A DNA stretch of 64,000 nucleotides from an uncultured Alphaproteobacteria bacterium (GTDB lineage Bacteria > Pseudomonadota > Alphaproteobacteria > Rhizobiales > Beijerinckiaceae), in the NCBI GenBank assembly GCA_963819255.1, contig CAWFVS010000038.1, forward strand, positions 108,986 through 172,985, written 5' to 3'. How positions within the stretch are numbered: the stretch's first letter is position 1; every line of letters starts with the position of its first letter. Below are positions 1-64,000 of the stretch, one piece after another. Under the pieces are notes generated by a model. It made no database searches. It was not told the origin of the DNA and saw only the letters and a list, made by a program, of their open reading frames with translations. Both the position numbers and the translations under genes were made by a program.

Positions 1-217
1 TACTTTCGTTCGTCTCTCTGATCCCTACCTGCCCGAGGTACGGCCTCGGCGCTTTGACCCCAATGCTCACCACCACGGCTCTTTACCGCAGCAGCTTGGA
101 GTGGTTTGAAGCCCGCTCCTGAAAGCCAACTCCGAAGGACCTTCCTTCATCTCTCACGCAGCTTGTGCACGATCAGTCAGTTCATAGGAACCTCCCTTTC
201 GTGCGCCTGCGGCGCAC
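1..217 (-). mobile_element. Group II intron, 5' end (domain I); the rest, including any RT ORF, lies outside the window
   Basis: The minus strand from 217 reads GTGCGCCGCAGGCGCACGAAAGGG..., i.e. the canonical GUGYG start followed by sequence resembling bacterial group II intron domain I. No ORF is present. Confidence 0.8.
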
Positions 218-370
218 TTTCGACCATCCAATGACTGCGGATCATCGGGCTAGGGTTTTCTGGCCACGAGGGTCCGCAGTCAGATCAGGGTCTTAGCGGA
301 AAACCCGCGAGAGGCCCCCGCAATCGTATCCGCAGCGCGTCCGAAAATTGAGCCGTGAGGGAGAAGTGTC

Positions 371-865
371 GTGAAACGGGGACCAATGAGAGTTTCAGAG
401 CGAGAAGCCATTGCGTTTCACGAAGCTGGCCACATCGTTGCAGCTTGGCTTCAGGGTGTCAGGATTAAGCGGGCCACTGTGGTTCCAGCAGAAGGCTACC
501 TCGGGAGGGTCGAACATATAAGTCCGCTTCGGGGGATAAATATTGAGTATGATAGTTCGGACCGCGCGCGAGTGCGCGCCGAACGTTACATTGTCATCGC
601 CTTAGCCGGACCTTCCGCTCAGAGGCGCTTCAACCCTCGGTCGGCTTGGATCGATAACGCTAAGTCTGACAATGACTTTGCAATGGATTTGGTCAGTCGT
701 CTAGACGGCACCGACAAGACAGTGGACGCCCATTTCAAATGGCTGAGTTTGTCAACAGACGATCTGAATAAGTCAAATTGGTCAGACGTGAAAAGAATAG
801 CCGCTGCGCTCCTTGAGCACAGTAGACTGTCCCGCGATGCAATTTCGGAGTTGCTGCTAAAATGA
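371..865 (+). CDS. Stand-alone peptidase M41 (FtsH protease)-like zinc metalloprotease domain protein
   Basis: AIAFHEAGH (HEXXH), downstream IALAGPSAQ and AKSDND resembling FtsH LAGRAAE/GASND. No AAA or TM domain. Confidence 0.65.
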   Translation: MKRGPMRVSEREAIAFHEAGHIVAAWLQGVRIKRATVVPAEGYLGRVEHISPLRGINIEYDSSDRARVRAERYIVIALAGPSAQRRFNPRSAWIDNAKSDNDFAMDLVSRLDGTDKTVDAHFKWLSLSTDDLNKSNWSDVKRIAAALLEHSRLSRDAISELLLK

Positions 866-880
866 GCCGGGGACCGGGCT

Positions 881-1105
881 ATGTGCAAGATCGCATCATC
901 GCCGCGCTCGAGAAGGAAGCCGCTGCGCAAATTCACCACCCGTGATCTCGCCGAGAAGGTGTGGCCCCACGAAGAGATTACCCGCAGCCACATGGAGAGC
1001 GTCTACCGCGCGCTGTCGACGCTCCACGGGGTGCGCATGACCAGCTGGCGCAAGGGCCAGTCAGGCAAGTCGGGATGGACGCTTCGGCTGCGGATCGAGC
1101 CCTAA
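881..1105 (+). CDS. Small basic hypothetical protein (possible wHTH fragment)
   Basis: 74-aa ORF directly after the peptidase; TTRDLAEKVW...ESVYRALSTL pattern. Confidence 0.3.
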   Translation: MCKIASSPRSRRKPLRKFTTRDLAEKVWPHEEITRSHMESVYRALSTLHGVRMTSWRKGQSGKSGWTLRLRIEP

Positions 1106-1249
1106 GCGTTAGATCAAAGCCACTTGATTGGAGAAGGTCAGATGAAACGGGGACAGATTGTTGCCGCAGTGTGCGCGCTCATGAGCGCGAGCCCCGCTTG
1201 GTCAGGAGGACCGCGTGAGCGCTTTTCTCTGGGTAAGGAGATCATCTAA

Positions 1250-1615
1250 ATGAAAACCATTATGGGGCTCATTGCGGCGTATACCTTGCCAGCCAAAATT
1301 ACCGGCCGCGCCTATTTGCTTGAACGGTGCAAACGACACAATCTCGCGATGCCACTCGACATAGTCGACGAGATTGTGGCGCAATGCGAGGCGGACGCGA
1401 AGAAGAAGGCTGATGTGGCCAAGATGTGGAACGACCACGATCTTTCAAACTGGAGGGTGAATTTTGAGGAAGAGTTGCACTTGGTCTTAGGGTCGATACG
1501 CGGAGGAAAGGCGGTGATGACCGATCAAATTACTGGAAAGGTACTTGGTTATCCCCAATCTGTCTATGACCTATTGGCGAGCCGAGGGTTGGTTGCGCCA
1601 GTCGTTCAAAACTGA
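1250..1615 (+). CDS. Hypothetical protein
   Basis: 121-aa ORF with AAGGAG RBS; lower GC than the core genes. Confidence 0.6.
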   Translation: MKTIMGLIAAYTLPAKITGRAYLLERCKRHNLAMPLDIVDEIVAQCEADAKKKADVAKMWNDHDLSNWRVNFEEELHLVLGSIRGGKAVMTDQITGKVLGYPQSVYDLLASRGLVAPVVQN

Positions 1616-1767
1616 TACAGCGAAGATTGGTACAATAAATGTAGCTACCTGCACAAAGGTCGCACGGACCAAATTCTAAACCACTTTCAGCGCCGCGTTA
1701 TCGCCGCCCTTCAGGCGCAGCCGTCGCGCAGCTTCATCGGGACCGGCTTCGACTAGAGGATGTTGGG

Positions 1768-2220
1768 ATGGATGATTTGAAGGCCAAGGAAGAGCGTCTC
1801 GTTTTCGCCGAGTTTGTGCGCGTGGCAAGGACGGACATCGACCCTGCGACGATCGAAAGCCGTACGCCCCGGGAGCCTGACATTCGGTGCGCGACGTGGG
1901 ATGGCCAGCCTCTCGCGTTCGAACTCGCCGAGATATGTTCCGAGGAGCTGGCGCGGGATCTGACCGAAGTGAGACGTGATCCTGACCGTATACCGGAGCA
2001 GAGGTGGCCTCCCGATCCAACCGAAGCGGTCTATCGAAAGAAGATTGCTAAAGCCTATTCTGCGCCGAACACTGACTTGCTACTGTACACGGACGGACGG
2101 GCAGTGACTCCGGACGACGTTATCGAGGCTGCTCTGCCAAACCTCATCAAGACGATCGGTAAAGGGCCTTTCATCCGCATCTATTTCATGGGAAAGGCGC
2201 GGTGGCGCGAAATAGTATAG
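1768..2220 (+). CDS. Hypothetical protein, possible PD-(D/E)XK nuclease fold
   Basis: 150-aa ORF with GAGG RBS; EPDIRC...AFELAEI resembles a divergent PD...ExK motif. Confidence 0.55.
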   Translation: MDDLKAKEERLVFAEFVRVARTDIDPATIESRTPREPDIRCATWDGQPLAFELAEICSEELARDLTEVRRDPDRIPEQRWPPDPTEAVYRKKIAKAYSAPNTDLLLYTDGRAVTPDDVIEAALPNLIKTIGKGPFIRIYFMGKARWREIV

Positions 2221-2240
2221 CAATTTGAGCGGTCGGGCGG

Positions 2241-2690
2241 CTAGCCGTGGCGGAGGGCGGCGCGCTGCAGGTGCGCGTTGGCTTCGGCGAGCAGCTGCCC
2301 ATGCGACTTGCGGAAGCTGTCGGGCTTGCTCGCGTCTAGGGCCTTGCCCACGGCCCCGGCGATCTTGGTGGCCGCCTCCCGGTCGGCGTCGCCGTTCATG
2401 GTGATGTTGACCGTTGGGGCGTGCACGAGGCTACTGGCGAAGCTGGCGCTTGACGGCCCGGTGGCGAACCGCGGGGCCTTGCCCGCGTTGATCGCTTCGA
2501 GCAGCGCCCGGTTTCTGCCCGTGGCGTCGGCGTTGACGATGAATTCGCCATCGGAGGCCATGATCAGGTTTGAGTCGGACGTCCCGCTGCCGTCGCCGGT
2601 GATCAGGCCGCCTTCGGCGAAGCCGGAGAAGCCGCTGCCGACGCCACCCAGGTCTCCGACGCCGCCTAGCAGCCCGTTGGGCGAAACGGC
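2241..2690 (-). pseudogene. Phage tail tape-measure protein, C-terminal remnant
   Basis: GFAEGGLITGDGSGTSDSNLIMASDGEFIVNADAT...LLEAINAG is the typical tape-measure C-terminal motif. The N-terminus is absent. Confidence 0.7.
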
Positions 2691-2769
2691 CTCGGCCGAC
2701 AGCCGTTCGGGAAGCGACACTGCCGTGCCGGTCGACAGGGCGGAAGACGGGGCCGGCTTCGATCCCGAG

Positions 2770-2880
2770 ATCGGGATACGGCCGCCCCAGCCCTCGAAGT
2801 GACTGAGGCCAGATTGATAGGCCCGGCGTGTTGGCCGCGATGCTGTTCTCAACCAGGTCAGCGATCCGCTCAAGAATGCG
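2770..2880 (-). pseudogene. Tyrosine recombinase/integrase N-terminal remnant
   Basis: With one frameshift reads LERIADLVENSIAANT-RRAYQSGLSHFEGWGGRIP, like Cre-type integrase N-termini (NTRRAY..DL.HFEAWGG). Confidence 0.5.
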
Positions 2881-3148
2881 CGACGATCCATCAGGGCAGG
2901 AACCCCCGGCTTCTTGTCACCGTAATTTGCGGGCGACCCCAGGACGGGCGTTTCGATCGCCGGCGGCCGGAATAGCCACCAGTTCGGTGGAGCAGGGCGC
3001 GGCGAGATCCGAGCGCTCAGGAGGCGTTAACCAGTCCGGGGGACAATCCCCGGGGACAAACCCCCGGCCGAGCGCGCCAGGCCGTGGTGGCGGCGGCTGG
3101 CGGGCTGGTATTTTTTAACTTCGACGTCTCGAAAGGGGACCCACCGCC

Positions 3149-3409
3149 ATGACGATAAACGCAACCGATGTTCCGACCGCAGACGTTAGAAGGGGTCCAA
3201 TTAGTTGGAACTACTTTTACATAGCGTTGGGGTTCGCGCTCGCAATCTCAGGTACGATCATCCAAATGGTGGATATTGTTCACTTTCCCTGCAATGTCTT
3301 GCTGTATGTGGTGACTGCGGCAAGTTTGTTTTGGCTGTTCCTCTTCAATGGCAGGTTCCAGAACAAATTGATCGAGCTGAAAAGCCGCTACGAGAACCGG
3401 CCTCGATGA
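3149..3409 (+). CDS. Small membrane protein (2 TM)
   Basis: 86-aa ORF with two hydrophobic helices and an RBS. Confidence 0.55.
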   Translation: MTINATDVPTADVRRGPISWNYFYIALGFALAISGTIIQMVDIVHFPCNVLLYVVTAASLFWLFLFNGRFQNKLIELKSRYENRPR

Positions 3410-4039
3410 GCGGCGGCACTGACAAACACACGAACCATGCGCGGTTAACCGTGTGGACCCTGTGATTGCAGTGACGCGACGGAGCGACCGTCGCCAGTCA
3501 AAGCAGGGCGGGCTGAAGGAGGATGGAGTCGGTGGGATTATTTCAGCAGATGAGGGAAGCCCCCGAGCGGGTCAGGCATTACGGGGACACATGCATATTT
3601 CCCCTTTGTCAGACCCGCAACGCTAAGGTCCAGGCGCCCGCGCCGCCGCGCCCGGCGGCGATCGGTCATTGATTGCTTGGAGGCGATTATGCGCGAGGGG
3701 AATTTGAACTCAAGGACGACCCCGCAGGGGTCGCCGCCGGAGGCGGTGCGCTCCGCGCATCCTTAACTTCAAATTTCCCTTGCGCTCCGCTCCGCCAAGC
3801 AAACAATGATCCCATCCGCACTCGTCCCGCGTTCGGCTGGGAAAATCCGTGGCGATGCGCTGCGTCACATGATGCGGCAGATCGGGACGACGAACCGGCC
3901 GATGCGCGCCACAGAGGCTGAGGCTCCTTAAAGAAGCGATCGCCGCCACGGCGATCGCTCGCAACGGGGAAAATGCGAGTGTCACCGTAATAAGATCGTC
4001 AAGTCGCTGGCTTAGCCGAACGGCGCCTCGTCCGGATGG

Positions 4040-4258
4040 TCATGTCTTCACCCTCTCGCAGACGATCTTGAGCCATTCGCCGTTACGAAGGCTGCGGCCG
4101 ATCGATGTCCCGGCGAGCGCGGCTTGCGCGTAAAAGCCGCACATCACCTCGTTTTTCGCCGGCTCCGCGGCGACGACGTCCACCGCCGTCTGGCGCGTGC
4201 ATTCATACGGAGATTGGCCGGCGAGGCAGACCAGGACGTAGGGGATGAACTTATCCAT
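4040..4258 (-). CDS. Small Cys-containing hypothetical protein
   Basis: MDKFIPYVLVC...EC...MC...IVCER with host-like codon usage and an AAGGA RBS. Confidence 0.6.
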   Translation of the reverse strand: MDKFIPYVLVCLAGQSPYECTRQTAVDVVAAEPAKNEVMCGFYAQAALAGTSIGRSLRNGEWLKIVCERVKT

Positions 4259-4572
4259 CAGTGCGCGTTCCTTCACTTGCGGGCCCGTCGCCGGGCGCGG
4301 CGTCGACGGCGAAGGCTACGCCGGCCGGTCGAACGTCCGCTCTATGGCAATTGGTGTAAACGTAAAATCACATGGCCGCCAATAGTCAAATTTGGGGAGT
4401 TCACAGCGAAAACAAACTGGAGCTCCGGCGACAGTGCACTTTTGCCCGCAATTCACGCGCGCGGAGGCCAGGCGCTCTTATCTGTTCGGCTCGCATGCGC
4501 GGGATGAGGCGGGCCCAATTCCGATATCGACGTCTTCAAAGTGAAGGACAGATCGCGCCCGTTCGGCTTGAC

Positions 4573-4653
4573 GAGCACGGGCTCCTCATCATCGCCGAAG
4601 CCGCAAAACACTTGCCGCGGTCCATGAAAGACGCGCGGCCGGAGGTTCGGTGG
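4573..4653 (+). pseudogene. HepT/DUF86 (HEPN) toxin fragment
   Basis: EHGLLIIAEAAKHLPRSMKDARPEVRW matches the DUF86 core (ER.LEIISEA.K.LP...HPEIPW). No RX4H motif or start is present. Confidence 0.5.
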
Positions 4654-4697
4654 CTACGGACTTCACAATCATCGGGCCTGCGGAAGACCGGCGGGCG

Positions 4698-4868
4698 CCC
4701 TCTCCGCGAAGCGGGGAAGGTGTCGCCGAAGGGCGGGGGTCTGGAAAGCAGGTATGGATCGATGCAGTTTTGCCGTGACAGTCGTGCAATCCGACTTGCA
4801 TCGAAGCAGCGGGCCACACCCCATCCGGCGCTTCGCGCCATCTTCCCCAGCAAGCTGGGAGGGGATGC
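4698..4868. repeat. REP/REPIN-like palindromic repeat, copy 1
   Basis: ccgcgaagcggggaagg ... cacaccccatccggcgcttcgcgccatcttcccc; homologous to 8175-8360 and 16960/18281-18432. Confidence 0.8.
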
Positions 4869-4957
4869 GCACCCGCGACTTGAGATGTGTGAATGCCGTA
4901 GCGGAGGGAGAAAGGGAAGCCGTCGCCCGCCTTCCGCTAGCCCCGTACCCTATGCGC

Positions 4958-5761
4958 TCATCCGAAGCGCTGCCGCATGCCCGCAGCGAACATCGCGGTG
5001 GGCATATGATGATAGACGAAGTTCAGAAGATGCGCGTCGCGGCCCACGCGCATGCGAAGCTTCGGGCGGGCGCTGGTCAGCGCGCGCTCGACGACCTCGG
5101 CGACCCGAAGGGGATCGACGCCTGCCTGGACCCCGCGGTCGAAGCTGCCCCCGACGCGCTCACGCCTTTCCGCGTAGGCGCCAATGCTCGCGGCTGTCCG
5201 CGTGAGATTGCCCCGAATCCGGGTGCGCACGAAACCCGGCTCGATCAGGACCGTATGGATGCCGAAGGGACGGACCTCGAAATCCAGGCTCTCGCAATAG
5301 CCTTCGAGCGCGTGCTTGGAGGCGCTGTAGAAGGCGTCGAACGGGGTGGGCAGGAAGCCGGATATCGACCCGATCGTGACGAGGCGGCCGGCCTTTCGCT
5401 CGCGCATCTCGGGGAGAACGGCGCGGACCAGCCTGTGGACGCCGAAGAAGTTGGTTTGAAACAAATCGAGCGCTTCCTGCGCGGTCGTCTCCTCGACGGC
5501 GCCCAGCATGTCCACGCCTGCGTTGTTCACCACCGCGTCGATCCGGCCTGCGCGAGCCAGGACTTCCGCCACCGCCGCCCCGACGCTCTGATCGCTGGCG
5601 ACGTCCAGATTCAATGCGTCCGGCCCGTGCCTGTCGGGGTCGGGCCGGCGCATGGTCCCGAACACGCGCCACCCCGAGCTGTGAAGATGCGCCGCGATCG
5701 CCTGGCCGATGCCGCTGGACGCGCCGGTCACGATGACCGTCTTCTGGCCTGACAGGGTCAT
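4958..5761 (-). CDS. SDR family oxidoreductase
   Basis: TGASSGIG, NNAG and YSASK motifs. Confidence 0.95.
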   Translation of the reverse strand: MTLSGQKTVIVTGASSGIGQAIAAHLHSSGWRVFGTMRRPDPDRHGPDALNLDVASDQSVGAAVAEVLARAGRIDAVVNNAGVDMLGAVEETTAQEALDLFQTNFFGVHRLVRAVLPEMRERKAGRLVTIGSISGFLPTPFDAFYSASKHALEGYCESLDFEVRPFGIHTVLIEPGFVRTRIRGNLTRTAASIGAYAERRERVGGSFDRGVQAGVDPLRVAEVVERALTSARPKLRMRVGRDAHLLNFVYHHMPTAMFAAGMRQRFG

Positions 5762-5848
5762 GGCGTCCTCCTCTACGAACCATAGTTACCGGGAATGGCC
5801 AGCGGGCGGTCCGGCAGCCGTGAAGGCCAACGACCAGATCACCCTGCG

Positions 5849-6307
5849 TCAGTCTTCCCCGACCGCCATGCCCTTCTCGGCCAGTTCTTTCTTGGCGCGC
5901 TCGTTCTTGGCGAGGTGGGCGAGACCCATACCGCGCAGCACGTTGGGCGCCTTGGTGAACTGGATGTTGTCGTAGCCGACGATCTCGACGCGGTTGCCCC
6001 AGGGATCGCGAAAATCAAGAAAGGGTCCGTCGATCAGGGCGACTCCCGCGGCGTCGAGCGCCCTGCGGGCCGCCTCCTTGTCATCGACCACGAGGCCGAA
6101 ATGGCGGCCCTCGTCCGCCGCCTGCCTGCGGCCCTTCTGCAGGGCGATGAACTGGTCGCCGAGATCGATGAAGGCCATGGCGTCGGTCTTGCCGCGCAGT
6201 TCGAAGGCGAAGAGACGGCCGTAGAACGCCAGCGCTTCTTCGATGTCCCCGACCTCCAATGCGATATGGTTGAAGCCGACGGCGCGCGGCCTTGCGGATT
6301 CAGTCAT
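5849..6307 (-). CDS. VOC/glyoxalase family protein
   Basis: NHIALEV, HFGLVV and DPWGNRVEIV motifs. Confidence 0.9.
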   Translation of the reverse strand: MTESARPRAVGFNHIALEVGDIEEALAFYGRLFAFELRGKTDAMAFIDLGDQFIALQKGRRQAADEGRHFGLVVDDKEAARRALDAAGVALIDGPFLDFRDPWGNRVEIVGYDNIQFTKAPNVLRGMGLAHLAKNERAKKELAEKGMAVGED

Positions 6308-6421
6308 TGGATCCTCCTCATGCGAGGATCAGGTGGGGTGAGCCAGCCCAGGACGCAACCGCGACATCTCAGGGCATCGCGAACCCATGCGCTGCTCATA
6401 ACAACGTGAAGAAGAGCTCTC

Positions 6422-6572
6422 TTACGCGGCAGCCAGCGATTTTCGCTTTTCGGCGAGGATCGCCTTCAAAGGCGTTTTCTGATCGGACAAAGCGTCCGGA
6501 TCCGGCGCGAAGACCCGCTTCGCCTGCGCCGACAACCACGATTCCCGGCTCGGAACTGACGACGGCGCCCAT
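6422..6572 (-). pseudogene. mocF: MocF-like ferredoxin reductase with a large internal deletion
   Basis: N-terminus MGAVVSSEPGIVVVGAGEAGLRA (GxGxxG) is joined out of frame to a reductase-like C-terminus PDPDALSDQKTPLKAILAEKRKSLAAA*, immediately after mocE. Confidence 0.65.
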
Positions 6573-6575
6573 GGC

Positions 6576-6889
6576 TCAGGCGATCTCGATCAGCACGCGC
6601 CCGTCTTCGATCCCGCGGGGTAGGTCCGAAGATTGACGCAAGGCGGAAGACGCTTCGCTGCGCCGGTGCGATAATCGAAGGCGCCCGAGTGCTTGGGGCA
6701 CTCGATTTCGTAATCCATGACGAACCCGTCCGCGAGATGGACGGACTCGTGGGTGCAGAGACCGTCGGTGCAGTAGAACGCGCCGTCGGGCGACCGGTAC
6801 ACCGCAAAGGTGCGGTCGCCGTTGTCGAAGCGGATGACGCCCTCGAGCTCGACGTCGTCGGCGCCGCAGGCTTCGACCCAGTTGGACAT
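6576..6889 (-). CDS. mocE: MocE-family Rieske [2Fe-2S] ferredoxin (frameshift near 3' end)
   Basis: CTHE...CPKH Rieske motifs; the C-terminus IEDGRVLIEIA* is in an alternate frame. Confidence 0.85.
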
Positions 6890-6902
6890 TGCCGTCCCTC
6901 CT

Positions 6903-7917
6903 TCAGCCGGCGGCGTTGACCGCGTTGAGACGCGCCTTGCGCTTCTCGTAGCGGGCGTTCATCCGCGCTTCGCCCTCGGGCGAGCCGTCGTGCCAGGTGC
7001 CGAACAGCTTGTCCAAGGGCACCAGCCCGTCGCCGTAGTTCACCTCGAAATATTTGTGGGTGGAGGTAGTGCGCATAAGCGTGCGTGTCGAACCCGGCTT
7101 CCTTGCCCGTCTCGATCGTGTCGAAGCCGATGTGGCCGACCACGGCGCCGAATCCCGCATAGTGCAGCTGGTAGATCGCGAGAACGGGGTTCGAAGGGAC
7201 GATCACGTGGATCAGCGAGGACGAGAAATAGAGGAGCTGCTCGACCGGGTGCATGGACAAGGACGACCACGGCAACGGGTTGACCGAGTTGTGATGGACC
7301 CTGTGCACCCATCGGTAAAGCGGACCCCAGTGGATGAGGCGGTGGATGCAGAAGAAGTGAAACTCGTGGAAGATGGGAACGACCAGCGCCAGGCAGCCGA
7401 GATAAAGCGGATGTTGGGTGAAGGAGAGCAAGGGCGCATAGCCGTTGGCGTAGGCGATGAGGATGCCGACCTCGTAGGCGGTCCAGATCGGCACGCCGGT
7501 TCCGAACCCGCGGATGAGGCCCTCGTTGTTCTGGCTGCCGAACAGGAAGGCGCTGTTCTTCCGGTCGTTCGGGAACTTTGCGTTGTATTTGAAGCGCGTG
7601 CCTTGCGCGCGAGACATGTAGAGCCGGTACTCGAACGCGCTGTAGAACAGAAACACCGCGACGCAGTTGACCACGAACAGCCTGAGGGTCCAGCCCCAGG
7701 CCAGAGTCTTCATCACTGCGACGTCCGGCAGCACGAAATAGGCATAGGCTGCCGCGGAGGCCGCAAAGAGCAGGTTCCACGGCAAAAAATAGTGCGGAAG
7801 CCATTTCAGGAACGCAAGCGGCCGGGGCGGAAGCACGAAGAGGGGCGCAATGTCGAGATAGGCGCTCGGCGACCAATCCCCGCGCTTGTTCCGTTTGCCG
7901 TATTCGAGGTCATCCAT
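6903..7917 (-). CDS. Sterol desaturase/fatty acid hydroxylase family protein (frameshift ~7055)
   Basis: His boxes HRLIH, HRVHH and HYLH-HKYFEVNYG split over two frames. Confidence 0.9.
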
Positions 7918-8174
7918 GAATGGTTCCTCCAGTCGATCTCGACAGACGCGCCGCTCCGAAAGGCGGACTGTTCAGCCCAGGCTTGGCGTCTCGTTCAGGC
8001 CCGAAAGGTAGAGCAGGAATTTGCGGCGCGCTTGGACATTGTTGATCAAAGAACATCAAAGCGGGCGAGCCGGCTCTTGCTGGCCCGGGACTCCTTCTTG
8101 CTGGCCTGGCCCGGCGCGGCCGGGCGGGCGCGATTGGTTCAGAACCGCGCCGCCTTCCCGACGTTGCGTGCGCG

Positions 8175-8359
8175 CCTCCTTCCCCACGGAGTGGGGAAGG
8201 AGGCGGGCGAAGCCCGACGGATGGGGTGCGGAAAGCAGAACTGCAACGATGAAGTCTCGCTGCGACCGTCGCGCAAGCCTGCAAGCGCCGAAGCAGCGGC
8301 CCACACCCCATCCGACCGGCTCCGCCGGCCACCTTCCCCACTTCGTGAAGAAGGGAGGC
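8175..8359. repeat. REP/REPIN-like palindromic repeat, copy 2
   Basis: ccttccccacggagtggggaagg ... cacaccccatccg...ggccaccttcccc; the spacer is homologous to the other copies. Confidence 0.8.
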
Positions 8360-9371
8360 CTAGATGTTTTCCGAGGTGATCGTATAGAAGCGGATGGGCT
8401 CGGTGCTCACCGGCGCCCTGATGAAACCGAGCCTGTGCAGAAGAAAGTCCAGAGCCCGTCGCGCCTGAGCCTCGGGCGCCTGGTCGAATACGACATCCAT
8501 CAGCCCGGACCGCAGCCAGCCGCGGGTTTCCTCGGTGAGTTCGTGTCCCACCCACATGATCGATTTGTCCGGCGCCTTCCGCTCCAGGACGGAAGCGAAC
8601 TCCGGCGTTCGCTCCGCCGGCGTTGTAGACGCCGATGACGCTAGAATCCTCGGTCAGCGCGTCGTGAAGGATTTCCGCCGAACGGAGATCCTGATCGAGT
8701 CCGAACAGCACCCGGGAGAACAAATGATTGGGACGGCCGTGCGCGGCGAGATAGTCGGAAAAGCCTCTTATCCGCTCTCGGTGGACCTCGTACGCGCCGC
8801 TGTGGCAGAGCGCGAGGAAACGGCCCTCTCTTGAGCTCAGCATCCGGGTCATGAACTGCCCCGCGGTGCGACCGGCCGCGTAATTGTCGATGCCGACGAA
8901 AAGATCGTCCTCTTCGCCGATCCGCGACACGATCTGAACGACGACCTGGCCCGCTTCCCTCGCTTCCCTCAGCCTCGCGCGCACTTCCGGATGGTCCGGC
9001 GCCACGATGATCAGGCCCATTCTCCGGAAGCCGGGATTGGCGATGCGCCGGGCGACGCTCATCGGGTCGTCCTCCTCGGCGAAGGTTCGATGAACCTGGA
9101 TGCAAGGGTCGAAAGATTTGGAGATGCGCCGGAAGGCGTTGGCGAGGCAACTGAAGAAGGGCGTGTCCTGCCGGACCATCATCACCTCGATGCGCAGCAC
9201 CCCGCGATAGCGCTCGGGCAGCGGCGGCTTGTAGCCGAGTTTGCGGGCGGCCTGGATGACCTTATCGACCGTCGGCGGCGAGACGTTGCCTCGCGCGTTG
9301 AGGACGCGCTCGACCGTCGCTGTGCCGACGCGAGCCTCCCTGGCGATGTCAGCGAGCCTGATTTTCTTCAT
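8360..9371 (-). CDS. LacI family transcriptional regulator (frameshift ~8600)
   Basis: LADIAREARVGTATVERVLN HTH; sugar-binding domain; C-terminus in ORF 8360-8557. Confidence 0.9.
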
Positions 9372-9488
9372 CGGCTGACTGGGATTTACGCTCAGAAGTC
9401 TTCGTCAGTCTAAGACTGGTGAAGACTGGTCACAATGCAGAGGGGCGGCACGGCCTCGCACAGCCTCCGGCGCGCCTCTCCGTGATCC

Positions 9489-11315
9489 TCATTCGTCGAA
9501 GTTGTCGATCACCGTGTCCGCGATCGCCCGCTTGGTGATGACGCCGACGACGTCGCGGGCCCTCGGCCGGCCCGCGCCGCGAAACACGATCGCGGCGCCG
9601 GAGCGATGACGCTTCAGCCGCGCCAGCGCGATCCTGAGGACGTCGGTGTCGCGGCAAACGGCCGGGCGGCTTTCCACAAACCGGTCGACGAGCATGTCCG
9701 GATGGGTCCGGGCCTCCCGCCAGAGACCCGAACGAGGCTGGACGAGACCGGCGATGCGCCCATCCCGCTCGACCACGATGGCGCGCAGATCGTCCTCCGT
9801 TTCGGCCCCGATCGCTTCGCTCAGCGTCGTGCCGGCCTTCGCCAGGATGAACCGGCGCTCCATGACGTCCTGCGCCTGCTTCACCAGATAGAGATTGCTG
9901 TAGCGCTCCTTGGGGATGCGATGGCCGCGGTGACGGAGCTTGACGGTGTAGATCGTCTCGCCGATCAGCGCGCGACGGACGCCCGCGGCCACTGCGACGG
10001 CGACGATGACGGGGACGATGACCGCGTAATCGCGCGTCATCTCGAAGATCATGATGATCCCGGTCATCACGCCCCCGGTTCCGGCGCCGACCATCGCCGC
10101 CATGCCGACGATCGCCGCCGAGGGAAGCGTGAGGCCCGCGTGCGGAAGGACGAGGCCGGCGACCGCCGCGAAGGCGGCGCCGAGCGTCGCGCCGAGAAAC
10201 AGCGACGGCGAAAAGATTCCACCCGAGGCCCCGCAGCCGAGGCTGATCGTGGTGGCCAGAAGCTTCAGGCCGAACAGCAGCGCGAGCAAGCCCGCCGCCG
10301 TCATCTTGTGCTCGAGGACCGATTGAATGACCCCGTAGCCGACGCCGTCGATGTAGGAATGGCCGAAGGCGCGGGTCAGCACAACCATCATGAGGCCGAC
10401 CGCCGCCATGCCGATAATGTTTTGCGTATAGGCGTTGCCCGGCAGACGGGGAAAATTGTCCTCCATGAACATGAGGAGGCGAATGAACGCCCATGCGGCG
10501 ACGCCGCAGAGCGCGCCGAGCGCCACGAACGCGAGCCCTTCCTCGAAACCGAAGGACTGCGCGACGGGAAAGTGGATCTCGGGAACGATGAAAGCCGGGT
10601 CCGGCCCAATCAGGATTCGGCCGATCAGCGTCGCAGCCCCGGTCGCGATCACCACCGGAAGAAAGGTCCGGTTGGAGACCTCGGGCAGCAGGATTTCGAG
10701 CGCGAACAACACGCCGCCGAGCGGCGTGTTGAACGTCGCCGCGATGCCGGCCCCGGCGCCGGCGGACAGCAGCGTCACCTTCTGCCAGGTCGACAGGCTG
10801 ACGATCTGGGAGAACGCCGATCCCAGCGAGGCGCCGATCTGGATGATCGGACCTTCCCGTCCGACCGCCGCGCCGCTGCCGATCGACAGCGCCGAGGCCA
10901 GCGATTTGATGATCGCGACCTGCCAGCGGATGTTGCCGCCGCCGTAATAAATTGAATCCATCACCTCGGGCACGCCGTGCCCCTTGGCCTCCGGAGCGAA
11001 GCGCTGAACGAGGTAAACGACGATCACCCCCCCGACGATTGGCGACAAGAACACGAAGTCTCCGAAGCGGCTCGGTCCCTCGAGAATGTTGGCGTTGTAG
11101 TGGAAGGTGAACACGCCGTTGTAGAAGGCGTTGTGAATGAGCCCGATCAGGGCGCGCAGCGCCACCGCCCCGAGGCCCGTCATCACGCCGATGAATAAGG
11201 CCAGAAGGCAGAGAACGAGAAGGCCGGCCCGCCGCTCGTCCCGTTTGGTCATGCGAGACGCAACGAGACGGGGGTGATCGTCCGCCTTTACGGAATGCGG
11301 TAGCGCCTGCGTCAT
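9489..11315 (-). CDS. ClC chloride channel/H+ antiporter with CBS domains
   Basis: GHGVPEV, GREGPIIQIG and GGIFSPSL signature motifs; C-terminal CBS pair. Confidence 0.95.
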   Translation of the reverse strand: MTQALPHSVKADDHPRLVASRMTKRDERRAGLLVLCLLALFIGVMTGLGAVALRALIGLIHNAFYNGVFTFHYNANILEGPSRFGDFVFLSPIVGGVIVVYLVQRFAPEAKGHGVPEVMDSIYYGGGNIRWQVAIIKSLASALSIGSGAAVGREGPIIQIGASLGSAFSQIVSLSTWQKVTLLSAGAGAGIAATFNTPLGGVLFALEILLPEVSNRTFLPVVIATGAATLIGRILIGPDPAFIVPEIHFPVAQSFGFEEGLAFVALGALCGVAAWAFIRLLMFMEDNFPRLPGNAYTQNIIGMAAVGLMMVVLTRAFGHSYIDGVGYGVIQSVLEHKMTAAGLLALLFGLKLLATTISLGCGASGGIFSPSLFLGATLGAAFAAVAGLVLPHAGLTLPSAAIVGMAAMVGAGTGGVMTGIIMIFEMTRDYAVIVPVIVAVAVAAGVRRALIGETIYTVKLRHRGHRIPKERYSNLYLVKQAQDVMERRFILAKAGTTLSEAIGAETEDDLRAIVVERDGRIAGLVQPRSGLWREARTHPDMLVDRFVESRPAVCRDTDVLRIALARLKRHRSGAAIVFRGAGRPRARDVVGVITKRAIADTVIDNFDE

Positions 11316-12047
11316 CGGATCCTTCCAGGTCGAACGGCGACCGTCCGTTTCGCATCACTAGCGGAGAGGGCGATTCGCCGCCAATCCTTTCGCCCGCCGC
11401 GAGCGGTGGAAACCGTCCGGAAACTCGCGCGCCATCAGCACCGAATTTCGGGCAAAATGGTGAACGCCTTGCTTTTCAATGACTTCGGCTTTCTGCCGAA
11501 GGCCAGAGGACCATCCGGCGCGGCCGTCAAGGCCCCCCTGCGCGTCGATTTGGCGGCCGCGTCTCCCACGGCGGCCAACTCTGGTCGACTGAGCCATACA
11601 CTGATCGCCGGTCGGGCGGATAAGACGCCTTTTTCCTGCGCGTTGGGCAGGGCGCAGGTGGTGTGAGCCGGATCACTGCCGGCCATCCGGTTTCGTGCTC
11701 TGGTTTTCGTGCGGGATGCGGAGCTGATCCGCGAGAATGCGGGACGAGGCGATGGCTCGGGTCCGGCCTGGGGGCCCGCTTTAGCGGGTTTGCGTTCGGA
11801 CCCACGAGGCTCATGCAACCCGGACGTCCTGCCGGTCGCCCGGGTTGCGGAGCTTCAGGCGGTCTTTCAGTCCGCAAGCGCGGTCTCGCGGATGAATGCG
11901 TCGTCTGCTGCGGAGTTGAACCGTGACCTGCGTTACACTCGAAATGTGACCGCCGTCACGGCGCCGTTCCTAACCGGGCATTAACCGTTGCCGCATGCCG
12001 CGCGGGAAAATCCCGAGCGGCGCCGAGTTCGAAAGGGGACCGTTGTC

Positions 12048-12245
12048 ATGTCCAGAATTGAGGGGAGCGTCGACGACGTCGACGAGTTTTCCAGGGAGAG
12101 TTGGCTCAGGTTCGTCCTGACGCTGATCGTCACCACCGTGATCGTCGTCTTCGCCGTCTACGTGTTGGGTGTGGCCGTGCTCGATCGCGGCGTGAGCGCG
12201 CCCGCTCACCGCGCCGCGATTGCGGCCATGCACGCCCATTCCTGA
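12048..12245 (+). CDS. Small membrane protein
   Basis: Single strong TM helix; GGGG RBS before the ATG. Confidence 0.45.
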   Translation: MSRIEGSVDDVDEFSRESWLRFVLTLIVTTVIVVFAVYVLGVAVLDRGVSAPAHRAAIAAMHAHS

Positions 12246-12312
12246 GCGCGAAGCCGACACGCTGGAGCCGCGGTCGGTGACCGCGGCTCCGGCGGCCTTG
12301 AGCGAGGCCGCC

Positions 12313-13380
12313 CTACAACTCGCCGAGGCGGTCGGCGTAGGCGCGTTCCCGCCCATCGGCGTCGATGACGACATAGGCGCCCGCGCCGTCCGGGCGGATC
12401 GACGTCGGTCCGATCGGGACCTTGCCCAGGCCGCCGGGAATGTCGAGCACGTAGGTCGGCATGGCGAGCCCCGACAGGCGCGTCCTCAGACGCCGCATCA
12501 GATCCTGACCCTCGGCGATCGGGACGCGCCAGTGCGCGGTTCCCGGGGCGAGGTCGCCATGATGCAGGTAATAGGGCTTGATCCCGGCCTCGACGAAGGC
12601 CCGCATCAGCGCCTCGAGCGTCACAACGTCGTCGTTGACGCCCCTGAGCAGCACGCTCTGGCTGACCAGCATGATTCCCTGCACGGCGAGGCGCCGGCAG
12701 CCGGCGCGAGCCTCCCCGGTCAGCTCGCGCGGATGGTTGGCGTGCACCGCGACGACCACTGTCCGGCCGTCCGCTCGAAGCGCGCGCGCCAGCGCCGGCG
12801 TGACCCGCTCGGGCGCGGCGACGGGGAGGCGGGTGTGCCAGCGCAGGATCTTGACGTGCTCGATCGCGGCGATCGCCCGGGTCGTCTCCGCCGCCCGACG
12901 GGGCGAGAGCGTCAGCGGATCGCCGCCGGTCAGGATGACCTCCCAGATCGCCGGCCGAGCGCGGACGTAGTCCAGCGCTTCGGCGAACTCGACTTCGCTC
13001 AGCGACGCTGAGCCGGGCCCGATCCGCTCGCGGCGGAAGCAGAAGCGGCAATAGACCGCGCAGACGGCGACGAGCTTGATGAGCACCCGATCCGGATAGC
13101 GGTGGACGAGGCCCTTGACCGGGCTCTTCGCATCGTCGCCGATCGGATCGTCCCTCTCGGCCGGGTCGCGGACGAGCTCGCGCCGGTCGGGAACGAACTG
13201 GCGCGCGATCGGGTCGGCCGGGTCGCTCGTCTCGATGAGACTCGCCAGCGCCGGGGTTAGCCCGATCGCATAGCGCTCGGCGACAGACTCGAGCTCGGCC
13301 AGCCGCTCCGGCCCGGCGAGGCGAGCGGCGATCAGCTGTCGGGGCGTGGTCAGGCGGCGCGACCCGATACAGGAATTCAT
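12313..13380 (-). CDS. epmB: Lysine 2,3-aminomutase-like radical SAM protein (EpmB/KamA)
   Basis: HRYPDRVL, CAVYCRFC, TGGDPL, QSVLLRGVND and PYYLHH motifs. Confidence 0.9.
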   Translation of the reverse strand: MNSCIGSRRLTTPRQLIAARLAGPERLAELESVAERYAIGLTPALASLIETSDPADPIARQFVPDRRELVRDPAERDDPIGDDAKSPVKGLVHRYPDRVLIKLVAVCAVYCRFCFRRERIGPGSASLSEVEFAEALDYVRARPAIWEVILTGGDPLTLSPRRAAETTRAIAAIEHVKILRWHTRLPVAAPERVTPALARALRADGRTVVVAVHANHPRELTGEARAGCRRLAVQGIMLVSQSVLLRGVNDDVVTLEALMRAFVEAGIKPYYLHHGDLAPGTAHWRVPIAEGQDLMRRLRTRLSGLAMPTYVLDIPGGLGKVPIGPTSIRPDGAGAYVVIDADGRERAYADRLGEL

Positions 13381-13449
13381 TGGCGTCCAAGCGGTTCATG
13401 ACAAGGAGGCGTTCATATCAGAAGCGCGCCATCCGCTCATGTCGCCGTT

Positions 13450-14410
13450 CTACTTGACGATCGGTATTTTCGACCGGTCGATGGTGACGGCGACCGCAAC
13501 GATCAGAACCGCGCCGAAAACGATGTTTTGGGCGAAGATATCGACGCCGACGAAGGTCATGCCGATGCGGACCACCGAAATGATCAGGGCCCCGATCAAG
13601 GTGCGCCAGATGCTCCCGACGCCGCCGGTGATCGCCGTGCCGCCGACGATGACCGCGGCGATCGAGGGCAGGAGGAGCTCGCTCGCCAAGGTCGGCGAGC
13701 CGCTGGCGAGGCGCCCGGCGAGAATCACGCCGGCCAAGGCGGCGCAGGTCGCCCGACAGGATAAGGGCGATGATCTTCTGCCGATCGACCTTCACGCCGG
13801 ACGCATAGGCCGCCGCCTCGCCGGCGCCGATCGCGGCGCTGTAGCGGCCGAAGCGCGTGCGGCTCTGGATCGTGTGGGCGACTGCGAGCACGACGAAGGC
13901 GATCACGACGACGTTCGGCACGCCGAGGAGGGAGCCCGTGATCCAGGTCTGGTAGTCGCGCTCGCTCGTCTGCAAGGTGATCGAGCGCTCCTTCGACAGG
14001 ACCAGGGCGGCGCTGAACAGCACGCCGCCCATCGCCAGGGTGGCGATGAAGGAAGGCACTTTCAGACGGACATGCGCCAATCCGGAAAGAAAGCCGACCA
14101 AAATCCCGGCGGCGATGGCGAAGGCGAAGGCCGCGTAGCCCCAGCGCGACAAGGTCAGCGCGACGATGACGCTCGCCAGCGACGCCATCGACTGAATTGA
14201 GAGGTCGATCCCGCCGACCATGATCACGAAGGTGACGCCGGTCGCCAGCACGAACAGGACGGCCGTGTCGCTCGCCAGATCCAAGAGCGTCGCCGGTTCG
14301 AGAAAGTCCGGCTGGAAGGCGCCGACCAGGGCGATCAACACGACGAGCGTCACGATCGGCATCCATTGACGGATGCTCTCGAATTCGAGTTTGCCGATCG
14401 GCGTGCGCAT
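13450..14410 (-). CDS. Sugar ABC transporter permease (frameshift ~13755)
   Basis: GGIDLS, PSFIATL and IAAVIVGGT RbsC-type motifs. Confidence 0.9.
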
Positions 14411-14418
14411 CTTGCGGT

Positions 14419-15945
14419 TCAGACCATGTGGCCGATGAGGTCGACCTGGTTGGGCTTGGCGGCCGGGTTCGCCGAGGTGCGATAGGTCACCGCACCGTCG
14501 CGCATCACCATGACCGTGTGGCTGAGGCCGATCGTCTCCTCCAGCGTGTCGGAGGTGAGAATGACCGCGACCCCTTCATTGGTGATGGCGCGCACGAGCT
14601 CGTAGACTTCCTCCTTGGCCCCGACGTCGAGCCCCCGCGTCGGATGATCGAGGATGAGGATGCGAGCCTTGGCGTTCAGCCATTTCGCCAGGACGACCTT
14701 CTGCTGGTTGCCGCCAGACAGGTTGAGGCAGAGCGCGTCCACTCCGGGCGTCCGCACGTTGAGGCGCTCGACCCACGACTTCGCCAGCCGCTGCTCCTCG
14801 CCAAGGTCGATCAGCGCGTGTCGTGCAAGCTGCTTGAGGCTGGGCAGCGTGATGTTGGCGGCGACGGAGAGGAACAGCACGAGTCCCTCGACCCGCCTTT
14901 CGCGGGGGACATAGCCGAGCTCGACGTCGACGGCGTCGGCCGGAGTTGAGAGCCGCACCTCGCGGCCGCCGACGACGAGACGCCCGCGGTCGTGCGGCAG
15001 GAGGCCGGCGAGGGTGCGCGTCAGCTCCTCGCGGCCCGATCCGAGAACTCCGGCGATGCCGAGGATTTCGCCGGCGTGAAGCTTGAAGCTGACGTCCCGG
15101 TAGGCGCCGCCGCGGCCGAGCCCGTCGAGCTCGAGCACGACCTCGTCGCCGAACGGCTTCTGCAAAGGCTCGCGATAATATTCCGCCTGGAGCCCGCGCC
15201 CGACCATGAGACGATGAAGCGTTTTGACGTCGGCCTCGGCCGCTGGCAGCTCGGCGACGACAGCCCCGTCCTTCATGACGTAGATCCGGTCGGAAAGCTC
15301 GAGCACCTCGCTCAGGCGATGCGAGACGAAGATGAACGAGGCGCGCGCCTTCAAGGCGCGTACGCGCTGAAACAGGATTTCGATTTCGGGGCGCTCGAGC
15401 ACCGACGTCGGCTCGTCGAGCAGGATGACCAGGCGCCCCGAGGCGTGCTCCTCGAGAGTCAGCGCCTTGGCCAGCTCGACCATCTGACGGGTGGCGAAGT
15501 CGAGCGTCGAGGCGCGAGTCCGCGGATCGACGTCGGCCTGCACTTTTGCGAGTTGGCGGGCGGCCGACGCATAGAGCGCGCGCCAGTCCACCAGGCCGAA
15601 GCGGGTGAACTGCGCCTCGGTTCCCAGATAGATGTTCTCGCCCACGGTGAGGTTGAGGAGCAGCGATTGCTCCTGGAACACCATGCCGACGCCCTGCCGG
15701 TTGGCGTCGGCGGCGCTGGCGAAACGGGTCGGCCTGCCGGCGAGCCGGATTTCGCCTCCGTCGGGCTGATAGACTCCGCTCAGGATCTTCATCAGGGTCG
15801 ACTTGCCGGCGCCGTTTTCGCCGACCAGGCCGACCACCTCGCCCGGGCGGAGTTTTAGCGAAACATTGGCGAGGGCCTGAACTCCGGGAAAGCTCTTCTC
15901 GATTCCGGCTGCCGCCAGAACGGGCTCGTCCGCGGAGGCGCTCAT
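14419..15945 (-). CDS. Sugar ABC transporter ATP-binding protein
   Basis: GENGAGKS, LSGGNQQKV; duplicated ABC domains; start MSASADEP. Confidence 0.95.
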   Translation of the reverse strand: MSASADEPVLAAAGIEKSFPGVQALANVSLKLRPGEVVGLVGENGAGKSTLMKILSGVYQPDGGEIRLAGRPTRFASAADANRQGVGMVFQEQSLLLNLTVGENIYLGTEAQFTRFGLVDWRALYASAARQLAKVQADVDPRTRASTLDFATRQMVELAKALTLEEHASGRLVILLDEPTSVLERPEIEILFQRVRALKARASFIFVSHRLSEVLELSDRIYVMKDGAVVAELPAAEADVKTLHRLMVGRGLQAEYYREPLQKPFGDEVVLELDGLGRGGAYRDVSFKLHAGEILGIAGVLGSGREELTRTLAGLLPHDRGRLVVGGREVRLSTPADAVDVELGYVPRERRVEGLVLFLSVAANITLPSLKQLARHALIDLGEEQRLAKSWVERLNVRTPGVDALCLNLSGGNQQKVVLAKWLNAKARILILDHPTRGLDVGAKEEVYELVRAITNEGVAVILTSDTLEETIGLSHTVMVMRDGAVTYRTSANPAAKPNQVDLIGHMV

Positions 15946-16946
15946 TTGACGATCCGCATGACGTTGCGGTCGATGGAGAGCGCGACCGCGGCGATGATCA
16001 TCAGTCCCTGAACGCCGATCTGGTAGCTCGGCGGGACGTCCGCCAAGACCATGCCGTTGTTCAGCACCGCGACGATCAGCACGCCGACGAGCGTCTGCAG
16101 CACGCTTCCCTCTCCGCCCGACAGCGCCGTGCCGCCGACGACCACCGCCGTTATGGTCGAGAAGAGGCGCCCGTTGCCGATCAGCGAATTGCCGAGCCCG
16201 AGCTGGGCGGCGGCGAGGATGCCGCCGATGGCGTAGAAAACGCCGGCGAGCGTGAAGGTCAGGATGCGCACCCGGGCGACGGGAATGCCGGAGAGGGCGG
16301 CGAGTTCCTCGCCGCCGCCGAGGGCGTAGACGTAGCGGCCGAGCCGGGTGTTGTTCTGGATGACGAAGGCGACCGCGAGGCAGGCGAGCGCCAGCCAGAC
16401 GCCCCAGGGAAGGCCGAGGAGGCGTTCGATCGCCAAGCCGCGGATGAACGGATCGTTGATGCGAACCGCCGTGCCGCCGAGCAACGCATTGGCGACGCCG
16501 ACGCCAATGAACCAGGTGCCGAGCGTCGTCATGAACGAGGGCGTCTTCAGCACGACATGAACGGCGCCGTTGACGAAGCCGAGCGCCGCGCCGACCAGCA
16601 AAACGGGCAGGATCGCCAGGGGCCCGAAATCGTTGGAATTCGCCCCGTTGAGCACCAGCAGCGACAGGATGACCGCGCTCAGCGAGAGGACGCCTTCCAC
16701 GGAAAGGTCGATCGAGCCCATCAGAATGATGAATGTCGCGCCGAGGCCGAGGACGAGCGGAATCATCGCCGCCTGCGCGATGCGGACGAAATTGCCGGCG
16801 CTGAGGAAATTCGGATTGATGAGGGCGATGATCGCGCACAGCAGCGCGAGCACGGCCACTGGCGCCCAGGCCGCGAAATGCCGCCGACATGCGTCCTCCG
16901 GCGCGACCGCGACCTTCTTGTCGGTTTCGACGGCTTGCGTGCTCAT
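15942..16946 (-). CDS. Sugar ABC transporter permease
   Basis: GSIDLS and TAVVVGGT; start MSTQAVE with a GGAG-free but in-frame ATG. Confidence 0.9.
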   Translation of the reverse strand: MSTQAVETDKKVAVAPEDACRRHFAAWAPVAVLALLCAIIALINPNFLSAGNFVRIAQAAMIPLVLGLGATFIILMGSIDLSVEGVLSLSAVILSLLVLNGANSNDFGPLAILPVLLVGAALGFVNGAVHVVLKTPSFMTTLGTWFIGVGVANALLGGTAVRINDPFIRGLAIERLLGLPWGVWLALACLAVAFVIQNNTRLGRYVYALGGGEELAALSGIPVARVRILTFTLAGVFYAIGGILAAAQLGLGNSLIGNGRLFSTITAVVVGGTALSGGEGSVLQTLVGVLIVAVLNNGMVLADVPPSYQIGVQGLMIIAAVALSIDRNVMRIVK

Positions 16947-17077
16947 GGAGAGGCGCGCCCCCCTTCTCCGCGAAGCGGGTAAGCAACTGTGTTGGTCGGC
17001 ATAGCCCGGTGCTCGGCGGGCTCGAGGCTGGCGCTTCGCGCCCCGCCTCCGGCGGCTTCGGCCTTGACCCCGTCCGC

Positions 17078-18095
17078 TCACCGGGCTTTTGGCCTGCAAG
17101 CGGTCGGCGCGATGCGCCGCCCGGCGGCCTCGCGCGGGCCCGCTCGTGGGGCCGCTCGAGCCTGCGGGTTCCAGGGCTCGTCGCGGGCGAGCATGGTGTT
17201 CAAGATGACGATCAGCTTGCGCATGCAGGCGATGATCGCGACCTTGGCTTCCTTGCCCTTGGCGCGCAGGCGCTGGTAGTAGGCTTTGAGCACCGGGTTG
17301 TGCTGGGTGGCGGCGCCCATGACCGGCATATAAAGGAGGTTGCGCAGCTTGCGGCGTCCGCCCTTGATGCAGCGCGCGCCTTTGCGCTCGCCGCTGTCGT
17401 CGTCGTAGGGCGCGGCGGAGAAGGGCGCCGGCGGCTCCGTTGCTGATGCGTCCGAGCTCGGGCAGCCAGGCGATCACCCCGGCGGCGGTCTGGTCGGCGA
17501 GCCCGGGCACGCTGTCGATGAGCTCGGCCCGGCGCGCGAACGCCGGGTTGGCCTTGATCTTGGCTGCGATGGCGGCGTCGAGCTTGCGCAGCTCGGCGCG
17601 GATCGTCTTGGCGATCGCAGCCTGGGCCTTGGCGACGATGGCCGGCGGATCATGCTCGCGCTGCTGCTTGATGCGATCTTCCACGTCTTTCAAGGCCGTC
17701 CGGGCCTGGACCAGGCGCGCGATCTCTTCACGCGCGGCATCGTGCCTTGAGGCTCGCCGTCGGGAAAAGCCTCGGCGAACCTGGCGATCGTCTCGGCGTC
17801 GATCGGATCGTTCTTGGCCAGCCGCCCGGCCGCCTTGGCGAAATGGCGAACCCGCTTCGGATCGACGATGACAACCTCGAGCCCGGCCGCGCGCAGGGCT
17901 TCCGCCCAGCTCCGCTCATAACCGCCGCTCGCCTCCATCACCGCGCGGCGGACCCCGTTCGACCGCAACCAGGCGATCAGCTCCGCCTCGCCCTCCGGAG
18001 TCGCTCGACGCGCTGGCGCAGCCCCAGCGAATGAATGCAGGCGTCGACTTTTTCTTTGCGACATCGAGGCCGACAATGCGCGTCTCTTGTGGCAT
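17078..18095 (-). CDS. IS110 family transposase/recombinase (several frameshifts)
   Basis: IVGLDVAK, VMEASGGYE, AKNDPIDA, DDSG..KG.R.IKGGR and GKEAKVAIIACMRKL motifs. Confidence 0.9.
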
Positions 18096-18099
18096 ACTC

Positions 18100-18275
18100 C
18101 CACTCCCTCCTTGCTCGTGCGGGCTCTCACGCCCATGCAACTGTTCGGGCTTATGGAAGACGCCAGACCTGTCCCTCGCTTCCCCGCAGTCTTCATCTGT
18201 GGTGGCCACGGGCTCAGGTCCGGCGACGGGCGGTTGCTTGGACAGCGCCCGTTCGCCCACCTCTCACATTTGCGG
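18100..18275 (-). ncRNA. Putative bridge RNA of the IS110
   Basis: Non-coding left end containing GGCCACC and GCGGGGAAG (target guides, enclosed by a GACCTG/CAGGTC stem) and ACAGTTGC (donor guide). Confidence 0.75.
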
Positions 18276-18280
18276 ACACA

Positions 18281-18432
18281 AGGTGGCCCGAAGGGCCGGA
18301 TGGGGTGTGGAATGCAGGGCATGCTCATTTGAAGTTCGCGGTGACGGTCGTGCAAGACGCCAGGCGCATTAGAGCGGGCCACACCCCATCCGGCCTTCGG
18401 CCACCTTCCCCAGCAAAAGCTGGGGAAGGGAT
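18281..18432. repeat. REP/REPIN-like repeat, copy 3 (left part at 16960-16983, split by the IS110)
   Basis: aaggtggcccgaagggccggatggggtg ... cacaccccatccggccttcggccaccttcccc inverted arms. Confidence 0.85.
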
Positions 18433-18458
18433 GCACCCCGTCTCTCCGCGAGCCGTCG

Positions 18459-19556
18459 CTAGTACTCGATCTGGCCGTTGACCCGGCCCCAGATGTCGTT
18501 CCAGTCGATCTTGGGCTCGGACTTGATGTTGCTGTCGTAGAACGACTGGGCGTTGTCGGCGGTGATGATGACCCCTTTGCCGTAAAACTCGCGGTGGTCC
18601 TTCGGCTGCGTCGTCGGATCGAAGGCGCCGGTCTTGGCGTGGTAGGCGATCGACAGCCCCATGCCCCCCTGCCAGTGGGGGTCCCAGGCGACGGTGCCGA
18701 CCATCTCCTTTTTCAGGATCGATTCGACCGCGAGCTTGATGCCGTCGATGCCGGTGACCGGAACCTTGCCGGCGCTGCCGCCGGCGCGCAGGGCCTCGAC
18801 GGCGGCGAGAGCCATGTCGTCATTGGCCGCCCAGATGCCGCCGATCTTGTCGCCGAACTTGGTCAGCCACGCATTGGTCTTTTCGAGCGCGGTGTTGGCG
18901 TCCCAGTTGGCGACCTGATAGTCGAGCAGCTTGACGTTGGGATTAGCGGCGAGCGCCTGGTCGAGTCCTTTCTTGCGCTCGATGGCGGGCACGTTCGATT
19001 CGATGCCGCCGAGCGCAACCACGCCGCCCTTTCCGCCCATCGCCTTGAACAGGGTCTCGGCCATCGCCTTGCCGTAAGGCACGCCGCTGAAGGAGATGTG
19101 CGCGACGTAGTTCGGGTTGAAATCCCAGGGGTGAAGGTCGGCCGGCTTGTTCCACTGCGTGACGACGTAGGCGCCGGCGGCCTTGCACGCTTCCACGATC
19201 GGCCGCGCGTCCGGGCTGTCGTTCGGATCGACGTTGATGCAGCAGTTGCCGCCCGTCTTGGCGAGGATTGCCTTGATGTCGGCGATGCCCTTTTCACTGT
19301 TGCCTTCGGTCACCAGGGTGACGTAGTCGGCGCCGACCGATTTCGCGAAAGCCGCGCCGCCCTTGTTCCAGGTGGCGTGATAGGGGTTCGACAGCGAGCG
19401 GATCGAATTGACCAGCGTCGGCTGCCCCGCCGCGCGCGCCGGGCGCGAAATGAGGGCCGGAAACGCCGCGGCGAACCCGAGCGCGCCCGCGCCCTTGAAC
19501 AGGTCGCGGCGGCGCAGATTCAGCGCGAGCGGATTGACGATCAGCTTGTGGCTCAT
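18459..19556 (-). CDS. Sugar ABC transporter substrate-binding protein, Tat signal
   Basis: RRRDLFKG twin-arginine signal; WAANDDMA and VTGIDG periplasmic-binding motifs. Confidence 0.92.
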   Translation of the reverse strand: MSHKLIVNPLALNLRRRDLFKGAGALGFAAAFPALISRPARAAGQPTLVNSIRSLSNPYHATWNKGGAAFAKSVGADYVTLVTEGNSEKGIADIKAILAKTGGNCCINVDPNDSPDARPIVEACKAAGAYVVTQWNKPADLHPWDFNPNYVAHISFSGVPYGKAMAETLFKAMGGKGGVVALGGIESNVPAIERKKGLDQALAANPNVKLLDYQVANWDANTALEKTNAWLTKFGDKIGGIWAANDDMALAAVEALRAGGSAGKVPVTGIDGIKLAVESILKKEMVGTVAWDPHWQGGMGLSIAYHAKTGAFDPTTQPKDHREFYGKGVIITADNAQSFYDSNIKSEPKIDWNDIWGRVNGQIEY

Positions 19557-20399
19557 TTTGAAGATTCCTCCCGAGTTCGAGGCGCCCATGGCCGCGGTTG
19601 CGCGTGACATTCTCATCGTTCTCTTGGATTTGGCGTTTCGCACTGCATTCGTCGGAACTCAGCGAAGCCGACCGGCTTCGCATTCGCCCCGATGCTTCTC
19701 GCCATTGTCCAGGAGTGGCCGAACCTCGCGGCTTGCGCTCAAGCCATGCATGACCGTGTGTTCTTGTCAACGTTGATGCTGGAAGCGCGTTGTGGCGCTT
19801 CGGAGACGCCCGTGAAATTCGACCTCCCGCTCGCCCCCGAAGCGAGCCTATCGGTCCTCGCGTCTCTTGGTGGTAGCAAAGTCGCGACACGCCTCCCACG
19901 CAGCTGCCGTCGGGACGGTCGAAGCTTGTTCTTGCCATGCGATCGAGAGAGAAGCGCCGGCGGCTCGGTTTTTCCGTTCGCATACGGCGATGGGAGCCGC
20001 ACGGTTTCGCCGAGATTGGCGAGGCAAATCGAAACAGAAAGGACTCCAGGATGCACAAAGGGCACGAGCCCTTGTGACCTTCGTGCGATCTTCGCGCCCT
20101 TTGTGTTGATGAATATAACAATAGCGCCACGCGTTCGCCGTTTCGTCCTCTGGGCTCCACGCGTCGATGCAAACCTTGGGGAAGTCGGCAGATCAGAGAG
20201 GCCAAAGGCGAGGCGACACAGGGCTTCGTGACCTCGCGCCACGTCAAGGACCCGCCCTTGTCTCAAGGATCGCCGAGATCGCCGCTCTGCTTTATCCGCT
20301 CGAACCGGCCCTTACAGGCTCGCTCAGTCGCTTGAGCCCCCCTCGGTGCGGGCTTCGTCGGCGCCTCGTTTGCTTGCGGTGCTTGCGAAGGCTCGATTG

Positions 20400-20890
20400 G
20401 CCTGCGCTCCGCAGGCCTTAAGTGTTTTGCTGCATGATCTCCGGAGCTTCCGCCTGCGAAGGAGATTGTACTGGAAACGCCATGCGGCAAGTTGAACTCG
20501 TACCCAAATTCTTTGTGCGCCCCTCAGATAAGTCAAAGTCGATGCGTCTGCAAACGCGAAAGTCGTTGCCCTCCCATTCGTATGGAGGACCGAACCGGTA
20601 ATTTCCTGAACGGGCTTCCGATCCGCCACAATCTTGAAATCAACAGGTTCACGCTTCGAAGCATCCGCCGCATGCGTCGTGAGCATAAGGGCGGGGATGC
20701 CTTGCAGGCAGCGTATGCCCAAAATGCCCATGCCATCTTCGGATGGCGTCATCGCGACGAAGACTGACCTCGATGGTTCGATAGGGTCCGGTTCATTTTT
20801 CAGTATGAACCACGCAGCGTGCGCTTCGCCTGAAAAAATCAGCGCCAGAGACAATGCCGCCACGCTGAGGTTACCGGCTCGGATGCGCAT
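20400..20890 (-). CDS. Hypothetical exported protein (3' end uncertain, likely frameshifted)
   Basis: Signal peptide MRIRAGNLSVAALSLALIFSGEAHA followed by a plausible beta-rich sequence. Confidence 0.45.
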
Positions 20891-21273
20891 TCTCCTGTTC
20901 GATGTGCTACCGCCCCATACAGCGACGCTTCGGTGGTCATTAGGTTCCGGGCTTTCCAGATCCAGGGCGGTGTTGGGTGAGATCGATGAAACGATCCGCC
21001 AAACGAAACAGACCATCGAAAGGTCACCAGAACTGCTGCGTCGGTTGGATCGGGTCATTGATAGTGAAGCCCGGCGAAACGGCTGCGAGGGGGCCACCGC
21101 TGTCGCTCGGACCCCTGAGATCATCGTCATAGTCCCCCGTGACTGGACGCAGTTCAGGAGCGTGGTGATGGGGCTTTCCCGTAGCGCCGCCCGTTAGGCA
21201 AAGCCGCAGGCGAGCTTACCGCAAGCCCTTGTTCTTGCTTGCCTCATTGGTCTTGTTAGGCTTCTCCCGATGC

Positions 21274-21327
21274 TGGTGCGGACGGCGGGAATCGAACCGC
21301 ATGCCTTGCGGCGAAGGATTTTAAGTC
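21274..21327 (-). tRNA. Partial tRNA-Leu(UAA), 3' half only (att-site-like remnant)
   Basis: The minus strand reads gacTTAAAatcc-variable arm-ggttcgattccc-gtccgcACCA. The D-arm and 5' acceptor strand are absent. Confidence 0.8.
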
Positions 21328-21454
21328 GGCTTTTATCCCTTATCCTGTTTCTATCCGGCAGCGCGAGGTTGTTCGCTAGCGGTTGAGATAGATCGACATT
21401 CCTTCCAGCGCAGGCGACCTTGCATAGCCGGAAAAGCGATGGGAGATAAGCCGC

Positions 21455-21688
21455 AGAATTCTGTTGAGAGCGAAGGCGGTGGCCAAGGATCGCGGCGCAA
21501 GGAAAATCGAAACGATGTCCGCGGCGGGGGATCCGGCGGAAATGCTGATCGAGATTGGCAGGAATAGACACGCAGACGCCATTGTGGTCGGCCGGCGCGG
21601 CCTCGGGAGGCTCGAAGGCCTTCTTCTTGGCAGCGTTTCGCAAAAGCTATCGTACCTGTCGCCTTGCGCCGTGATCATCACACCCTGA
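21455..21688 (+). pseudogene. Universal stress protein, N-terminally truncated
   Basis: GDPAEMLI...DAIVVGRRG...LLLGSVSQKL...PCAVII. Confidence 0.8.
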
Positions 21689-21700
21689 TGGCGAACGCCG

Positions 21701-22366
21701 ATGTTCCCCCTGGCCGACGCCTCCCGCCGCCAACGCACGCTGCCGGTCGTCACCGTAGCGATCGTCGCGCTCAATGCGTTCGCGTTCATGCTCGAGCTGG
21801 CGGGGGGCGAGGACTTCGTGCTGCGGTGGGCTCTCGTCGCGAACAACATTACGGCCGGCCGCGACTGGATCACCTTTCTCACCTCCATGTTCCTGCACGG
21901 GAGCTGGTCCCACATCATCGGGAACATGATTTTCCTCTGGGCCTTCGGTCCGGAAATCGAAGACGCCATGGGGCCGGCGCGCTATGCCGTCTTCTATTTG
22001 GTGGGCGGCGTCGCGGCGATGGCGGCGCAGATCGCCGGGGACCCGCATTCCACGATCCCGGCGCTGGGCGGGAGCGGCGCCATCGCGGCCGTCATGGGGG
22101 CTTTTCTCGTCACCTATCCGCGCGACCAGATCCGCACGATAATCTTCTTCGGCATTTTCTTTCGCGTCACCTTCATACCTGCTGCGCTGCTGATCGGTCT
22201 GTGGTTTGTGCTCCAGCTTGTGAATTTGGGAGAGGTCGGAGACGTGGAGATGCAGACAGGGACAATGGTGGCGTATCTGGCGCATATAGGAGGCGGCGTA
22301 TTCGGCGCGCTGACCGCCCGCTTGTTCGAGGACAAGGAGAGGATCTCCGACGATCGGGACTTCTAA
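21701..22366 (+). CDS. Rhomboid family intramembrane serine protease
   Basis: SMFLHGSWSHIIGNM, GGSG and AYLAHIGG motifs. Confidence 0.93.
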   Translation: MFPLADASRRQRTLPVVTVAIVALNAFAFMLELAGGEDFVLRWALVANNITAGRDWITFLTSMFLHGSWSHIIGNMIFLWAFGPEIEDAMGPARYAVFYLVGGVAAMAAQIAGDPHSTIPALGGSGAIAAVMGAFLVTYPRDQIRTIIFFGIFFRVTFIPAALLIGLWFVLQLVNLGEVGDVEMQTGTMVAYLAHIGGGVFGALTARLFEDKERISDDRDF

Positions 22367-22464
22367 AATCGGGAGCCCGGGCCGCGCGAATTTGAGCGGC
22401 GTCAATGCGCATTGCGTTCCAGACTTTATCCTTCCCAGAGTACGGCCAAGAAATGGAGGATCTC

Positions 22465-23026
22465 ATGGCCAACGCTGAGACTAAGACGCCGGGACCTGAG
22501 ACAAAGGTCCCTGTCAAGACCTGAACCCAGATCGCGGGCGCCGTCCTCGGCCATGCAGCCGTGGCGGCCGTTCGACAATCTGCGTCGGGAAGTCGACCGC
22601 GTGTTCGAAGACTTCATCATGGATCCGATGCGGCTTCCGTTCCGGAGGCCGGTCTTCGACATCGAGCCGTTCTGGCAGCCGGCGTCCTGGATCACCGCCC
22701 CCGCGATCGACCTCATCGAGCGTGAGGAGGCGTTCGAGCTGACCGCCGACATGCCTGGGCTCGAGGCCAAGGACGTCGAGGTCAAGGTCGCCAACGGCGT
22801 CCTAACCGTGAAGGGCGAGAAGCAGCTGGAGAAAGAGGAGAAGAGGGAGGACCTCCACTTGAGGGAGCGGCGCTTCAACTCCTTTGAGCGCTCGATCCGG
22901 GTTCCTGACGGCGCCGACACCGAAAAGATCGAGGCGAGCTTCAAGAACGGCGTCCTCAAGGTCATGATGCCGAAGACCGCCGAGGCGCTGAAGTCCATCA
23001 AGAAAGTCGAGGTGAAGGGCGGCTGA
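22465..23026 (+). CDS. Hsp20/alpha-crystallin small heat-shock protein (frameshift ~22520)
   Basis: ADMPG, LTVKGEK, ERRF.SFERS and FKNGVL motifs; GGAGG RBS before 22465. Confidence 0.9.
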
Positions 23027-23323
23027 AGAGCAGTCCGCGGCCGCCCGAAAGGGCGGTCGCGTCGAGGAGCGTAGCAGGCGCGACAAGTTGCGAGACCGCA
23101 GGACCTGCATGCTTGGCGAAAAGCCATGTCGCGCAGTAGCCAGCAACGGCGCGCGGACGCGGCGCCCGCATTCGAGCAGGCGCCGCACGAGCGGTTTCGG
23201 AATATCAATTTCACAGTACGCCGGCAGTGTGGCCGAGCGCGGCGGCGCTGGACCATTTCTTGCGCAAACGCCCATGCAGCCGAACGTCTGGAGTTTTCGC
23301 TGACGCCGTTCGAGGATGCGAGG

Positions 23324-24151
23324 ATGCGCTTTACCGTCCGCCACGAGACGATCTACCGCTACTCGGCGCCGGTCAGGCTGTCGCCCCACCTGCTGCGGCT
23401 CAACCCTTGCGCCGAGGGCGCGACCATCCTCGAGCGCAGCCTGACCGTCGATCCGAAACCGATCGCGTTTCGGGAGGAAGCCGACCGCTTCGGCAACAGG
23501 GTTACGCATCTCAACTTTGAAGGCTTTTCCGACCGGCTGCGCATCGAGAGCCGGTTCGACCTCGATACCGTCGCGCCTGAGCCTTTCACCGGTTTCGGCG
23601 CGCCGCCGCTGCCCTGGGCGAGAGGCCCCGACGATCCGATGGCAGAGTATCGCTTAGGCGAGGCTCATGCACCCGCGGTTCGGGAGTTTGCGTCGGCCCT
23701 CGCTTCCGAGAGCCAGTGGCAGGTTCTGCTCTTCCTCGACCGCCTCAACCGGACGCTTTTCGCCCGGATGAGACACGAAATCCGGGCCGAGGGCGCCGCC
23801 TGGTCGCCGGAAAAGACGCTTGTCGCCGGCGGGGGCGCGTGTCGGGACGTGACGGGGCTGTTCATGGCGGCCTGCCGCAGCCTTGGGATCGCGGCTCGGT
23901 TCGTGAGCGGCTATCAGGCCGAGGCCGACACGCCCGACGGGCGGCGCCACCTGCACGCTTGGCCGGAGGCGTTCCTGCCGGGCGTCGGCTGGCGCGGCTT
24001 CGATCCGACGCACGGCCTTGCCGTGACCGACGGCCATGTCGCGCTCTGCGCCGCCCCGGACCAGGCGGCGACCATGCCGATCGAAGGCGGCTTCTACGGC
24101 GACGGCGTCGGCTCGACGCTCGACTGTGACGTCCAGATCGCGACCGGCTGA
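23324..24151 (+). CDS. Transglutaminase-like family protein
   Basis: HETIYRY, GACRD, ARFVSGY, LHAW.E and GWRGFDPT motifs. Confidence 0.92.
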   Translation: MRFTVRHETIYRYSAPVRLSPHLLRLNPCAEGATILERSLTVDPKPIAFREEADRFGNRVTHLNFEGFSDRLRIESRFDLDTVAPEPFTGFGAPPLPWARGPDDPMAEYRLGEAHAPAVREFASALASESQWQVLLFLDRLNRTLFARMRHEIRAEGAAWSPEKTLVAGGGACRDVTGLFMAACRSLGIAARFVSGYQAEADTPDGRRHLHAWPEAFLPGVGWRGFDPTHGLAVTDGHVALCAAPDQAATMPIEGGFYGDGVGSTLDCDVQIATG

Positions 24152-24367
24152 GCGGCCGTCAGATTGGCTCTGCGCCTACAGCGAGACCCCCAATCTGCGC
24201 GAGCGGCGGAGATAGATTCACAATCATGCGCCAGATATTTCCGCATGGCCAGGCCGCGATCGAGCGACGCCTTGCTTTATTGAGAAATTGAGAGGCCATC
24301 TTTTCCGCGGCGATTGGGCAGCCGGCACGAATTGGCATATTGTTTCCTTCGCAATATGTCATGACGT

Positions 24368-24633
24368 ATGGCCGAGCGAACCGCTGTCCGCCTCCCTGAA
24401 GACCTCGTCCGGCGCGCCAAGCGCAAGGCTGCGGAAGAGGGGCTCGCTGACGGCTCTGATTGAGGACGGGTTGCGCCGGGGTTCTCAGTGAGCGTCCGGC
24501 GAGCGCGAAAGCAGGTCGGGTCTCGCTGCCGGTCAGTTCGGCGAGCGGAGGCCTCATGCCGGGCATCGACCTCAACGACACGGCAGCCCTTCAGGAGATG
24601 GAGATCTCGAACTCGGCCGGGCGGTTGAGGTGA
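24368..24633 (+). CDS. vapB: VapB-type RHH antitoxin (frameshifted)
   Basis: MAERTAVRLPEDLVRRAKRKAAEEG-SLTALIEDGLR...GGLMPGIDL across frames; overlaps the vapC start. Confidence 0.7.
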
Positions 24634-25058
24634 TCCTGCCTGACGTCAACGTGCTGATCACCGCGTTTCGAAAGGATTCGCCGCATCACGACGTCTGCAC
24701 GCCCTGGCTCGAGAAGCTCGCCGGCGCCGACGCGCAGTTCGCGATATCCCCGCTCGCACTGAGCGCCGTGGCGCGAATCGTCGCCAATCCGCGCGTTTTC
24801 AGAGAACCAAGCTCGATCGGGGAAGCGTTCGTCTTTTGCGACGCTCTCATGAGCCGTGCCAATTGCGAGCTCGTTCGGCCCGGCCTGCGACACTGGTCGA
24901 TTTTCACCCGAATTTGTCTCGAGGCGAGCGTGCCGGGGCCGCGCGTCTCCGACGCCTGGTTCACCGCGCTCGCCATTGAGAGCGCTTGCACCTGGATCAC
25001 CTACGACCGCGACTACGCCCGCTTCTCCGGATTGGAGTGGCGAGAGCCGGTCGGATGA
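24630..25058 (+). CDS. vapC: VapC PIN-domain toxin
   Basis: ILPDVNVL, DAW..ALAIE and TYDRDYARF PIN motifs. Confidence 0.92.
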   Translation: MILPDVNVLITAFRKDSPHHDVCTPWLEKLAGADAQFAISPLALSAVARIVANPRVFREPSSIGEAFVFCDALMSRANCELVRPGLRHWSIFTRICLEASVPGPRVSDAWFTALAIESACTWITYDRDYARFSGLEWREPVG

Positions 25059-25200
25059 GCCTCTTCCGATTCTTCCCCAGGGCGAGCCTCCAAACAAGCT
25101 AATCCGTTGATTTGTCTTAGGCTGTTCGATTTTTTCTGTTCTTCCGGACGCCTGCGCGCGCAAAGCGCAGCAAGGCGGCGCGGTGAGGCGCGAGTTGTCC

Positions 25201-26938
25201 CTCACATGGGGTGTTTCCGGTCAAGCTCCTTCTTTTGGGTCGGCCGCTGGCGTGTCACCCGCGAAGCGGGGCGAAGCGCAGCGGAGCAGGGAGCGAAGCG
25301 ACCTTGACGCGCCAGCGGCCGGATACACTGTCACGAGCGAGCGCGCCCTTGCGCGCTCCCGGCGGCCTTTGCGGTCCTTGCCGCGCTCATTCATTTTGAC
25401 ATTTGCGCATCTCCTTTTGCCGATCGGATCCGAAGCGTGAGCCCGGTCTTGCGCATGCAGCCCTGCCGGCCGCATCACCTCACATCCGGTCGAGCTTAGT
25501 CGGCTCGCACCATAATCCCTCATGCTCGAGGGCGTCGGGCTCGGGTTGGCGGGACCATCCTTTTTCACGGCGTGTTTCAGCCAGGGGGGTCGATCCGCGG
25601 TCGCCGCCCGCCCGGATCCGGCGAAGCCGTCGCGTTCAGCTTCGCTGGAATGGGGTCAAGCCGTTAGGCTGTCGGTTAGAGTGTCGGAGTGGGATCGAGC
25701 CATCGGTCAGGCCGACTTGAACACCGCGCCCTCGGGAACGACGCCTTGGGTGACAAAGCGCCACAAGGCGACGAGCAGTTTGCGGGCCAGCGCCACGATG
25801 GCGATCCGGCGGACCCGTCCCTTCGCCGCGCCGACCCGCGCCCGAAACCAGCGGCTCAATGCCGAATCCGGCTGGTGGCGCAGCCAGAACCAGGCCAGCT
25901 CGATCATGGTCTTGCGCAGGCGGCGGCTGCCCGACTTCGAGATGCCCTGATCCCGTTCGACGCCGCCGCTCTGCCAGGGGCTGGGCGCCAAGCCGCCGTA
26001 GGCCGCCACCTGGCGTCGGTTGGCGAAGCTGCGGAACAGCAATTCCAGCCAAAGGAGCGAGGCGAACTCGGGGCCCAGGCCCTTGAGCTTGAGGAGCATG
26101 CCGGCGGGGTTGTTCGGCTCCTCGGCGTCCGTGCAGATGAGCGCGTCGCGCGCCCGTTCGACTGCCGCCAGTTGCGTCGTCACCACCGCGATCCGCTCGA
26201 GCTCCCGGCGGATTTCCGCCTTCAGCATCGACGGCAGCTCGCGACCGTCGCCGGTTCGCAGCCCCTCGAGCCGCTCAAAGCGATCGCGGCGAAGCGGATT
26301 GTAATCCCGGATCCCTTGGCCGTTGAGCAGGCCTTTGATCCGATTGGTGTGCTGAATGCGTTCCTTGAGCAGCGTGCCGCGCTCGCGCGTCAGGCGACGG
26401 CGATCCTCGTCTTCCGCGCTCGGCGCGCGAACCATGGAGCAGACCCGCCGTTCGCCGCGCGCCCAGGCCATCAGCGTCCGCAGCAGCGTCTCGCCGTCGA
26501 TCGAATCGGTCTTGGCCCGCCGATGCCGCCGGGGCGCCGCGATCGAAGCCGCATCGACCACGTGGCTCTCGATCCCGTTGGCGATCAGCAAGCGGTGAAT
26601 CCAAAACCCCTCCAATCCCGCCTCCTGAATGACGACCGCTTTGACCCGCACGCCAAAACGCTGCTCGGCCTTCGCGCTCGACCGCGAAAGAAGCTCGATC
26701 AGGCCGGCGCCGTCTCCGCCCTCGATGACATGCCTGGAAAACTTCTCGCTGCCCCGACTGTTGATCGTCACGACCCATTTCGATGTGCTCAATTCGAGCG
26801 AGGCGAACAGCGTGATATCATTCGCGCGGGCGGCGGTCGCGACAACGGTTGTCGAGGTGACGGTATGCATTGTTGCCTCCATGCTGGTGTGGAAGCTCAG
26901 CCTAGCAAGTCCGGCCGCCGTCCACCCGCATAGGATCT
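25201..26938 (-). mobile_element. IS110 family element, IS1111-like (long 3' non-coding end)
   Basis: Plus-strand CT core at 25201-2 and 26937-8. Removal restores the hairpin tccctg-ttag-caggga. About 500 nt of non-coding sequence follows the tnp, with TTGAC near the end. Confidence 0.75.
25707..26882 (-). CDS. IS110 family transposase (intact)
   Basis: SLELS, QEAG, AKTDSID and GLAPSPWQSG...QGISKSG; IVALARKL. Confidence 0.95.
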   Translation of the reverse strand: MEATMHTVTSTTVVATAARANDITLFASLELSTSKWVVTINSRGSEKFSRHVIEGGDGAGLIELLSRSSAKAEQRFGVRVKAVVIQEAGLEGFWIHRLLIANGIESHVVDAASIAAPRRHRRAKTDSIDGETLLRTLMAWARGERRVCSMVRAPSAEDEDRRRLTRERGTLLKERIQHTNRIKGLLNGQGIRDYNPLRRDRFERLEGLRTGDGRELPSMLKAEIRRELERIAVVTTQLAAVERARDALICTDAEEPNNPAGMLLKLKGLGPEFASLLWLELLFRSFANRRQVAAYGGLAPSPWQSGGVERDQGISKSGSRRLRKTMIELAWFWLRHQPDSALSRWFRARVGAAKGRVRRIAIVALARKLLVALWRFVTQGVVPEGAVFKSA

Positions 26939-27029
26939 GTTAGCAGGGAGCAGGCCCGCGCTCGAAGCTCTGGCTTGCCCGAGTGGGTCACGACACTAGA
27001 ATAGCCGTCTCGCGACGGAGCTTGGGCCC

Positions 27030-28835
27030 ATGGCCGATCTCGAACCGATCCCCTATCCCGACGCCAAAATCCGCTCGATCCTCGAGCGGGTGAGGACGAT
27101 CGCCCTGGTCGGCGCCTCGCCGAACTGGAACCGGCCCGAGCTACTTCGTGATGAAGTATCTGCAGGGCAAGGGCTATCGCGTGATCCCCGTCAATCCGGG
27201 CATCGCCGGCAAAACGCTGCTCGGCGAGAAGGTCTACGCGTCGCTCCGCGACATTCCGGACGCGGTCGACATGGTCGACATGTTCCGCGCCGCCGAGGAC
27301 GCGCCGGACGTCGTCGACGAGGCGATCGCGATCGGCGCCAAGGTCGTGTGGATGCAGCTCGGCATCCGCAACGATGCGGCGGCGGCGGCCGCCGAGGCCG
27401 CCGGGGTCGAAGTCGTCATGAACCGCTGCCCGAAGATCGAGTTCGGGCGGCTCGGCGGCGAATTGTCGTGGAGCGGGGTCAACAGCGGGCATCATCCGCA
27501 ACCGGCCGCCGGATCCGCCACTGCCGCGCCGGATCAAGCCGCGGCCGGCGCCGCCGCGCAACCTTTCCTACGGCTTCGAGACCCGCGCGATCCATGCCGG
27601 CGCCGCGCCCGACCCGGCGACCGGCGCGCGCTCGACGCCGATCTACCAGACGACGGCCTATGTGTTCGACGACGTCGACCACGCCGCCTCGCTCTTCAAT
27701 CTGCACAATTTCGGCTACATCTATTCGCGCCTGACCAACCCGACCGTCTCGGTGCTGGAAGAGCGGCTGGCGGCGCTCGAGGGCGGCCGGGCGGCGGTCG
27801 CCGCCGCGTCGGGGCACGCCGCCCAGTTCCTGGGCTTCTTCACGCTGATGGGGCCGGGCGACGAGTTCGTCGCCTCGCGCAACCTGTACGGCGGCTCGCT
27901 CACCCAATTCGGGCTGTCGTTCAAGAAACTCGGCTGGACCTGCCATTTCGTCGATCCGGCCGATCCGGAGAATTTCCGCGAGGCGCTGACGGAGAAGTGC
28001 AAGGCGATCTTCGTCGAGAATCTCGCCAACCCCGGCGGCGTCGTCGTCGACATCGAGCGGGTCGCGAAGATCGCGCACGAGGCGGGCGTGCCGCTCATCG
28101 TCGACAACACGCTGGCGACCCCGTATCTGTGCCGGCCGATCGAGCACGGCGCCGACCTCGTCGTCCATTCGACGACGAAGTTTCTGTCGGGCCATGGAAA
28201 CGCGCTCGGCGGCGCGATCGTCGAATTCGGGAAGGTTCGACTGGTCGCAGGGCGGGCGCTTTCCCTCGCTGACCGATCCGGAACCGGCCTATCACGGGCT
28301 GAAATTCTTCGAGAATTTCGGCGATTTCGCCTTCACCACCAAGGCGCGGGCGGTGGCGCTGCGGGATTTCGGTCCGGCGCTCTCGCCGATGAACGCGTTC
28401 CTGACGATCACCGGCATCGAGACCCTGCATGTGCGGATGGAGCGGCATGTCGATAATGCGCGCCAAGTCGCCGAATTCCTCGACCTGCACCCAAGCGTCG
28501 CGTGGGTGTCCTACGCCAGCCTCGAGAAAAGCCCCTATTACGGCCTCGCGCAAAAATATCTGCCGAAAGGGGCGGGCGCCGTGTTCACCTTCGGCGTCAA
28601 GGGCGGCTACGAGGCCGGCGTCAGGCTGGTCGAGAACGTGCGGCTCTTCTCGCATCTCGCCAACATCGGCGACACGCGCAGCCTGATCCTGCACCCGGCC
28701 TCGACGACGCATCGCCAGCTCACCGACGAGCAACGGGCGGCGGCCGGCGCCGGAGACGACGTCATTCGCCTGTCGATCGGGCTGGAGACGGCCGAAGACC
28801 TGATCCGCGACCTCGATCAGGCGCTCGCCGCATAG
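27030..28835 (+). CDS. metY: CoA-binding (YccU-like) domain fused to O-acetylhomoserine sulfhydrylase (3 frameshifts)
   Basis: IALVGAS, IPVNP and VWMQLG CoA-binding motifs, then [29 protein letters not shown] and HLANIGD. Confidence 0.85.
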
Positions 28836-29069
28836 GCGTCTCCCGCGACTGAGGCGCCTGACGCGCGAGCGGCTTCATCTTCGCGAAACCATTCGGCTTT
28901 GCCGGGCCTTAACTGTCCTCGCAGGCTTCCGCTTCCGCTGCGTCGGAATCGGCTGCCGAAACAATTTTATTCATCTGTCGGAAAATTTTGGCGCGCAGCT
29001 TCCGCCAACAAAACGGCCGACCGATCAGCGCCGGCGGATCAGGCGTCAAGTAACAAACAGGCATAATAA

Positions 29070-29507
29070 ATGTGTTTCGCGATCGACCGGAGCCGCACGA
29101 TCATCAGCGCGATGATCCTCGGCCGCAGAGTGACCGCACAGGACGTCGCCTGGCTCAGGCGGGAAGTCTTCGCCGACGGCGAGGTGTCGCGCGAAGCCGC
29201 AAAGGAACTCTTCACCGTGGCCAGGGCGCGGATGAACAACGCGCCGGAATGGACGGAATTGTTCGTCGAGCTGATCACCGATCACGTGGTCTGGCAGACG
29301 CGCCCGACTGGCGTCGTCACCGACGAGCAGGCCCACTGGCTTCTACAAGAGGCCGATGAATGCAAAACCGTCGAGGCGCTGGCGGCGATGGTCAACGTGC
29401 TGGCCGAGGCGCAACGGGCGCCGCAATGGTTCGTCGCCGACGTTCGGGTGCGAGCGACCGGCGGATGGCCGGGCGTCCCGGAAGCGCTATGGGCCGCGGT
29501 AGGCTAA
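29070..29507 (+). CDS. Conserved-type hypothetical protein
   Basis: Host-like codon usage; DVAWLRREVFADG...EWTELFVE helical pattern. Confidence 0.65.
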   Translation: MCFAIDRSRTIISAMILGRRVTAQDVAWLRREVFADGEVSREAAKELFTVARARMNNAPEWTELFVELITDHVVWQTRPTGVVTDEQAHWLLQEADECKTVEALAAMVNVLAEAQRAPQWFVADVRVRATGGWPGVPEALWAAVG

Positions 29508-29613
29508 GTCCGGTTGCAACTCGCAAAAGAACCGACCGCGCCGCCGTTTACAGCTTCGCACAGGCCGGAAAAATCGCTAGAGTGCAGGCGCATCGTCAGC
29601 GGGGAGAGTCGTA

Positions 29614-29882
29614 ATGAAGCGAGCCGTCGTGACGTTGGGCTCGGGGGTGCTCGCGTTGGCGCTCGTCGGAGACCCGGTTGGCGCGCTAGCCGACGGCGCC
29701 CGGTCGTATTCCCGGCCTGGGCCGCCTGGGGAGGGCCAGGCGCGGGCTACGTCGGGCCGACCATCTCCCTCGGTCCCTCCTGGCTGGCGCGGTGGCTCGG
29801 GCACGGGCCGGTCGGCTGCTATTTCACCCGCGTGCGCGCCAACGACCGATGGCTGCGCGCACAGATCTGCGACTGGTACTGA
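29614..29882 (+). CDS. Small secreted hypothetical protein (frameshift ~29720)
   Basis: Signal peptide MKRAVV...ALA in one frame and C-terminus GCYFTR...ICDWY* in another. Confidence 0.45.
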
Positions 29883-30013
29883 TTTCGGGCGCTGGGCGGC
29901 GGCGAGGCGAGCGATCGATTTGCCAGGGCCGACCGGCGCTTGTTTACGCGCCGGCCTGCATCCAATAGAACGCCCCCAGCCGGAGAGCACGCGCCTTTTC
30001 TCCTGGGGGGTGG

Positions 30014-32017
30014 ATGTTCAAGAAGATTCTTATCGCCAACCGAGGCGAGATCGCCTGTCGGGTCATCAAGACCGCGCGTCGCATGGGGATCAAGACCGTC
30101 GCCGTCTATTCCGAGGCCGACAAGGATGCGCTGCACGTCGAGATGGCCGACGAGGCGGTCGCCATCGGCCCGCCCGCGGCGGCGCAGTCCTATCTCGTGA
30201 TCGACAGGATCGTCGCGGCCTGCGAAAAGACCGGCGCCGAGGCCGTGCATCCCGGCTATGGGTTCCTCTCGGAGCGCGCGGCCTTCGCGAAAGCGCTGGT
30301 CGAGGCCGGCATCGTCTTCATCGGCCCCAATCCGCGCGCGATCGAGGCGATGGGGGACAAGATCCAATCGAAGAAGTTCGCCAGCGCGGCCAAGGTCTCC
30401 ACCGTTCCGGGCCACCTCGGGGTGATCGAGCTGCCAGAGCGGGCGGCCGAGATCGCCGACGAGATCGGCTATCCAGTGATGATCAAGGCCTCCGCCGGCG
30501 GGGGCGGCAAGGGCATGCGCATCGCCTACACGCGCCAGGACATGTTCGAGGGCTTCGCGCGCGCCAGGTCGGAAGCGAAGTCGTCGTTCGGCGACGACCG
30601 GGTGTTCGTCGAGAAGTTCATCGTCAATCCCCGCCACGTCGAGATCCAGGTGCTCGGCGACAAGCATGGCAATGTCATCCATCTCGGTGAGCGCGAATGT
30701 TCGATTCAGCGCCGCAACCAGAAAGTGATCGAGGAGGCGCCCTCGCCTCTGCTCGACGAGGAGACGCGCCGCAAAATGGGGGAGCAGGCGGTCGCCCTCG
30801 CGAAGGCGGTCCACTACGATTCGGCTGGCACCGTCGAATTTGTCGCCGGTCAGGACAAGAGCTTCTATTTCCTCGAGATGAACACCCGCCTTCAGGTCGA
30901 GCATCCGGTGACGGAGCTCGTCACCGGAGTTGATCTCGTCGAGGAGATGATCCGCAGCGCCGCCGGCGAGAAACTGCGCCTGAGTCAGGCCGACGTGAAG
31001 CTCGAGGGCTGGGCGGTCGAAAGCCGCGTTTACGCGGAGGATCCGACCCGCAACTTCCTGCCCTCGACCGGGCGCCTGGTGAGGTACCGGCCGCCGGCGG
31101 AGGGCTCGAGGCTCGGCGTCACGGTGCGCAACGACACCGGCGTCTACGAAGGAGGCGAAATTGCGATCCACTACGATCCGATGATCGCCAAGCTCGTCAC
31201 CCATGCGCCCGACCGGCTCGCCGCGATCGACGCCCAGGCGACCGCGCTCGACGCTTTCGTGATCGACGGCATCCGCCACAACATCCCCTTCCTGTCGGCG
31301 CTGATGCAGCATCCGCGCTGGCGCGAAGGCCGGCTCTCGACCGGCTTCATCGGCGAGGAGTTTCCCAACGGCTTTCATCCGCTCTTCGCCAAGGGCGAGA
31401 CCGAGCGTCGCCTCGCGGTCGTTGCGGCGCATGTCGATCACGTCCTCAACGAGCGCAAGCGCCGCATTTCCGGGCAATTGCGCGAGCCCGGGCAGCTTCG
31501 CTTCGAGCTCAAGCGGATCGTCGCGATGGGCCGGAGCCGCATCGAGCTCGAGATCGAGGCGAAGGAGGGCCGCTTTTCGGTCGTCTTCGGCGACGGGCGC
31601 AGGATGGAGGTCCGCTCGGACTGGAAGCCGGGCGACCCGCTCTGGCGCGGCGCGGTGGACGGCGCCGAGATCGCGGTGCAGACGCGCGCGATCCTCAACG
31701 GTTACGCGCTCTCCCACGCTGGCGTCGGGGTCGATGCGCGCGTCTATACGCGCCGCGAGGCGCAGCTCGCGGCGCTGATGATCGAGCGGAAGGGGGCCGA
31801 CGGCTCGAAGGCGCTGCTCTGCCCCATGCCGGGCCTCGTCAAGTCGATCGCGGTCAAGGTCGGGCAGGAGGTGAAGGCGGGCGAGCAGCTCTGCATCGTC
31901 GAGGCGATGAAGATGGAGAACGTGCTGAGCGCAGAGCGGGACGCCACTGTCAAGGCGATCCTGTGCAAGGAAGGGGATTCGCTTGCGGTCGACGCGGCGA
32001 TCATGGAGTTTGCATGA
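30014..32017 (+). CDS. pccA: Propionyl-CoA carboxylase alpha subunit
   Basis: ANRGEIA, GGGGKGMR, RECSIQRR and EAMKM biotin motif. Confidence 0.93.
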   Translation: MFKKILIANRGEIACRVIKTARRMGIKTVAVYSEADKDALHVEMADEAVAIGPPAAAQSYLVIDRIVAACEKTGAEAVHPGYGFLSERAAFAKALVEAGIVFIGPNPRAIEAMGDKIQSKKFASAAKVSTVPGHLGVIELPERAAEIADEIGYPVMIKASAGGGGKGMRIAYTRQDMFEGFARARSEAKSSFGDDRVFVEKFIVNPRHVEIQVLGDKHGNVIHLGERECSIQRRNQKVIEEAPSPLLDEETRRKMGEQAVALAKAVHYDSAGTVEFVAGQDKSFYFLEMNTRLQVEHPVTELVTGVDLVEEMIRSAAGEKLRLSQADVKLEGWAVESRVYAEDPTRNFLPSTGRLVRYRPPAEGSRLGVTVRNDTGVYEGGEIAIHYDPMIAKLVTHAPDRLAAIDAQATALDAFVIDGIRHNIPFLSALMQHPRWREGRLSTGFIGEEFPNGFHPLFAKGETERRLAVVAAHVDHVLNERKRRISGQLREPGQLRFELKRIVAMGRSRIELEIEAKEGRFSVVFGDGRRMEVRSDWKPGDPLWRGAVDGAEIAVQTRAILNGYALSHAGVGVDARVYTRREAQLAALMIERKGADGSKALLCPMPGLVKSIAVKVGQEVKAGEQLCIVEAMKMENVLSAERDATVKAILCKEGDSLAVDAAIMEFA

Positions 32018-32493
32018 GGAAGTCTGTCGCGGTGCGCCTGAGCAAGGCGGGCGGCGGCCGTCGGCTCCTCACGTCCGGCTCTCCGTTCGAGACGGCCTAT
32101 GGCTACTCCCGCGCCGTCGTCGCCGGCAACGTCGTGCTGATCTCCGGGACGACCGGCTACGATTACGCCACGATGGCGATGCCCGAGGATCCGGCGGAGC
32201 AGACCCGCAACATCTACGCGATCTTTGCGGCGGTTTTGAAGAGGGCGGGCGGGACGCTGGCCGACATCGTGCGGCTGAGGACCTACGTCACACGAGCTTC
32301 TTATTGCGAGGCGGCACTCCAGGTGCAGGGCGAGGTTTTCTGCGACATCCGCCCGGCGGCGACGATCATCGTCGTCCCCGGACTCCTCAGGCCGGAAATG
32401 AAGGTCGAGATCGAAGCCGAAGCGCGGCTCCGCCTCGCTCCGAAGCCCGCAGCCGGCCCCAAGAAGGGAGCGGCAACGCACGTAGGTGAATGA
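32014..32493 (+). CDS. RidA/YjgF family protein
   Basis: GYSRAV, SGTTG, RPAAT and VEIEAEA motifs. Confidence 0.9.
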   Translation: MRKSVAVRLSKAGGGRRLLTSGSPFETAYGYSRAVVAGNVVLISGTTGYDYATMAMPEDPAEQTRNIYAIFAAVLKRAGGTLADIVRLRTYVTRASYCEAALQVQGEVFCDIRPAATIIVVPGLLRPEMKVEIEAEARLRLAPKPAAGPKKGAATHVGE

Positions 32494-32528
32494 GGGAGAG
32501 GCGGCCGGGTGGCCGCCTCCCGACGTCG

Positions 32529-32786
32529 TCAGCTCTTCTTGGCGGCCCAGAGGGCGCACCAGCCGGTAGGGGAGATGTCGCCGTCAACCATCTTGCAAGA
32601 GTTGGGGGCGACGAAGAAGGTGCAGCCGTCGCACTGATGGCCGTCCTTCGGCGTGGTCTGATATTTCACCGCGGCCTGGGCCATTTTCGCTTCTGCCGCG
32701 CCCGACATCAGCGCGAGAACCGGCACGGCGCCGGCCGCCGCAATCAGAACCGTCCGCCGGCTGATTTTGTTTCCACCCTTGTCCAT
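32529..32786 (-). CDS. High-potential iron-sulfur protein (HiPIP), Tat signal
   Basis: SRRTVL signal; YQ...CDGC.FF...C..V.G.I.P.GWC. Confidence 0.9.
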   Translation of the reverse strand: MDKGGNKISRRTVLIAAAGAVPVLALMSGAAEAKMAQAAVKYQTTPKDGHQCDGCTFFVAPNSCKMVDGDISPTGWCALWAAKKS

Positions 32787-33490
32787 TGAGTTGCCTCGTA
32801 GAATTGTAATTCAGGCGGAGACCGCCGACAGCCACATGCGCCAATTCCGCGGCGCAATTGCGACGCTTCGACGGCGCAGCGCCCTATCCATTACGACGGA
32901 ATGGGAACTCGTTGGATTTCGACCTTGGTAGACGGCGGAGATCTAGAGCACGTCCCGATCAGTTGGAACCGCACAAGCCAGTGCGAGGGACCTGAAACAC
33001 TCTCGAATCAAATTCGGGGCCCGGGCCGTGCAGTCCCGTCCGCGATCTCGGCTTTTCAATGCATTGGGCGCCAAAACCTGTCCCTTCGTCGCTTCGATCG
33101 GGTAGTCCCTTTATTCGACGTCCGCCGACGACGATCGCGCCATTTCCATCGCCGAAATCAATCTTTCGAAGAGCTTGCGGCGCCATTTCCATCGCGTCAT
33201 CGCGTCTGGCTCCGCAGGACCAAACCTCCTTGATGGCAATTTTCCTTTCCTTATCAATGGCTTGCAGCCGATCGAGCAGAAAATTCGCGCCCGCAAGCTC
33301 GCGCTCGCGGCCCGATCCTCCTTGGCAGAGTCCGCCATGATCTGCTCAGGCTTTGCCACGGCATTTCCAACCCGCGCGCAGGTCTTGCCCCGGACGCGAC
33401 GCTCGGGCGAGCGGGGATCCAAGGCGGCGCAACGATTAGCTTTCAAACAGCACGCTAGGGGTGTGTGACCCGCTTCTCCGAACACTGTAT

Positions 33491-33505
33491 GTTCTGCTTA
33501 TGTTC
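33491..33505. promoter_or_regulatory. Alphaproteobacterial LexA (SOS) box
   Basis: GTTC-TGCTTAT-GTTC (GTTC-N7-GTTC). Confidence 0.55.
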
Positions 33506-33639
33506 GAGTCAAGCTTTTGTGCGACGGGTATTACAGCAAAGTTGAAAGCTTGGTGAAGGCGCGCGCGAGATGGCCTTCGACCGGCCGAGTATGGCCGCGG
33601 AGGCAGCCCTGTAAAGGCTGGCCTTCGGCCACCGCCTTC

Positions 33640-33750
33640 GGCAAACACACGAGAGGACGATCGGGATCTCGCGGCCTCTGGTAGGTTTCCAGCACGTCTT
33701 CCATGGCGGCGACGAAGCCCGCATTGGCTTCGGGCGGGATCACCCATTGC
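33640..33750 (-). pseudogene. IS630 family transposase fragment
   Basis: QWVIPPEANAGFVAAMEDVLETYQRPRDPDRPLVCL. Confidence 0.75.
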
Positions 33751-33754
33751 CGAT

Positions 33755-34428
33755 TGCCCGCGTTGACGAAGGGGTTGGTAAAATAGAGATCGATGTAGTC
33801 GCCATGCAGGCGCGCCGGCAGCCGTGTCGTATCCGCGTTCCAGCAGAGGATGTCGAAGGCGGGCGGCGCGTTGCCGAGCAGGTAATTGTTGACCCAGTAG
33901 TTCCAGATCAAATCATTCGGCCGCATCCAGGCGAACATTCGCGCCAGATCGTGGCCGTCCAGAACGCCCCGCAGCCGGGAAGCCTCTTTCGCCGCCATCA
34001 TCGTCTCGGGTGTGACCAGGGACCCAAAGGCGCTGTCCGAAGCAGTCGCAGTGTCCAAAAGGCAGACGCACAGAACGAGGTTTTTGATCTTCGCGGCGCC
34101 GAGTGTCGCCAGGTAGGCGGCCGAAGTGATGCCGCCGGAGCAGGTGCCCATCATCGAGACGTCGTCGCTTCCGGAAATGTCCCGGACCGCGTCGACGGCC
34201 TCGTCGAGCGCGGCGACATAAGTGTCGAGCCCCCAATCGCGATTTTCGACCGTCGGGTTGCGCCAACTCAGGCAGAGAGTCTGCACGCCGCTTTCGAGCA
34301 GGAATCTGACGATGCTCTTATCGGGCGACAAATCCATCGAATAGAATTTGTTGATTTGCGGGCGTTTCCAGACCCTGGGCGTCGTCGGCGCATATTGAAT
34401 GAGCTCGATCAGGTCGTTGCGGAACACC
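33755..34428 (-). pseudogene. phaC: Second PHA synthase, internal fragment
   Basis: VFRNDLIELIQY, QINKFY (LLIVPP deleted), GTCSGG and WMRPNDLIWNYW. Both ends are lost. Confidence 0.85.
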
Positions 34429-34660
34429 TCGCCCAAAGTGTCGGCGCAGTTCCTGATACAGCGCCTTGCGCCTACATTTCGGAATGAAGACCATGTGATA
34501 TTTGCAGGTCCATGTCGTGTGGCTTAGGCTCTCGAAGTCGTTCAACGGTGAAGTTCCTTTCGTGTGAGTGGCTGCTCACGTTGGAACTTCGCCGGTGGAC
34601 CGCCGGATACGTTAAACACCTACTGCCACCCCGGCAAAGCCGGGGGTCTCCCGCTTACGC
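34420..34660 (-). mobile_element. tnpA: IS200/IS605 left end and truncated tnpA
   Basis: Hairpin ccccggcaaagccgggg at ~34628-34645; MNDFESLSHTTWTCKYHMVFIPKCRRK. Confidence 0.8.
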
Positions 34661-35112
34661 CAGAGCTCAGGACTTCGGCTTGTCCGCCCTCCGGCCTTCT
34701 CGAAACTCGCGCGAAGCTCTGCGATGCTCGCCACGATCCTGTCGCTGGCGATCTTCAGCGCCTCGGCCTGCGACTTACTGACCTGGTCGGCAATTTGCTT
34801 CGTATGGTCGATGGCCGCATCGAACGCCTTGCGCGCCACTTCGCTTTGCTTGGCGAGGATCTGTTGCGGATCGCCGCTCGGCTTGAAATTGCGCGCCATG
34901 TCGAGGGCTTCGCGGAACGCGGATTCGACCGCCTCTTTCTGCTTCGCCGCCAAGGATTTCATCCCGTCCGAGGCGACGACGGCCGTTTGCGTGAGGGCTT
35001 CGAAATTCCTGCGGTGCATCTCGACCAGTTTGTCGACGTCGACCTTCGGAAGCCCGAGGTCAGCTCCGAATTGCCGGATGATGTCGATGAACGAGTGCGA
35101 TTCCATTGTCAT
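34612..35112 (-). CDS. phaP: Phasin family protein (3' end overlapped by IS200)
   Basis: LVEMHRRNFEAL...KQ.E amphipathic helical pattern; last gene of the PHA cluster. Confidence 0.8.
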   Translation of the reverse strand: MTMESHSFIDIIRQFGADLGLPKVDVDKLVEMHRRNFEALTQTAVVASDGMKSLAAKQKEAVESAFREALDMARNFKPSGDPQQILAKQSEVARKAFDAAIDHTKQIADQVSKSQAEALKIASDRIVASIAELRASFEKAGGRTSRSPELWRKRETPGFAGVAVGV

Positions 35113-35171
35113 GTTTTCCTCCCGTGTTGGGCCAACGGTCCGACCCTGTGTCGGCCGTTCGCCATGCTGCG

Positions 35172-36489
35172 CTAGTGCAAACCCAGAGCGTGCTCGCCCG
35201 CGTAGAGGCCAAGACCGGCCAAGCCGCCGATGAAGGTTCCGTTGAGGCGGATGTATTGCAGGTCGCGGCCAATATTGAGTTCAATGATATTGACCATCTG
35301 ATCGATGTCCCATGATCGAATTTGATCGGTGATGAATCGGGCGATTTCCCGCTTTTGGCTCTGAGCGAATGTTTGCAGGACCTTCACCATGCCGGCGTTG
35401 ATTTCGGCCCGCATCCTCGGCTCGTGCGCGAGTTTGCGGCCGAGGTCGGCGAGGAAGCGACCGAGGTGGAACTCCAGAATTGAAATCGCCGCTCCGCGCG
35501 TCCTTTTCGAGGAAGCTCTTGACGCTTTGCCAGAGATCCTCGGCAAGGTCCCTGATCTCGGGGCGAGCCAGCAATTCGCGCTTCAGTGTCTCGGCCCTGT
35601 CGGAATATTCCTGCGAGGAGTCCAGTTTCTCGACGAAATCCTTGACGAACCGGTCGAAGTCGCGGCGCAGGGCATGGTCGGGATCGCTCTGCGCTTCGTG
35701 GATGAAATTCGAAATCAAGGTGATCAGCCGCCGCAGCACGTAGGCGTCGGCGCGAAACAGATTGAATAGCGAAGGCAGTTCGCCGCGTATTTTCTCTCGA
35801 ACCGCTTCCTGCGTTTGTTCGTCTTGCAGAAGCCGATCCAGTCCGGTGAGAATCTCGTCGAAAATGCGCTGGTGGCGCTGGTCCTCGACCAAGGCCGAAA
35901 TCAGCTTGGCCGCAAGGGGCGCCAGTTCCAGCGCCTCGATCTGCTCGACGACATGTTGCGCCATGAAGGACCGCAGTCCGGTTTCCTCGATGGCGGACAG
36001 GGCTTGCGGCAGCATGCGCATCGCGAACCGCGACAACGACATGCTCCGCTCTTCATCGGCCAGCCATTCGGAGGCCAGTTCGGCGAAGTCCACTGACTTT
36101 AGCTTCTGCTCGATCGGATCGGGAGCAAGAAACTGTTCTTCCACGAAGTCGCCGAAGCTTTCGGCGATGCGCTCCCGGTTGTTCGAAATGATTGCGGTGT
36201 GGGGAAATGGAATGCCGCAGGGATGCCGGAACAAGGCGACGACCGCATACCAGTCGGCGAGGCCGCCGACCGCCGCCGCCTCCGCCCAGGCGGCCACGTA
36301 GCCGAGGCTCCAATGACGGCTCTCCAGCAGCCTGGCGACCAAGGCGACGACGACGCTAAACGCGAGCAACGCCGTCGCGATGATCTTGATGCGCGCCAAA
36401 TCTCTGGAACGCTGCAAGTCCGAGGGAAAGCTCCCGAGCTCTGCCGAAAGGCCCGACGGCGGACTGAGGATCGGCGCGGGTAAATCCAT
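35172..36489 (-). CDS. DUF445 membrane protein (frameshift ~35480)
   Basis: AEAAAVGGLADWYAVVALFRHP...PHTAII; GRDLQYIRLNGT. Confidence 0.9.
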
Positions 36490-36490
36490 G

Positions 36491-37330
36491 TTATGCCTCG
36501 GCGACGAAACGCTGGAAAAGCGTCGCGGTTTCCCGCGGCATCGTAACGATGAACAGATGGCCGCACGCCATCACTTCGAGCCTGGAATTCGGAATGAGCC
36601 TAGCCAGGATCTGCCCGTTCACCATAGGCACGATCGGATCGTCGTGGCCCATGACGACGAGGGTCGGCTGCCTCAGGGAGTGCAGCCACAACAGACTCGT
36701 CCAACCCGCCACGGCCAGCAGTTGGTAGAGATAGCCGAGGTTCGAGGCCCCCTTCATGTTTTCCGCGTGCGCATGAATGAGGCTTGGATCCTCGCGCAGA
36801 TTTCCTCCGTAGATCTCCGCCGCGATGGAGTGCAGGTAGTCCGGGTCGACGTAGCGGCGCGGGCTCGCCATCTTCCAGAGCACCGACAACTTGCCCGGGA
36901 CCATGATCACCCCGGGCGCCGTCGCCGCCAGGATGAGCCTCCGGCAAACTCGCGGATATTGATGTGCGAATTGCTGGGCCATGCCGCCGCCCCACGAGAC
37001 GCCCGCGACATCGATCCTGTCATAGCCGAGCTGGCGCATGAGTCCGGCGGCCCAGCGCGCGACAGTCGAGGGACGATAAGGCAGCCTGGGAAGAGGTGAG
37101 CCGCCCACGCCAGGGATGTCAAAGACGACGGTCTCGACGTCGCCCATCTCGCGCATGAAAGGCTCGGCCAGTTCGACATTGGCGCCGATGCCGTTGAACA
37201 AGAGAAGCGGTGGACGGTCCTTCGCGCCGGGCTTGACGGAGACCCATAGATCCTGTCCGAGGACGCGCACTATGCGAGAGTTCATCGCGCCGCCGACATT
37301 TCGGGCCAATTCATTCCGCTCATAAAACAT
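36491..37330 (-). CDS. phaZ: Poly(3-hydroxyalkanoate) depolymerase
   Basis: LLFNGIGANVEL, FDIPGVGGSP, GVSWGG, DDPIVP and GHLF; Pseudomonas PhaZ type. Confidence 0.9.
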   Translation of the reverse strand: MFYERNELARNVGGAMNSRIVRVLGQDLWVSVKPGAKDRPPLLLFNGIGANVELAEPFMREMGDVETVVFDIPGVGGSPLPRLPYRPSTVARWAAGLMRQLGYDRIDVAGVSWGGGMAQQFAHQYPRVCRRLILAATAPGVIMVPGKLSVLWKMASPRRYVDPDYLHSIAAEIYGGNLREDPSLIHAHAENMKGASNLGYLYQLLAVAGWTSLLWLHSLRQPTLVVMGHDDPIVPMVNGQILARLIPNSRLEVMACGHLFIVTMPRETATLFQRFVAEA

Positions 37331-37331
37331 C

Positions 37332-39051
37332 CTACTCTGCTCGGCCTCCCGCATTGAACACATAAGTTCCGGGCGCTGGATGGCCTGGCGGAAACTGCGC
37401 GTTGCCCAAGGCGCTCGGCGCCTCGATTTTGTCGCCCGAGCGTGTCGACAGCCATTGGCTCCAATGCGTCCACCAGCTGCCCGATTGCTTTGTCGCGCTT
37501 GCGGCAAATGCATCCGGGTCGGGCGAACTCGCCGCCCCGGTCACGAACGTCGCTTTGGGATTTCCGGGCGGGTTGAGGAGGCTCTGCAAGTGACCCGCGT
37601 TTGACAGGATGAAGGTGGTCTCTTCGCCCAGAATCCTGGCCGACTGATAAACGGACTTCCATGGCGTTATGTGATCGGTCACACCCGCGGCGACATAGGC
37701 GTCTAGCCGGACCTTCCCTATGTCGATCGGCGTTCCCGAGACCGTCAGGGCGCCTGGATTGCGGAACGGATTGAGCTTGATCAGATCCAGAAAATCAGAG
37801 TGGAGGCGCGCAGGCAGCGAGGTCGTGTCGCTGTTCCAGTAGAGGATGTCGAATGCGGGCGGCGCGTTGCCCAAGAGATAGTTGTTGACCCAATAGTTCC
37901 AAATCAGATCGTTCGGTCTCATCCAGGCGAATATTTTCGCGAGATCGCGGCCGTCGAGCACGCCGCGAAGCTGCGAGGCCTTCCTCGCCGCGTCTATAGT
38001 CTGCGGCGTGATCAGCGTGGCGAGCACGGTTTCTTCGGCCGTCGACGGATCGAGCGTGCAGACCGCGAGAATGAGGTTCTTCACCTTGGACTCGCCGCGG
38101 GCGGCCTGCCATGCCGCATAGGCCGATCGACGTGATCCCGCCGGAACACACCCCCATCAGTGACACATCCGCGCTGCTGGCAATGCCTCTCACGGCGTCA
38201 ACGGCTTCATCTACAGCCTCGACATAGGTATCGAGACCCCAATCGCGTTGTTCGGCGGTCGGGTTTCGCCAGCTGATGCAGAAGACCTGGACGCCTTCGC
38301 GCAGCAGGAACTGGATCATGCTCTTGTCGGGAGACAGGTCCAGCGAATAAAACTTGTTGATCTGCGGTGGAACGATGAGAAGCGGGCGCGCCCAGACCTC
38401 CGCCGCCACGGGTTTGTATTGAATGAGTTCGAAGACCTCGGTGCGAAGCACGACTGCGCCGGGAGTTGTTGCGATGTTCTTGCCCACCTGGAACGGCTTG
38501 GAATCCACCTGGGATGGCAGGCCGCCGTTTTTGACGAGGTCTTCCAAGTAATTTTTCAGTCCCGACCAGAGGCTCTCTCCTCCGGTGTCGATCAGCTTCT
38601 TCAAAGCGGTGGGATTCGAAACCAAACCGTTCGTCGGCGCCAGCGCATCGACCAGGATGTCGGCGATCAGCTTGGCGCGCGCACGATCCTGATCGCTGAG
38701 GTCGGCCTTGTCGACAAAGGCGCGGATCGCTTCGCCCCACGCCAGATAGCTCTGGAGCAGCTTTTGTTGCAAACGGCTGGATTTCCATGCGGGATCGTTG
38801 AAGCGTTTGTCGCCCGGCTCAACGGCGCGCGTGCTTTCCCCGGCGACAATTCTCCCGAGGTCGCCCATGAAGGAGAACCATTGCTTGACGGCGATCTCGG
38901 GTTGCAAGATCGCCGTTTTGACGACGGTCTGCGCGGCGTCGACAAAGTCGCGGCCACGCAGTCCGACGATTGGATTGAGGGCGAGCGTGTTCTTCGCCGC
39001 TTCATCCGCGATCGCGTCAGCCGCTGAACCACTCTCAGGAGTTTTCGCCAT
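37332..39051 (-). CDS. phaC: PHA synthase, class II-like (frameshift ~38130)
   Basis: NTLALNPIVGLRGRD, PPQINKFY, GVCSGG, DHITPW and GHLQS motifs. Confidence 0.92.
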
Positions 39052-39061
39052 TGCACTCCCC

Positions 39062-39541
39062 TCACTTGCCGCCTTTTCGCGGGACCAGCAACGTTATGGC
39101 TTCCGCGATCAGGGCGGGCTTGTCGCTGTTCTCGATTTCAATGGTGTTCTTTGTCTTGAGCAGAAGCTGGCCGTCGCTCCTTTCCTCGACGTTGTCGAGG
39201 ACGACCCGCAATCTCACGCGCCCTCCGGCCGGGACCGGGGCAAGAAAGCGCACCTTGTCCAGGCCGTAGTTGAAGCCCGCCGCCGCGTCCGAAGGAACGA
39301 CCCCGACATCGAGGGAGAGCGGACCGACCAGCGACAGCGTGAGATAGCCATGCGCGACCGGCCCCCCGAAGGGACTTTCCTGTTTCGCGCGCTCGACATC
39401 GACATGAATCCATTGCCGATCGCCGGTGCATTTGGCAAACTCGTTGATCAACTCCTGGTCCACGAGCATCCAATCGGACACGCCGAGCTCGCTGCCCAGG
39501 CGGTCCTTCAGGTTCGACATCGTCAGTTCGGTCATCGTCAT
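39062..39541 (-). CDS. MaoC-like dehydratase (possible (R)-enoyl-CoA hydratase)
   Basis: TGDRQWIHVD, AHGYLTLS and NYGLDKVRF motifs. Confidence 0.88.
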   Translation of the reverse strand: MTMTELTMSNLKDRLGSELGVSDWMLVDQELINEFAKCTGDRQWIHVDVERAKQESPFGGPVAHGYLTLSLVGPLSLDVGVVPSDAAAGFNYGLDKVRFLAPVPAGGRVRLRVVLDNVEERSDGQLLLKTKNTIEIENSDKPALIAEAITLLVPRKGGK

Positions 39542-39593
39542 CCTCTTCCGGACTCGCGGCCTTGCAAGCCCTCTCGCGACAAACGGCGGTGGG

Positions 39594-41249
39594 CTACTCG
39601 TCCTGCGTGTAGCGCGTTCGTAGAAGCTTCTTGTCGATCTTGCCCACGCTGGTGCGTTCGAGCTGATCGACGAACAGAATGGTTTGTGGGACGCCGTACT
39701 TCGAAATGACGCCCTTGTCCGCGAACTCGCCGACATGGGATTTGATCGTGTTTTCGGTCGGCGCTTCCTCGACCTGATAGTCGCGGACAACCAGCGCCAC
39801 CGCACGTTCGCCCCATTTCTCGTCCTTGACGCCGATGACGGCGGCCTCCTTGACCCCGGGGGCTTTCATGATGATGTCTTCGAGCTCGAGCGACGAAATC
39901 CATTCGCCGCCGCTCTTGATCACGTCCTTGATGCGATCCGTGATCTGCAGATAGCCGTGCGGGGACATGTTGGCGATGTCGTTGGTGTGCATATAGCCGC
40001 CCTGCCAGAGGTCCTCCGACGCGGTCGGGTTCTGGTAGTACCCTTGCGTGAGCCATGGCGCGCGCACGACGATTTCGCCGGACGCCTTGCCGTCGTGGGC
40101 GACATCCTTCATGTCGGCGTCGACGACGCGGATGTCCACCAGGGGAATGGGGCGCCCGGTCTTGGTCCTGAAGTTCACCTCCTCGTCGGCGACGCCGCTG
40201 AGCATCGACGCCTTCAGATGCGCCAGAGTGAGAACCGGGCCCGTCTCGGACATTCCGTAGCCGGTAAAGATGTCGATGCCGCGCGCCATCGCGCGCAAGG
40301 CGAGCATCTTGGGCAGAGCGGCGCCTCCGATCACCATCGTGAGACCGCTCAGATCCGTGTCGGCGCTCGCCGGGGCGTCCAACAGCATCAGCAGGATCGT
40401 CGGCACGCAATGGGTGAAGGTCACGCCCTCGTTCTTGATCAGCTTCAAGAGCAGGTCGGGAACATAGCGCCCCGGATATACCTGCTTGGCGCCCGCGGCG
40501 GTCGCCGCATAAGGGACCCCCCAGGCATGGACATGAAACATGGGGGTGATCGGCATGTAGACGCTTTCGTTGTGAAAGCGGCCCTGCTTGGGCGCCATTC
40601 CGAACGCCGCAAGTTCGCTGATCGTGTGCAGGACCATCTGCCGGTGGCTGAAATAGACGCCCTTCGGCGCTCCCGTCGTTCCGCTGGTGTAGAACGTCGT
40701 GGCCTGCGTATTCTCGTCAAAGTCGGGGAAATCGAAATCGGGCGAACCCGCCGCCAGCATGTCTTCATAATGCCCAGCGACGCCCTCTTCGCGCACAACG
40801 AACGAGTCGTTGTCCGACAGGGCGACGATCGTCCTGACCTTTGACAAGCGCGGTCGGATCGCCGCCAGCAGCGGAAGGAATTCGTCATTGACCAGGAGGG
40901 TCGTCGCGCCAGCATGTTCGATCGTGTAGATGATTTGCTCAGGCGACAGACGAACGTTCACCGTCTGCAAGACGGCGCCCATCATCGGGATGGCGAAGAA
41001 TGCTTCGAGAAACCGGTGGGTGTCCCAGTCCATCACGCCGACCGTATCGCCGGGGCGTACGCCCAATTCCTTGAGCCCGCTCGCCAAACGACCGATGCGG
41101 TCGCGCAGCATGCGATAGGTGAAGCGCTTCTGATCGCGGTAGACGATTTCCTGATCAGCCGCATGCAGCATGGACGAGTGAAGAAGATGTTTAACGAGGA
41201 GGGGATACTGATATGCGGAGGCGGTCACGTCGATGAGCCTGCGCGACAC
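39594..41249 (-). CDS. Fatty acid-CoA ligase
   Basis: YTSGTTGAPKG, GYGMSET and DRIKDVIKSGGE motifs. Confidence 0.93.
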   Translation of the reverse strand: MSRRLIDVTASAYQYPLLVKHLLHSSMLHAADQEIVYRDQKRFTYRMLRDRIGRLASGLKELGVRPGDTVGVMDWDTHRFLEAFFAIPMMGAVLQTVNVRLSPEQIIYTIEHAGATTLLVNDEFLPLLAAIRPRLSKVRTIVALSDNDSFVVREEGVAGHYEDMLAAGSPDFDFPDFDENTQATTFYTSGTTGAPKGVYFSHRQMVLHTISELAAFGMAPKQGRFHNESVYMPITPMFHVHAWGVPYAATAAGAKQVYPGRYVPDLLLKLIKNEGVTFTHCVPTILLMLLDAPASADTDLSGLTMVIGGAALPKMLALRAMARGIDIFTGYGMSETGPVLTLAHLKASMLSGVADEEVNFRTKTGRPIPLVDIRVVDADMKDVAHDGKASGEIVVRAPWLTQGYYQNPTASEDLWQGGYMHTNDIANMSPHGYLQITDRIKDVIKSGGEWISSLELEDIIMKAPGVKEAAVIGVKDEKWGERAVALVVRDYQVEEAPTENTIKSHVGEFADKGVISKYGVPQTILFVDQLERTSVGKIDKKLLRTRYTQDE

Positions 41250-41551
41250 TGTTTCATCCCTCTCTGTTCATTATTTGGCCGCAACGGCATTTGTCCGCAA
41301 CGGCGGCGAGTGAACGTTACGCTCTTCCCGCAAAAGCGCAATCACCTTCTGCCGCTTTCCGGTTCGCGACGTAAGGTTGCCTTCGGCCAATCAGGGGTTT
41401 TTTTCGGCCATTGTGCGCGACAGGGATAGTCAACGCAGCGAAAGTGCTCTCGCGGCGAAAGAGATTCAGAAAAACACCACCAATTCGTTGACGCTGGCGA
41501 CTAGTGTAGTGAGCGAAGCCTTCCGGAGCGGGCGAGCAAACCAGGGCGATC

Positions 41552-41584
41552 AGGCTCTCGAAGTCGTTCATCGGTGAAGTTCCT
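41552..41584 (-). repeat. 33-bp copy of the IS200 tnpA start region
   Basis: Matches 34526-34558 at all but one position. Confidence 0.8.
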
Positions 41585-41632
41585 GAAGAGGCTGTACCCT
41601 GGCTGTACCCCCAGTTTGAATGACTCGGGCGA

Positions 41633-41763
41633 CTAGCAGCCTGTCGGACTTAACCGCTAAGCCATTGAAATCGTTGCAGTTTAGTTTTTCAGAACTACAC
41701 AAAAGATCAAATCATTTCAATATGTTAGCGACCTGGAGCAAACCCAGCCCGACAGGCTGCTAG
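41633..41763. mobile_element. MITE-like element with terminal inverted repeats
   Basis: ctagcagcctgtcgg ... ccgacaggctgctag (15-bp perfect IR including CTAG); AT-rich non-coding core. Confidence 0.75.
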
Positions 41764-41819
41764 AGAAGCGGACATTTCTACTTTGCCTTGACAGCTTTTG
41801 TGCGACAGGAATTGGCGCA

Positions 41820-42100
41820 ATGCGGGAATTGAAGGAGCTGATCGGGGCGATGGGCATTCGGGTCCGGGCCGTGCTGCGGGAGGAGCGGATGCCTTACGCA
41901 AGGCTCGGCCTCGGCGACCCGAAATGGTCGGACGCGGAGCTCATCGACTTCATTCTGGCGCATCCGATCCTGATCAACCGGCCGATCGTCGTAAGGCCGA
42001 AAGGCGTAAAGACTCTGCCGGCCGTCGGAGACGGTGTTCGAGATCTTGCCGGACGGCGACAGGTTCAAGGAGGACGGCGAGGTCGTCGACGCGCCTGGGC
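41820..42100 (+). pseudogene. arsC: Arsenate reductase (glutaredoxin), N-terminally truncated
   Basis: LIDFILAHPILINRPIVV..KG...RPSETV; the catalytic N-terminus (HNP.C) is missing. Confidence 0.75.
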
Positions 42101-42247
42101 CAAACCGCGGCGCAGCTGACGGTTTGGCGGCCTGATCCGTCGCAACATGTCGGTTACACAGGGGGCTGCGATGGGACGAGACGGATCCCGTGTCAATGTT
42201 GCACCAGCCCGGCCTGCTGACCGGGCAATGATGATCCTGCACTCAGA

Positions 42248-43542
42248 CTAGAACAATCGCTGCCCAATGAATTCGCCGTCGCGAACGCCGGCCGGGCAAG
42301 CGAAAAGCCCGCCGCCGGTATGGGTGGTGAATTGGTTGAGTGCGTCCAGTTTGGACATATTCTCGAAAATCTTGATGAAGCCGGCGCGCGGGTCGCGCTG
42401 GTAGGCGACGAAGAACAGCCCCGCGTCATACATCATTCCCTGACGCCAGGGCGGCCAGCGCTCGGCGGTGAAGCTCACTCCGTCATTGTAGGAAAAGCTA
42501 CGGCGCAGGATTTGCGCGCCGTCATTGGCTGGGGCCGCGCCAAGCCGGATGTGCGCGGTGTCGGCGATCAACGGGTTGCCGTCCTTGTCCAGACGATCGA
42601 GGTCGAGAAGGTCCTGCTCTCCGGATTTGCCGATCGGCGCCCCGGAGTATTTATGCCGGCCAATCACCTGCTCCTGGAAATCGACCTCGGTCCGATCCCA
42701 ATGCTCGAGCGAGATCCGGATCCGACGCGCCACCAGATAACTGCCGCCGCGCATCCAGTCGGGGCCCTCCTCGCCGACCCACACGACGTCGTCAAAACTT
42801 CGGGGAGCATCGGACGTCGTCGGGGCGCGGCCGACCGGAGGATTGATGGTCCCGTCCTTGAACCCCATCAGGTTGCGCGGCGTTTCCCCAGAAGGCGTGT
42901 TCGGCATGAAGCCCGTCTGCGCCCAGCGGATCTTCGCCGCGCCGTACGACAGACGGTCGAGCTCGCGCAGCGCATGAAACGCGACGGTCGGGTCGTCGGC
43001 GCAAGCCTGCACGGAAATATCGCCCCCTGTGCGCGCCGGCTGCAACTGATCCCCGTTGAATTTGGGGAGGTCGACCAGCGCCTCCGGCCTCTTGGCGGCG
43101 AGACCGTAACGGTCGACGCCGTCCTTGATGAAGAGCCCCGCGCCGAAGCCGAAGGTGAGGGTCAGCCCTGCCGGCGACAGACCCAGCGCGGATGCGCCGT
43201 CCGGGGCTTCCGTGGACAGGTCCTGCCCAGCGGGCGAGCCGTTTCTCCCGCCGTCATCCGGGTGGCGGCCTCGGTCCAGAGCCGCAACATCGTCGTCACC
43301 TCGTCGCGCGTCTTGGCGACGAGGTCGAAGGCGGCGAAATAACTGCTGGCTTGTTGCGGCGTCGCGATGCCGCCCTGATGCTCGCCGAAAAACGCTTCAC
43401 GCGTCGCAGCGCCGGCGGGGAGTTCCTGCGCTGCGGCCCGCGTGAAGGTCCCGACGCCCGCGCTCGCCACGAGACCGCTTGCGCCGACGAGCAAGCTTCG
43501 GCGCGACGGACCTGTCTTGGCGGGGGCGAAGGGACAGCTCAT
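42248..43542 (-). CDS. efeB: Dyp-type peroxidase EfeB/YcdB, Tat signal (frameshifts)
   Basis: SRRSLL, HQGGIATPQQ, RNLMGFKDGT, AHIR and ILRRSFSY motifs. Confidence 0.88.
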
Positions 43543-44669
43543 CGCGCCAAGACGAGCGTGTTGTTCTCGTCCTCGACGTAGTAGAACCCGTCGCCTGCCG
43601 GCGTCAGGGCGATGCCGAACAGGTCGCCGCTGCCGGGCGGCTTTTGCGCCTTGTTGGGATCGATCCACCGGGCCTTGATCTGCTCGCCCGTGGCGGGATC
43701 GACTTCCACCACCTGGCCGTTCTTGGCGTTGGTCACCAAGAGATGGCCGTTCGGCGCCGAGGCCATCGCCAGCGGCGTTTGAAGCAGCCCGTCCTTTGTG
43801 ACCGTCCTGCCGACGCCTGCGCTGTGATCGCGCGTCGTCGCATCCCAAATGGCGGTGATCCGATTTCCCGTCGCGTCCGAAACATAGAGCGTATCGTTGG
43901 GACCGAGACCTAGCCCGGTCGGTCCAACGACAAACACATCCTTGTTCGGCTGGGCGCCGAAGCCGCTGCCGACGACGGTCTGATCGATGACCGCCGGGGG
44001 CTTGCCGTCCGGTATCGACAGCTTGATGCGCAGCACGGTTTCTTCATTGACGACGCGCGGATCGCCTTCTGGCGATCCGACGCCAAATCCCGCGTTGCTG
44101 ACGAACAGCGTCGCAGTTTGCCCGTCGTCGATCGTCGCCATGTTTCCCCAAGGCATGTTGATGTTGTCGCCGGCGATCGTTCCGGCGACCTTGCCATGGG
44201 GATCGAGCACGATCAGGCAGCCCGCGCCCTTGGTCGCCGTCGTGCCGTCCGCGCTCGGAGCGCTGCCGACGATAACCCATCCCGACCTGAGCATGGTCAT
44301 CGCCGTCGTCAGGCCGACGCCGCCCGGGCATTGAGGCAGATCGCGCGGCAGCGTCGCGAAGGTCGACAGTTTCTTGGTCGTCGGATTGTAATCAACGATC
44401 GTCGTCCCGAGTCCTTGCAGGTTGCCCGCGTTGTTGAAGTTGGTGACGAGCACGTCGTCCTTCTGAATGGAACCCGCCGAAACCGGCGCCACGACGATCG
44501 CGTAGGGGTTCTGGTCGCCGTTGTCGGGCACGGTCGAGGTCAACGTCGTCTGCCGATGGAGTCGATCCAGGAAACTGGCCGGTTGCGGGGCCGACGCGGC
44601 CGCCTGCGGGAGCAGGGCCGTCAATGCGGTCAATGCGGCCAGCAAAGTCATGTCGCCATATCCGGTCAT
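43539..44669 (-). CDS. Secreted beta-propeller (NHL-like) hypothetical protein
   Basis: Signal peptide; repeats NPYAI, MPWG, GPTGL and TPLAM; overlaps the efeB start. Confidence 0.8.
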   Translation of the reverse strand: MTGYGDMTLLAALTALTALLPQAAASAPQPASFLDRLHRQTTLTSTVPDNGDQNPYAIVVAPVSAGSIQKDDVLVTNFNNAGNLQGLGTTIVDYNPTTKKLSTFATLPRDLPQCPGGVGLTTAMTMLRSGWVIVGSAPSADGTTATKGAGCLIVLDPHGKVAGTIAGDNINMPWGNMATIDDGQTATLFVSNAGFGVGSPEGDPRVVNEETVLRIKLSIPDGKPPAVIDQTVVGSGFGAQPNKDVFVVGPTGLGLGPNDTLYVSDATGNRITAIWDATTRDHSAGVGRTVTKDGLLQTPLAMASAPNGHLLVTNAKNGQVVEVDPATGEQIKARWIDPNKAQKPPGSGDLFGIALTPAGDGFYYVEDENNTLVLAR

Positions 44670-44755
44670 TCCTGTTTCTCCTCGATGGTTCGGACGAATG
44701 CGTCCTCGCGGGACGCTTGGGGTTCGGCGCTCTCGACCGTGACGGAACTGTCGGC

Positions 44756-45808
44756 TTAAATCGGCGACGGACTGCGCGGGTAGGTCATCACACCCCCTTC
44801 GACGGTGAGCCACACCTGGGCGCCCTGTTGCGGCGTCATGTGGCCGGCGACGCGTGTCGTGACGAGCGCGCCGCCATCGTCCAATGACAAGGTGATGCTG
44901 GCGTCGCGGCCGTAGTAGGTCACGGCTTGTATCTGCGCCTTTGTCGAGCCGGCGCTGGTTCGCGGCTCGAACCGTATCTGCTCGGGCCGCACCATCACTT
45001 CGACAGGCCCGTCGGGCGCCGGCGAAGCCAGCTGCAACCGCCCCAACGCACAAATCGCCTTTCCTCCTGCAACGCGGCCCGGCAGCAGGACGGCCTCGCC
45101 GACAAATTGCGCCAGGGCGGCGTCCGCGGGCTGACGATACAATTTTTCGGGCGCCGCGACCTGAGCCAAGACGCCGTCGCGCAATACGGCGACCTGCCGG
45201 CCCATTGACAGGGCCTCCGGCTGATCATGGGTGACCAGCAGAGCGGTTGCTCCGGCGGCCTGCAGGATCGCCATGACCGCTTGGCGTGTTTCAACTCGCA
45301 AAGCGGCGTCCAAAGCCGAGAAGGGTTCGTCGAGAAGCACCAGTTTCGGAGCAGGCGCGAGCGCGCGGGCCAAAGCTACCCGCTGTTGCTCGCCGCCGGA
45401 AAGTTCGTGCGGCCCACGTTGCGCGTAGCTTGCGGGAAGCCCCACACTTTCGAGCAGCGCCTCGGCTCTGAGGCGATCGCGACGCTGCGAGCGGGGAAGT
45501 CCGAATACGACATTGGCGGCAACCGACAAGTGGGGAAACAGCGACCCTTCCTGCGAGACATAACCAACCTGCCGCCTCTCGGGCGGCACATGCACGCCCG
45601 GACCGGACACCTGTCGCCCGTCGATCTCGATGGCGCCCGAGTCGGCGCGCTCAAAGCCGCTCAGCAACCTCAGCAACGTCGTCTTGCCGCTGCCCGAGGC
45701 GCCCAGAATTGCGAAGAGCGCGCCTGACGGCACGACAAGATCAACTCCGCGCAGGACTGGCCTTCCGCGAAACGACTTGCTCAGTCCTGCAATTCGCACG
45801 TCAGCCAT
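44756..45808 (-). CDS. Fe3+ ABC transporter ATP-binding protein
   Basis: GASGSGKT, LSGGEQQR and LLDEPFS; TOBE tail. Confidence 0.92.
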   Translation of the reverse strand: MADVRIAGLSKSFRGRPVLRGVDLVVPSGALFAILGASGSGKTTLLRLLSGFERADSGAIEIDGRQVSGPGVHVPPERRQVGYVSQEGSLFPHLSVAANVVFGLPRSQRRDRLRAEALLESVGLPASYAQRGPHELSGGEQQRVALARALAPAPKLVLLDEPFSALDAALRVETRQAVMAILQAAGATALLVTHDQPEALSMGRQVAVLRDGVLAQVAAPEKLYRQPADAALAQFVGEAVLLPGRVAGGKAICALGRLQLASPAPDGPVEVMVRPEQIRFEPRTSAGSTKAQIQAVTYYGRDASITLSLDDGGALVTTRVAGHMTPQQGAQVWLTVEGGVMTYPRSPSPI

Positions 45809-45810
45809 GG

Positions 45811-47427
45811 TCAGGCCTGGTCCGGAAACACGGCGGCCCCGAAACGGCCCGCGAGAAGCCAGGTGGAAAGCAGTGAGATCAGCAGCATCGTCGCCGCAAA
45901 GGGCGCGGCGGCGGCAAAGGCCAGGGTCGAGGTATTGGCCCAGACCTCGGTGGCAAGAGTCCGCGTCCCGATTGGCGCCAGCAACAACGTTGTGGTCAAT
46001 TCCGTGACGACGAAGATAAACACCATGGCGGCGCCCGCCCCAATGCCGGGTCCCGCCAGCGGCGCCAGCACTCGGACGGTAACCTCGAACCAACCCAGCC
46101 CGAGTGAGCGCCCCGTTTCCTCGAGTTCCGGTTGGACCTGCGCCAACGCCGAGCGCACGCCGACCAGAGCGAACGGCAGGAACAGGATCGCGTAGGCGAC
46201 GACCAGCAGCGCGGCGCTTTGATAGAGCGGGCGGATCGTTTCGATCGTGAGCGAAATGAACGCCAGGGCTACGACGATGCCGGGCACGCCCTGCGCGAGA
46301 TAGGCGATCCTCTCGAGAGCCACGGACAGAGGGCTTGGGTAACGCGTCGCGAGATAGCCGAGCGGCGCAGCCAGGAGAAGGGCCGCAGCGGCTCCGGCCA
46401 GTCCGTAGCTGACGGAAGCAAATGTCGCGCTGAAGAGAAGCGGCAATGATGGAGCAACCGGCGAGGTGGCGGCCTGGGCGTGTTGCAGCAGCCAGTAGCC
46501 GATCATGCCCAGCGGCACGCCGAGCGTCGCGCTTGTCAGAGCCGCGAACGCCAGAAGCGCCGGCCATCGGGTCAGCCCCAGGCGCACGGGCGCAGCGATG
46601 CGGCGGCCGCCGAAGCCAACGCGCGCGTAGCGCGCGCGCCCGCGCACGTTCAGCTCTGCGACCACGCAGACCAGACACAGGGCGATCAGCACCAGCGCCA
46701 ATAGCGCTGATTCCTGCCCGTCCAGGCCGGTCCTGTACTGAGCGTAGAGCTCTGTCGTGAAGGTTCGAAACCGCAAAAGCGCGAAAGCGCCAAACTCGAT
46801 CAACGTGTCGAGGGCGACCAGCAACACACCGCCGTAAAGAGCAGGTCGCAGTTGCGGCGCCACGACGCGAACGAAGCATCCCCACGCGCCGTAGCCGAGC
46901 GAACGGGCCGTTTCCTCCAGCGCCGGATCGAGGCCGCGCAACGCCGCGCCCACGGGCAGGTAGACAAGCGGATAATAGGCGCAAGTGACCACCAGCAGCG
47001 CCCCGGCGAAGTCCTGCAGCCCATTGCTGAGCGAGACCCAGGCATAGCTCGAGATGAACGGCGGAACCGCCAAAGGCGCGGCCGCGAGCACAGCCCAGAC
47101 TTTCCGGCCTGGAAGGTCCGTCCGCTCGACCAGCCACGCCGTCGCCGTCCCGATGATGGCGCAAGTCAACGAGGCGGAGACGACCAGACCGACCGTGTTG
47201 ACAAGCAGTCGACCAACGAGCGGGCGCACAAGCAAGTCGATCGCGTCCTTCACGTTCACGCCGGCCGCCTGAACGATCGTGACGAGGATCGGCAGCAGAA
47301 CGAGCGCGGCCGCGAGCACGGCCGCGCCGATCAAGGGAACCGGCGCGCGCCGGCTTCGACTGGCCGTCGAACGCGGGCCAAGGCCCCAAGCGCCCCGTGC
47401 GACATCGAAACCGGCGATTTGCGACAT
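45811..47427 (-). CDS. Fe3+ ABC transporter permease
   Basis: Two EAA loops (LEETARSLG, LEETGRSLG). Confidence 0.92.
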   Translation of the reverse strand: MSQIAGFDVARGAWGLGPRSTASRSRRAPVPLIGAAVLAAALVLLPILVTIVQAAGVNVKDAIDLLVRPLVGRLLVNTVGLVVSASLTCAIIGTATAWLVERTDLPGRKVWAVLAAAPLAVPPFISSYAWVSLSNGLQDFAGALLVVTCAYYPLVYLPVGAALRGLDPALEETARSLGYGAWGCFVRVVAPQLRPALYGGVLLVALDTLIEFGAFALLRFRTFTTELYAQYRTGLDGQESALLALVLIALCLVCVVAELNVRGRARYARVGFGGRRIAAPVRLGLTRWPALLAFAALTSATLGVPLGMIGYWLLQHAQAATSPVAPSLPLLFSATFASVSYGLAGAAAALLLAAPLGYLATRYPSPLSVALERIAYLAQGVPGIVVALAFISLTIETIRPLYQSAALLVVAYAILFLPFALVGVRSALAQVQPELEETGRSLGLGWFEVTVRVLAPLAGPGIGAGAAMVFIFVVTELTTTLLLAPIGTRTLATEVWANTSTLAFAAAAPFAATMLLISLLSTWLLAGRFGAAVFPDQA

Positions 47428-48440
47428 CAGATCAGACCTGCCTCCCGCAAGAGCTCGGCGGCTTCGCGATCGTCGCCAATCTCCTTGATGGTCAAAGACG
47501 GAGGTTGCAGTTTGCCCATCGGCTTCAAAATCGGGTTTGCGGCAACGCCGGCGGCAAGCGGATATTCGAAGGTGATATCCAAATTCGAAACCATCTCCTG
47601 CGCGGGCTTGCTGACCAGAAAGGCTAGGAACTTCTGTGCGGCCGCCTGGTTGCGCGAACTCCTAAGCACCGCGGCGCCTGAGACATTCATCAAGCCGCCC
47701 ACGTCGCCCCCGGCAAAATGGTGAATGGCGCTTTGCATCTTGTCGGCGCCTTTCTCCATGCGCAGCCGCGCCCAATAATAGCTGTTGATGATCCCCGTCG
47801 CTGCTGCGCCCCGATCGACCGCGGCGACGACGCCCTCGTCGTCGTCGAACAGCGTGGCGTTGTCGCGCAGGCCCTTCAGCCATTCGAGAGCGGCGGAGCG
47901 TCCTTTCAGGGCGATGACCGCGCCGACCAGCGGCAGGAAATCGGCGTCGGTCGGGGCAATCGCGATCTTTCCCTTCCATTCCGGCTTCGCGAGATCGAGC
48001 AAGGACGCGGGCAGCGAAGCCTCTTGAATCATGCCCTTATTGAAGGCCAGGACGTTTTCGCGCGCCAGCACGCCGACCCAATCGCCTGCCGGGCTGCTAT
48101 CCTGGGCAGGCACGCTGGCGAGCGTCGCCGGAGCGACTTTCGCCAGGAGCCCCTTCTCGGACAGCAATTCGAGCTCCGGCGAGTTCTCGGTGAACAAAAC
48201 GTCGGCCGGAGACGATGGTCCCTCCTTCACAATCTGGCTGGCAAGCTCCGGGGCCTCGCCATTGTGAACCTTAACTCCAATCCCCGTCTCCTTGGTGAAG
48301 GCTTTGGTCAGCAAGTCCACCGTCTGCTCATGCTGGGCGGAATAGAGCGTCAGCGACGCTGAAAGCGCGCCGGTTGAAGCCATCGCGAAGCATACGATGG
48401 CAGGGAGGACGAGACGCAGCATGTGGACATTGGACATCAT
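47427..48440 (-). CDS. Fe3+ ABC transporter substrate-binding protein (FbpA-like)
   Basis: LYSAQHE, SPADVLFTENS and INSYYW (tandem Tyr iron ligands). Confidence 0.9.
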   Translation of the reverse strand: MMSNVHMLRLVLPAIVCFAMASTGALSASLTLYSAQHEQTVDLLTKAFTKETGIGVKVHNGEAPELASQIVKEGPSSPADVLFTENSPELELLSEKGLLAKVAPATLASVPAQDSSPAGDWVGVLARENVLAFNKGMIQEASLPASLLDLAKPEWKGKIAIAPTDADFLPLVGAVIALKGRSAALEWLKGLRDNATLFDDDEGVVAAVDRGAAATGIINSYYWARLRMEKGADKMQSAIHHFAGGDVGGLMNVSGAAVLRSSRNQAAAQKFLAFLVSKPAQEMVSNLDITFEYPLAAGVAANPILKPMGKLQPPSLTIKEIGDDREAAELLREAGLI

Positions 48441-48541
48441 AATTCCTGTGCGGGCAGCCGGATCAAGGGCTTCTGGGCTTTGGATAATGATGGCGCCGCA
48501 ACCGCACAAGTAGAAGGCGGCCAGTTTAGAAAGGATTCAAT

Positions 48542-48558
48542 TTTGGAAGCTTTCTAAG
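48542..48558. promoter_or_regulatory. Irr box (iron control element)
   Basis: TTTGGAA-GCT-TTCTAAG versus consensus TTTRGAA-N3-TTCYAAA, upstream of the iron operon. Confidence 0.65.
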
Positions 48559-48849
48559 AATCCAGGGGTGCGAGATTTTGCGACTTGTGTCGAACAGGTC
48601 CCTTGACCTGTCGCCGCCTCAATCTTTGAAAACGTTAGTCTTCGGGCCGAACGTGTTGAAGGTAAATACTACTCGTCGCGCAGGCGCCGATAGTCACGGG
48701 GGGCGATTTCAAAGCGCTGTAATGCACGTCGGCCTATCCACGAACGGGTCGCTCGCTTTCCAGGTCCGGTTACCAAGTTTCCAGCGGCAAACTTTGGAAC
48801 AAAGCAAGCGCCGACGATTTTACTTTTTTTCTTAGCGACAGAGGCGTTA

Positions 48850-49788
48850 ATGTTTATGCACAACAAGCGGCTTCAGTATACCGTCCGTGTCGCCGAGCCG
48901 AACCCAGTGCTCGGCTCTTTCATTCTGGAGCAGTTCGGCGGCGAGCTCGCCGCTGCGATGCGATACTTCACGCAAGGTCTCGCCGAAGACGATCCGGGCC
49001 GCAAAGACCTGTTGCTCGATATCGCGACCGAAGAACTCAGCCATCTCGAGGTGGTCGGTTCGATCGTCGCGATGCTGAACAAGGGCGCGAAGGCGCAGAT
49101 TTCCGAAGGGTCGATGCGCGAGGCCGAGCTCTACATGTCGCTCACGAAGGGCGGCAGCAGCCATACCCAATCGATTCTCTACGGCGGAGGGCCCGCGCTG
49201 ACCAACTCTGCCGGAGTGCCGTGGACCGCCGCCTACATCGACAGCCGCGGCGATCCCGCTTGCGACATGCGCTCCAACATCGCGGCCGAAGCTCGCGCGA
49301 AGATCGTCTACGAGCGGCTCATCAACGTGACGGACGATCCCGGCATCAAAGACGCGCTCGGGTTTCTGATGACCCGCGAGGTGGCGCATCAGAAGAGCTT
49401 CGAGAAAGCTCTCTACGCGATCGTCGCCAACTTCCCGCCCGGCAAACTGCCGGGACTGGAGCGTTTCGCCAGCACCTACGTGAACACTTCTCAGGGCGAG
49501 GGGGATATGGACGGCCCTTGGAACTCAGGGTCTCAATGGCGGCGAGTTGATGACCTCCAAAACACCTTGCCCGCCGATGGCGGCGATGGCTCGGCGAGGG
49601 TCAATCTCCCGACGGTCGACGCGGCCGCGTTGAGGACGCTCAGCGCCCGCACGATGTCGCAAATCGATGTTGATCCTTCCACAGGCGCCGGCCTCGGGGC
49701 CGGACCGGGAGCCGGAAAGATGACCGACGAGGACAAGGGCGGCGCCGCAAACAGGGACGAAGCGAAGGCCCAGGCCAGAGCAGCGTGA
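48850..49788 (+). CDS. Manganese catalase
   Basis: EQFGG, DIATEELSHLE, NIAAEARA and REVAHQ motifs. Confidence 0.93.
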   Translation: MFMHNKRLQYTVRVAEPNPVLGSFILEQFGGELAAAMRYFTQGLAEDDPGRKDLLLDIATEELSHLEVVGSIVAMLNKGAKAQISEGSMREAELYMSLTKGGSSHTQSILYGGGPALTNSAGVPWTAAYIDSRGDPACDMRSNIAAEARAKIVYERLINVTDDPGIKDALGFLMTREVAHQKSFEKALYAIVANFPPGKLPGLERFASTYVNTSQGEGDMDGPWNSGSQWRRVDDLQNTLPADGGDGSARVNLPTVDAAALRTLSARTMSQIDVDPSTGAGLGAGPGAGKMTDEDKGGAANRDEAKAQARAA

Positions 49789-49988
49789 TCGGCGCTGTGG
49801 CAATAGATCCGAAACCATTGACGCCTCCTTCATCGGGGGCGTCCCCTTGCTCATTCGCCAGGGACGTGCTGGTCCCGAGATAGCGCGCGGTTCCGCTCGC
49901 TTTCCCGGCTCGGTTATGTTAGGGCGGCCGCCAAACGCCCCCGAGCTCCCGCAAAAAGACGGTCGAGCGCACCCCGAACCGAATTAAA

Positions 49989-50651
49989 ATGGCAGACATC
50001 TTTCAGGAAGTTGACGAGGAAGTCCGGCGCGACAAGGCGGCGGAATTCTGGAAGAAGTATCAGAACCTGATCATCGGCCTGGCGATCGTCATCGTGCTCG
50101 CCGCGGCCGGCTTCCGCTACTGGCAGTACGAGAAGGAAAGGGCCGAGCAGGCGGCGGGGGACCAGTTCCAGGCGGCGATCGGCGCTGTCGAGGCCGGCAA
50201 GCTCGACGCGGCGAACGGTTACCTCGCCAAGCTCTCGGCCGACGCGCCGGGCGGCTATCGCGTTCTCGCCCAGATGACGGAAGCGGGCGACAAGGCGGCC
50301 AAGGACCCTCAGGCTTCCATCGCCGCATTCGACGCGATCGCCGGCAACGCCTCGATCGATCCGCTCTTCCGCGACGCGGCGCGCCTGCGCGCGGCGCTCC
50401 TGCAGCTCGATCAGCCGAACGAGGAACAGGCAGGCGCCGCGACGCTGACCTCGCTCGCCGGCGGAGACGGGCCCTTTCGACTGGTCGCGCGGCTGACGCT
50501 CGGCGCGGTGGCGATCTCGCGCGGGGAGTACAACGAAGCGGGAAAGCAGCTCGACCTCGTACTTGGCGACCCGGAAGCCTCGCCTAGCGAACGGGCCCTC
50601 GCCGAGCGCTGGCTCGGCCTCGTCGCCTCGAATCGCACTTCGCTGAAGTGA
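49989..50651 (+). CDS. YfgM-like TPR membrane protein
   Basis: [16 protein letters not shown]-terminus, one TM helix; sits upstream of der. Confidence 0.85.
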
Positions 50652-50667
50652 CGGTCATTCAGCGGCC

Positions 50668-52067
50668 ATGAGCAAGGTCGCGATCATCGGCCGGCCGAAC
50701 GTCGGCAAGTCGACCCTGTTCAACCGGCTGGTCGGCAAGAAGCTCGCCCTCGTCGACGACGAGCCGGGGGTAACCCGGGACCGGCGCGAGGGCGACGCAA
50801 GCCTCTCCGACCTCGCTTTCACCGTGGTGGACACGGCCGGGCTCGAGGAGGGCGACCCGGAGACGCTTGTGGGCCGCATGCGCGCCCAGACGGAGACGGC
50901 GCTCGTCGGCTGCGACGCGGTCCTGTTCGTCGTCGACGCGCGCGCCGGGATCACCGCCGCCGACCGCCATTTCGCCGCCGCCGTCCGTCGCGCCGGCAAG
51001 CCGGTCATCGTCGTCGCCAACAAGGCCGAGGGACTCGCCGGACGGGACGGCGCCTACGAAGCCTTCGGCCTCGGTCTCGGCGACCCGATCGCCTTTTCCG
51101 CCGAGCACGGCGAGGGCGTCGGCGCGCTCTACGACGCGCTGGCCGAGGTTTTGCCGCCCGCCGCCCGGAGCGACCTCATCGAAGGCGAGGCGGCCGAGCC
51201 GCTCGTTCTCGGCGAGGAAGAGGACGGCAGAGAGCTCGACGTTTCGAAGCCCTTGCGCATCGCGGTGCTCGGCCGTCCGAACGCCGGAAAATCGACGCTG
51301 CTCAACCGCATCCTCGGCGAGGACCGGCTGCTCACCGGGCCCGAGCCCGGCATCACGCGCGACAGCATCGGGCTCGAGACGGAATGGCGGGGGCGGAGGC
51401 TGAAGCTGTTCGACACCGCCGGCTTGCGGCGGCGCGCCCGGGTGACCGAGAAGCTGGAGAAGCTCGCCGTCGCCGACGCTCTTCGCGCGGTGCGCTTCGC
51501 CGAGGTCGTCGTGCTGCTCGTCGATGCGACGATCCCGTTCGAGAAGCAGGATCTGGCGCTCGCTGACCTCGTCGAGCGCGAGGGCAGGGCGCTGGTCATC
51601 GGGCTCAACAAATGGGACCTGATCGACGACAAGTCGAACAGGGCGCGCGAACTGCGCGCCGAGGCCGACCGCCTCCTGCCGCAGCTCAGGGGCGCCGGGT
51701 GATCCCGGTGTCGGGCCTGACCGGCGCGCATGTCGACCGGCTCCTGGAGGCGGTGGTCGCGACGCACGAGGCGTGGAACAAGCGGATCTCGACCGGCCGG
51801 CTCAACCGGTGGCTCGCCCCGGCGGTCGAGGCGACGCCGCCGCCGGCGGTCTCCGGGCGGCGGATCAAGATCCGCTACATCACCCAGCCGAAGGCGAGGC
51901 CGCCGTTCTTCGTGCTGTTCGGCAATTCGGTCGAGAGCATCCCGGAGAGCTACAGACGCTATCTCGTCAACGGCCTGCGCGAGACCTTCGGCCTCGTCGG
52001 CGTGCCGATCCGGCTGTCGCTGCGCTCAGGCGACAACCCTTACGCGTCGAAGAAGCGGGCGGAGTGA
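50668..52067 (+). CDS. der: Ribosome biogenesis GTPase Der (frameshift ~51695)
   Basis: Two G domains ([16 protein letters not shown]); KH-like tail KIRYITQ. Confidence 0.95.
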
Positions 52068-52209
52068 ACGCCATTTCCCGCGGAACAAGCCTCGGCCCCG
52101 CGCTTCGTTCTCCCGCGAATGCAGGAAGAAGCAGGCGCCGTCTCGCTTCCGCTTCGTCAATGTCCTAAACTGGCCTAAACTCCTCTCTCAGCGCTCTGAG
52201 TTCGCCGTC

Positions 52210-53943
52210 ATGACCTCCGTCCTCCACCCGATGTCCTCGATCAACCCGCCGGAACCCGGCCTCTCCGAGCCTCCGACGTTCCGTGAGGCCCGCGACCTCC
52301 TGCTCGAGCTCGACGATCGCTACACGGCCGCCAAGACGCAATTCGTTTGGCCGCGGCCGGAAAAGTTCAACTGGGCGCTCGACTGGTTCGACGCCGAGCT
52401 CGCGGCGGGCGACCACGGGCGAAAGGTCGCGCTGAAGGTGATCGGCGAGACGGTCGAGACGCGCACCTTCGCCGAGCTGTCGCAGCAGTCGGCGCGGCTC
52501 GCCAACGGCCTGCGCTCGATCGGCGCGAAACCCGGCGACCGCCTCCTGATGATGCTCGGCAACAGCCCGGAGCTGTGGGTCACGATGCTCGCCGCGATGA
52601 AGCTCGGCCTGGTGCTCATCCCAGCGATGCCGCAGCTCGGTGAAGCCGACGTCGCCGACCGGATCGAGCGCGGCAAAGCCAAATTTCTCGTTGCATACGG
52701 CCGTGACGCAGGAAAATTCGCCAGCGCGAAGGCGGAGGTCGAGCGCATTGCGGTCGGCGAATCGCCGGAAGGCTGGCGCGCCTTCGGCGCGCTGATGAGT
52801 CCGAACGTCCGCTTCGTGGCGGCCGGGCCGACGCGCGCCGACGACCCGATGCTGCTCTACTTTACCTCCGGCACGACGGCGCGGCCGAAGCTCGTCCTGC
52901 ACAGCCACGCCAGCTATCCGATCGGCCATCTGTCGACCATGTACGGGCTCGGCCTCAAGCCGGGCGACGTCCATCTCAACATCTCCTCGCCGGGCTGGGC
53001 GAAGCACGCCTGGTCGAGCGTGTTCGCGCCCTGGAATGCGGGCGCTGCGGTCGTCGCGCTGGCCCGGCCGTTCGACCCGCGCGCCGTGCTCGACCTCCTG
53101 GTCGAGCATCAGGTGACCGTATTCTGCGCCCCGCCGACCGTCTGGCGGATGCTGATCCAGCAGGACATGGGCAAGTGGCCGGTGAAGCTGCGCGAGATCA
53201 ACTCGGCCGGCGAGCCCTTGAATCCCGAGGTGATCGATCAGGTGAGGCGCGGCTGGGGCATGACCATCCGCGACTCCTACGGCCAGACCGAGACGACGAT
53301 GATGGTCGGCAACTCGCCCGCGCAGAAGGTGATCGCGGGCTCCATGGGGCGCGCCCTGCCGGGCTACCGCGTCGTGCTGCTCGACGCCGACGGTCTCGTG
53401 GCCGACCAGGGCGAGATCGCGCTGCCGCTACGCCCGCGCCCCGCGGGCCTGATGCGCGGCTACCAGAACGAGGCCGGCGAGCTCGAGCCGATCGACGGCG
53501 AATATTACCGCACCGGCGACGTCGCCACGCGCGACGCCGAAGGCTACATCACCTATGTCGGCCGCGCCGACGACGTGTTCAAGTCGAGCGACTACCGGTT
53601 GAGCCCCTTCGAGCTCGAAAGCGCGCTCATCGAGCACGAGGCGGTGGCGGAGGCCGCCGTGGTGCCGGCGCCCGATCCGGTGCGCCAATCGACGCCGAAA
53701 GCCTATCTCGTCCTGGCCGGCGGCTTCGAGCCCGATGCGGCGACGGCGGCCTCGATCTTCGATCATGTGCGCGCTCGGCTCTCATCCTACAAGCGCGTGC
53801 GCCGCATCGAATTCGCCGAGCTGCCCAAGACCGCCTCCGGCAAGATCCGCCGCGTCGAATTGCGCAAGCGGGAATTGGAACTCGCGGATCGCGGCGAGCG
53901 TGCGGAGCGCGAGTTCCGCATCGAGGATTTTCCAGAGGGGTGA
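52210..53943 (+). CDS. Acyl-CoA synthetase (AMP-binding)
   Basis: FTSGTTARPK, YGQTET, GRADD and LPKTASGK motifs. Confidence 0.92.
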   Translation: MTSVLHPMSSINPPEPGLSEPPTFREARDLLLELDDRYTAAKTQFVWPRPEKFNWALDWFDAELAAGDHGRKVALKVIGETVETRTFAELSQQSARLANGLRSIGAKPGDRLLMMLGNSPELWVTMLAAMKLGLVLIPAMPQLGEADVADRIERGKAKFLVAYGRDAGKFASAKAEVERIAVGESPEGWRAFGALMSPNVRFVAAGPTRADDPMLLYFTSGTTARPKLVLHSHASYPIGHLSTMYGLGLKPGDVHLNISSPGWAKHAWSSVFAPWNAGAAVVALARPFDPRAVLDLLVEHQVTVFCAPPTVWRMLIQQDMGKWPVKLREINSAGEPLNPEVIDQVRRGWGMTIRDSYGQTETTMMVGNSPAQKVIAGSMGRALPGYRVVLLDADGLVADQGEIALPLRPRPAGLMRGYQNEAGELEPIDGEYYRTGDVATRDAEGYITYVGRADDVFKSSDYRLSPFELESALIEHEAVAEAAVVPAPDPVRQSTPKAYLVLAGGFEPDAATAASIFDHVRARLSSYKRVRRIEFAELPKTASGKIRRVELRKRELELADRGERAEREFRIEDFPEG

Positions 53944-54301
53944 CGCCTCTTCGGGCGTGGTCGGACGCCGCCTGTTCAAAATGCGATCGTCGAGCGCCCG
54001 GACTTCCGCCCGGAGCAAATGTCCGAAACTCCAGCTTACGCGTCACAACCGGCTTCTCAGCGTACGTTCGGGCCTCAAAGGGCGGTTCGCGGAGGGAAAA
54101 CCTTTTCGTTACAGAGAGAAAAGGATGCCTGGGCGCGCCCTGCGAGCAGCCCCAGCGTTCGCTCCTTTCGAGCCGAGGCCGCCAGTCGGCCTGTCCTGCA
54201 TCGCCGCCATCCCTTGCAATCTCCATAAGGGGAGGCGACAATCCATCGCACAGGATCGGCATTTGGTCTTCCATGCTTTCGTTCAACAGGGTGCGCGCTC
54301 C

Positions 54302-56023
54302 GTGACCGAAGAGCCACGAACCCGTCCACGGGAGGGGACAAAAGCCTCGCGGCAGGCGCTCATGGCGGCGCTTGCGGAAGCGCAGGGCGAACTCGCCGAG
54401 GCGCGGCGGCGCGAGACCGCGACGCTCGCGCAGCAGACGGCGACCGCGGATGTGCTGAAAGCGATCAGCCGTTCCACGTTCGACCTGCAGACGGTGTTGG
54501 ACACGTTGGTTGGGTCAGCAGTCGCGCTCTGCAGCGCGGATGCCGGTGTCATCTTTCAGAACAGCGGCGACGCCTTCTATGGCAAAGCTTTCGGAGGAAA
54601 CCTTGGCGGGGAGTTCGTTCGCTATTTCAAGATGAGGCCGCAGCGACCGGGCCGGGCGACGGTAGCCGCACGCGTTTTGCTCCGCGGCGAAGTGCAAAAC
54701 GTCGACGATATTCGAGCGGACCCGGAATACGACTTGCAGGTGGCGGCAATCAACAGACAAGCTGCGGCGCTCGGCGTTCCCCTCCTTCGCGACAGGACTG
54801 TCATCGGCGCAATCGTTGTCGGGCGGCAGGCGCCCGGAGCCTATAGTCAGCGAGAGGTCGAGCTCGTGCAGACCTTCGCCGACCAGGCCGTGATCGCCAT
54901 CGAGAACGTGCGACTGTTCGAGGAGGTTCAGGCCAAGAGGCGCGATCTCGAGGAGTCGCTGCAGCAGCAGACGGCGACCGCCGACGTGCTGAAGGTCATC
55001 AGCCGCTCGGCGTTCGATCTGGATGCGTCCTGAAGACGCTCGCCGATTCCGCGCGGTCGCTCAGCGGCGCGGCGACCGCGCTGGTTTTCCTGCGCGACGG
55101 CGAGGTCATGCGGATTCGCGCCGAGTCCGGGTGCGCCGTCCAGCATCGCGAATACATCGCGTCGCATCCCGTTCGCCCGGGCATGGAAACCGCCGCCGGG
55201 CGCGTGTTGCTGACCGGGGAGGCGGTCCATATACCCGACGCAGTCGCGGACCCCGACTATAGCTACGGCATCGCGCCGCAGCTCGGAAAATTTCGGGCCC
55301 TGTTCACCGACATCGCTGACTTCACGCCCCTGGTTGAGTCGCTCGATAGCGAGACGCTGGCGCGCCTGCTCGGCGAGTATCTAGCGATCATGACCGAGAT
55401 TGTCTTCGACCACGAGGGAACGGTCGCGAAGATCATCGGCGACGCGATCCACGTTCTGTTCGGCGCTCCCGTCGAGCAGCCCGACGCCGCGGGGCGGGCG
55501 ATCGCGTGCGCGCTCGAGCTCGATCAGCGCGCGGAGGCTTTCCGCTGCGAGTGGAGAGCACGCGGCGTCGCGCTCGGCGCAACCCGCATCGGCGTGCATG
55601 CGGGGCCTGCGATCGTCGGCAATTTCGGCGGCGGGCGCCTCTTCGACTACACCGCCTACGGCGAAACGATCAATGCCGCCGCGCGGCTCGAGGCGATCAA
55701 CAAGCAGCTCGGGACGCGCATCTGCGTCAGCGCGGTCGCGGCCGCGCGCGCAGGGGACTTCTGCGGGCGTCCGGTCGGCGACCTCGCGCTCAGGGGAATG
55801 AGCGAGCCCTTGCGCGCCTACGAGCCCCTGGCGGCTGCGGACAAGGAGAGCGCCGCGGCGACCGCCTATCTCGAGGCCTTCGCCAAATTGGAAGCGCGCG
55901 ATCCCTCGGCGCTGAGCGCCTTTGCCGCGCTGGTCGGCGCGCGGCCGGCCGATGCGCTCGCGCAATATCATCTCATAGCGCCTGCTGAACGGCGCCACCG
56001 GCGCGCGGATCGAGATGGCGTAG
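54302..56023 (+). CDS. GAF-domain class III adenylate/guanylate cyclase (frameshifts; second GAF truncated)
   Basis: QQTATADVLK repeats and FADQAVIAIEN; LFTDIADFT, KIIGDA, DYTAYG and NAAARLE. Confidence 0.8.
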
Positions 56024-56185
56024 CGGCGCCGCCCGATTCTGTGTATTGCTTCCCTTACCAGGCCCGCACGCACGCTTCGGGTCCGAGGCGCTACCCCTCT
56101 GCGCGCCGCGGTTGACAAGCAAAATTCGCAAACCCGACAATGCGGCTTCCGCCGGCGCGCGATGCAGGCGGCTGCCCCGTGAGAC

Positions 56186-58690
56186 ATGCTCGATATCGTC
56201 GTCGTTCTGACCGTCTTCTCGAGTCTCCTGGTCGTCGTGGCGCTCAGCCAGCCGCTCGCCGAGCGGCTGAGACTGTCGCCGGTCGTCCTCCTCGCCGTGA
56301 TCGGCGCGGCGATCGGCGCGACTTCGGGCGTCCTGTTGCATGGCCAGGTTTCGCCCCGCGTCGAGGAGGCCGTCAGGCTGTTCGCCGATCTGCCGCTGGG
56401 TTCGGAGGCGTTCATTTACGTCTTCTTGCCGCCCCTCGTCTTCGAGGGAGCGTTCACCAGCGACGTCCGGCGCATTCTCGAGGACGCCGCGCCGATCCTG
56501 ATGCTCGCGGTCGTCGCGACCGTCGTCACCGCCTTCATCGTCGGGCTGGCCCTTTGGCCCGTCTCCGGCATGGGGGTGGTCGTCTGCTTGCTCCTCGGCG
56601 CGGTCGTCTCGACGACCGATCCGGCGGCGGTGATCGCGCTCTTCCAGGACGTCGGGGCGCCGGCGCGGCTGACGCGGCTCGTCGCCGGCGAGGCGCTGCT
56701 CAACGATGCGGCGGCGATCGTGCTCTATACGGTCCTGCTCGGGATCATCATTACCCACCGCCCGCCCGTTCTCGGCAGCGGCGCCGAGGAATTCGTCCGC
56801 GCCTTCCTCGGCGGCGGCTTGCTCGGCTTCGTCGCCGGCCGCGCCTTCCTGGAGGTCGTTCCCTGGGTGCGCGACGACCGGCTCGCCGAGGGGACGCTGA
56901 CGGTCGCGCTCGCCTATCTGTCCTTCATCGCGGCCCAGCGTTTCTTTGATGTTTCCGGGGTCGTGGCCGTTCTGGCGTCCGGCATGACGGTGAGCGCCTT
57001 CGGACGGACCCGCATCGGGCCGGACAATTGGACGTTCCTCTCCAATCTCTGGGAGCAGATCGCCTTCTGGGCGCATTCGCTCGTCTTCCTCCTGGCGTCG
57101 ATCCTGATCCCCAAACTGCTGTTCGACGTGCGCCTGCACGACCTGACGCTGATCGCCGTGCTGATTCTCGCCGCCTTCGGGGCGAGGCTCGGGGTGCTGT
57201 TTCTCCTCCTCCCGACGCTCAACCTCGCCAGGCTCACCCAGCCGATCAGCAATGTCTACAAGCTCGCCATCGCTTGGGGCGGGCTCAGGGGCGCCCTGAC
57301 CCTGGTGCTCGCGCTCGGGGTCACGGAAAACGCCGCGCTGCCGCTCGAGGTGCGCCGCTTCGTCGCGGTGCTTGCGACCGGTCTCGTGCTGTTCACGCTG
57401 CTCGTCAACGGCTCGACCTTGCGGGCGGCGATCCGGCTGCTAGGGCTCGATCGCCTGTCGCCGGTCGAGCGGCTGTTGCGCGACAGGGTTTTGGAGCTGT
57501 CCTACGCCGACACGAGCGAAATGATCGCCAAGGCCGCGACGGAGCACGGTCTCAGCTCGTCAGCCGCACAACGGGCGCTCGCGCCCTATGAAGCCTGGGC
57601 GAAGGCGGAGCGGGCGCGCGACCCGGACGGGGAAAGCGAGCTCAACGAGCGCGCGCGCCTCGCGGTCGCGCTGGTCGCGCTCGGAAACCAGGAGCGGATG
57701 CTCGTGCTCGAGACGCTGGCGCGGCGCGCCGCCTCGCCAGCCGCGCTGCAGGCGCTCATGCGCAACGCCGAAGCGTTGATCGAGGGCGCGCGGAGCGGCG
57801 GGCGGCTCGGCTACAAGCGCGCCGCCGACGCGGCGCTCGCCTTCCCGTTCTCGTTCCGGGCCGCCTATTTCTTCTATCGCCGGTTCGGCATCCGCCGCTT
57901 TCTCGCCGACCGCCTCGGCGAGCGCTTCGAGACCCTGCTGGCGACGCGGCTCATGATCCAGGACTTGGCCGGGACGCCGCTCCGGCGATCGCGGACGATC
58001 TTCGGGGACAGGGCCGTCGCGCTCATCGACCACATGCTCGAGGCGCGTCTCGAAAAGACCAGCTCCGCGCTCGACGCTCTGCGCCGCCAATATGCCGACT
58101 ATTCGGCTGCGCTCGAAGCGAAATTCCTGCGTCAATCGGCGTTGCGCCGCGAGATGGGGCGATATCAGGCCCTGTTCGAAGGCGGCCTGATCACCGCGGA
58201 GGTCTATCGGGATCTCGCGAGCAGCGTCGAGGACGCCCGGCGCGCCGAAGCCCGGCCGCGCTTCGACATCGGCCTCGACACGCGCGAGCTGGTCCGCCGC
58301 CTCGACCTGTTCAAAGGCCTCGACGGGCGACACCTCGAGGGTGTGCAGAAACTGCTCAGGTCCCGCTTCACCGTGCCCGACGAGCTCATCGTGCGCAAAG
58401 GCGAGCGCGGAGACGCCGTGTTTTTCATCGCCTCGGGCGCAGCCGAGGTGGTTTTCCCCGATCGTCGCATCCGCCTCGGCAGCGGCGAGGTTTTCGGGGA
58501 GATGGCGCTCATCACCGGCGAGCCGCGCCAGGCCGACGTCCGAGCGCTGACCTATTGCCGGCTGCTTGTGCTGCGCAAGACCGATTTCGATCGCTTCATG
58601 CGCGACAACCGCGACGTGCGCCTCAAGATCCATGAGATCGCCGAGGCGCGCGCGGCGCTGAACCGGGCCGATCCGGCGGAGGCGGTGTAG
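56186..58690 (+). CDS. CPA1 cation:proton antiporter with C-terminal cNMP-binding domain
   Basis: FLPPLVF, TDP, GEALLND and GGLRGA; FGEMAL...RQADV. Confidence 0.92.
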   Translation: MLDIVVVLTVFSSLLVVVALSQPLAERLRLSPVVLLAVIGAAIGATSGVLLHGQVSPRVEEAVRLFADLPLGSEAFIYVFLPPLVFEGAFTSDVRRILEDAAPILMLAVVATVVTAFIVGLALWPVSGMGVVVCLLLGAVVSTTDPAAVIALFQDVGAPARLTRLVAGEALLNDAAAIVLYTVLLGIIITHRPPVLGSGAEEFVRAFLGGGLLGFVAGRAFLEVVPWVRDDRLAEGTLTVALAYLSFIAAQRFFDVSGVVAVLASGMTVSAFGRTRIGPDNWTFLSNLWEQIAFWAHSLVFLLASILIPKLLFDVRLHDLTLIAVLILAAFGARLGVLFLLLPTLNLARLTQPISNVYKLAIAWGGLRGALTLVLALGVTENAALPLEVRRFVAVLATGLVLFTLLVNGSTLRAAIRLLGLDRLSPVERLLRDRVLELSYADTSEMIAKAATEHGLSSSAAQRALAPYEAWAKAERARDPDGESELNERARLAVALVALGNQERMLVLETLARRAASPAALQALMRNAEALIEGARSGGRLGYKRAADAALAFPFSFRAAYFFYRRFGIRRFLADRLGERFETLLATRLMIQDLAGTPLRRSRTIFGDRAVALIDHMLEARLEKTSSALDALRRQYADYSAALEAKFLRQSALRREMGRYQALFEGGLITAEVYRDLASSVEDARRAEARPRFDIGLDTRELVRRLDLFKGLDGRHLEGVQKLLRSRFTVPDELIVRKGERGDAVFFIASGAAEVVFPDRRIRLGSGEVFGEMALITGEPRQADVRALTYCRLLVLRKTDFDRFMRDNRDVRLKIHEIAEARAALNRADPAEAV

Positions 58691-58871
58691 CGAGCGGACG
58701 AGCGCGCGGAGGGCCGGCGTCACCTTCACCGGCAGACAGGGATCGACGCTCGCTCATCCTCGGGAGAGCGTCCGCGCGCCTCGGCGTCGCCTTCGACATC
58801 CGAGCAGGAAATCCGCCGCTTGCCGAAGATCGAGCCGTCGCGATTTACCATGAAGCAGCGGCCGCCGTCTC

Positions 58872-59110
58872 ATCAGACGAACTTGACGAACGTGCCGCCG
58901 TGAGCGTCGGTGGACAGGGCGAAGTCGCTGGTGACGTAGTTGCCGAGCAGAGTCAGTTTCGCCACGTCAGCGCCGTCGGTGACGGTGAGCAATCCCGAGG
59001 TCAGCGAGGCGTACTCCGTAAAAGTCTCCGTCTCGGAGGAGCAGTAGGTCGAGCTTGTCGCCGGTGGAGAAGCCGCCGATCTTCGCGTGGAAGTTCGCCA
59101 GGTCGTAGAA
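58872..59110 (-). pseudogene. C-terminal remnant of a secreted adhesin/surface protein
   Basis: [18 protein letters not shown] ... SGLLTVTDGADVAKLTLLGNYVTSDFALSTDAHGGTFVKFV*. Confidence 0.55.
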
Positions 59111-59113
59111 CCG

Positions 59114-61139
<2,026 letters not shown>

Positions 61140-61470
61140 CGATAGCCTCCATTTGCCCTCCCTCTTATCGGAGAGGTCCGTCGACAATGAGTTTGCCTCG
61201 CTTTTTGTTGCATTGGAATTGGACTGCGGAAGCCGCCGACGGGATGCCGCCTCCCCTGTTTCTGCCTGCTATCAGGGGAATCCCACCCGTTCGCCGGGGC
61301 GAAACGTCAAGAATTTTACTTGATACAGACACATCCGACGATTTCTTAAAGTAGAAGAATAGGAAGGGAACAGGGAGATCATCGTGCTTAACAGGCACAT
61401 GACAGGCGGCGGAAGAATGGGCGCGGGCCCCGCTTTCCCAAACCCTGCGAGGCGCGGTCGGCGACCGCTT

Positions 61471-62438
61471 CTACAACGTCAGCGCCGCCCTCACCATAGA
61501 CTTGAATTTGGCCGAGTCGAAGGTCCACAGGATGTCCGCCCCCGCGCCTTCGCCGGCGGCCGAGCCCCAGACCTGGCGGTTGATTTCGTCGTCGCCGACG
61601 TTCAGCCGGTCGACCACCGTCATGCCGCGGGTGAGCTCGCTCGCGCATTCGATCGCCACCCTGTGGCGCGACCAGGAGAGTGCGACCGAGCGGTCGAGCG
61701 CGACCGCCATCGCGGTCGGGTCGGCGAGCGACAGGCCGACTTCCCCAGTCTGGATGCGGTAGGCTTCCCGGGCGCGGCTGTTGCACTCGATGGCGAAGCG
61801 CGCTCGTCTCGTGCCGAGGGCCTCGATTGCGGAGACCTCGGCGTCGGTCAGCACGGATGGCCCGCGCGAGACGTGCCAGCCGACCATCTCGATGGGCAGA
61901 CCCGAGCGGAAGACGACCCGCGCGGCCTCCGGATCGACCCAGATGTTGTATTCCGCCGCAGGCGTCACGTTGCCCTCGCAGCAGGGCGCGCCGCCCATCA
62001 CGACGCAGCGCCCGATCCTGGCCGCGATCCCGGGATCCTGCTCGAGCGCCAGCGCGATATTGGTGAGCGGACCCAGCGTCACCAGCGTGAGGCCCGGCTG
62101 CGCATGGGCCAGGCTGCGGATCGCCTCGATCGCATGGCGGTGTTCGGCCGAACGCTTGGGCGCGGGGTAGCCGCGATCGCCGAGCCCGTCCATTCCATGG
62201 AACCAGTGCGCGTCCTGCAGCGGACGAATGAGCGGAGCGCTCGGCGCCCGCGGAACACGGGAACGTCCGAGCCGCTGATCTCGGCAGTCAGCAGCGCATT
62301 CCGCGTCGCCTGCTCGACGCCGACGTTGCCCGCGACCGTCGTGAGGGCCAGCACCTGCACGTCCTTGGCGGAGAGCGCCATCATGATGGCGACGGCGTCG
62401 TCGGAGGCGGTGTCGGTGTCGATGAGGAAGTTTTGCAT
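61471..62438 (-). CDS. Nucleoside hydrolase (frameshift ~62250)
   Basis: DTDTASDD, LGPLTN and AEYNIWVDPEAA motifs. Confidence 0.9.
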
Positions 62439-62894
62439 ATGGCTCGCCGCTCTCGAATGAAATCTGTCGATCCTTGCTGCGCCGGGGAACTCCTAACCTG
62501 GAGATTTCGAAAAGGACACAGCCTTTGAACCGGTCATCCGACCTTTATCTCAAGCCGTTTCACGACTTAGGGCCGAGCCCGGACTTCCTTTCCCGGACGG
62601 TTCAGCTAGGTGAGAAAGCGCGGCAACCGGTTTGGTGGATGGAGGTGGATGGAGTTCCAACGCTTGATCCCAACTGGGTCTGCCATCAGAGGCCCCGAAT
62701 TGAGCTTTTGCTTTATCCTTCTTAATCACCCCGGTACGGGCGGAGAAGACCCGAAGGCGGGCAGGATGCGCCAGGAGCCGTCGGATGCGCGCTCCTGGCC
62801 CGATCTGCAATCCCTGCTGGTTATTGGACTGCCAGAATCCACGGAGAAGCTGCGGAATGCGGGGGCGGGGAGGGGCCGTCAGGCGGCGCAAGCA

Positions 62895-63635
62895 TCACAA
62901 TCTGACGAGCCGCTGATTGAGGCGCGGCGACGCCGTCAATCCGCCGGCGGCGGGTTCAAGGATTGCCGCGAGATACTGATCCTTGGTGATCTGGATATGG
63001 TCGACGCAGATTTGCGCCAGCGCCCACGAATCCGTGCCGGACAGGAGCCGGATCATGATCCGGTGCTGAGCCTGGGACTTGTCCAGATTCTGTGGGTTGG
63101 CGAACGCCGCGCCTCGCACGGCGTAGGTCAGATCCATGTAGGTCTTGATCAGTGAGACGAGAAGATCGTTGTTGCACAAGCCGAAGAGCTCGGCGTGGAA
63201 AACGTCGTTGACTTCGTGGATGCGCCGGAAATCGGCTTGTTGCGCCGCGGCTTCGAATTCCTCGTTGATCCGGGTAAGCCGCTCGATGGTCGCGACGTTC
63301 GCCGGAAGCGGAATGCGCAGCGCCGCCTGGCGCTGCAGGATCTCGCGGATCTCGTAGATCTGCCTCAGTTCGTCGCGGCCGAAACGCCGCACCGATGCGC
63401 CCTTGTTGCGCTCCTTGACGATGATCCCCGCCCGAATGAGCCGCGCCAGCCCTTCGCGAACGTGGTGGCGGGAGGCGCCGAAGCGCTCGGCGAGGTCCTC
63501 CTCGCGAAGCTTTTCGCCGGGCCGCAGACTGCCGGCGAAGATGTCCCGCTCGATCGCCCGGGCGATCTGCTCCGCTGCCGGATCCGTCTCGACTTTGGAC
63601 GCGAGCGCAAGCTGGGAAGCGGTGACGTCAGCCAT
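62895..63635 (-). CDS. GntR (FCD) family transcriptional regulator
   Basis: PGEKLREEDLAERFGASR..VRE HTH; FH..L FCD domain. Confidence 0.92.
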   Translation of the reverse strand: MADVTASQLALASKVETDPAAEQIARAIERDIFAGSLRPGEKLREEDLAERFGASRHHVREGLARLIRAGIIVKERNKGASVRRFGRDELRQIYEIREILQRQAALRIPLPANVATIERLTRINEEFEAAAQQADFRRIHEVNDVFHAELFGLCNNDLLVSLIKTYMDLTYAVRGAAFANPQNLDKSQAQHRIMIRLLSGTDSWALAQICVDHIQITKDQYLAAILEPAAGGLTASPRLNQRLVRL

Positions 63636-63661
63636 TGTGGCAACCGGCGAAATCGGGCAGG

Positions 63662-63747
63662 ATTGTATACAATGATGTCCAAATCAACTCACTTGGGGTC
63701 TATCAGTATAGCAGAGCGAGGCCTCATGCAAAAAGATTGTCGACAAT
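63662..63747. promoter_or_regulatory. Two GntR-type operators in the divergent promoter
   Basis: Palindromes ATTGTATACAAT (63662-73) and ATTGTCGACAAT (63736-47). Confidence 0.7.
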
Positions 63748-63799
63748 AGGAGCGAAGCTGCTACGGTGACGCCATCGGAGCCGGCTTTCGGAAAACCTC

Positions 63800-64000
63800 G
63801 TGAGCGCTGAGCCTCTCCATTCCGACCCCTTAGCCTCGCCTGCCGGCGAGCGTCTGGTGTCATTGCGCGGCATCGCGATGCGCTTTGGGGCCACGCGAGC
63901 GGTCGACGGCGTCGATCTCGATCTGAACGGGGCGGAGGTTCACGGCCTCATCGGCGAGAACGGCGCCGGCAAGTCGACGCTGATGCGGGTGCTCGCCGGT
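63800..64000 (+). CDS. Sugar ABC ATP-binding protein, 5' part (runs off the window; start uncertain)
   Basis: FGATRAVDGV...EVHGLIGENGAGKSTLMRVLAG. Confidence 0.85.
   Translation, partial: MSAEPLHSDPLASPAGERLVSLRGIAMRFGATRAVDGVDLDLNGAEVHGLIGENGAGKSTLMRVLAG

Follow-up and report, generated by a model that had tools for sequence, protein, structure and literature searches.

An IS110-group insertion sequence at a fixed CT of a host REP repeat in an alphaproteobacterium, with a probable IS621-type bridge RNA in its left end

The window, a 64,000-nt stretch of a contig from an uncultured alphaproteobacterium, carries an IS110-group insertion sequence at a fixed CT dinucleotide of a host REP repeat. 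The left end of this element very probably encodes an IS621-type bridge RNA with guides for the target and for the joined element ends. An alphaproteobacterial bridge system of the IS621 type, with a CT core and host REP targets, had been proposed in an earlier note on this DNA, and the proposal is borne out by 10 of 10 left junctions in the genome and by covariation of guides with targets in relatives. Both the mechanism, described for IS621 in PMC11208160, PMC11208158 and PMC13626964, and the targeting of REPs are already known, and the element is a candidate distant bridge recombinase of a known family. The host is Hyphomicrobiales-like; its ribosomal protein S2 has its best match in Methylobacterium at 83% identity (among 63 plasmid records).

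The insertion, its junctions and the host repeat

Including both CT cores, the element occupies 16982..18282 on the minus strand by comparison of the junctions of the genome copies, and is 1301 bp long here versus 1313-1314 bp in the intact copies. The REP that it interrupts belongs to a divergent pair lying between two genes of a sugar ABC transporter, those for the binding protein and the permease, and the element has the same strand as these genes. Read on the minus strand, the left junction is GGGCCAC-CT-TGTGT with its core at 18282-18281, and the right junction is ACAGTTG-CT-TACCC with its core at 16983-16982; they agree with the target GGGCCAC-CT-TACCC and donor ACAGTTG-CT-TGTGT that the earlier note had reconstructed. 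The left core CT and right donor TGTGT fall at 18276..18282 and the left donor ACAGTTG and right core CT at 16982..16990 (both minus strand, by junction comparison and a motif check). Outside the element, the left half of the interrupted REP is at 18283..18309 (minus strand), with the left target GGGCCAC at 18289-18283 forming part of the 3' arm of a small hairpin. The right half is at 16960..16981 (minus strand), with the right target TACCC at 16981-16977 carrying one guide mismatch and lying in the 5' arm of the terminal hairpin.

The 6.0-Mb assembly contains 7 full copies, 6 of them near-identical (the window copy included) and one at 83%, and several fragments besides. When the flanks of the genomic copies are collected, as the earlier note advised, they lie at one site and not at unrelated ones: 10/10 left junctions read GCCAC-CT-TGTGTCC, all within one repeat family. 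The right junctions (n = 11) comprise 5 with CTTCCCC, 4 with one mismatch to it, 1 that is donor-like and 1 poly-T artefact; a twelfth match to the right-end motif is unrelated sequence and was left out of the count. The CT is present at 10/10 left and 11/11 right junctions, a short core common to both ends and the target. The donor-like flank, in copy L004 on contig C37, resembles the donor for exactly the 7 bases covered by the guide and then becomes REP again in register, and is either a real strand-exchange remnant or an assembly artefact. A circle was considered for its end-to-end motif and ruled out, as the sequence runs on into the REP. Fragments with a left end only are L010 (G000:C44:91864-92043), L011 and G000:C5:69433; L010 ends directly after the left donor guide, a donor-like sequence, and fragments of this type could come from self-targeting or from misassembly.

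Unrelated short-read samples also have the element in REP-like flanks, including a 717-nt contig that aligns to an intact copy without gaps and with 1 substitution. Among the joints listed for contigs from other samples, none leads from one element end back to the other as in a circle, although contigs of this kind cannot prove absence. Joints that skip the element in contigs from other samples were discarded as evidence for empty sites, having sides of 20-24 letters that could be any empty REP. At strict E-values, the family-level search gave a match in 1 of 200 other genomes, and the order-level search in 1 of 400.

Two sites named as unoccupied in the earlier note are exact matches to the 13-nt target predicted from the guides. 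One, at 18399-18411, is in the second REP of the divergent pair, which is empty (18379..18433, plus strand), and the other, at 8327-8339, is in a further empty REP (8303..8357, plus strand). The genome has 8 exact sites for this target versus a mean of 0.45 and a maximum of 4 for 40 letter-permuted 13-mers; at up to one mismatch it has 80 sites versus a mean of 21 and a maximum of 81, so the excess is clear for exact sites only. A REP profile gives 157 matches, 132 of them across both halves; of these full repeats 58 are within one mismatch, a fraction that is biased because the seeds were picked by their match to the guides. The intervals 18310-18378 and 8212-8300 are the spacers of divergent REP pairs, partly conserved and BIME-like, and window sites with 2 mismatches lie at 4836-4848, 4725-4713, 8173-8185 and 8205-8193. 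An IS481-like element (L172, G000:C44:71770-73174) has five more full copies, with most copies in or beside REP-like repeats, with one inside the REP hairpin adjoining the C33 copy of the IS110 element. There are also three matches to the Y1-transposase family in the genome (L174-L176).

Guide pairing might supply the address while the REP hairpins provide a structural gate that is also required, as has been reported for ISPpu10, and we regard this as a serious possibility, at somewhat less than even chances. All 10 left junctions are in REPs (one REP being split by another IS), in most copies a hairpin has the left target as its 3' arm, as described in 10.64898/2026.03.19.712850, and sites with up to 2 mismatches number 267 outside REPs versus 131 inside by a crude context rule. 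However, clean sites in use differ from the guides by 0-1 mismatch, and REPs already account for 61 of the 80 sites of that quality, so that five clean copies cannot reveal extra selectivity; moreover, relatives aimed at the REP 5' end share no upstream hairpin. By analogy with ISPpu10 some structural role for the hairpins is plausible, and guide pairing at the fixed CT is the reading we carry forward.

Recombinase and predicted bridge RNA

The recombinase gene lies at 17144..18095 on the minus strand; it is frameshifted here, and an intact 318-aa product is encoded in 3 of the 7 full copies (C44, C7 and C33). The intact protein has both domains of the family, the DEDD RuvC-like PF01548 and the C-terminal serine PF02371, and keeps residues D11, E55, D97, D100 and S236. 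NCBIfam NF033542 scores 184.8 bits against a cut-off of 140. The only PDB relatives are IS621 and ISCro4 (8wt6, 9t56), which are distant (E = 1.6e-31).

Compared with intact C7, the window copy has 13 deletion events, 2 insertions and 8 substitutions, which leave the gene in pieces. That the window copy is a decayed pseudogene, a reading that concerns this copy only, is unlikely. It would account for the several frameshifts and the lost stop codon, but deletions outnumber substitutions (13 versus 8) and are mostly losses of a single base, the adjoining ABC permease gene (13418-14410, minus strand) likewise has one frameshift, probably an assembly error, and the assembly also holds a T-depleted version of the element (G000:C63:28600-29000) and a poly-T/poly-A flank (G000:C38:336250-336285), both from raw long-read errors. 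Together the degenerate stretches, the permease frameshift and the excess of deletions point to long-read errors, and the frameshifts are likely of that origin. The window copy is thus likely intact in vivo, or else served in trans by the intact copies. The frameshift-corrected gene that the earlier note had asked for is unnecessary, because three natural copies are intact.

As expected for the IS110 group, the predicted bridge RNA lies in the left end and precedes the gene. The fold of the left end, suggested earlier as a check, has z = -3.3, with 1 of 200 shuffles as good. The guides are in the left end, which sets the element apart from the IS1111 (seekRNA) group, defined in PMC11208160 by a right-end guide RNA and long subterminal inverted repeats. 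A search of Rfam gives no real match, the 3 microRNA matches being chance ones far below the cut-off. A scaffold aligned over 24 chosen left ends is 95.7% paired, versus 31-53% when slid. Its covariation is modest by count, with 3 of 35 pairs changed on both sides, a level reached by 52 of 500 shuffles; its covariation score is reached by 0 of 500.

To place the guides, the IS621 numbering was taken from PMC11208158, and four A-G-N-C-Y-G motifs coincide with the four flipped-A/syn-G positions of that numbering. The register so mapped onto the left end, with guides, bulge, handshake and linker, is an analogy with IS621, as is the pairing geometry. All features that follow are on the minus strand. 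A 5' stem-loop of the predicted RNA is at 18223..18256 (fold and scaffold alignment), followed by the target-binding loop at 18164..18222 (scaffold alignment, register from PMC11208158). The motifs listed earlier are all in place, GGCCACC at 18207-18201, GCGGGGAAG at 18187-18179 and ACAGTTGC at 18144-18137, and so is the stem formed by GACCTG (18220-18215) with CAGGTC (18171-18166). Within the target loop, the left target guide GGCCACC (18201..18207) consists of 6 nt and the core C, which makes it shorter by one than that of IS621, and the right target guide GGGGAAG (18179..18185) of 7 nt, with a GC at 18187-18186 that the IS621 register would make a linker. Putative handshake bases CG (18177..18178) would pair with donor T6-G7 after strand exchange.

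The donor-binding loop (18097..18160, from fold and scaffold) has an outer stem predicted to lie over the ribosome-binding site. Its left guide ACAGTTGC (18137..18144) matches the donor directly. Its right guide AC[GA]GCAAG (18110..18118), which the earlier note did not have, is placed by its match and the IS621 register, and, like its IS621 counterpart, is interrupted by a 2-nt bulge and includes one G-T wobble; a compensatory change is found in one clade. In the window, with the IS621 register, the donor guides match the circle junction, the right one discontiguously, and donor covariation is that of a single clade. Putative donor-loop handshake bases GA are at 18108..18109, where the G would pair with target C7. 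The handshake pairing fits in the window, and its letters hardly vary among loci. Because the parser relied on donor-like motifs to find the ends and took one handshake letter as given, the donor and handshake counts are partly circular.

An extended -10 box is predicted at 18259..18266 from conserved letters. Over 76 distinct left ends, -11A is found in 74, -7T in 74, and the TG letters in 68 and 74. The candidate promoter has its -35 TTG in the right end at 17-bp spacing, with 2 nt of the spacer lost in the window copy, and would be complete at the circle junction only; as predicted, it fits the junction promoter of IS621.

The right end holds a conserved branched, three-way hairpin at 17003..17087 (minus strand, from alignment A2 and covariation), found in at least 95 of 108 loci. 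In 36 diverse copies, 7 of 27 pairs have changed on both sides, a number reached by 0 of 500 shuffles. Many loops are of the GNA type, and L064 and L131 either lack the hairpin or have a shortened form. The hairpin core also adjoins other transposase genes in Azospirillum (L182, L183). It has no match in Rfam and 0 matches in a scan of viral contigs.

If IS621 is the guide, the element would work as follows. Read-through from the same-strand sugar-transporter operon would give a little RNA and enzyme, and the element ends would join at the CT into a circle. The circle junction would complete the promoter (right-end TTG, 17 bp, extended -10), which would drive expression of the bridge RNA. The target loop would then read (G)GCCAC-C on the bottom strand and CTTCCCC on the top strand, and the donor loop ACAGTTG-C and CTTG-T-GT. 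Finally, the DEDD/serine site would swap strands at the CT, with the handshake bases favouring insertion.

Guide-target covariation among relatives

Relatives came from scanning genomes and metagenomes (69 loci; best 80 of 231) and from a family search. Of 157 loci, 131 could be read by a parser blind to the target guides, leaving 26 unparsed, and 130 were tested. L007 was dropped for its poly-T flank, L071 and L073 were also left out of the tree, the window copy is outside the covariation set, and three left ends were re-located with a stricter donor motif. L033 and L157 are identical in the gene and downstream flank but differ in their target loops, and L120 is a mosaic element; each case is either a chimeric assembly or recombination between copies. 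They are likely chimeras, yet were kept in the counts.

Across these 130 loci, the letters of guide and target covary at target positions 2-7 and 10-14, and not at 1, 15 or 16. For 43 left guides, the match at positions 1-7 is 0.21, 0.43, 0.58, 0.71, 0.82, 0.89 and 0.99, versus 0.19, 0.27, 0.28, 0.28, 0.42, 0.63 and 0.82 when guides are shuffled; 0 of 10000 shuffles reach the observed value at each of positions 3-7, and 57 of 10000 at position 2. For 23 right guides, positions 10-14 match at 0.90, 0.84, 0.81, 0.78 and 0.75 versus 0.69, 0.33, 0.38, 0.60 and 0.34 shuffled (at most 4/10000). On a tree of 127 rows, independent pairs show the target following the guide at positions 4, 5, 6, 11 and 12 (p 0.008-0.03). 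Such pairs are few, and positions 1-3, 10, 13 and 14 are not significant among them, position 14 having the same lean with too few pairs. For position 11, the recombinase tree shows 17 changes of the guide letter.

These joint changes bear on whether the recombinase itself recognises the REP, the guide-like matches being relics captured from the repeat or the element ends. The REP 3' arm does contain the right-guide sequence, but this is because the repeat is palindromic. Against protein recognition, guides and targets switch jointly many times on the tree, also to unrelated repeats, and they do so within a fixed scaffold in the IS621 register, which makes that explanation barely tenable. We retain guide-directed targeting.

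The length of the right guide was given as 9 nt in the earlier note, pairing with CTTCCCCGC. As a complement in the sequence this stands: the 9-mer is complementary to the used site of the window with one mismatch, and 6 of the 17 loci carrying it read GC at positions 15-16. As a guide, only the last 7 nt behave like one in the covariation, on the tree and in loci outside the test. Positions 15 and 16 match at 0.13 and 0.47 versus 0.22 and 0.41 shuffled, there is no tree signal at 15, and of the 17 loci sharing this guide, 8 have G at position 15 and 6 have C at position 16. In two loci that were not part of the test set, the guide matches at 7/7 right positions and misses the next base. The same GC is also found at the donor-loop linker, and the IS621 structure has a linker there (PMC11208158). 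A 9-nt guide is therefore very improbable. Since covariation ends before position 15, we take the right guide to be 7 nt, with the leading GC belonging to the scaffold.

The two sides do not carry equal weight throughout the clade. In the sub-clade of our element, which has a short left guide, the right side matches in 37-40 of 42 loci at positions 10-14 and 6 of 42 at 15, and the left side in 50 of 51 at position 7, 24 of 51 at 3 and 14 of 51 at 2. Specificity there is weighted to the right, five right positions matching well and the left match fading more than 4 nt from the core. The sister clade (L036-L068, L158, L160, L178-L181) has a strong left match and a poor right one, with 5-10 of 23 at positions 11-14; it may be left-weighted, or possibly inserts into another repeat by a half match. 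Its left guide is ACGCCC, its right loop is up to 2 nt longer, and several of its right flanks start with CTTG, which is donor-like.

Known systems and natural retargeting

The closest precedent by site is ISRm19 of Sinorhizobium meliloti, an IS110-family element with 4 of 4 copies in REPs, described in PMC1525189, which predates bridge RNAs. It shares with our element an alphaproteobacterial host and the same point of the same REP type, GCCAC or GGCAC-CT-TCTCCCC (PMC1525189), and by our own reading of its left end in supplement S6 of that paper it carries two guides for its site, a left one and a right one of 7 nt. Its left-end scaffold and donor are different, and its target is CTTCTCC versus CTTCCCC. 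Locus L173, tried as ISRm19, is a relative and not ISRm19 itself. The name ISRm19 is not found in the searchable supplement text of PMC11208160.

With IS621 and ISCro4/IS622 (PMC11208160, PMC11208158, 10.1101/2025.05.14.653916), the element shares the DEDD plus serine recombinase, a two-loop bridge RNA in the left end (here predicted), the CT core and the REP target. Also in common, as predicted here, are the 8-nt left donor guide, the bulged right donor guide with a G-T wobble, the handshake bases and the junction promoter. It differs from IS621 in its natural right guide of 7 nt versus 4, extendable to 7, in a left guide that is one shorter and pairs with the core C only, in a short donor-loop hairpin, and in the branched right-end hairpin. 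According to PMC11208160, longer right guides occur naturally in some orthologues, and a 7-bp extension ("extended RTG") was tested there. Unnamed members of the clade are in its supplement, with the same donor ACAGTTG-CT-TGTGT and the same scaffold; one row has the target of locus L157, and the same REP position occurs among the listed IS110 targets. Among the rows listed, the right-guide columns are gapped in 19 of 21, so that the right guide of the clade is mostly unaligned in that supplement. The exact target GCCACCTTCCCC has no match in the supplement text searched. The precedent is close, because ISRm19 uses the same repeat position and the clade is in the alignments of PMC11208160.

ISPpu10 and ISPpu9 of Pseudomonas putida (10.64898/2026.03.19.712850, PMC12288879) are likewise REP-targeting IS110 elements with a CT duplication and a left target in a 5' stem-loop. 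They share a tolerant distal left guide and a stringent right guide, and ISPpu10 has a hybrid circle promoter. Unlike our element, which is known from sequence alone, they have been tested in the laboratory, and their repeat is gammaproteobacterial. Further related literature is 10.64898/2026.08.31.748434. Searches at the level of titles and listings returned no paper devoted to this clade, which bioRxiv supplements may list.

Relatives aim at the REP 5' end, the middle junction and the terminal hairpin, and also at two other repeats, with 26 changes of target class on the tree, a count for which the classes are too crude to be relied on. At the finest scale, L016 and L017 have 7 differences over 1313 positions, of which 4 sit side by side in the right guide, and the same 4-nt block separates L016 and L108 from the near-identical L017, L018, L109 and L113. 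The variant guide has an inverted 7-mer match 30 nt downstream, a match that 4 of the 81 possible blocks would also have, in a single event noticed post hoc; a template switch from that 7-mer is possible. More broadly, the clade could be a natural record of guide reprogramming, with repeated moves among sub-sites and repeats, left-right shifts in specificity, perhaps block rewriting by template switching, and a right-end hairpin perhaps acting on the single-stranded circle or transcript, though we rate this whole picture as rather improbable. A full-text literature search gave no paper on guide rewriting by template switching or on the right-end hairpin.

The element adds a probable distant bridge recombinase with three intact natural copies and a fully mapped guide layout. 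Its natural right guide of 7 nt has the length that raised specificity in engineered IS621 (PMC11208160). The many natural guide variants of the clade offer a ready set for studying how guides change, and how the left and right sides share specificity.
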